This document shows positions 1 through 32,000 of a DNA stretch of 32,000 bases, one piece after another. The translations under genes were made by a program, and so were the position numbers. The stretch comes from Ktedonobacterales bacterium (GTDB taxonomy: Bacteria; Chloroflexota; Ktedonobacteria; Ktedonobacterales; JADMIN01). The stretch is taken from positions 420,001-452,000 of the forward strand of contig CP126532.1 of the NCBI GenBank assembly GCA_030167145.1, given 5' to 3'. The notes under the pieces were generated by a model. It saw only the letters and a program-made list of their open reading frames with translations, searched no databases and was not told the origin of the DNA. Numbering within the stretch: the first letter of the stretch is position 1; every line of letters starts with the position of its first letter.

Positions 1-217
1 TGTACCCAAGGAAGGCGATTGCGTGCGCCGTGAGATGGCCGGAGAGAAAGGTGTCGGATGTGCCTACGCCGAGCGCCAGTAGTTGCTCGCCGATGGCTGG
101 CAGCGCCAACGACCAGACACGTGAACGCAACTCGCGATCAGTTACACTGCTTGCGCTGCCAGTGCTCGTAGCGGTTGCAGCAGGCCCGATGCGGCCGAGC
201 AAGCGCCGCCAGCGCAT
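1..217 (-). CDS. MATE-family efflux transporter, N-terminal fragment (gene continues beyond left edge)
   Basis: - strand frame open to position 1, absent from the ORF track because it has no stop in the window. Translation ...DRELRSRVWSLALPAIGEQLLALGVGTSDTFLSGHLTAHAIAFLGY resembles the conserved TM1 region of NorM/DinF-type MATE proteins (LALP..., DT..., GHL). In-frame ATGs at 217 and 358; in-frame stop at 371-373. The + ORF 30..224 is its antisense shadow. Confidence 0.55.
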   Translation of the reverse strand, partial: MRWRRLLGRIGPAATATSTGSASSVTDRELRSRVWSLALPAIGEQLLALGVGTSDTFLSGHLTAHAIAFLGY

Positions 218-499
218 ACGCTGATGCAGCGCGGCTATGCGCCAGGTAGCCCGGTGACGGGGCGCGGAGGCGCCTAGATGTAGCTTCTTTGTGCGGGACG
301 AGGAACCAGTGGGGGACGTGGTCGCGCGTAACGGGAGACTGACACGATGCAGACGCATACAAACAACCTGCTATGGAACGCCGTGTTAGATGAATATCAC
401 ACATACAAAACGCGAAGAGCGTCATCAACACGACAAGGACAATGGGAGTGAAGCCTTGTAGAGTGTAACGTGCACACATGAACAAGGTAACATAGATCG

Positions 500-523
500 T
501 AACAAAGATGTTAGATGAACATC
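500..523 (-). terminator. Weak candidate intrinsic terminator after the histidine kinase gene
   Basis: On the - strand, GATGTT-CATCT-AACATC (6-bp AT-rich stem) followed by TTTGTTA, about 28 nt past the kinase stop at 552. Short stem and short U tract. Confidence 0.25.
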
Positions 524-551
524 AACCGCTATAGCGTTGGATGTGAGAGGA

Positions 552-2414
552 TTATGGTAAGCGTGTGAGTGGCGGCGCGAGCGGCAACTCCAAGGTGAAA
601 ACCGTGCCAGAACCGGCCTGGCTCTGAACACTCAGTGAGCCGCCGAGCGCCCTGGCGATAGCGTTTGCTATCGGCAACCCCAGCCCAGAGCCTTCTGATC
701 CAACATGCGCGCGATTCCCGTGCTCTTCGTCCGCGAGCGGCGGAATGGTCGGCGTCGGGCGATTCTGGCTCTGTGCGTGTCGTCGGCCCGTCCGCGCAGC
801 ACGATAGAAGCGGTCGAAGATATGTGGCAGATCGTCGGGCGCAATACCCTCACCGTTGTCAGAGACGCTGACAATCGCGTTGCGTTCGGTGCGGTGTACC
901 CACACGCGCACCCATCCGGAGGCATCTTGTCGCCCATATTTCAGCGCATTATCGAGCAGGATGAGCAGTACTTGCTTGAGCCGGTCGGCATCGGCGAGCA
1001 CCTCAAGCCGCCCTGCGCCATCGCCACGCATCGCCACCTCACGCTCGCCAGCGAGAATACGCGCCTGATCCACCGCTTCGCCAACGAGGGCCGTGAGGTC
1101 GAGGCGGCGAACCTCCAGCGGGCGCCCTACATCCAGCCGGGCGAGCGTGAGCAAATCATTCACGAGGCGCGACATGCGCTCAGCCTCGCCACGTACCGCC
1201 AGCAAGACATGCTGGGCAGTTTCCGGGTCATCGCGCACCGCACCGCGCAGCAACACATCCATGTATCCGCGAATGGAGGTAAGCGGAGTACGCAATTCAT
1301 GTGAAGCATCGGCGATGAACTGGCGCATGCGCTCCTCCGAGTGCTGCTGCGCAGCGAACGCGCGCTCGATGCGGGCGATCATCTCATCGAACGAATCGGC
1401 TAGCTGGCCAATTTCATCGCCACCGTGTGGCAGACGAACACGTTGCGAGAGATCACCCGAGGCGATACGGCGCACCGTCGCGGTCATGCGCGTGAGCGGG
1501 CGCAGCGCGCTAGCGGTGAGCGGGCCACCCACCACCACGCCCACGACGAGAATCAACAGCATTGCCAGCAGGAGCAAAATATTCAGATCGGCCAGCGCTA
1601 CGCGGGTCGTCCGGTAGGTGGTGACGACTTCTACGATGCCGAGCGCATTGTTGTTGGCATTGACGCAGCGTGAGACAGTGTTGTAGCGCACAGGAATCAG
1701 AATGATGCCCAGGCGCTGGCCATCTGACCCGGAAGCGTCGTAGCTGACCGTCGCGCCGTTGATCGGGCCAAAGGCGCTGCCCTGGCGCGATTTCGCGACA
1801 GCGGCGAGCGTCTGGCTCAAATGCTTGCGGTCCAGATAGGGGGCATTGTCGCCTACCGGTGTCGCGCCATCTTCAGGAGCAATGACAGCGCCATTGAGAT
1901 CCAGCAGATAGGCTGCCTGAAACGCAGGGTGGCCAACAGTAAGTTGGTTTGCGATAGCTTGTTCGAAAGCCTGCTGATAGCTCAGCGCATCGGTGCAATT
2001 CGCGGTACGTCCATTGACGATACGCTGGTAGGCGCTTTGCCCTAGAGTGACCGCAGCCTTGGCCTCGTTGGTGAGTCGCGCCTGCTCAGCGCTGTACAGC
2101 ACCCGACCAATCGCGACATCCAGCACAATGCCCAGCGCCAACAACAAAATCGCAAGCATACCAACATAGGTCAACGTCACACGCCAGCGGAGCGTGCGTA
2201 TCCAGCGCATACGCCCATCACGCCCATCACGACCATCACGACCATCACGCCCTTGCCCATCAGATGCGCGCGGCGCGGAGCCGGGTAATCGCGAAGGCAC
2301 AGCCGCAAGGGCATGGTTATCAGAGGCGCGAAGGTCACCGCTGGCGGGCTGCGTTGGCAGGTCGGAAACGTTGGCTGTGTCTGATGCTGAAGGGCGTCGC
2401 GACATTGGAGTCAT
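552..2414 (-). CDS. Sensor histidine kinase (TM, extracytoplasmic domain, HAMP, HisKA, HATPase_c)
   Basis: H-box FIADASHELRTPLTSIRGY, N-box LLDNALKYG, G1 DNGEGI, G2 GSGLGL, HAMP-like LRPLTRMTATVRRIASGDL. ATGA start/stop overlap with the upstream response regulator. Confidence 0.95.
   Translation of the reverse strand: MTPMSRRPSASDTANVSDLPTQPASGDLRASDNHALAAVPSRLPGSAPRASDGQGRDGRDGRDGRDGRMRWIRTLRWRVTLTYVGMLAILLLALGIVLDVAIGRVLYSAEQARLTNEAKAAVTLGQSAYQRIVNGRTANCTDALSYQQAFEQAIANQLTVGHPAFQAAYLLDLNGAVIAPEDGATPVGDNAPYLDRKHLSQTLAAVAKSRQGSAFGPINGATVSYDASGSDGQRLGIILIPVRYNTVSRCVNANNNALGIVEVVTTYRTTRVALADLNILLLLAMLLILVVGVVVGGPLTASALRPLTRMTATVRRIASGDLSQRVRLPHGGDEIGQLADSFDEMIARIERAFAAQQHSEERMRQFIADASHELRTPLTSIRGYMDVLLRGAVRDDPETAQHVLLAVRGEAERMSRLVNDLLTLARLDVGRPLEVRRLDLTALVGEAVDQARILAGEREVAMRGDGAGRLEVLADADRLKQVLLILLDNALKYGRQDASGWVRVWVHRTERNAIVSVSDNGEGIAPDDLPHIFDRFYRAARTGRRHAQSQNRPTPTIPPLADEEHGNRAHVGSEGSGLGLPIANAIARALGGSLSVQSQAGSGTVFTLELPLAPPLTRLP
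2212..2252 (-). repeat. In-frame 9-nt tandem repeat (about 4.5 copies) encoding (DGR)n in the kinase N-terminal tail
   Basis: + strand cgcccatca cgcccatca cgaccatca cgaccatca cgccc. Protein reads GRDGRDGRDGRDGR. Confidence 0.85.
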
Positions 2415-3172
2415 CAGCCCTTCATGACATAGCCAACGCTACGCACAGTCTGGATGAGTTTGGGATTACTCGGCTCATCTTCTAGCTTTTCACGCAAATA
2501 GCGCACGTAGACCTCGATAATGTTGGTTTCGCCCATAAAGTCGTAGCCCCAGACGCGGTTCAGGATCGTCTGGCGGTCGAGCACCTGGCGTGGATGTGTC
2601 ATGAAGAGATGGAGCAGATTGTATTCGGTCGCGGTCAACTCGATGATGCGGTCGCCGCGTTGCACCTCGCGCGCCGCTTCATCCAATGTCACATCCGCAA
2701 CACGCAACACACGTCCACCGGGGCCGCCTGCCGCGACCACACGCTGCTGGCGGCGCAGCAGCGCCCGCACACGCGCCAGTAGCTCCTCGAAACTGAAGGG
2801 TTTGGTCAGGTAGTCATCGGCGCCGCTTTCCAGGCCCGTGACGCGGTCACGTACTTCGTCTTTCGCCGTGAGCATCAGGATAGGAATGTCAGTGGTGGCC
2901 TCATTCTCGCGCAGGCGGCGGCATACTTCAATGCCATCCAGTCCGGGCAGCATCACATCCAGAATGATGAGGCTGGGCCGCAGTCGCTGCGCCATATCTA
3001 TGCCAGAGATACCGTCGCCCGCATCGTCCACCCGATAGCCCTCGTAGCGCATGCCAAGGCGAATAAAGTCCACAATGTTCTGCTCGTCATCTACCACGAG
3101 CAATCGCGGCCGACTGTCCTCAGGTGACGCTGATCGGTCTCGCGAGCTAGATGGCGTTCCATGTTGGTCCAC
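2414..3172 (-). CDS. OmpR/PhoB-family response regulator (REC + winged-helix DNA-binding domain)
   Basis: LLVVDDE...LIILDVMLPGLDG...MLTAK receiver motifs. C-terminal LTATEYNLLHLFMTHPRQVLDR...VRSVGYVM winged helix. GTG start with GTGGAGGG upstream. Confidence 0.95.
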   Translation of the reverse strand: MDQHGTPSSSRDRSASPEDSRPRLLVVDDEQNIVDFIRLGMRYEGYRVDDAGDGISGIDMAQRLRPSLIILDVMLPGLDGIEVCRRLRENEATTDIPILMLTAKDEVRDRVTGLESGADDYLTKPFSFEELLARVRALLRRQQRVVAAGGPGGRVLRVADVTLDEAAREVQRGDRIIELTATEYNLLHLFMTHPRQVLDRQTILNRVWGYDFMGETNIIEVYVRYLREKLEDEPSNPKLIQTVRSVGYVMKG

Positions 3173-3464
3173 GCTGGTGCGCCCTCCACACTGACACGCA
3201 CGCTATCCACGGCGCTGTCGCGCGCATTATATGCGGCATCTGATATGCGAACAAGAAAAGAGGGACTCATGCCGCCGTTCTCTCAGGCAATTCTCAGCGC
3301 GCAACATGAGGCATAGCGCACTGCCGCTATTACCTTGGTCCTGTGTGTGGGACAGGTCGCGGAGCGATTCGCTTTAACATGCGAGGCATCTATTCATCTT
3401 CCCCCGACGGCACATATCCCCAACGACGACCGACGCACTTATCGAGAACCAGAAGCGAGGCAAC

Positions 3465-3965
3465 GTGATGGCGCAACACCGGCGCACCCCGCAGGGAGAC
3501 CAGCCACCCTGCGGCAGCGTGCGCACCTGTACTACGTACCGAGATGAGCTGGCGCGGCACCGCGTAATTACGTCAGACGGCTACGATTATGTCGTGGCTA
3601 CCACTTTCGAGCGGCGTGAACAGCAACCTTACCTCACCGGAGCATACCCCATCATTCGTGGCTATCTGGTGATGATGCGTCAGCCGCTCTTCGAGGTTCG
3701 CAGCGAGAACGAAACCAAGGCGCGCGAGCAACACGAGCAACTCGTGAGCGTGCTGGCAGAAGCTGGCATCAAAGTCGTGCGCGCACGACGCACGCTCGCG
3801 GCGCGACGTATGGCGGAGAAGCGCGAGGCGCTGGCAGAGGCGCAACATCGCGCGCTGAACGAAGCAAGCCACAAGGTAGCGGTGATGCGTCCGCGCGCAG
3901 TGGCGCCCACTATGGTGGCGATTCGCACGCGTGACGAAAGCAACATAGACCCCGCGCTGATCTAA
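3465..3965 (+). CDS. Hypothetical protein (basic N-terminus, predicted helical Arg/Ala/Glu-rich C-terminal half)
   Basis: 166-aa ORF whose third-position GC matches its neighbours. No motif recognised. The antisense ORFs 3573..3980 and 3680..3946 look like shadows. Confidence 0.5.
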   Translation: MMAQHRRTPQGDQPPCGSVRTCTTYRDELARHRVITSDGYDYVVATTFERREQQPYLTGAYPIIRGYLVMMRQPLFEVRSENETKAREQHEQLVSVLAEAGIKVVRARRTLAARRMAEKREALAEAQHRALNEASHKVAVMRPRAVAPTMVAIRTRDESNIDPALI

Positions 3966-3983
3966 CACACTAGATGCCATGGC

Positions 3984-4466
3984 TCAAGGAACGATTGACC
4001 AGTCAGGCGGCAGTTCATAGGTGAATTCGCGCCTGCTCAGAAATCGGCCATTGTGGTAGTTGACCGTGCCAGCGCGCGCGAGCATCTCATCGGTGTTCGC
4101 GATCTGCACGATGCGTTTTGCGCGCAGGTTGAACAGGATTACGCCTGCGCGCACTGGCTGCAAGCTGACTTCACGGGTGAGCGCATCAAGCACACGAAAG
4201 ACGGGCATTTCACGCTTGGGCAGCGTCGCAAGTTGCTCGTGAATGCGTTGTGTAGCGCCAGGCAGATTGTGTTCATCAAAGACCGCGAGGCCGTTGAGCA
4301 CGAGCGCGCGTAATCCACGATCATACGTCGTCGCAGCCGCCAGCATATCGTGCAATGTCGTCGGATTCTCAGCACAAGCCGCGGTGAGAGCCAGCGCCGC
4401 AGAGGTGTGAGCCACGAAGCTCACGGTTCCGCGCTCATCCACAACAGTAAAGCGCATCACATCCAC
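3984..4466 (-). CDS. Hypothetical protein
   Basis: 160-aa ORF, GTG start with SD GAAGGGAG 6 nt upstream. No recognisable family. Confidence 0.55.
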   Translation of the reverse strand: MDVMRFTVVDERGTVSFVAHTSAALALTAACAENPTTLHDMLAAATTYDRGLRALVLNGLAVFDEHNLPGATQRIHEQLATLPKREMPVFRVLDALTREVSLQPVRAGVILFNLRAKRIVQIANTDEMLARAGTVNYHNGRFLSRREFTYELPPDWSIVP

Positions 4467-4573
4467 AGCAGGCTCCCTTCATTTATCCATTGGCGCGCAT
4501 TGTCCTTCCAGGGTACATCTGAGTCTCCGACTTGCACAAGATGTCTGGCCATGTTGCGAAGAACGCGCGCCGC

Positions 4574-4603
4574 TTGACGATGTGTACGCCAGCATGCTAC
4601 ACT
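4574..4603 (+). promoter_or_regulatory. Candidate sigma70-type promoter for the first KGG stress gene
   Basis: TTGACG - 18 nt - TACACT, about 50 nt upstream of the ATG at 4656. Confidence 0.3.
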
Positions 4604-4655
4604 CTCGCTAACGAGCGGACGGCAGTGAAGATGCGCAAGAGGGGAGTGGAGAGCG

Positions 4656-5042
4656 ATGGCGGGCAAAACAGGCACGCAGGTGAAAGCGCGAACCAAAGCT
4701 CAGGTGGATGACCACGCGGCGCCAGAACCGATGACGGCTGCCGCAGCCGGGCGTCGCGGTGGCGCGGCGGTCCGCGAAAAGTACGGCGAGGATTATTACC
4801 GGCGCATTGGCACACTTGGCGGCAACGCATTGAAGCAAAAGCGTGGCAGCGACTATTATCGCGACATCGCCAAGAAGGGCGGACGCGCGAATGTCGAGAA
4901 GTACGGACCCGACCACTTCGCGGAAATGGGAAAAAAAGGCGGCACGACGACGAAACAGCGTCAACCGAGCGACTTTTACAGCCGCATCGGCAAGCTCGGC
5001 GGCACGGCCAAGCGCAACAAAAAGTCACCAACCGAGCAGTAA
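4656..5042 (+). CDS. GsiB/YciG-like general stress protein with KGG repeats
   Basis: About 4.5 copies of a roughly 20-aa repeat G.DYY..IG.KGG (EDYYRRIGTLGG, SDYYRDIAKKGG, PDHFAEMGKKGG, SDFYSRIGKLGG), as in B. subtilis GsiB and E. coli YciG. SD GGGGAG upstream. Confidence 0.8.
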   Translation: MAGKTGTQVKARTKAQVDDHAAPEPMTAAAAGRRGGAAVREKYGEDYYRRIGTLGGNALKQKRGSDYYRDIAKKGGRANVEKYGPDHFAEMGKKGGTTTKQRQPSDFYSRIGKLGGTAKRNKKSPTEQ

Positions 5043-5057
5043 TCAGGATGCTGTGGA

Positions 5058-6149
5058 TTACTCGCCGCTCGTAGTGGGAAGCGCCGCTTTGGCTTCCAAT
5101 CCTTTTACGCCCTGCGCGATGACCTCTGGCAGCCGCGCCTCAGCGGCCTGGCGCGCCACACGAATTGCATTTTTGATGGCCTTCGCTTTCGAGCGCCCAT
5201 GCGAGATGATCGAGATGCCATTGACGCCGAGCACGGGAACACCACCATACTCCTCATAGTCGAGCTTGGTTCGTACGCGATCGAACGCTGGCTTGGCCAG
5301 CAGCGCGCCAACTTTGGTGACGGTCTGCGACATCAACTCCTCTTTGATGGTCGCGAGCAACATCTTTGCCAACCCCTCGCTGAGCTTTAGCGCCACATTG
5401 CCCACAAAGCCATCGCAGACTACCACATCCACCGAGCCGTCATTCAGATTGCGGCCCTCCACATTACCGATGAAGTTGAGGTCCAGGCCGGGTGCGGCGT
5501 CTTTGATGAGTTGGTGCGCCTGCTGAGTAAGCTGATCGCCTTTGGATTCTTCCTCGCCGTTCGAGAGCAGACCCACGCGCGGGCGCTCCACGCCAAAGAC
5601 GCTTCGCATATAGGCATGCCCCATATACGCGAATTGGAGCAGATATGAAGGCTTACAGTCGGTGTTCGCTCCCATGTCGATAATCAAGGTTTGCCGCCCA
5701 CCCGCAGCAGGAACCACACCGCCGAATGCCGGACGCTCGATACCACGAATGCGGCGCAACGTGAAGATCGCCGCTGCCAGCACGGCGCCGCTGTTGCCCG
5801 CCGAGACCGCGGCGACGGCGCGACCGTCACGCACCAACTCGTGGGCGAGGGTAATGCTATTGCGCTTCTTGGCGCGCACCGCTTCAGCAGGGTGCTCGTC
5901 CATACCGATTACCTCGTCGGCATGGACCACCTCCAGGTCTAGCCCTGCAATGTCGTATTTCGCCAGTTGGGGGCGAATAGCATCCTCTGGCCCAACCAAT
6001 AGTACGCCGACGTGCTGCTCACGCGCGGCCTGCACTGCTCCCAACACGACTTCTTCGGGGGCATAATCGCCGCCCATCGCGTCGAGAGCGATGCGCATGC
6101 GTGCGGTCGCGCCGCCCTGCCGCTCTGGCTGTTCCACTGCCTCGGCCAT
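5058..6149 (-). CDS. plsX: Phosphate acyltransferase PlsX
   Basis: MRIALDAMGGDYAPEEVV, SAGNSGA and HGRSKAKAIKNAI are PlsX hallmarks. Strong SD GAGGGGGAG before the ATG at 6149; alternative start at 6098 (MRIALD...). Confidence 0.95.
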   Translation of the reverse strand: MAEAVEQPERQGGATARMRIALDAMGGDYAPEEVVLGAVQAAREQHVGVLLVGPEDAIRPQLAKYDIAGLDLEVVHADEVIGMDEHPAEAVRAKKRNSITLAHELVRDGRAVAAVSAGNSGAVLAAAIFTLRRIRGIERPAFGGVVPAAGGRQTLIIDMGANTDCKPSYLLQFAYMGHAYMRSVFGVERPRVGLLSNGEEESKGDQLTQQAHQLIKDAAPGLDLNFIGNVEGRNLNDGSVDVVVCDGFVGNVALKLSEGLAKMLLATIKEELMSQTVTKVGALLAKPAFDRVRTKLDYEEYGGVPVLGVNGISIISHGRSKAKAIKNAIRVARQAAEARLPEVIAQGVKGLEAKAALPTTSGE

Positions 6150-6200
6150 ACGCTCCCCCTCAGATCACTCTCAACTATATCGCCAATGCACTTCCTGGAA

Positions 6201-6575
6201 TTACCCAATCGTTTGCTTGACGAGTTGCGCCACATTGTTGACATCGAACGGTTTCTTCACGATGTGCCGCACGCCCAGACTCTTGAGTATTGGCTCTTCG
6301 CGCGCCAGTTCCGCATCCGCCTTGGCGGTCACAACAATGACGGGAATGCCGGAGGTGTCTGGGCTAAGTTGCATCAGCCGCAGTTCGTCCTGGCCATCCA
6401 GGTATGGCATCATCAAATCGAGCAATATCAAGTCGGGTTTGTATTCACGTACAAGGTCGTAAAATCGCAGACTCTGCAACGCCTTCTCTACTTGGTACCC
6501 CTCATCCGTCAGCGCTATCGCCAGCACCTCGGCAATCGGCGCATCATCTTCCGCAACGAGAATCTTCTTTGCCAC
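6201..6575 (-). CDS. Stand-alone CheY-like response regulator receiver
   Basis: KKILVAEDD...DLILLDLMMPYLDG...VVTAK...KKPF receiver motifs. GTG at 6575 preceded by AAAGGATGGGA. The 186-aa track ORF (to 6761) is probably over-extended. Confidence 0.85.
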   Translation of the reverse strand: MAKKILVAEDDAPIAEVLAIALTDEGYQVEKALQSLRFYDLVREYKPDLILLDLMMPYLDGQDELRLMQLSPDTSGIPVIVVTAKADAELAREEPILKSLGVRHIVKKPFDVNNVAQLVKQTIG

Positions 6576-6797
6576 GGCAGTATCCCATCCTTTTCGAAGA
6601 CCAGAAGCGCTATTTGCCACGTGCCCAGCCAGCCGCCCGCACCTACCGGCGCGCATTCCCTGCCACATGGCCATGGCGCGTCTACAATCTGCGCCAACGC
6701 TGATTTTGGCAGCATTGTACACCGTCTGGGTGAAGAACGGCAATTTTCTCATTAGTCCCATGCCAGCTATAGGACATTCAACCTACCACCCATGGGT

Positions 6798-7697
6798 TCA
6801 CCCTCGCGGCGAGAGCAACGCATCCACCTGCACTGTCCCCGCCATGTGGGCAAAGGCCTCAGCAGCCGGCGGCAGACGGCGTCCCGGCCAGTGGGCCAGC
6901 GCCACCTCGTAGGGCGGCAACTCCACATCCCGTATCGCGATGCGCACGAGGTCACCACGCTGCAGCTCTTCCCAAATCGCAAGTGCGGGCAGCACCGTGA
7001 CACCCACACCTTGCAGCAAGAGTTGGGTCATCACCTCGCCTGCCGTTGCTTCCAGACTGACCTGCGCGCCAGGTGGCAGCACATAGCGTAAGCCCACATG
7101 CGTTGGACCGGCCTGCGATGAAAGGATGGTATGTCCGGCGAGATCCGCGCGCTCACATTCACGCCTGCGGGCGAGCGGGTGCTGCTTCGCGGCGACCAGA
7201 ACGAGAGGATCACTATAGGTCCAGAGCACTTCGGCGCGTGGGTGCATCTGCGCACGTGAACATACGGCAAGCTGCATCGTGCCATCCATCAACCCCTCCA
7301 TCAGTGCCGGGCTGAGTGCCGTCCGGACACGAATCGTCACCGAAGGATGCGAACGCCAGAACGCTTCGATCATGCGCGGTACGAGATACTGGCTTGCCGT
7401 CGGGTTCGCGCCCAGGATGAGCTGGCCGAGGCCACCGGTGGCGATACGCCGTACTTCGTGGAGACTCTCCTGGCGGAGCGCAAGCATGCGCTCCGCATAC
7501 GGCAGCAACGCACGACCCTCGTCTGTCAGTTCCAAGGTATGACCATGCCGGATGAAGAGCGACGTGCCAAGCTCGCCTTCCAATGCAGCAATACGTCCGC
7601 TCAGTGTTGACTGCGCCAGGTCAAGCAGCACCGCCGCACGCGAAAAGTTGCGGGTGCGCGCCACTTGAATGAATGTCTCGAGCTGATCTAGGGTCAT
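6798..7697 (-). CDS. LysR-family transcriptional regulator
   Basis: Canonical N-terminal HTH MTLDQLETFIQVARTRNFSRAAVLLDLAQSTLSGRIAALEGELGTSLFIR plus a LysR substrate-binding domain. Start at ATG 7697 preferred over the GTG at 7736. Confidence 0.9.
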   Translation of the reverse strand: MTLDQLETFIQVARTRNFSRAAVLLDLAQSTLSGRIAALEGELGTSLFIRHGHTLELTDEGRALLPYAERMLALRQESLHEVRRIATGGLGQLILGANPTASQYLVPRMIEAFWRSHPSVTIRVRTALSPALMEGLMDGTMQLAVCSRAQMHPRAEVLWTYSDPLVLVAAKQHPLARRRECERADLAGHTILSSQAGPTHVGLRYVLPPGAQVSLEATAGEVMTQLLLQGVGVTVLPALAIWEELQRGDLVRIAIRDVELPPYEVALAHWPGRRLPPAAEAFAHMAGTVQVDALLSPRG

Positions 7698-7715
7698 TTC
7701 TGCCAGACCATCTTC

Positions 7716-7732
7716 TATCGGAAAATCCGATA
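7716..7732. promoter_or_regulatory. Candidate LysR box (T-N11-A dyad)
   Basis: Perfect inverted repeat TATCGGA-AAA-TCCGATA containing T-N11-A. Lies 19 nt upstream of the LysR ATG in the divergent intergenic region. Confidence 0.45.
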
Positions 7733-7824
7733 ACACATAGATGCACTACTGTCTGGAAGTATAGCGCGACATCGGCTACGCTACGGTTATGCGATGACCG
7801 TACATCCTACGAGGAGGTGGCGCA

Positions 7825-9015
7825 ATGGCAGAGCAGGCAACAGAGATCCTTGGGTTTGACCACGTACAGGTGGCAGCGCCACGCGATGGCGAAGCACAAG
7901 CGAAAGCGTTCTACGCCGGAATGCTGGAACTGGAGGAAATCGCGAAACCCGATGTGCTGGCAGGTCGTGGCGGGGCATGGTATCGCTGCGGTAGCCAGGA
8001 ATTACACATCGGATTGACAGACGATTTCCAACCGCAGCAGAAAGGGCACCCCGCATTTCGTGTGCGTGATCTCACAGCCGTGCGCGCACGGCTAGAGGCG
8101 GCTGGCGTGCCAATTTCACTGGATGTGCCACTACCTGGGCGCGAGCGCTTCGAGACACGCGATCCATTCGGAAACCGCCTGGAGTTTCTGCAACTGCTGC
8201 CAAATTCGTCACCAGAGAACATATCGCTCATTCCGGCGAGTGAAGTCATCCATGAGCGCGTGCGAGCGATGTTCTCGCGCACGGCTGAAGCATATGTCGC
8301 AAGTCCAACGCATGCCGCGGGCGCTGATCTCGCGCAGTTGCTAGAGCTTGCCGCCCCACATGCAACTGATCTGGCGCTGGATGTTTCGACTGGCGGTGGC
8401 CACACTGCGCTGGCGCTTGCGCCACATGTGGCGCGGGTTACCGCGAGCGACCTGACACCACATATGCTTGCCACAGCGCGGAGGTTCATCACCTCACGCG
8501 GCGCGACGAACGTAGACTACGTAGTTGCTGATGCCGAGCGGCTGCCCTTTCTGGACGCCAGTTTCGATCTCGTGACTGTCCGCATCGCTCCACACCACTA
8601 CGTTGACGTAGCCCGTGCAGTGCGTGAAATGGCGCGGGTGCTCACGGACGGCGGGCGACTCGTGGTGATAGACAATATCGCTCCGGAAGACCCCGCATTG
8701 GATACGTTGGTAAATGCATGGGAACAGCGACGCGATCCCAGCCACGTGCGCGCGTATACTGCTACAGAGTGGCGTGGGTTTATTGCGGCGGCTGGCCTGA
8801 CGGTTTCGCATCGCGCATATGGACGCAAGACGCACACCTATGCCACGTGGGCAGAGCGCGCACAGATGTCTTCCGCCGACCGCAGCGCGCTGGAAGCGGA
8901 CATGTTGGCTGCCCCAGAGGCAGCGCGCGCCCATTTTGAGGTGACGGAGCGCGATGGCAAACTGGAAAGCTGGACGGGAGACTACCTGATACTTTGCGCA
9001 GAGAAGCGCGCCTGA
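7825..9015 (+). CDS. Fusion protein: N-terminal VOC/glyoxalase-like domain + C-terminal class I SAM-dependent methyltransferase
   Basis: N-terminal FDHVQVAAP...AFYAGMLELEE...GHPAFRV...DPFGNRLEF (VOC fold). C-terminal ALDVSTGGGHTALALA (motif I), VVADAERLPFLDASFDLV, GGRLVVID. SD GAGGAGGTG. Confidence 0.85.
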   Translation: MAEQATEILGFDHVQVAAPRDGEAQAKAFYAGMLELEEIAKPDVLAGRGGAWYRCGSQELHIGLTDDFQPQQKGHPAFRVRDLTAVRARLEAAGVPISLDVPLPGRERFETRDPFGNRLEFLQLLPNSSPENISLIPASEVIHERVRAMFSRTAEAYVASPTHAAGADLAQLLELAAPHATDLALDVSTGGGHTALALAPHVARVTASDLTPHMLATARRFITSRGATNVDYVVADAERLPFLDASFDLVTVRIAPHHYVDVARAVREMARVLTDGGRLVVIDNIAPEDPALDTLVNAWEQRRDPSHVRAYTATEWRGFIAAAGLTVSHRAYGRKTHTYATWAERAQMSSADRSALEADMLAAPEAARAHFEVTERDGKLESWTGDYLILCAEKRA

Positions 9016-9110
9016 CATGCCGTGCGCTATAGTTGTCGGTTGGCATACATACGTGATCACGAACGTGAGCAAGACGGGTAAAGACTCTGCGACGGAGGAA
9101 GGCAACGCGC

Positions 9111-9827
9111 ATGACATCTCAAGATTCTTTGCTGCAAGAACAGATCGCCTATTACCGGGCGCGCGCTGGTGAATATGATGAGTGGTTTCTCCGGCAAGGG
9201 CGTTATGATCGCGGGGAGGAAGCAAACGCGAGGTGGTTTGCCGAGGTACGGACGGTCGCCACTGTGCTTGACGACTTCGCGCCGACGGGTGATGTGCTGG
9301 AATTGGCCTGCGGCACGGGGCTATGGACGCAACGCCTGGCGCGCTATGCGACGACATTGACCGCGCTGGATAGCTCGCCTGAAACGCTGGAAGTGAACAA
9401 GCGACGGCTCGCAGGCGCTACGCATATTCGCTATGAGGTGGCTGATCTTTTTGCGTGGCGGCCAGAAAAGCGCTATGACGTTGTCTTCTTCAGTTTCTGG
9501 CTGTCTCATGTTCCGCCCGACCGATTCGAGCCATTCTTCCAATCAGTGGCAGCAAGCCTGGCTCCGGGAGGCCGGATCTTCTTCATTGACTCCCTGTATA
9601 CGCAGACATCCACCGCGCGCGACCACGTGCTCACTGAGCCAGACGCCACCACCATGACGAGGCGGCTCAATGATGGGCGCGAGTTTCAGGTTGTCAAAGT
9701 CTTTTACGAGCCGGCAGAGCTGGAGAGCCGATTGCGGACCTTGGGGTGGAATACAGCCGTGCAAACGACAGGTGAGTTCTTCCTGTATGGTAGCGGCGAA
9801 CACCGTTCGGGAGAGCGAGCGCCCTAG
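9111..9827 (+). CDS. Class I SAM-dependent methyltransferase
   Basis: VLELACGTGLWTQRLA (motif I), YDVVFFSFWLSHVP, GGRIFFIDS. SD GGAGGAAGG. Confidence 0.85.
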   Translation: MTSQDSLLQEQIAYYRARAGEYDEWFLRQGRYDRGEEANARWFAEVRTVATVLDDFAPTGDVLELACGTGLWTQRLARYATTLTALDSSPETLEVNKRRLAGATHIRYEVADLFAWRPEKRYDVVFFSFWLSHVPPDRFEPFFQSVAASLAPGGRIFFIDSLYTQTSTARDHVLTEPDATTMTRRLNDGREFQVVKVFYEPAELESRLRTLGWNTAVQTTGEFFLYGSGEHRSGERAP

Positions 9828-10726
9828 CCAATACGCTGGAGAGTGTGAAGCGGCTCCATCGCGGTTGTGCCATCGTCGAAGCGGAGCATCGCGCACGGTA
9901 CGAGCAAACCGTTTGCGATGAACTGCCGCCGAGCGAAGACATGCGTGACGACGCCATGTCCACCCGCGCGTTCGCCCGCAATGACATAGACGCGCGCACC
10001 CGCGCTGATGACGCCATCCAGTGGCAAGGGGTGGGTGGGCGAGCCAAGCGGCAAAGGCATGGCTACTTCTGGCCGGAGATTGCGGTGCGGCTCGGTATAC
10101 CCGCTGAGCAAGACGATGTCGTTTCCACGCTGGGCCAGCAATTGTTGGGCAGTCGCATTCATTGATGCGCTTCCCAGCCCTTCGGTGAGCATGACCGTCA
10201 AGGGAAGAGAGGCCGCGCTCGGAACCAAATCATCTAACAGGACGCTCAAATCAGCGCGAGCAAACGCTTCAAGCTCACGAGCCTGCGCGCTGCCCGCGAT
10301 GATGCCAACAGCGCCACCAGCCGCCGCCCGCTGCATTACTGTCAGACGGAGCTGACCGGGAATGATGAGGATACTGCCTGGAATAATCGGCGCCACGAGT
10401 GGAGAATCCCCACGTGGCAGACGAGCAAATGGACCGGCTACTGGACCACCTAGCCCCAAAACCCCATGCACGAGCGTGGCCGCGCCTTCTATCGTCACCC
10501 ATCTCCCCGGCGCGACATCCACGACCTTACCGGTCATCCCTGCCAACACTGCACGGCGCTTGCCCTCCGCCCCTGGCGATTCAGCAATCGGCTGATCTGG
10601 GCGTACCTGCTCACCAACGGAAACAAGTAACACACTTGCATTTGGCGGCAATGGGCGTTGTCGCCGCACAAGTGCTGAAGGCGCGAATGGGCGGCCATTT
10701 GGGTAGCTCAGACTCAGCCTATTCAT
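9824..10726 (-). CDS. Hypothetical 300-aa protein, third gene of the Zn-ribbon / GlmL-like operon
   Basis: ATG at 10726 (MNRLSLS...) lies 10 nt after the upstream stop, so the track ORF to 10912 would overlap the upstream gene. Hybrid-barrel-like VSVGEQVRPDQPIAE...GKVVDV and KOW/SH3-like GARVYVIAGERAGGHGVVTHV. Family not recognised. Confidence 0.6.
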   Translation of the reverse strand: MNRLSLSYPNGRPFAPSALVRRQRPLPPNASVLLVSVGEQVRPDQPIAESPGAEGKRRAVLAGMTGKVVDVAPGRWVTIEGAATLVHGVLGLGGPVAGPFARLPRGDSPLVAPIIPGSILIIPGQLRLTVMQRAAAGGAVGIIAGSAQARELEAFARADLSVLLDDLVPSAASLPLTVMLTEGLGSASMNATAQQLLAQRGNDIVLLSGYTEPHRNLRPEVAMPLPLGSPTHPLPLDGVISAGARVYVIAGERAGGHGVVTHVFARRQFIANGLLVPCAMLRFDDGTTAMEPLHTLQRIG

Positions 10727-10736
10727 AGCTCGCTTC

Positions 10737-12554
10737 TCATCCTTCCAACCCCAGAGTACGTCGCCATTCGAGCAGCCGCATGGCGCGCGCCTCGCGATCT
10801 TGCGGGAAGCGTAGCGGCCGGCCACGCGCATCCACCACCAATCCAAGTGGACCACCTTCCACTGGCTCACTTCCATGCGCATGCTGCCCTGGCCCCAGCC
10901 CAATGTCAACACCAGGAGCCGGATATAGCCCTAGAATCGCTTGCTCGCCCACTGGCAGAGGCAGCCGCGCGATAGCGCCCGCATGCACTTCTTCCTCGTG
11001 TTGATGACCACTGGCGAATTCGAGAGTCACCCGCACAACGGGTTCGCCTTGCGCAACCTCACCGACCGGTGAAATGACGGTCGCCAGTTGTGTGCCAATG
11101 GCGTCGCTGATCGCCGCTTCCCCAATCCTTACGGCGTCTAGCGCCGCACCGCTGCCAATCATACTGGCGAGTTGGGCGGTATCTAGCATCAGCGCGGTGA
11201 TGCCACGTGGCTGCAATGCATCAAGCAACAAGAGCGCCGCGTGCGCTGGATGCGGAACGTTGGCCAGCACCCCCCCGGTGCCCAGCACCACATCCATTGG
11301 GTGCATGCCTGCCAGCCGTGCGCCAGGCGCTCGCAGCGCCAGTTGGATCGCCTCGCGAGCAAAGGCATATTCGAACTCCAACTCGCGTGTGGTGAGGGGC
11401 AGCATTGTGGGCCGTAGCATGCGCATCAGCGCATATTCCCGCAGTTCGTCTTCCGTTGCCAAGATTGCCAGCCATTGCATCGCGCCAGCGGCTCCGCGTG
11501 CCCGCAGCAACGTACCAATCCCTGGCCCGACGCCAGCCGACGGATGAAGGGCAGGCAAGAATTCTCCCTGGGCAGTCGAGCCAGCGAGAGCCGTTGAAGA
11601 CGCGCCAACATCCACGCCCACCACATTCGTCTCGAAGCGTTGCGCCAGAAAACGCACCATGCCCGCCAGCGCAGTGATGGTGGCGATAGGCGGCGCGCTG
11701 GCCACCTGCCGCAAGGCGGCGAATCCCGGCAGAGTACTCAGTACCACTGGCTCATACAGTGCGCTGACGGCGCGGTTAAGCGGCGTGAGGGTGGACGGTG
11801 ACAGTCCTTCCACCACCTGCATTGCCACACGATCACGCAGTGGTGGCGCCAGGCGCTCGGCCTCGCGGGCGCTGCCTGTAAAAACAACCGGTGTACGCTG
11901 CCCAGCGGCCAGGCCCGTATCATTGAGCCGTGCAATCCAATCGGAAATCGCGGTGGTAGCTTCCTCCAGCGTGACACTTGGACGAACCTCGCCAAACGGC
12001 TGCCCAACAACCAGGAGAGCATGTGGCTGGCGCAGCCGCGCCTGCGAGAAGGCGGTATCCATAGAGGGCGGCTGAGGACGAGCCGAAAGCACCGGTAGGG
12101 CCTCCACCGAGATGAACAAGCCACCGAGCGAACGCAGCACCAGCGCCGCGAGATGGTCGCGCCCGGGGCCAGTGGTCAGCAAGTGCAGCGGGCCGCCGGC
12201 GCTCATCACGAGCGCGACACCATCCACTCCTGTGCCGTCTTCACGCATGGGCAGGATGATGTGCTGGTCGCGCTGTAATGTACATCCCGTCGTGCGCTCG
12301 ATCTCGCTCAGAGCATGCCGGACGCCAACCAACACATCGGTTATGGGCGGCATGTTGGTGGTCAGTGACTGCGCTCGCGCAAGCATACGAAAGCGCCCAT
12401 CCACCCGACCAAGCAGCGCGACTTTCGTAAAGACAGAACCACAATCCACAATCAGCAATGAACGAATTGCCTGTGTAGACCCCTGCTCAGTGGAATCCGT
12501 TACACGTTCCTGAGGTATCGCTGCCCCCACCTCGTATTGCTCCCTCACCAGCAC
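10737..12554 (-). CDS. GlmL/MutL-like (glutamate mutase L family-like) ASKHA actin-fold ATPase
   Basis: LLIVDCGSVFTKVALL (phosphate-1, compare DFGSTYTKV in GlmL), VVGVDVGASSTAL (phosphate-2), DVVLGTGGVLA (adenosine motif). Alternative GTG start at 12530 with GAGGGAG 9 nt upstream. Confidence 0.7.
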   Translation of the reverse strand: MLVREQYEVGAAIPQERVTDSTEQGSTQAIRSLLIVDCGSVFTKVALLGRVDGRFRMLARAQSLTTNMPPITDVLVGVRHALSEIERTTGCTLQRDQHIILPMREDGTGVDGVALVMSAGGPLHLLTTGPGRDHLAALVLRSLGGLFISVEALPVLSARPQPPSMDTAFSQARLRQPHALLVVGQPFGEVRPSVTLEEATTAISDWIARLNDTGLAAGQRTPVVFTGSAREAERLAPPLRDRVAMQVVEGLSPSTLTPLNRAVSALYEPVVLSTLPGFAALRQVASAPPIATITALAGMVRFLAQRFETNVVGVDVGASSTALAGSTAQGEFLPALHPSAGVGPGIGTLLRARGAAGAMQWLAILATEDELREYALMRMLRPTMLPLTTRELEFEYAFAREAIQLALRAPGARLAGMHPMDVVLGTGGVLANVPHPAHAALLLLDALQPRGITALMLDTAQLASMIGSGAALDAVRIGEAAISDAIGTQLATVISPVGEVAQGEPVVRVTLEFASGHQHEEEVHAGAIARLPLPVGEQAILGLYPAPGVDIGLGPGQHAHGSEPVEGGPLGLVVDARGRPLRFPQDREARAMRLLEWRRTLGLEG

Positions 12555-12567
12555 CTAAAGGCCATTT

Positions 12568-14355
12568 CTATCGTCCAAAGATGCGTCGCCAGCCACCACG
12601 TTTCTTGCCTTGTAGCTCATCGTCGCCACCACGGCGCGTGGGCATAGCATTTTGTCTATCGTAGCCATCATAGCCGCCGTACCCTACTGGATAGCGTTGC
12701 GAGGGGCCACCGTTCGCATACCCATCATCATAGTCGTAACCATCATACTCCCCTCCGGGAAAGTCTGGGGCATCCTGCCATTGTTGTGGCATATCCTCAC
12801 CCGCCCAATCCATACCTCGATTTCTCTGCGCGGGCGGGCGATGCGGCGCACCTTGCGGTTGGGGATGCGGCCCACCGCCATTTTGCAGCCACGGTGGCAA
12901 CTCGTCGCGTGGGATAGGCGCGCCCTGGTTTTGTGGGCCATCGGCGGCTCGCGTGCCACCTGGCCGCAGGCGCCCGGAGCCATCTGGTGGACGTTGAGGT
13001 TGACCGTAGGCTGCTGCCGACGCATCAGCAATGGGTTGGCGACCCGTATCTCTGGCATCCATCGCGGGCTGGCGTGTCGTGGATGGCAGGTCCACAGGGC
13101 TGGACGGCGGAGGCGGCGCGTTGTTGCCGCCCACCCAGTTGGGCAGCACACCAGGGTCAATCAGATCTGAGGCCGAGAAGCGCATACCAGCAGCGTCGCC
13201 GCTTCTGTTCGCGGGCGCGTTGGCTGGCCCCGGTACCCCGTTCGCTGCGGATGGATACTCTGCGGCAGCTTGCCCACGCATCCACTCTGGCAGTGCGGAT
13301 TGATCGAGAAACTCACTCGCACTGATGCTCGCGCCAGCGCCAGGCATCCCAGGCGCGGCTGGTGTACCCCAGGGTTGCGGGCCTTGCGGTGGTTGCGGCT
13401 GCATGACCTGCTGTTGCGCGCTAGCTTCAGCATAGACTTGGCGCATCCAGGTCGGTAGCGGCACACTCATGGATTGCGAACCAGCCCACTGCTCTGGCTG
13501 CGGCTGGCCAGAATATGCCGCCGCGGGAGGCTGGGGTTGCGGGTTCGGCTGTGCGCGTAGCCACGACGGCAGCGCATTCTCATCAACCAGCGATTGCGCC
13601 TGCATGCCCCCGCCAGTGCGCCCACCTTCCATGGATTGCGGCGGAGCCGCGTTTGAGCCGCCGAGCCATGATGGCATGGCCGAAGCGTCGAGCAGTGAGC
13701 GCGCGCTCATCGCGTCACTCGACGCTGACGCAGCGCCAAAAGCTCCAGCGCTCTCGATGCCAGGGAACGCCGACGCCTGAGACGATGGGGGGTAAGGCGC
13801 TTGCGCTGGCGCGGGTTGTTGATATGGTTGATACGGCACAGGTGGCTGTGCAGGCACGTACCCTGGTGGCGGCGCTCCATATGGAGGCGCGGGCTGCCGG
13901 GCTGTGGGCTGGACGGGCAGATCGTTTTGCGTGCCCCCTTGCTGCCAAAGCCATTCCGGCAGGGCGGACTCGTCGAAGAGATTCTGTGCGGATACACCGG
14001 GAACAAGTCCCGCACGGCCCGGAGGAACCTGCGCTTGCGCGCCCTGCCCGAAGGCGGGAGACAGTGGCGGGGGCGCTGGGTCGCGCGGATCGCCTGGATC
14101 AGGCGCATACCAGCCCGGCTGCTGTTGCTGCGGGGCAGCGCCATTTTGCATGCCAGCACGGAGCCACTCTGGCAGCCCTGAATCATCGGGAGGCCCGCCG
14201 TAAGCGCCTTGCCCCGGCTGCTGATAGGGCGGCCTCTGCTGTGGAAAGCCAGCGCCCATTGGCATACCACCTGGCTGGATCAGCGGCGTGCCGCACATCG
14301 GACAGACGGGGGTTCCCTGGCGGTTATTTTGCCCACAACGAGGACACGGTATCAC
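12568..14355 (-). CDS. Zinc-ribbon protein with a long P/Q-rich region carrying repeated LPxW[LMV] motifs
   Basis: N-terminal CPRCGQNNRQGTPVCPMCG (CxxC-N11-CxxC). 8 copies of the LPxW motif, 5 of them in the extended form SAxxLxDxxALPxWL. GTG start with SD AAAGGGAG 7 nt upstream. The antisense 299-aa ORF 13515..14414 is Arg/Ala-rich with no motifs. Confidence 0.75.
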   Translation of the reverse strand: MIPCPRCGQNNRQGTPVCPMCGTPLIQPGGMPMGAGFPQQRPPYQQPGQGAYGGPPDDSGLPEWLRAGMQNGAAPQQQQPGWYAPDPGDPRDPAPPPLSPAFGQGAQAQVPPGRAGLVPGVSAQNLFDESALPEWLWQQGGTQNDLPVQPTARQPAPPYGAPPPGYVPAQPPVPYQPYQQPAPAQAPYPPSSQASAFPGIESAGAFGAASASSDAMSARSLLDASAMPSWLGGSNAAPPQSMEGGRTGGGMQAQSLVDENALPSWLRAQPNPQPQPPAAAYSGQPQPEQWAGSQSMSVPLPTWMRQVYAEASAQQQVMQPQPPQGPQPWGTPAAPGMPGAGASISASEFLDQSALPEWMRGQAAAEYPSAANGVPGPANAPANRSGDAAGMRFSASDLIDPGVLPNWVGGNNAPPPPSSPVDLPSTTRQPAMDARDTGRQPIADASAAAYGQPQRPPDGSGRLRPGGTRAADGPQNQGAPIPRDELPPWLQNGGGPHPQPQGAPHRPPAQRNRGMDWAGEDMPQQWQDAPDFPGGEYDGYDYDDGYANGGPSQRYPVGYGGYDGYDRQNAMPTRRGGDDELQGKKRGGWRRIFGR

Positions 14356-14756
14356 GGGCGTACTCCCTTTCGGACCATCAGGCGAACCGTCTGCTCGGCG
14401 CTCTACATTGCTGACTGCCGCTCGAACTCACGCTCGTGGAAAAGCGCTTCGCATACCCACGCACGCGGCAGGGGTCGTGGGGCAGTGTACCATCCGGCAT
14501 TATGCAGCGCAAATGGACTACTACTTCTGTGGCGCTTGTGTGAAGCTTTCCGCGACAGGCGCTCGCCGTCGCGTCGTCCGAACGAGGAGCGAATACCGCA
14601 TAATTGCCTATTTACTTGCCCGTTCCTTGCTGGTATGCTGGTACCAGCAAGTGAGCATGGCCGGATACGCGAATGCGGAAGTGCAGCTAACGGGATGCTG
14701 ATTCCACATGAGGATGCGTTTGCCGAGTGCTCAGGCAAGCGGAAGGGGGATTTCTC

Positions 14757-15104
14757 ATGGCAACACGGCAGCGTAAGGCGTCTGAACCAGCGGTCGCGCT
14801 TCAAGAATCAACGGAGCCAGTGAAGAAACGCCGGGGGCCGCGCGCAGGTTCTGAAAATGCGCGGCGTGGCGGCATGGCGGTGCGTGAGAAGTATGGTCCG
14901 GAGTTCTTCGCGAAGATAGGCTCCAAAGGCGGGCGCACAGTGCGCGAGCGCCGTGGCCCCGATTTCTATGCCTCAATCGGCCGCATGGGTGGTCAGCGCA
15001 CACGCGACACACTGGGCATAGATCACTACGAGCGCATCGGGCGTATGGGCGGTCTACGCGCCCGCCAAAAAGAGCGCGCATCGGCTCAAGGCGACAACAA
15101 GTAA
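14757..15104 (+). CDS. GsiB/YciG-like general stress protein with KGG repeats (paralog of 4656..5042)
   Basis: PEFFAKIGSKGG, PDFYASIGRMGG, IDHYERIGRMGG repeats. ATG at 14757 has SD GGAAGGGGGA 6 nt upstream and is preferred over the track's GTG at 14727. Confidence 0.8.
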   Translation: MATRQRKASEPAVALQESTEPVKKRRGPRAGSENARRGGMAVREKYGPEFFAKIGSKGGRTVRERRGPDFYASIGRMGGQRTRDTLGIDHYERIGRMGGLRARQKERASAQGDNK

Positions 15105-15133
15105 GCGCGCCCGCTAAATACGTGGCCAAGAAC

Positions 15134-15175
15134 GGTGGGGCAGCTCCATGAGGAGACTACCCCACCACATTTTTG
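15134..15175 (+). terminator. Rho-independent terminator after the second KGG gene
   Basis: GGTGGGG...CCCCACC 7-bp GC stem with an inner CTCC/GGAG pairing, followed by ACATTTTTGT. Starts 30 nt after the stop. Confidence 0.6.
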
Positions 15176-15219
15176 TATCTATTGCCAACTGCCCGTAAAC
15201 ACCGCGCGCAGAGACAACG

Positions 15220-15798
15220 CTAAGATGCCGCAGCAAGCAACTGAGCGCCAGGGTTTTCGGTGCTGACGAAGTGAGCGGGTGCGCCCAGAACTGTAAGCCG
15301 CTTGACGCCGATTACTCGCATCGTGACGCCGGGCGTGCGAGTCGTCACGTATCGCTGCACGAGCAACCCCAATGGGCGCGCAATGAGCAGTGCCGCTGTC
15401 GAAGCAAGGATGACGTTGTTGAACGAGTTATATGGCTTGCGCAGCTTCGCGACGGTCATAGCGGAGAGGCCAGTAAGCATGCCTGCAACAGCGAGATTCG
15501 TACCGCAACGCTCGTGGATGGCAAGTTCGGGGGCGTCGCCGCGTAATCGGGTAAGTGCCATCTCAGCGGCGGGACGAACGGACTCTGTAGGGACATCGCC
15601 AAAGACAAAGAAGCCAGTAGCGAAGGAAACGCCCGAAAGACGCGCCTCAGGAAAACGTTTGCTCAGCAAGACAATGGTCGCGTGTTCAAGGGCGTGGTTT
15701 TCGCGGACAGCGCCACCAAGTGTCACCTGCTGGATGACCTGCTCGATAGGATTCATATCGGGTATGCTCACTTCTTGCCATCTGATCGCTCGCGCCAT
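15220..15798 (-). CDS. Hypothetical protein with HxxEH and HERCGT motifs and two hydrophobic segments
   Basis: 192-aa ORF with ENHALEHATIV (H35/E38/H39) and AIHERCGTN (H95/C98). Hydrophobic LAVAGMLTGLSAMTV and VILASTAALLIARPLGLLV. Alternative start at 15756 (MNPIEQ). Confidence 0.6.
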   Translation of the reverse strand: MARAIRWQEVSIPDMNPIEQVIQQVTLGGAVRENHALEHATIVLLSKRFPEARLSGVSFATGFFVFGDVPTESVRPAAEMALTRLRGDAPELAIHERCGTNLAVAGMLTGLSAMTVAKLRKPYNSFNNVILASTAALLIARPLGLLVQRYVTTRTPGVTMRVIGVKRLTVLGAPAHFVSTENPGAQLLAAAS

Positions 15799-16067
15799 TC
15801 ATGGCGAGCCGATGTATTCGTCACATTATCGCACTCGCGCAAGCCCTACACCAGCATGTACACCACAACATCGCGCCGAATCATCACGGGCATAGCCCAT
15901 GCGAGGGATGGAACTGGACGCGACGCGAGTCGTATACCTTTTATAAAGCCATGTCACGTCACAGACGGAAAGGCTAGTCCCGCTCGTGTTACCCCGGAAC
16001 CCGGCCTAGCGTTGTATCGGGTGTCTAGCGTGGGCCACACCGCGAAACCGCGAATCCTGGCAACTAT

Positions 16068-16772
16068 GTGGAAGAGGCGAAGTCATTGGCAACGGTACGC
16101 CAGCTTGACCCCGGCACTCGCCGGTACACCCGCCATATCGTCTTCGAGCTTGCTCATATCATCCGCGAGCGCGACATCATCACCTACGAACACTGCCGCC
16201 GCGTGGCGGTCTACGCCAGCAGGCTGGCACGCGAATATGGGTGGTCGCGCCGTGCCGCCCACGATCTGGCTCTGGCCGGATTGGTCCACGACCTGGGCAA
16301 GAACTGGATGCACAACGATATTCTCTTCAAGGAATCGGCGCTTTCAAATGATGAGCGCGCGGAAATGGAGCGCCACCCCAGCATCGCGGCGAACATCCTG
16401 CATACGTATGGCGCGCCGAAGACGCTGGTTCAGGCCGTGCTGCATCACCACGAACGCTACGATGGCCTGGGCTATCCCGACCATCTGGCCGGTGAGGAGA
16501 TACCACTGGGCGCACGCCTGTTGACTGTTGCCGACGTATTCGATGCGATAACTGCTGAGCGTCCATATAAGCGGGCCATGGAGAGCATCACCGCCCGCGA
16601 CCGCATTGTGGCCGCAACCGGCACACACTTTGATCCTGCAATTGTCGCGGCCTTTGTGCGATTGCTCGACACCCATCCTAACTTCCTGATTCCGTCTAGA
16701 ATCTCGCCACTACCACCGCGCCCAGCACCCCATCCCGTCTGGATGCGCCACGACCACTTCGACGAAGAATGA
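16068..16772 (+). CDS. HD-GYP domain phosphohydrolase (putative c-di-GMP phosphodiesterase), stand-alone
   Basis: HCRRVAVYA...GLVHDLGK...HHHERYDGLGYP...ADVFDAITAERPYK. GTG start. Confidence 0.9.
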   Translation: MEEAKSLATVRQLDPGTRRYTRHIVFELAHIIRERDIITYEHCRRVAVYASRLAREYGWSRRAAHDLALAGLVHDLGKNWMHNDILFKESALSNDERAEMERHPSIAANILHTYGAPKTLVQAVLHHHERYDGLGYPDHLAGEEIPLGARLLTVADVFDAITAERPYKRAMESITARDRIVAATGTHFDPAIVAAFVRLLDTHPNFLIPSRISPLPPRPAPHPVWMRHDHFDEE

Positions 16773-16946
16773 GCGCCCTGCTCAATGTGAGCAGGTCTAG
16801 CCAACCAGCGTATACCTACCAGAGCACTGCCATACGCTGTTCGCGGTAAAATAGCAGCGGCGCGCAACGTCTCAGGTGAGAAAGGGTTGCGCATGCGTGG
16901 CACATGCGGCCTCAGAGGACGTGTATCAGGAGAGGATTGAGAAGAT

Positions 16947-17969
16947 ATGCTGATGGGAGCCGATGGCGGCTTGGCTGATGCGACAGCGGAAGCACACATT
17001 GCCTCCGGGGCTGCAGCGGTGCGTGCGGCAGCGGATGCCATCCGGGCCAATGTCAGCCAGGTGATGGTGGGCAAAGCGAGCGCGATAGATCTGCTGCTGG
17101 TCACGCTGTTGAGCGAGGGGCATGCGCTGATCGAAGATGTGCCCGGCCTTGGCAAAACCGTGATGGCTAAAGCACTCGCCCGCTCGCTCGGCGTCCCCTT
17201 CGCGCGCATCCAGGGTACCGCCGATTTGCTGCCCAGCGATGTAACCGGCGTCAGCTACTTCAGCCAGAAGGCGAGCGAGTTCGAGTTCCGCCCTGGTCCC
17301 ATCTTCGCCAGCATCGTGCTGGCCGACGAGATCAACCGCGCCACCCCACGTACTCAGTCAGCCTTGCTTGAAGCGATGCAAGAACGCCAGGCGACGGTGG
17401 ACGGGCGCACCATGCCGCTGCCGCTCCCGTTTCTGCTCGTCGCCACGCAGAATCCCATCGAACTGGAAGGCACCTTTCCCTTGCCAGAGGCCCAGCTAGA
17501 CCGCTTCCTCACACGCCTGCGCGTCGCCTATCCCACCTTCGATGACGAACGGGCAATGCTCTATCGCTTCAAAGAGGCGCAACCACTTGAGACGCTTCAG
17601 CCCGTGGTGAGTGGCGACGAGTTGCTGCAGCTGCTGCCGGTGGTGCGGGCCGTGCGGGTGGCTGAGCCGGTGAGCGACTACCTGCTGAAAATCGTGCGTG
17701 AGACGCGCGAGCATCCGGCCATCGAATTGGGCGCTAGTCCGCGCGCGGCGCTGGCACTCTTTCGGGCGGCGCAGGCGCATGCGGCAATGCGGGGGCGCAC
17801 CTTTGTCAAGCCAGATGACCTCAAGGCGCTAGCGGCGCCCGTGCTGGCGCACCGTCTGGTGGTCTCTGCGCAGACCCGCCTGCGCGGGCAGGGCGCAGAG
17901 CAGGTGATTCAGAGCATCCTCGACCGGACACCGGTGCCCGTCGAAAAGCTCGGCGACGACGATCGGTAA
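16947..17969 (+). CDS. MoxR-family AAA+ ATPase
   Basis: GHALIEDVPGLGKT (Walker A), IVLADEINRA (Walker B), ATQNPIELEGTFPLPEAQLDRF, GASPRAALAL. SD AGGAGAGGA. Confidence 0.95.
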   Translation: MLMGADGGLADATAEAHIASGAAAVRAAADAIRANVSQVMVGKASAIDLLLVTLLSEGHALIEDVPGLGKTVMAKALARSLGVPFARIQGTADLLPSDVTGVSYFSQKASEFEFRPGPIFASIVLADEINRATPRTQSALLEAMQERQATVDGRTMPLPLPFLLVATQNPIELEGTFPLPEAQLDRFLTRLRVAYPTFDDERAMLYRFKEAQPLETLQPVVSGDELLQLLPVVRAVRVAEPVSDYLLKIVRETREHPAIELGASPRAALALFRAAQAHAAMRGRTFVKPDDLKALAAPVLAHRLVVSAQTRLRGQGAEQVIQSILDRTPVPVEKLGDDDR

Positions 17970-17975
17970 ACGACG

Positions 17976-19676
17976 ATGACCAATGGCCAGGGTCAGCACG
18001 AGAATATGGCGGGAAAGTCGCCAGATACGCTTCAGTATCTGGGACGCAACCTCTACATTCTCGGCTGGAAGATCAAACGCCGCACGAATGATGTCTCGCG
18101 CGAGCCGCCTGACTTGACACTTCTGGCGCGCCGCCCGCTCTATGTGATGTCTGGAATCATCGCGCTCTCCAGTTTCTTCTTACGCCAGCCACTGCTCTTC
18201 GTCGGCGGTCTATTGGTGTTCATGATTACCTTCGTGCCGGAAATGTGGTATCGCTACTGCTTGCGCGAGTTGGTAATCGAACGCTCGCCAGTAACAAAAC
18301 GCGCGGAGTTCGGCGAGAAGTTCGAGGTGCGGTTGCTGGCGGAAAACCGGAAGCCACTCCCTTTGCCGTGGATTGAGATCGCAGATGAGTTTCCCGAAGC
18401 GCTGCCTGTGCAAGGCAAACGGCTTACGGTCTCCGCGAAATCTGAGCGCGCAATACTCAACAACACGCTTGCGCTGTGGGCGTATCAGCGCGTGCGCAGA
18501 CGCTACTCATTGCTCGCGTCAGTACGCGGCGCTCATGTATTCGGGCCAGCACGGCTGCGCATCAGCGACCCATTCGGCATTCTGACTCGCGAGGTAGATC
18601 TCGATGTGAGGGCCACCTTGCTGGTACATCCACTGGTCGCGCCACTAGAACGCTTCAATCTCAACCCCAACGCCCCGTTCGGCGAACGCAAATCACGCCA
18701 GCGGCTTCTGGAAGATCCACTACGGGTGGCGGGAATCCGCACCTATGCGCCGGGAGACGAGCCACGGCGAATCCACTGGAAAGCCACCGCGCGTACTGGC
18801 GCACTGCAGAGCAAAGTTTACGAGTCGTCCACGCGACATACGCTGGCAATCTTTCTCGATACGCGCACGTATACACATTTGCATATGGGCTATGACCCGG
18901 AGATTGCCGAACTAGCAATCAGTGCCGCGGCTTCGGTCACGCGGTGGGCATTGGATCGGGGATTTGCGGTCGGCATCTTTTCCAACGGCGCGGTCCACGC
19001 GGCAGGCATGGATGAAGACGCCAGCACGAACGCACCTGGCACACTGGCGCGCGCAATGCCAGACGCGCAAGACGATGCTCAGCGGCTCGCTATCGAAATC
19101 GCGCGCTATTCCGGCGCATTGCGGCTGCGCATCCCACCAGCCTCGCGCCCAGAGCAGATGATCCGCACGCTGGATGGATTGGCGCGGCTGCTACCATATC
19201 ATGGAACGCCGATGTTTGCTGTGCTGGAAGGCGAACGTCCGCGCCTGCCCATGGGCGCATCGGTGGTCTACATTGGCGCGGAGGCACTCGTAGACGTGCC
19301 GCTGATTGTAGCATTGCGCCGGTGCCGCTCACACGGACACAGCGTCTCCCTGCTGCTGACACAGGGATCTGAGAAGGTCCAGGATGACACAGTAGGGTCG
19401 CTGCATCTTACTGGCCTGGATACCCACATGATCGGCGGCAGAGAGATCTGGCGCGGCCTGGTTTCCGACGCGCTCGGCAGCTACACGAATCGCCGCGCGA
19501 CCGATCCGGTGCGCGCGGACACGGGTGACACATCCACGGAAACCACCAACCAGAGAGATAGTGACCCGGTATCCGCTGTTTCTGAACGCATAGATGGACA
19601 ACGTGATGACGGCAACAACGGCGCAAAATCAACCGATAGATCCTTCAAAGAGACGCGGGCGCTGGTGGTCGAATAG
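17976..19676 (+). CDS. DUF58 domain protein (MoxR-associated, vWA-like), unusually long at 566 aa
   Basis: Two N-terminal TM segments. DUF58 signature YAPGDEPRRIHWKATARTGALQSKVYE. Starts 6 nt after the MoxR stop. Confidence 0.85.
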   Translation: MTNGQGQHENMAGKSPDTLQYLGRNLYILGWKIKRRTNDVSREPPDLTLLARRPLYVMSGIIALSSFFLRQPLLFVGGLLVFMITFVPEMWYRYCLRELVIERSPVTKRAEFGEKFEVRLLAENRKPLPLPWIEIADEFPEALPVQGKRLTVSAKSERAILNNTLALWAYQRVRRRYSLLASVRGAHVFGPARLRISDPFGILTREVDLDVRATLLVHPLVAPLERFNLNPNAPFGERKSRQRLLEDPLRVAGIRTYAPGDEPRRIHWKATARTGALQSKVYESSTRHTLAIFLDTRTYTHLHMGYDPEIAELAISAAASVTRWALDRGFAVGIFSNGAVHAAGMDEDASTNAPGTLARAMPDAQDDAQRLAIEIARYSGALRLRIPPASRPEQMIRTLDGLARLLPYHGTPMFAVLEGERPRLPMGASVVYIGAEALVDVPLIVALRRCRSHGHSVSLLLTQGSEKVQDDTVGSLHLTGLDTHMIGGREIWRGLVSDALGSYTNRRATDPVRADTGDTSTETTNQRDSDPVSAVSERIDGQRDDGNNGAKSTDRSFKETRALVVE

Positions 19677-21135
19677 ACGCTCCCAGGCGATCATTCTCAT
19701 CGCCACAGCACTGTTGCTCGACCTGCTGCCAGTGGAGACGTGGCTACTGGTGGCGGGGAGCGCGACTGGCACGCGCCTGGAAGACGCGCCACTCTCTCTC
19801 GGCACATTGGTAGGACTTTTCGCGCTTTCATGGGCGGTAGGCTGGTTTCTCCGGCAGGCGACCCACAAAGCGATAGTAATAGTCGGCGGGACGTGTTTCT
19901 TCCTCTCACTGATCTTCGTGCTGTGGACCTCGCCAAGCGCCTACGGTGCCATCACAGGCAGCCGACTGGCTGCATTCGCTAGCGATTGGGGCACGGCATC
20001 GCCTCGGATACTCACTGCCCTGCTGTTAGTTCCCCTGGTGGTCTATATCTGGTGGCGTGGCTACAGTACAGGGCGCGAAACGCCGGGCACAAGCGCCGTG
20101 ATGACACGCTTCAAACTGGGGCTAGGCGCTATGCTGATCGCCATCGCCGCGACAGCCACCCTTGAGGGCGCCGAACGCGATGCCGTACTTGGCGCGCTTG
20201 CCATTCTGCTTCCCGTTCAAGTGTTCTGTGGGCTGGTGGCAAACGGCTTGGCGCGAATGGCAGAGGAGCAGACGCGGCGCGTGGCGGGGGCAACGGACAC
20301 AGCCGCAGAGCGCCCGTGGCTTGGCCTCTCGCTCACGCTGGCGGGGCTGATCGTCGGGCTGGCAATGGCGCTCAGCCTAGTGGTGAATTATCAGAGCATC
20401 GGTGCGCTCCTTGGGCACCTCGGCATCCTCGGCGCCTTTCTGAATGACGCTGCACACTGGCTGATCGAGCTGCTCGCCCAAGTACTCAACTTCCTCTTCG
20501 GCGGTCTCGTCAATGCTCTATCCGGGAAAACCACCACGCCGCCCAGGCTCCAACCGCCCACTAATCCTCACTGTATTCCGACAATACAAAATCCATGTTC
20601 AACGGTGCACGATACGTCGCAGATCAAATTGTGGCTGCACGTGGCAACAATTGTCAGCCAGGTCATTATCCTTGCAGCGTTTCTGGGCGTCCTGCTCTTT
20701 GTCTTGCGGGGGGTATTGTTCGGGCTGCGCCTGCACCGGCCAGAGTACGACGCGATGGAAGAAGATCGCGAGTCGCTCGACGGCAAGTCGCTCTTCCGGC
20801 AGCAAGTGCGCGCATTCTTCGACCAGTTCCAGCGGCGACGCCCCGCGCCCGCGATGGATCCCCTCACGCCCGGCTCGGTACGCTATCTCTACCGTGAATT
20901 GCTGCAAGCAGCGGCAGCTCAGGGGTTGAGGCGCAAACCTGCCGAAACGCCTGATGAGTACGCGGAGCGCCTGGTTACAGTGAAGCCGACCGCGACGGCA
21001 ACCACAGATGATGTGCGCGCATTGAGTGACGCCTACACCACGACGCGCTATGGCGAGCGTGAGCCGGGCGAGCCAGAGCGCAAGCGACTCCGGCAGATAA
21101 CAGATCGGCTGCGGAGGGCACTCGCGAGAGGATAG
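19594..21135 (+). CDS. Polytopic membrane protein with C-terminal DUF4129-like domain
   Basis: About 8-9 hydrophobic segments. C-terminal YRELLQAAAAQGLRRKPAETPDEYAERL...LSDAYTTTRYGEREP resembles DUF4129 (the tail of TgpA-type proteins). Start uncertain: the 19594 ATG overlaps DUF58 by 83 nt and has no clear SD. Confidence 0.7.
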   Translation: MDNVMTATTAQNQPIDPSKRRGRWWSNRRSQAIILIATALLLDLLPVETWLLVAGSATGTRLEDAPLSLGTLVGLFALSWAVGWFLRQATHKAIVIVGGTCFFLSLIFVLWTSPSAYGAITGSRLAAFASDWGTASPRILTALLLVPLVVYIWWRGYSTGRETPGTSAVMTRFKLGLGAMLIAIAATATLEGAERDAVLGALAILLPVQVFCGLVANGLARMAEEQTRRVAGATDTAAERPWLGLSLTLAGLIVGLAMALSLVVNYQSIGALLGHLGILGAFLNDAAHWLIELLAQVLNFLFGGLVNALSGKTTTPPRLQPPTNPHCIPTIQNPCSTVHDTSQIKLWLHVATIVSQVIILAAFLGVLLFVLRGVLFGLRLHRPEYDAMEEDRESLDGKSLFRQQVRAFFDQFQRRRPAPAMDPLTPGSVRYLYRELLQAAAAQGLRRKPAETPDEYAERLVTVKPTATATTDDVRALSDAYTTTRYGEREPGEPERKRLRQITDRLRRALARG

Positions 21136-21169
21136 CAAAGGTAAGGGCAGGTGCAATACTTACCCTTAG

Positions 21170-22283
21170 TTATACGCGGGCCAGGTCGCCCGCGCGGGCG
21201 GTCAGGTTCGCCTGGATGAAGTGATCCAGGTCGCCGTTCAGATAGCCCGTGGTATCCCCCGTCTCAGCGCCGGTGCGATGATCTTTAACGAGAGTGTACG
21301 GGTGTACCGTCACGGTGCGAATCTGGCTGCCGAAATCGGCGGCCACATGCGCGCCCTTCAGCCGCGCCTGCTCGCGCTCACGCTCTTCGAGTTGAAGCTC
21401 GTAGATGCGCGACTTGAGCACGCGCAGCGCCAGTTCGCGATTCTGAATCTGCGAGCGCTCGTTCTGGCATGTGACGACGATGCCAGTCGGTTTGTGACGC
21501 ATACGCACGGCGGAATCGGTCTTGTTGAGATGCTGGCCGCCCTTGCCTGTCGAACGGAAGGTATCCACCTCGATGTCTTCTGGACGGATCACGATCTCGA
21601 TTGGATCATCACCGATATCGGGCATCACCTCGACCTTGGCAAATGAGGTCTGCCGCCGATGCGCGGCATCGAACGGCGAAAGGCGAATCAGTCGGTGCGC
21701 GCCTGCTTCGCCGCGCAGATAACCATAGGCATATGGTCCCGACACGCTGAACGTGGTACTTTTGATGCCCGCTTCCTCACCGGGCATCTCATCTAGGATT
21801 TCGACCTTATAGCCGTGCGCATCGGCCCAACGCATGTAGGCGCGTTGAAGCATCTGCACCCAATCCTGCGCGTCGGTGCCGCCGTTGCCCGCATGGATCG
21901 AGACCAGCGCCGATTTCTCGTCGTGCTCGCCATTCAGCAGCAGCTTGAAACGCTGCCGCTCGACCTCAGCCTCAGCCTGCTCCTGGGCAGACGCAATCTC
22001 GGCCTCAAGGTCGGCATCGGGGGTTTCGGCAACCATTTCCGCCAACTCGGCAAGCTCGGCGAGACGCTGCTGAAGCGTTTCCCATGTGGTCACGTCATCG
22101 CGCAGTCGGCTGAGCAGTTGCATCTGGCGCTGTGCATGTACGCGGTCGGAGTAAAAATCAGGGGCCAGCGATTCCTCTTCGAGGATCGCTATCTGGTGTT
22201 TCTTGTCAGCCAGGTCAAAGATGCACCGCCATTTCATCAACACGGCGGCGCAGGGCTTCGATGCGGTTTGTCATATCACTCAT
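21170..22283 (-). CDS. prfB: Peptide chain release factor 2, requires a programmed +1 frameshift
   Basis: Frame 0: ATG 22283 MSDMTNRIEALRRRVDEMAVHL, then TGA at 22217-22215. Slippery CTT TGA C, then the +1 frame DLADKKHQIAILEEE... to 21170. SPF tripeptide (RLSPFD) and GGQ motif (GKGGQHLNK) present. The track shows only 21170..22243. Confidence 0.95.
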
Positions 22284-22289
22284 GTCCGT

Positions 22290-22319
22290 ATTTTATGCGA
22301 TGTTCCAGCCTCTCGTCAA
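22290..22319 (-). promoter_or_regulatory. Candidate promoter placing the prfB ATG at or near the transcription start (leaderless?)
   Basis: - strand TTGACG (22319-22314) - 18 nt - TAAAAT (22295-22290), then 6 nt (ACGGAC) to ATG 22283. No SD is possible in that space. Confidence 0.35.
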
Positions 22320-22410
22320 GGCACACGCAATGTGGTTAACGGAACGGCAAAGTTGTGGGAGCGAAGACGACATGCCTCCGCTCCTACAACCCATCCGCAG
22401 GGGAGCGTGG

Positions 22411-23340
22411 CTAGAGCAGACCCTGCGACTTCAGCCAGGTTTCGGCAACCTCCTTCACCGTCTTCTTATCTATCGTAACTTGCTTAATCAGCGCGGTCTG
22501 CGACGCCGTGGTCAGCTTGGCCGCGAGCGGGTTCAGCGTCGTAGCAATCGCCTGCGACTTCGACAGCGTTGAGTCGCGAATAATGGGAGCTGGATTATAC
22601 GCCGGGAAAGCGTTCTTCGTGTCTGTGAGCAGCACGAAGTTATTGGTCACAATTGCTGGATCGGTCGTGTAGCACTCATTGATGTCAACCTGGCCGCTGG
22701 TCACTGCCGCGAAGCCGAGTTGCTCGCTAAGGGCAACTGTGTTCTTGAACTTAAGCCCATAGGCGGTCGCCACCGGAGGGAATACCCCTTGCGTCGCGTC
22801 GGTGAAGTCTTGCTGTCCGCTCAACGTGAGCTGCGGCGCGACGGCGACCAGATCGTCCAAGGTCTTCAGATTATATTTCGACGCAACCGACTGAGACGTG
22901 CACAGGCCGTAGCTGTCGTTGAGGTCGTAGGCGGGATTCAGCCAGGTGATCTTGAAGTTCTGCTCGTAATACTGCTTCACCTCATTGTACGCCTGCTGAG
23001 GATCTTGCGTCGAAGTGAGCTTGTATACGCCAATACCTGTGCCCGTGAATTCCGGGTAAATGTCTACGGCTCCGCTCTTGATCGCGGAATCTAGCACTGG
23101 CGTTTGGCCGAGGGCCAGTTTGGTGGTGACGTTGTAGCCAGCCTTGGTCAACAGCAGAGAATACATTTCCGCGAGGAGTTGGCCATCAGGGTCATTCTTA
23201 CTACCGATAGTGAGCTTCATGCCATTGCCTGGGCCAGTACCGCTACCACCACCACCGCAGCCAGCGAGCGCCAGCACGGCGAGCATCGCAACGACGCCAA
23301 GCAGTTTCGCGAAATGCGGGAAACGTAGAGAGCGCGTCAT
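22411..23340 (-). CDS. Osmoprotectant (glycine betaine/choline-type) ABC transporter substrate-binding lipoprotein
   Basis: OpuAC-family look: IGSKNDPDGQLLAEMYSLLLTKAGYNV...DIYPEFTGTG. Signal peptide with lipobox LALAGC. Start at ATG 23340 (MTRSLRF...) with AGGA 5 nt upstream, not the track's 23424. Confidence 0.9.
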   Translation of the reverse strand: MTRSLRFPHFAKLLGVVAMLAVLALAGCGGGGSGTGPGNGMKLTIGSKNDPDGQLLAEMYSLLLTKAGYNVTTKLALGQTPVLDSAIKSGAVDIYPEFTGTGIGVYKLTSTQDPQQAYNEVKQYYEQNFKITWLNPAYDLNDSYGLCTSQSVASKYNLKTLDDLVAVAPQLTLSGQQDFTDATQGVFPPVATAYGLKFKNTVALSEQLGFAAVTSGQVDINECYTTDPAIVTNNFVLLTDTKNAFPAYNPAPIIRDSTLSKSQAIATTLNPLAAKLTTASQTALIKQVTIDKKTVKEVAETWLKSQGLL

Positions 23341-23514
23341 GAGAGTCCTCGACCTTTCGTCTTCTTCACACAGGCAGCCATTGCCACCCGCACAACATGA
23401 GTCATCTTGACTTCCCGAATGCAAAGATGCCTGACAACGAGCAGGCAGAGAATACGGGAAAGCATGGGCTTCACACTACTCGAAACAACACTACGGGGAC
23501 GATAGTTGCACGTA

Positions 23515-24222
23515 TCACACGTCGGCGAGTGAGCCGACAGGGGAACGGCGGGCGGATGGCGCGATGGCAGCAGGTTCGGTCGCGCGAAGGCCAGCAGGCG
23601 TGACGGCGCGCTGCAACGCCGCAAGAGCGAACTCAGCCAGCAACGCGAGCAGCGCTATGCCGACCGCGCCGACGAGTAACTGCGGGATATTGAGTAGATT
23701 AATGCCCGCGAGGATGTAGTCACCGTAGCCGCCACCACCAATGAGGCCAGCGATTGGTACCGTGGCAATAATCTGCACCGATGCGGTGCGCACACCAGCT
23801 GCGATGACGGGAAGCACCAGCGGAATCTGTACGCGGAACAGAACCTGCTGCTGAGTCATGCCCATGCCCTGGCCCGCCTCAATAGCCGAGGGGTCTACGC
23901 CGCGTAAACCTGCAATGGTATTGAGCAGGATCGGTGGGATGCCTAGCACTGTTAGCGCCACAACTGACGGCAGGAAGCCGATTTGATTGAAATAGAGGAT
24001 CATAATAAACAGCACCGCAAGAGTTGGCACTGCGCGCATCAAGCCGGTAAGGTTGGCAGAGATAAAAGCCGCGACTGGCCGGCGGGCAACCAGCACACCG
24101 AGCGATAGACCAATCAGCAATGCCAAGATGATTGGTACGATGCTAAGCTTGAGTGTATCAATGGTATGCTGCCAAAACGTGTTCGTTGGGTCACCAATGA
24201 ATTGGAGCATTTTTGCTATCAT
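23515..24222 (-). CDS. ABC transporter permease (osmoprotectant type)
   Basis: BPD_transp_1-like with EAA loop EAGQGMGMTQQQVLFRVQIPLVLP. Start at ATG 24222 or 24210 avoids overlap with the upstream permease. Confidence 0.85.
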   Translation of the reverse strand: MIAKMLQFIGDPTNTFWQHTIDTLKLSIVPIILALLIGLSLGVLVARRPVAAFISANLTGLMRAVPTLAVLFIMILYFNQIGFLPSVVALTVLGIPPILLNTIAGLRGVDPSAIEAGQGMGMTQQQVLFRVQIPLVLPVIAAGVRTASVQIIATVPIAGLIGGGGYGDYILAGINLLNIPQLLVGAVGIALLALLAEFALAALQRAVTPAGLRATEPAAIAPSARRSPVGSLADV

Positions 24223-24280
24223 AGTCCACTCGATTTCCTTTACCACTCTTATCAAACTCGCCGCCAGTTCGCGCGCTGCC

Positions 24281-24943
24281 CTATGCTTCAGAAAGTGCAT
24301 TCACACGCTGTCCCCGGCTCAGTGCGGCCTGCACACCAAGCAGAAGCAGATCGGCAGCAACGGCAAGCGCGATCACGAGAATCGTCCCCGCGGCCTCCAT
24401 GTCGGACCGCGCGAAATTGAAACCCTGATACATCAGTGTCCCCAGGTCCTCGGTACCAACCCACGGCGCGAGCGTGGCGATGCCGATGGTGGTCACAGTG
24501 ACGACGCGGATACCAGCGATGATCACGGGCATGGCCAGCGGCAGCACCACGCGCCACTGAAGCTGCCACGAGTTCATACCCATCGCTCGGCCCACTTCCA
24601 CAAGCTGCGGGTCCACCGCCCGGATTCCCGCGACGATATTGCGGATCAGCACTACCTGCGTGTAGATCACCAGCGGAATGAGCACCGTCGCCTGTGAGAA
24701 CGCGGTGAACGGAATGAGCAAGGCGAAGAGCGCCAGACTCGGAATAGTGTAGAGGATACCTGCGGTTGTAACAGTCGGCAGATACAGATGCTTGAAGCGC
24801 GCGACCAGGAAGGCCAGCGGAAACGCAATCGCCAGCCCGATCAACACGCTGACGAAAGTGATCGAGATGTGGGCTATGAGCAAATTCGGAATGCTGCCGG
24901 GATCAGTGAGATCCCAGTTGTACCCGTCGAGAATGTAGCTCAT
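24281..24943 (-). CDS. ABC transporter permease (osmoprotectant type)
   Basis: EAA loop EVGRAMGMNSWQLQWRVVLPLAMP; about 5-6 TM segments. Confidence 0.9.
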   Translation of the reverse strand: MSYILDGYNWDLTDPGSIPNLLIAHISITFVSVLIGLAIAFPLAFLVARFKHLYLPTVTTAGILYTIPSLALFALLIPFTAFSQATVLIPLVIYTQVVLIRNIVAGIRAVDPQLVEVGRAMGMNSWQLQWRVVLPLAMPVIIAGIRVVTVTTIGIATLAPWVGTEDLGTLMYQGFNFARSDMEAAGTILVIALAVAADLLLLGVQAALSRGQRVNALSEA

Positions 24944-24980
24944 CCGCGTTCCTCCTCCGCCCGCTCAATCGCGTCCCGCA

Positions 24981-25991
24981 CTACCTGATGACCGGCGCGC
25001 TGTCTGCGCTGCGATTGTGCTCACCGCTCGCCGCACTGGCATTTCGATGGATTGACTGCACACTTGCGAATACACTTGCCAGCGACACTTGGCCGAGCGT
25101 TTCGCCGTCTCGCACGACGGCCAGCGCCCCATTCCGCATCTGAATCAGCCGCAGCAGCGCGGGCAGAAGTCGCTCATCGGCGGCGATGCGCTCCTGGGCG
25201 GCATCCGTGGCGGGTTCGAGGGCCGCCGTCACTGGTTGGTATTCGAACTGCCGCAGGATGTTATCCGCCCCAACGAGCTGGCGCACGAAATCGCTGGCGG
25301 GTTGTGCTAGCAATTCGATGGGTGAACCTTCCTGCACCAGCTTCCCCTCTGACATCACCACAATCTGATCGCCCAGTTTGAACGCCTCTTCGACATCGTG
25401 GGTGACAAAGAGAATCGTCTTCCGTACGCCACGTTGCACGTTCAGCAGTTCATCCTGCAAACGTGCGCGGGTGATGGCGTCGAGCGCGCCGAACGGTTCA
25501 TCCATCAGCAGCACGGCAGGATCAGCGGCGAGCGCGCGAGCCAGGCCAACGCGCTGCTGCTGACCGCCAGAAAGCTGGCGCGGATATCTTTTTCGGTATT
25601 CGGCAGGCTCAAGGCCGACAAGGTGCAGCAGTTCATCCACACGATCGCGGGTCTCTGCCGCCGACTTGCCGAGAATAGATGGCACGACGCGCACGTTGTC
25701 TTCGATGCTGAGATGTGGAAATAACCCGACTTGTTGGATGACATATCCGATGCTGCGCCGCAGCGCAATCGGGTCTTGTTGTGTCGTCGGCACGCCGTCT
25801 ATGCGAATCTCACCTGAGGTCGGGTCAATCAGGCGATTGACCATGCGTAACAATGTCGTCTTGCCGGAGCCAGAAGTGCCAAGGAGCATGCAGATAGCGC
25901 CCTCGTGTACCGTGAAACTGACGTTATCTACGGCAGGAGTTTTGGCGTTTGGGTATTCCTTAGTGACATCTACGAATTCGATGGTCGCCAT
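24981..25991 (-). CDS. ABC transporter ATP-binding protein (ProV/OpuCA-like, C-terminal CBS-like region)
   Basis: Walker A GTSGSGKTT, signature LSGGQQQRVGLARAL, Walker B LLMDEPFGALD, H-loop VTHD. SD GAGAGGAGG. Confidence 0.95.
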   Translation of the reverse strand: MATIEFVDVTKEYPNAKTPAVDNVSFTVHEGAICMLLGTSGSGKTTLLRMVNRLIDPTSGEIRIDGVPTTQQDPIALRRSIGYVIQQVGLFPHLSIEDNVRVVPSILGKSAAETRDRVDELLHLVGLEPAEYRKRYPRQLSGGQQQRVGLARALAADPAVLLMDEPFGALDAITRARLQDELLNVQRGVRKTILFVTHDVEEAFKLGDQIVVMSEGKLVQEGSPIELLAQPASDFVRQLVGADNILRQFEYQPVTAALEPATDAAQERIAADERLLPALLRLIQMRNGALAVVRDGETLGQVSLASVFASVQSIHRNASAASGEHNRSADSAPVIR

Positions 25992-26472
25992 CGCATGGCG
26001 CCTCCTCTCGGCAAGGCACTGCCAGAGCCGTTTTTACGTTCGCTCCAGCAACGCGCACAACATTCCCTGCTCACCATCCCACTTTGCTCATTGCCCGCAG
26101 AAGCCGAACCAGCGAGATGCCCTACTATGACGCGCGACCGCTGTCAGACATTACGTGCGCTCGTCAACAAAAGTCAAGCAAGCGGCACAAAGCACAAAGA
26201 TACCGTGTGTACCCATGCTTGCACCTAATTCTTACGCAACCATAACATTCCGGAAATGCAAGCCCACTATTTTCGATTTCTCCCGTTGCATCATCCGAGG
26301 GTGATCGCTGGCGACCGGCAGGTGAGTTCACCACCAGTGGCCTACGGCATCAGCACAACAAAGGTGAGCATCGTCGCGCGGTGTGCTATGCTAGCTACAA
26401 AGGCTGGGCGCAATCCATCACTATGTGCCAGCGACATCCAGCGAAATCTAGCGAGAGGCGGCAGGGCGGCGC

Positions 26473-26952
26473 ATGGCGCGGCAATCCAACATCCAACCGA
26501 AGCACAGCGAATTTGTGGGACGTTTCCGCCATCTCGGCTTGCGCGTCACACCAGCTCGGCTGCTCGTCATGGAAGCGCTGAGCGCACATGGCGGCCACAT
26601 GACCGCCGAAGAGATCATGCAATGGACCTCCGCTCGCTATCCCGCGATCAATCTCGCCACCATCTACCGCACCTTGGATTTACTTACCTCTATGGGGCTC
26701 GTCACTCAGACAGACCTGGGCAGCGGCGCGTCGTCCTATGAACTGGTCGGCGATACCCTGCATCACCACCTGGTCTGCCAGCAATGCGGCGCCGTTATGG
26801 AAGTGGACGACGCCGCGCTTACGCTGGTGCGCGAGCGACTGCTACGCGACTACGGCTTCCGCGCAGATCCTGGCCACATGGCCATCTTCGGCACCTGCAA
26901 GGGCTGCCTCGATGCCAGCCACCACACCATCGCTTCCGCCACCCAACGCTGA
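26473..26952 (+). CDS. Fur-family metalloregulator (possibly Nur-like, given the downstream NiCoT)
   Basis: LRVTPARLLVMEAL...MTAEEI...INLATIYRTLDLLTSMGLV winged helix. HHHLVCQQCG and GTCKGC CxxC pairs (structural Zn site). Confidence 0.9.
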   Translation: MARQSNIQPKHSEFVGRFRHLGLRVTPARLLVMEALSAHGGHMTAEEIMQWTSARYPAINLATIYRTLDLLTSMGLVTQTDLGSGASSYELVGDTLHHHLVCQQCGAVMEVDDAALTLVRERLLRDYGFRADPGHMAIFGTCKGCLDASHHTIASATQR

Positions 26953-27057
26953 CCGCGACCCACCACGCATCCAAATCGCCTGGCGCTGTGTATTCCACTT
27001 TGGCGTATCTGGCAGAGAACACCTATGCGAGTTCTCGCCATCAACCACCACTTCTGT

Positions 27058-27071
27058 TGCTAATTTTAGCA
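27058..27071. promoter_or_regulatory. AT-rich perfect palindrome, candidate Fur-family operator upstream of the NiCoT gene
   Basis: TGCTAA-TT-TTAGCA (14 bp, perfect). 12 nt upstream of a possible promoter TTGCAA (27083) - 18 nt - TATGGT (27107), and 107 nt upstream of the NiCoT GTG. Confidence 0.4.
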
Positions 27072-27177
27072 GATGCGAATAGTTGCAAAAGCGTACCGCA
27101 AGCTGGTATGGTCTCGTGGGGTTCTGTAGCGCGACCATGTTCAGAGTATCCAGGTTCAGTTGCAGGAGAGGCGTATC

Positions 27178-28272
27178 GTGATCGCAAACATCTCACGAGT
27201 GTTCAACGACACCACACCCGGCCTCCGGCCCAAGGTCATCGGCATCTACACCTTGCTCATTTCTGCCAACATCATCATCTGGGTGCTAACCTTCATCGCG
27301 TCGGTTCAGTTTCCCGCCCTGCTCCCCCTCGCGATCACAGCCTATGGCTTCGGCCTGCGCCATGCGGTGGACGCCGACCATATCTCAGCCATTGATAATG
27401 TCACGCGCAAACTGATGCAGGAAAAGAAAAAGCCAGTCGGCGTCGGCTTCTTCTTCTCGCTTGGGCACTCGACGGTCGTCTTTGTCCTGGCCGCAGCCGT
27501 TGCCGCTGGCTCAGCCTTCATCGCCACCGGCCTGAACAACGACAACTCACAGCTCAAGCAGATCGGCGGCCTGATCGGCACCAGTGTTTCTGCGCTCTTC
27601 CTCTTCCTCATCGCCATTATGAATATCGTCATCCTGGTGGAAATCGTGCGCGCCTTCCGCAGAGTTACACGCGGCGGGGTATACGACGAGGCCGAGATTG
27701 ACGCCTACCTCAACCAGCGCGGCTTCTTCGCGCGCATCTTCCGTGGACTCTTCAAGACGATTGACAAAAGCTGGAAGATGTATCCAGTTGGCTTCCTCTT
27801 CGGGCTGGGGTTCGACACCGCCACCGAGGTCGGTCTGCTAGCGATCTCTGGGGCATTCGCCGCGCAGCACGTGCCCTTCTATGTCATCATGCTGCTCCCG
27901 CTGCTTTTTACGGCGGGCATGAGTTTGGCCGATACCACCGACGGTGTGATGATGCTTGGCGCATACGGCTGGGCATTCGTCAAACCGATCCGCAAGCTCT
28001 TCTATAATATGAGCATCACGCTCATCTCCGTGCTGGTCGCGCTGCTCGTCGGCACAATAGAGGTGCTGCAAATCCTGAGTGAGAAACTCAACCTCTCCGG
28101 CGGCATCTGGAATTTCGTCAACAACCTCGACTTCGGTATCGTTGGTTTCGGTATCATCGGCATCCTGGTGGCATCGTGGGGCATCTCCACGTTAATCTAC
28201 CGGCTGAACAAGTATGATGAGATGGAGCCGAAGCAACCGACTCGCCCAGCCGAGGCCGCCAGTGTGCGCTAG
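27178..28272 (+). CDS. HoxN/HupN/NixA-family nickel/cobalt permease (NiCoT)
   Basis: Signature RHAVDADHISAIDN, FFFSLGHSTVV, LGFDTATEV. GTG 27178 has SD AGGAGAGG 8 nt upstream and is preferred over the track's TTG at 27160. Confidence 0.95.
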   Translation: MIANISRVFNDTTPGLRPKVIGIYTLLISANIIIWVLTFIASVQFPALLPLAITAYGFGLRHAVDADHISAIDNVTRKLMQEKKKPVGVGFFFSLGHSTVVFVLAAAVAAGSAFIATGLNNDNSQLKQIGGLIGTSVSALFLFLIAIMNIVILVEIVRAFRRVTRGGVYDEAEIDAYLNQRGFFARIFRGLFKTIDKSWKMYPVGFLFGLGFDTATEVGLLAISGAFAAQHVPFYVIMLLPLLFTAGMSLADTTDGVMMLGAYGWAFVKPIRKLFYNMSITLISVLVALLVGTIEVLQILSEKLNLSGGIWNFVNNLDFGIVGFGIIGILVASWGISTLIYRLNKYDEMEPKQPTRPAEAASVR

Positions 28273-28302
28273 CATAACGGTCGGAAACCAATAGCGTGAA
28301 AT

Positions 28303-28340
28303 CGCCGCTCCCGCGCATGTAGGGGCGGCGTTCGCGTTTC
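28303..28340 (+). terminator. Candidate intrinsic terminator after the NiCoT gene
   Basis: CGCCGCTCC - 10-nt loop - GGGGCGGCG (9 bp including one G-U pair), followed by TTCGCGTTTC. Confidence 0.45.
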
Positions 28341-28452
28341 ATCTATAACCCACAAGCTACACGGCGCTTGCCAGAAGCGCACGCCTCTGCTAGCATAGGC
28401 ATCAAGCGGTCTTCGCCGCCCATTGTGCTGCTGGGAGAGAGGGCTGGGAACG

Positions 28453-29160
28453 ATGGCCACCGCGACGCGCGTAGCCTACCACACGACGGTGCGCGAGATG
28501 CCAAGCGATGAACGCCCGCGCGAACGGCTGGAACGCTACGGCGCGTCCACGCTGGCCAACGCGGAATTACTGGCAATTATCCTTCGTGTGGGCACCACGC
28601 AAGAGAACGTGATCGAGCTTGCATCCCGTCTTTTGCGGCAGTACGGCGGCCTGGGCGGGCTGCTGGCGGCGGAACTCCCCGAATTGTGCGGCGAGCATGG
28701 CGTGGGACTAGCGAAAGCAACACAGCTCAAAGCGGCTCTGGAACTCGGACGGCGGCTGAGCGTGCTCGTGCCGGAGGAGCGGCCCAAGATTACGCGGCCC
28801 GACGACGCCGTGAATCTGGTGCAGATCGAGATGGGCTATCTGAAGCAGGAACAACTACGCGTGATCTGCCTGGACACTAAGAACTTCGTCGTAGCGCAGC
28901 AGGTCGTCTATCAGGGCACAGTGAATAGCAGCGTCGTGCGCGTTGCCGAAGTCTATAAGCCCGCCATCACCCGCACCTGCCCAGCCATCGTCGTCATTCA
29001 CAATCATCCATCCGGCGACCCCACACCTTCGCCAGAAGACATACGCACCACCGAACAGCTTCGCAAGGCCGGCGAACTACTCGACATCGAACTGCTGGAT
29101 CATATCATCGTTGGTCAGCATCGCTGGGTCAGCCTGAAGGAGCGCGGGCTAGGATTTTGA
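28453..29160 (+). CDS. radC: RadC-family JAB/MPN domain protein
   Basis: ERPRERLERYGASTLANAELLAIILRVG (HhH region) and the JAMM motif HNHPSGDPTPSPED. ATG 28453 preferred over the track start at 28423. Confidence 0.9.
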   Translation: MATATRVAYHTTVREMPSDERPRERLERYGASTLANAELLAIILRVGTTQENVIELASRLLRQYGGLGGLLAAELPELCGEHGVGLAKATQLKAALELGRRLSVLVPEERPKITRPDDAVNLVQIEMGYLKQEQLRVICLDTKNFVVAQQVVYQGTVNSSVVRVAEVYKPAITRTCPAIVVIHNHPSGDPTPSPEDIRTTEQLRKAGELLDIELLDHIIVGQHRWVSLKERGLGF

Positions 29161-29217
29161 AGTCCGCTAGATGTCGTGGCAACAAGTTTCCGCGCACGCA
29201 TTCCTGCCAGCGCAAAA

Positions 29218-29246
29218 TTGACACGGTGGGGCCAGCTTTGTATGAT
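29218..29246 (+). promoter_or_regulatory. Near-consensus sigma70-type promoter for the gene at 29341
   Basis: TTGACA - 17 nt - TATGAT. Would give a roughly 88-nt leader; SD TAGGAG 7 nt before the ATG. Confidence 0.45.
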
Positions 29247-29340
29247 GCGTGAGAGGTACCTGCGATCCACCGCTGCCCTTCCTTGCCGTGAACAGAGAGC
29301 AGGCAGCCAGCAGGCAACCGCCGCCTGATAGGAGCCGCCC

Positions 29341-30084
29341 ATGGTTACGTTCGAAGATGTCACCGACATGTTTCTCGAAGCGGCGGAGGCCACCGGCCTT
29401 TCGATTCACCCCGAAATCTGGATGAACAGCCAGACCCTCGAACGCGAATTTGCCTGTACACTGCACCCTGGCCCCTGTGAAGAAGCCGACCACCACGCCA
29501 CCTGCACCGTCGCCGTCGCCTGGGGACCGCTCGATACTGTCCTCTCGATGGAAGGCGCGGCGGGCATCTGCGAGTTCTTTCACGAGCCTGATGAGTCATG
29601 CCCGCACCTGCACACCGAAGACGTGCCGCCGCTCGCGCTCGACCTCACCTACGCGCTGCCACTCACCGATGTGCGCTACCAGCTTGCCGACTTGCAGACG
29701 CTCGCCCGCACGCTCAAGCTGCGTGCCTCCGAACACAGCAGCCGCGCCGTTGAGACACGCCCCAGCATCGCCCTCTCATTTGGCGAGAGCGGTCTTGAAC
29801 TGGATGGGTTGACCCTTCAACAGCGCGTGGAACTGCCGCTCTGGGATCCCGAAGGCGTCAGCGGCTTCCGGCCCAGTGGCGAACGGCGCTCCGGCCACCT
29901 ATCGCTTGGCCGTCTCCACCGCCACGATGACGAAGAGGACGAGGGCGACGAGCCACACCCCGAAGACTGGCTGCCACACCTGCTCACCGAGACCCTCGCC
30001 GACATCGTGCGCGTCATTGACGCGCTAGAATCTGTCGCGGCAGGTCGCTTCAGCAGTTCGCCGGAACCGAACCTCGATAACTAA
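29341..30084 (+). CDS. Hypothetical acidic protein with Cys/His clusters
   Basis: 247-aa ORF with FACTLHPGPCEEADHHATC and GICEFFHEPDESCPHLH, plus the acidic stretch HRHDDEEDEGDEPHPEDW. No family recognised. Confidence 0.6.
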   Translation: MVTFEDVTDMFLEAAEATGLSIHPEIWMNSQTLEREFACTLHPGPCEEADHHATCTVAVAWGPLDTVLSMEGAAGICEFFHEPDESCPHLHTEDVPPLALDLTYALPLTDVRYQLADLQTLARTLKLRASEHSSRAVETRPSIALSFGESGLELDGLTLQQRVELPLWDPEGVSGFRPSGERRSGHLSLGRLHRHDDEEDEGDEPHPEDWLPHLLTETLADIVRVIDALESVAAGRFSSSPEPNLDN

Positions 30085-30134
30085 AGCGCGCGTTATGCTA
30101 ACTATAAATCACGCTAAATATTTCTCGCGGTTCC

Positions 30135-30143
30135 TGCTATAAT
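30135..30143 (+). promoter_or_regulatory. Extended -10 promoter element upstream of ppdK
   Basis: TGCTATAAT in a locally AT-rich patch. Poor -35 (TAAATA). Implies a roughly 155-nt leader. Confidence 0.35.
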
Positions 30144-30304
30144 GGTTGGCGATTGACGGCGACGACGGAGCCGTGCGCCAGTCGCCGGGGAGCGCACGAG
30201 GATGTGCGCAACAGTGGGGGAGCGCGCATGCGGCAGCGCATTTGACGCCGTATGCTCACCGCTTCATGAACAGCGAGTGACATCACTCGAGGAGGAACGA
30301 ATTC

Positions 30305-32000
30305 GTGGCACAAACCAAAGCCATGACCCTGGACGAAGCGGTCAAGAAGTCGCCGCGCAAGTGGGTCTACCTTTTCTCTGAAGGCAACGCTAAGATGCGC
30401 GACCTGCTCGGCGGCAAAGGCGCGGGCGTCGCCGAGATGACCAACGCGGAGCTACCCGTCCCGCCCGGCTTCACCATCACCACCGAAGCCTGCAACGCCT
30501 ATTACGACAGCGGCAAACAGTTCCCCACTGGCATGTGGGATCAGGCGCTCGCCGCGCTCCGTGTCGTCGAAGAGCAGACGGGCAAGAAGCTCGGCGATCC
30601 AGCCAATCCGCTCCTCGTATCGGTTCGCTCCGGCGCGAAATTCTCCATGCCCGGCATGATGGATACCGTCCTTAACCTGGGCCTCAACGACGAGACAGTT
30701 AAGGGTATCATCGCCGGCAGCGGCGACGAGCGCTTTGCCTACGACGCCTATCGTCGTTTCGTGCAGATGTTCTCCAAGATCGTGCTCGACGCGAAGGCCG
30801 AGGCGTTCGAGAAGGTCATCGAGGAGTACAAGGAAAAGACCGGCGCGAAGACCGATGCTGACATCCCTGCCGACGCCCTGAAGCAGATGGTCGAGGACTT
30901 CAAACAAATCGCCCGCGCATCCTCTGGCAAGCCTTTCCCCGAAGACCCCTACGATCAGTTGCGCCACGCTATCGAGGCCGTCTTCGCTTCGTGGAACAAC
31001 AAGCGTGCGATTGACTACCGCAACTTCAACAAGATTCCGCACGACCTCGGCACTGCCGTCAACGTCCAGACAATGGTCTTTGGCAACATGGGCAATGGCA
31101 GCGCCACTGGCGTCGCCTTCACCCGCAACCCATCCACCGGCGAGAAGCGCCTCTACGGAGACTATCTCGTGAACGCCCAGGGCGAAGACGTGGTGGCAGG
31201 CATTCGTAACACCTCTCCGATTGAGAAGCTCTCCGATGAGATGCCCGGCGTCGCCGAACAGTTCCAGCAGATCGCCCAGCGCCTTGAGAAGCATTACCGC
31301 GACGTGCAGGATCTCGAATTCACCGTCGAGAAAGGCCGTCTCTACATGCTTCAGACGCGGTCCGCCAAGCGCACCGCCGCCGCCGCCGTCAAGACCGCCG
31401 TAGACATGGTGCGCGAGAAGCTCATCACCGAGCAAGAGGCCGTCCAGCGCGTCGAGCCGGGGCAGGTGGTGCAGTTGCTGCTGCCGCGCTTCGACGACAA
31501 CGACATCAAGCGCGCCAAGGGCGCAGGACTGGAACTGGCAAAAGGCGTCAATGCCTCGCCAGGCGCCGCCGTCGGCAAAGTGATCTTCGACGCCGACCGC
31601 GCCGAGGCCGCTGGCAAAGTTGGTGAGCGTGTGATCCTCGTCCGCCAGGAGACCAGCCCCGACGACGTACATGGCATGCTTGCCGCGAAGGGCATCCTGA
31701 CGAGCCGTGGCGGCACGGGCAGCCATGCGGCGGTCGTCGCGCGTGGTCTGGGGCTGCCCGCCGTCGTCGGCTGCGAGGGCATCCGCGTAGACTACGAGCA
31801 GCGCACCTTCGAGGTTCGCGCCTCCGGCGAGATCATCCATGAGGGCGACGAAGTCTCGATTGACGGCACCACCGGCACCATCTACAATGGCGCGATCAAG
31901 ACCGTCGAGCCGAACTTCGAGGAAGAGCACGACCTGCGGACGTTGCTCGGCTGGGCCGACACCTTCCGCAAGCTGGGCGTCTGGGCGAATGCCGACTACC
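30305..32000 (+). CDS. ppdK: Pyruvate, phosphate dikinase, N-terminal ~565 codons (gene runs off right edge)
   Basis: My own translation: GTG 30305 (SD GGAGGA 8 nt upstream) VAQTKAMTLDEAVKKSPRKWVYLFSEGNAKMRDLLGGKGAGVAEMTNAELPVPPGFTITTEACNAYY...LVSVRSGAKFSMPGMMDTVLNLGLND...phospho-His loop GGTGSHAAVVARGLGLP. Frame open to position 32000. Absent from the ORF track because it has no stop in the window. Confidence 0.95.
   Translation, partial: MAQTKAMTLDEAVKKSPRKWVYLFSEGNAKMRDLLGGKGAGVAEMTNAELPVPPGFTITTEACNAYYDSGKQFPTGMWDQALAALRVVEEQTGKKLGDPANPLLVSVRSGAKFSMPGMMDTVLNLGLNDETVKGIIAGSGDERFAYDAYRRFVQMFSKIVLDAKAEAFEKVIEEYKEKTGAKTDADIPADALKQMVEDFKQIARASSGKPFPEDPYDQLRHAIEAVFASWNNKRAIDYRNFNKIPHDLGTAVNVQTMVFGNMGNGSATGVAFTRNPSTGEKRLYGDYLVNAQGEDVVAGIRNTSPIEKLSDEMPGVAEQFQQIAQRLEKHYRDVQDLEFTVEKGRLYMLQTRSAKRTAAAAVKTAVDMVREKLITEQEAVQRVEPGQVVQLLLPRFDDNDIKRAKGAGLELAKGVNASPGAAVGKVIFDADRAEAAGKVGERVILVRQETSPDDVHGMLAAKGILTSRGGTGSHAAVVARGLGLPAVVGCEGIRVDYEQRTFEVRASGEIIHEGDEVSIDGTTGTIYNGAIKTVEPNFEEEHDLRTLLGWADTFRKLGVWANADY

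Follow-up and report, generated by a model that had tools for sequence, protein, structure and literature searches.

The three closely spaced genes g1, g2, and g3 look like the Ktedonobacteria version of a widespread, uncharacterized ATPase system that appears to be associated with the membrane. Sequence comparison of related loci supported the three genes as a conserved functional unit. It also indicated that the real core of the system is the pair formed by g2 and g3, which is widespread, overlapping or fused, and usually located within a membrane-protein cluster, and that g1 is a Chloroflexota-specific add-on, possibly serving as a membrane-tethered adaptor. Searches of Pfam, NCBIfam, PADLOC, PDB, and a collection of papers retrieved nothing describing the triad and no defence-family match, in agreement with the original prediction of an undescribed system. 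That prediction was sound in proposing a conserved unit and an ASKHA protein without a mutase; its "GlmL-like" label holds at family level only, and its analogy with actin regulators found no support.

Operon layout and conservation of the triad

All three ORFs were confirmed as tightly packed minus-strand genes in the window (the whole 32,000-nucleotide stretch analyzed), separated by the predicted gaps of 13 nt (g1-g2) and 10 nt (g2-g3). The NCBI call for g2 uses the alternative GTG at 12530 (597 aa), with which the first gap would measure 37 nt. The good Shine-Dalgarno sequence claimed for g1 could be read directly from the DNA. For g3, the ATG at 10726 was taken as the start; its homologues have ~298 aa, compared with 362 aa for the longest ORF.

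Table 1 Coordinates of the genes and sequence features of the triad in the window
Feature	Position	Strand	Basis and remarks
g1	12568..14355	-	ORF; 595 aa, start GTG 14355
g2	10737..12554	-	ORF; 605 aa, or 597 aa from GTG at 12530
g3	9824..10726	-	ORF; 300 aa, start ATG 10726
Shine-Dalgarno-like AAAGGGAG	14363..14370	-	direct sequence reading; 7 nt upstream of g1 GTG
g1 zinc ribbon CPRCGQNNRQGTPVCPMC	14293..14346	-	residues 4-21, CxxC-N10-CxxC (C4, C7, C18, C21)
Array of 8 [LM]PxW[LMV] motifs	12886..14175	-	g1; motif coordinates, shuffle test, logo
Motif cores 1-4	14161-14175, 13948-13962, 13663-13677, 13558-13572	-	
Motif cores 5-8	13444-13458, 13279-13293, 13132-13146, 12886-12900	-	
g1 acidic Tyr-rich patch EYDGYDYDDGY	12718..12750	-	residues 536-546
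g1 C-terminal basic-aromatic tail KKRGGWRRIFGR	12571..12606	-	residues 584-595; predicted membrane-targeting peptide

A multi-motif ORF was present upstream of g2 in 35 of 36 Ktedonobacterales loci, and g3 lay directly downstream of g2 in 36 of 37. The triad was also found in cultured Thermogemmatispora and Dictyobacter, where the flanking genes differ, so that the idea of a co-occurring triad with constant gene order was borne out. In ~850 kb of related loci, ORFs with at least three motifs occurred only directly upstream of g2. Because of this exclusive adjacency and the relocation of the basic-aromatic tail between g1 and g2 described below, the motif protein and the ATPase are more firmly linked than could be known when a connection was first suggested.

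The constant element was the g2-g3 pair, which was observed in Chloroflexota, Planctomycetota-like, Bacillota, and Cloacimonadota contigs. Among the distant loci with downstream sequence, g3 adjoined or was fused with g2 in all except one (L051); overlaps of 1-32 nt were seen in other phyla, and the pair is encoded as one fused protein in Cloacimonadota (972-1062 aa) and in Ozemobacteraceae (1003 aa). Around the pairs of Bacillota, Cloacimonadota, and some Chloroflexota, motif proteins and membrane genes were both missing, and the core is therefore not strictly dependent on either.

The predicted ATPase g2 and its constant partner g3

Profile searches placed g2 in the Pfam family MutL (PF13941) with 97.8 bits (cut-off 27), and the three predicted motifs VDCGSVFTKV, VGVDVGASST, and VLGTGGV were all present. 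The protein comprises an ASKHA core of the actin/Hsp70 fold (~residues 32-485), an extra all-beta domain (488-576), and a terminal helix (587-600). Its AF2 monomer model (pLDDT 81.7) matched ASKHA folds, with Apc, DnaK, FtsA, PilM, ParM, and DdrA among the Foldseek matches together with 5eou, an entry titled PilM:PilN1-12; no sequence-level match was found in PDB. Conserved ATP-site positions across phyla were D37, G39, S40, and T43 (phosphate-1), D315 and G317 (phosphate-2), and G427 (adenosine). The Chloroflexota g2 clade is divergent (98 bits in Pfam versus 228-357 bits in other lineages) and has DVGASST in place of DIGGATTD as phosphate-2 motif; given this low score and altered motif, its catalysis may be weakened.

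The AF2 monomer model of g3 (pLDDT 84.4) featured an N-terminal barrel-sandwich-like beta domain (14-102), an alpha/beta domain (119-223), and a C-terminal KOW/SH3-like barrel (240-298), as had been anticipated for both ends of the protein. Pfam matches were weak (RnfC_N 14.6, KOW 20.5), and Foldseek gave domain-level matches only, in which the C-terminal barrel resembled Spt5 KOW domains; no named homologue was found, and g3 belongs to no assigned family. The g3 family contains 1,633 clusters, every one annotated as hypothetical. Across phyla, g3 has few invariant polar residues (R24, E182, R218) and no conserved Cys for Fe-S clusters.

GlmL/MutL is an accessory protein of the coenzyme-B12-dependent glutamate mutase and is encoded between glmS and glmE. 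g2 shares with it the Pfam family, the ASKHA fold, and the conserved phosphate-1, phosphate-2, and adenosine positions, and to this extent its description as "GlmL-like" was justified. However, g2 scored far below the thresholds of the GlmL equivalog (NCBIfam NF040745; 20.9 vs 475 bits) and GlmL-related Or-4 (18.4 vs 600 bits) models. A less divergent member of the cluster, at locus L065, reached 223 vs 475 bits with the equivalog and 164 vs 204 bits with glmL_fam. Unlike GlmL, g2 has an additional beta domain in its C-terminal part, in which the motif D-x-R-G-R-P is conserved, and it is always paired with g3 and associated with membrane proteins and tails; g3 is not known to be part of glutamate mutase operons. 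None of the window ORFs covered by the Pfam scan had a B12 or mutase domain, in line with the claim that the window holds no such gene and no mutase partner for g2.

It appears extremely improbable that g2 assists or reactivates a coenzyme-B12-dependent mutase whose gene lies elsewhere in the genome. Such a role would fit the MutL match above cut-off, the diol dehydratase reactivase DdrA among the fold matches, and the weak similarity of the g3 N-terminus to RnfC_N, a domain that the cobalamin reductase PduS carries. Against it stand the failed models, including that of the L065 member, the lack of Fe-S cysteines in g3, and the lack of B12-binding or mutase genes around the triad, both in the window and in annotated related loci, where the sole exception is a B12-radical-SAM gene at locus L067, which is unrelated and lies on the other strand; the membrane and motif features would also be left unaccounted for.

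The best fold matches of g2 included ASKHA proteins with large insertions, namely the reactivases DdrA/PduG and EutA and the ATPase subunits of hydantoinase and acetophenone carboxylase, although TM-scores were low (0.2-0.3) and no cognate enzyme genes lay nearby. The top match was acetophenone carboxylase (5l9w_B, E 7e-10), acetone carboxylase was also listed, and distant g2 orthologues weakly matched Hydantoinase_A. Together with the minimal g2-g3 pair that lacks g1 and membrane genes in several phyla, these matches would suit a soluble ATP-dependent hydantoinase/acetone-carboxylase-type enzyme acting on a small molecule, with g1 co-transcribed and mechanistically separate. We consider this unlikely, since g3 has so few invariant polar residues across phyla, metabolic genes are not consistently adjacent, and both their exclusive adjacency and the tail carried by one or the other argue for a physical coupling of g1 and g2.

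Motif array and possible membrane link of g1

From its N-terminus, g1 consists of a zinc ribbon, a P/Q/G/A-rich disordered region with eight motifs, an acidic Tyr patch, and a basic-aromatic tail; P, G, A, and Q make up 55% of its residues, and no TM segment was predicted. The same module order was found in orthologues upstream of g2. The zinc ribbon scored narrowly below threshold in Pfam (Zn_Ribbon_1 23.3 bits, cut-off 25; Zn_ribbon_3 22.9 bits), and its presence was confirmed with a spacing of N10 rather than the N11 first reported. Its four Cys are retained in 31 of 36 g1 orthologues, which begin V/M-x-x-C-P-R-C-G. The database gene call P0359 (563 aa) omits the ribbon.

The array of eight motifs was likewise recovered, but only seven follow the strict LPxW[LMV] pattern ascribed to all of them, the eighth being MPSWL; 20,000 shuffles gave a mean of 0.02 [LM]PxW[LMV] motifs and a maximum of 2. 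A logo of 258 instances yielded the extended consensus G-[FML]-S-A-x-S-L-[IVL]-D-E-x-A-L-P-x-W-L-R, in which P and W are invariant and the flanks acidic. The motif reads D-E-x-A-L-P-x-W-L-R in Ktedonobacterales and E-[VL]-P-D-W-[LF] in Anaerolineae, whose proteins have their first copy among the initial ~20 residues. Judged by sequence, the LPxW motifs look like protein-docking peptides. The acidic patch and the basic tail were both located where described, and g1 orthologues have similar acidic/Tyr stretches ahead of the tail.

In g1 orthologues, the tail takes the form (K/R)(K/R)GGW(R)(R)[FIL]FGR(K) or that of an amphipathic helix (KRSFLDVIRSWFPH). muH values ranged from 0.47 to 0.80 and mostly fell among the highest 5% for the respective protein, with one of ten at the 86th percentile. 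The tail in the window had a moderate muH of 0.47, yet within the top 2% of its own protein; this moderate value and the richness in Gly count against a tethering function. MinD and FtsA also end in short basic-aromatic amphipathic membrane-targeting peptides, with a hydrophobic moment comparable to that of the g1 tail. Here, by contrast, the predicted targeting peptide belongs to a disordered scaffold or, in Anaerolineae, is present in two to three copies on the acidic g2 extension. A single MinD helix targets weakly, and two or more copies are required (PMC6803595).

In Anaerolineae and Chloroflexia, the g1-equivalent protein has a terminal TM helix followed by RRRR and a second internal TM, so the motif array forms the N-terminal extension of a two-TM membrane protein within a larger cluster (DUF6754, two small membrane proteins, X, MutL, g3). 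The C-terminal module of this protein is collinear with, and weakly similar to (E 1e-3 to 1e-5), the membrane component X of other phyla, whose clusters run DUF6754 - membrane protein - X - membrane protein - MutL - g3. Ktedonobacteria carry the basic-aromatic tail on g1. Anaerolineae have it on g2, with two to three RRGLFGRR copies in an acidic C-terminal extension that is missing from Ktedonobacterales g2; the tail can therefore be supplied in cis or in trans. As a point against a tether, neither DUF6754 nor the other membrane genes of these clusters were found within 7 kb of the triad in any Ktedonobacterales locus.

A putative membrane-tethered adaptor

The explanation that we tentatively prefer, and regard as quite possible, is that g1 is a multivalent membrane-tethered adaptor recruiting a g2-g3 ATPase complex. 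g2 and g3 probably form one complex. g1 would be cytoplasmic and pinned to the inner face of the membrane by its basic-aromatic/amphipathic tail, and its eight acid-flanked LPxW[LM]R motifs would act as docking peptides gathering several g2-g3 units. ATP binding and hydrolysis by g2 would power a cycle of assembly or of conformational change that acts on some membrane-associated target.

This proposal is modeled on the docking of PilM on the PilN N-terminal peptide and of FtsA and ZipA on the FtsZ tail. In PilM-PilN (the type IV pilus alignment complex), FtsA-FtsZ tail, and FtsA-FtsN, actin-fold proteins dock on short peptides of their partners at the membrane. Shared features are the fold-level similarity of g2 to PilM and FtsA (Foldseek), the short Pro/aromatic peptide in the first ~20 residues of the Anaerolineae two-TM protein, and an amphipathic tail, predicted to target the membrane, on either the ATPase or its partner. 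However, g2 has no FtsA or PilM match in Pfam, a long disordered region holds 4-16 copies of the peptide, and g3 is an extra constant subunit. These bacterial pairs fit better than the eukaryotic proline-rich actin regulators invoked in the original prediction, for which no support was obtained.

Some membrane tethers connect an anchor to a small binding domain through a long disordered linker. ZipA, for example, combines a TM segment with a P/Q linker. The haloarchaeal protein CdpC consists of an amphipathic helix, a zinc ribbon, a 243-aa linker, and a second zinc ribbon (bioRxiv 10.64898/2026.07.16.738847). g1 resembles both in its zinc ribbon, its long disordered stretch rich in P and Q, and the amphipathic or basic peptide at its end that is predicted to bind the membrane, but without sequence homology and, relative to CdpC, in reversed module order; it adds an internal array of conserved motifs and is operonic with an ASKHA ATPase instead of being FtsZ-linked. 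FtsA and ZipA bind the FtsZ tail DYLDIPAFLRKQAD with a weak affinity of 20-50 µM (PMC4117426).

Could the LPxW[LM]R repeats be mimics of [IV]-P-x-[FY]-L-R, the conserved C-terminal peptide of FtsZ? In that case, g1 would either compete against proteins that bind the FtsZ tail or link them to one another, g2 would be an FtsA-like receptor, and the operon would be tied to division or septation. The E. coli sequence D-I-P-A-F-L-R (PMC4117426) is indeed close to A-L-P-x-W-L-R, FtsA is a fold-level match of g2, the g1 architecture parallels that of the Z-ring anchor CdpC, one Chloroflexia contig has a RodZ gene after the cluster, and Ktedonobacteria lack mreBCD (PMC10608941). We nevertheless judge this very unlikely: the six-residue likeness was spotted post hoc and could be due to chance, ftsZ is absent from the window and from every related locus examined, division genes are not consistently adjacent, and the Anaerolineae motif E-V-P-D-W-F has no basic residue.

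Rather than being tethered and recruiting the ATPase, g1 might be the client or a phase-separating scaffold of an Hsp70-like ATP-driven remodeller formed by g2 and g3, in which case the ATPase would control the assembly state of the P/Q-rich low-complexity protein. This appears improbable, as g2 lacks a substrate-binding domain of the Hsp70 type, no partner with a J-domain was observed, many g2-g3 pairs occur without a low-complexity protein beside them, and the conserved tail or TM anchor and the membrane-gene cluster would be left unaccounted for. It would agree with DnaK and Hsc70 among the top g2 Foldseek matches and with the composition of g1. On one Bacillota contig, moreover, a different Q/G/Y-rich repeat protein (436 aa), unrelated in sequence, lies directly upstream of MutL-g3; a low-complexity neighbor therefore recurs with a different sequence.

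Gene layout and the motif-bearing protein g1

The operon consists of three minus-strand genes, g1, g2 and g3 (the triad), with intergenic gaps of 13 nt (g1-g2) and 10 nt (g2-g3). A AAAGGGAG box lies 7 nt ahead of the GTG of g1, and the 3' end of g3 reaches 4 nt into a convergent methyltransferase gene. The public gene call for g1 is 563 aa long; its start codon is a Met inside the reading frame, so that the putative zinc ribbon is missing from it. The NCBI call for g2 is 597 aa from a GTG at 12530, which would give a g1-g2 gap of 37 nt. Since 31 of the 36 orthologue ORFs open with V/M-x-x-C-P-R-C-G, the GTG chosen in the original prediction is the better start for g1. Scanning 9500-15300 for promoters and terminators returned counts near the shuffled expectation.

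Features of the window and of the related loci compared (L0xx)
Feature	Sequence	Position	Strand	Description
g1	window	14355-12568	minus	ORF, 595 aa, GTG start
g2	window	12554-10737	minus	ORF, 605 aa
g3	window	10726-9824	minus	ORF, 300 aa
Alternative-frame ORF	window	13515-14414	plus	overlaps g1
Alternative-frame ORF	window	13707-14270	minus	overlaps g1
LEA_5 / KGG-repeat gene	window	14727-15104	plus	small hydrophilic stress protein
Paralogous signal	window	4770-5018	plus	paralogous to the LEA_5 / KGG-repeat gene
DUF6391 gene	window	15220-15798	minus	144 bits
HD-GYP-type gene	window	16068-16772		
MoxR row	window	16947-21135	plus	MoxR AAA ATPase, DUF58 protein, DUF4129 protein
Acidic protein	L040	10358-11161		very acidic, ~270 aa
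Fusion protein	L040	11470-12849		STAND/AAA NTPase-OmpR-type DNA-binding fusion
RodZ homologue	L048	10478-11410		HTH_25 + RodZ_C
Repeat protein	L063	4656-5966		436 aa, Q/G/S/Y-rich, long near-identical repeats
Fused MutL-g3	L059	6719-9907		Cloacimonadota, 1062 aa: Zn_ribbon_2, MutL, g3 part (barrel-sandwich, alpha/beta) without KOW domain
Tandem MutL-g3 pairs	L065	7125-13770		two pairs, 108-aa ORF between them

Long alternative-frame ORFs of up to 299 aa, including the two in the table, overlap g1 on both strands; we read them as by-products of GC-rich, low-complexity sequence. The LEA_5 gene, divergent from g1, keeps its place relative to the operon in 17 related loci of Ktedonobacterales. The DUF6391 gene, upstream of the operon on its strand, is absent from the 7-kb flanks of related loci. 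The MoxR row, preceded by the HD-GYP-type gene, was judged unrelated to the triad.

Residues 4-21 of g1 form a pair of CxxC knuckles that is present in 31 of 36 orthologues. The original description was accurate overall, except that the knuckles are spaced by 10 residues and not 11, and that one of the eight motifs given as LPxW[LMV] starts with M (MPSWL). Against Pfam zinc-ribbon models, the N-terminus scored 23.3 and 22.9 bits, slightly under the cut-offs of 25 and 27. Past these knuckles, P, G, A and Q make up 55% of the residues. The eight [LM]PxW[LMV] cores hold 8 of the 15 tryptophans of g1, and 20,000 shuffles of g1 yielded a mean of 0.02 cores and a maximum of 2. An acidic Tyr patch (residues 536-546) stands ahead of the terminal KKRGGWRRIFGR. 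With neither a hydrophobic segment nor a signal peptide, g1 is expected to be cytoplasmic. The zinc ribbon, the motif register and the tail are kept in orthologues at just 30-40% identity, and we rejected the possibility that g1 is a spurious ORF of GC-rich DNA.

Across 258 instances in Ktedonobacterales, the motif consensus was G-[FML]-S-A-x-S-L-[IVL]-D-E-x-A-L-P-x-W-L-R, and in Anaerolineae it was E-[VL]-P-D-W-[LF]. Copy number varies from 4 to 16. The invariant Pro and Trp, the acidic flanks, the disordered surroundings and the variable copy number indicate that this is probably a short linear docking motif; the conserved acidic flanks and the Pro in the core make membrane-binding amphipathic segments unlikely. 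There are precedents for actin-fold proteins capturing short peptides such as these: PilM binds residues 1-12 of PilN (PDB 5eou), and the FtsZ tail DYLDIPAFLRKQAD is a ligand of FtsA, single peptides having affinities of just 20-80 uM (PMC4117426). By inspection, the pattern [IL]-P-x-[FW]-L-R is common to the motif and the FtsZ tail, a lead towards FtsZ-tail mimicry tied to division. No ftsZ was detected by tubulin signature in the window and 60 related loci, and we regard such mimicry as very unlikely.

The predicted ATPase g2 and its proposed partner g3

The g2 protein matched Pfam MutL (PF13941) in two stretches with 97.8 bits (E 8e-28; gathering cut-off 27 bits), and distant orthologues scored 228-357 bits. 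The MutL half of the original GlmL/MutL assignment is therefore borne out, but the GlmL half is not: g2 reached 20.9 bits against the GlmL equivalog NF040745 (cut-off 475) and 18.4 bits against the GlmL-related Or-4 model (cut-off 600), and did not match TIGR01319 glmL_fam (cut-off 204 bits). A less divergent member from locus L065 also failed, with 223 bits for NF040745 and 164 bits for TIGR01319. Thus, g2 belongs to Pfam MutL and to the ASKHA (actin/Hsp70-fold) superfamily, and by NCBI curated thresholds and gene context it is neither GlmL nor GlmL-family.

To our knowledge, no role other than that of a B12-mutase accessory has been described for the MutL/GlmL family. As originally noted, no B12-binding or mutase domain was found in the window ORFs scanned with Pfam; nor was any found beside g2 in the annotated related loci. 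Given this and the failure of the GlmL and Or-4 equivalog models, we rejected a B12 link as the main reading, and a classical B12-mutase accessory role appears highly improbable.

The predicted ASKHA motifs are present in g2 as phosphate-1, phosphate-2 and adenosine motifs at residues 36-45, 312-321 and 423-429, and their key positions D37, G39, S40, T43, D315, G317 and G427 are conserved among 16 sequences from several phyla. Two further motifs, AxAREA and a C-terminal D-x-R-G-R-P, are conserved likewise. Divergence is found in the Chloroflexota clade, where phosphate-2 reads DVGASST and not DIGGATTD as elsewhere. In the AlphaFold2 (AF2) model (14-sequence input, pLDDT 82), the ASKHA core (~32-485) is followed by an additional domain made wholly of beta strands (488-576), and the chain ends in a helix. 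Its Foldseek matches, PDB 5eou among them, agree with this fold and include acetophenone carboxylase (Apc), DnaK/Hsc70, FtsA, PilM, ParM, acetone carboxylase and DdrA, all with low TM-scores; a profile search of PDB sequences returned no match. In reviews, 'glutamate mutase' is grouped with the actin-fold enzymes that do not polymerise (PMC5597319). We judge it unlikely that the system is a soluble enzyme of the hydantoinase/carboxylase type, in which g1 would be a bystander. Likeness to the bacterial actins FtsA, PilM, MreB and ParM was at fold level only (target-normalised TM ~0.34-0.43), with no Pfam match to any of these families; g2 lies outside them, though it may work like them.

The g3 protein matched no family in Pfam or NCBIfam, and all 91 of its close homologues are called 'hypothetical'. 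Its AF2 model (pLDDT 84) divides into three domains: a beta barrel-sandwich at the N-terminus, then an alpha/beta domain, and lastly a KOW/SH3-like barrel. The original proposal of a hybrid-barrel-like N-terminus and a KOW/SH3-like C-terminus held for the modelled folds, but the Pfam scores stayed below their cut-offs: 20.5 bits for KOW (cut-off 22.3) and 14.6 bits for RnfC_N (17.9-20.5 in orthologues; cut-off 25.6). Profile searches led from g3 to Spt5 and NusG (E 0.01-0.2) and to an E2 lipoyl domain (E 0.006). Weak as they are, the signals for RnfC_N, lipoyl and KOW domains fit the domain layout of the model. Foldseek matches were confined to individual domains, with Spt5 KOW domains at the C-terminus (target TM 0.70-0.86). 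A KOW/SH3-like fold is present at the C-terminus, which makes it a candidate KOW-family domain.

The positions of g3 that are invariant across phyla are mostly Gly and Pro, together with R24, E182 and R218. Because no Lys or Cys is among them, g3 should be neither a biotin/lipoyl carrier, a candidate rejected for want of a conserved Lys, nor an Fe-S protein. An Rnf/Nqr-type complex was considered in view of the RnfC_N/NqrA-like features of g3 and its two ~210-aa polytopic neighbours in other phyla, and was rejected when eight cluster membrane proteins gave no Rnf/Nqr signal to E 10. The NqrA fold match to g3 was itself weak (query TM 0.27). Among 1.84 billion representatives, the g3 profile retrieved 1,633 clusters at E <=1e-3 and 1,028 at E <=1e-10; the named family members, from Planctomycetaceae, Bacillota and others, are all 'hypothetical'.

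Conservation of the triad and membrane clusters in other lineages

One genome per species was scanned, which gave 60 loci. Among Ktedonobacterales-type loci with enough flanking DNA, a multi-motif ORF lies directly upstream of g2 in 35 of 36 and g3 directly downstream in 36 of 37. In many of these the flanks are also syntenic (LEA-like gene, methyltransferases, LysR gene), so that the order of the triad there is weak evidence by itself. Two observations do not depend on local synteny. All three genes stand together in the cultured Thermogemmatispora sp. and Dictyobacter arantiisoli amid different flanks (DUF92, DNA polymerase III delta, iPGM), and within ~850 kb of window and loci, ORFs with at least 3 motifs occur only immediately upstream of g2. 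The co-occurrence and order that the original prediction proposed to examine are thus kept in nearly all of these loci and in two cultured Ktedonobacteria.

Outside Ktedonobacterales, L051 is the one locus with sequence downstream of g2 in which no g3 homologue adjoins it. The two genes share 1-32 nt in contigs of other phyla. They are fused in Cloacimonadota (972-1062 aa, one fusion with an N-terminal zinc ribbon), and Ozemobacteraceae have a fusion of 1003 aa that carries the annotation 'glutamate mutase L'. In a Bacillota MAG (L063), the Q/G/Y-rich repeat protein is encoded directly upstream of MutL-g3, which favours an Hsp70-like remodeller acting on a low-complexity protein, an explanation that we find improbable. 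Downstream of the same MutL-g3 pair are WhiA and sigma-54 genes.

A wider gene order was found in Chloroflexia, in Anaerolineae/Aggregatilineales, in a Planctomycetota-like MAG and in another metagenome contig. In it, a gene for a DUF6754 membrane protein comes first and MutL and g3 come last; between them lie genes for two polytopic proteins of ~210 aa, with that for the two-TM protein X in their midst. X of the non-Chloroflexota contigs has a TM at each end and a soluble domain in between. At the X position, Anaerolineae and Chloroflexia encode a protein of 630-1560 aa with two TMs, one internal and the other C-terminal with RRRR after it, and its C-terminal module matches X collinearly but weakly (E 1e-3 to 1e-5). 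In its long N-terminal part there are 2-11 [LVM]P[DxE]W[LF] motifs, and in Anaerolineae the first of these falls in roughly the first 20 residues; the Chloroflexia protein opens with a zinc ribbon. From this layout, the motif array is an N-terminal extension of a membrane component, and the basic residues at both X termini, together with the zinc ribbon, place it presumably in the cytoplasm. Ktedonobacterial g1 looks like this extension detached from the TM module. PDB sequence searches with DUF6754, X, the small membrane protein and the g3 profile gave nothing useful, and no characterised relatives of g3, DUF6754, X or the small membrane proteins were found in the searches made.

Predicted membrane-targeting tails, proposed role and further neighbours

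Ktedonobacterales g1 proteins end in (K/R)(K/R)GGW(R)(R)[FIL]FGR(K) or GFFGFLRRG, and those of the Ktedonobacteraceae type and of Thermogemmatispora end in clear amphipathic helices (KRSFLDVIRSWFPH, RKRNMFDMIREWISR, RRGFIETIRSWFSH). In ten tails the hydrophobic moment (muH) was 0.47-0.80, mostly within the top 5% of the own protein and in one case at the 86th percentile; the window tail (net charge +5) had a muH of 0.47 and the Ktedonobacteraceae-type tails 0.75-0.80. The targeting peptides of MinD and FtsA from E. coli have similar values, and the tail properties fit an amphipathic membrane-targeting sequence of this type, with predicted lipid binding. The MinD targeting sequence is weak and needs at least 2 copies (PMC6803595), which fits tails on multivalent or oligomeric assemblies.

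In other classes a TM helix takes the place of the g1 tail. There, the Anaerolineae/Aggregatilineales g2 (L040, L041, L045, L047, L053) bears an acidic C-terminal extension of 150-190 aa in which (K/R)RRGLFGRR occurs two or three times and the last residues are KPRRFLRR, whereas Ktedonobacterales g2 ends directly after a conserved W-x-x-A-L-G. Comparison of the C-termini therefore indicates that the tail is on g2 where g1/X is TM-anchored and on g1 where g2 is tailless, in both cases after acidic sequence. Of the arguments at hand that g1 and g2 would form one physical unit at the membrane, this swap is the strongest.

We prefer, tentatively and with a confidence just short of even, an explanation by comparative inference in which g1 acts as a tether or adaptor: g2 and g3 would associate as a complex, the g1 motifs and tail would hold several g2-g3 copies at the cytoplasmic membrane face, and ATP turnover by g2 would power a cycle on a membrane-linked target. 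The architecture of g1 parallels that of ZipA and of CdpC, the haloarchaeal Z-ring anchor, with its amphipathic helix, zinc ribbons and long linker. Against the tether stand the existence of minimal g2-g3 pairs without motif or membrane neighbour, the absence of the membrane genes from the 7-kb flanks of the triad in Ktedonobacterales loci, and the divergent ATP site of the Chloroflexota-clade g2. The remaining probability falls to something other than this and the alternatives named. The observation behind the original prediction is confirmed, and its interpretation, an ATPase working with or on the multivalent motif protein, is partly supported and here sharpened.

A broader reading, which we consider doubtful as a whole, is that g2-g3 is the cytoplasmic engine of an unrecognised multi-phylum membrane machine made of the DUF6754 protein, two small polytopic proteins, the two-TM X, the MutL-like ATPase and g3. 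Chloroflexota would have gained an acid-flanked [LV]-P-x-W-[LF] docking array, either a bacterial counterpart of the motif-array adaptors in eukaryotic membrane traffic or one that imitates the FtsZ tail or the N-terminus of PilN. In Ktedonobacteria the array would have become a free scaffold, tethered by an amphipathic helix; it would gather the ATPase at the membrane and might serve envelope growth or septation.

A defence system was rejected, as g1, g2 and g3 had no PADLOC match and the locus keeps its synteny with housekeeping genes from one genome to another. Literature searches on PF13941, DUF6754, GlmL, and ASKHA with Ktedonobacter gave no description of the system; in the literature searched, PF13941 and DUF6754 were not mentioned, and GlmL appeared just in passing with glutamate mutase. 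With no characterised relatives of g3 or the membrane proteins and no PADLOC or literature match, the system appears undescribed and far from any known one. If correct, our reading would give a first cellular context, at the membrane and not in B12 enzymology, to a large MutL/GlmL branch that databases label 'glutamate mutase L'. It would add g3 as a new widespread partner family (~1,600 clusters at 50% identity) without a Pfam model, and a bacterial disordered scaffold bearing a conserved array of short linear motifs. The natural variation in valency (4-16), anchor (amphipathic tail or TM) and tail site (g1 or g2) suits multivalency tests of ATPase recruitment.

Ktedonobacteria are mycelial. 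They also lack mreBCD (PMC10608941), so that an extra membrane-associated actin-fold system would be relevant to their cell biology, and the cultured carriers Thermogemmatispora and Dictyobacter make the question experimentally approachable.

Further genes were observed beside g3 homologues. The acidic protein and the fusion protein lie downstream of Anaerolineae g3 and are kept in four loci (L040, L045, L047, L053). The RodZ homologue directly follows the g3 homologue in a Chloroflexia contig and was observed in this lineage only. In L065, both tandem MutL-g3 pairs come after a single DUF6754 / membrane / X / membrane set.
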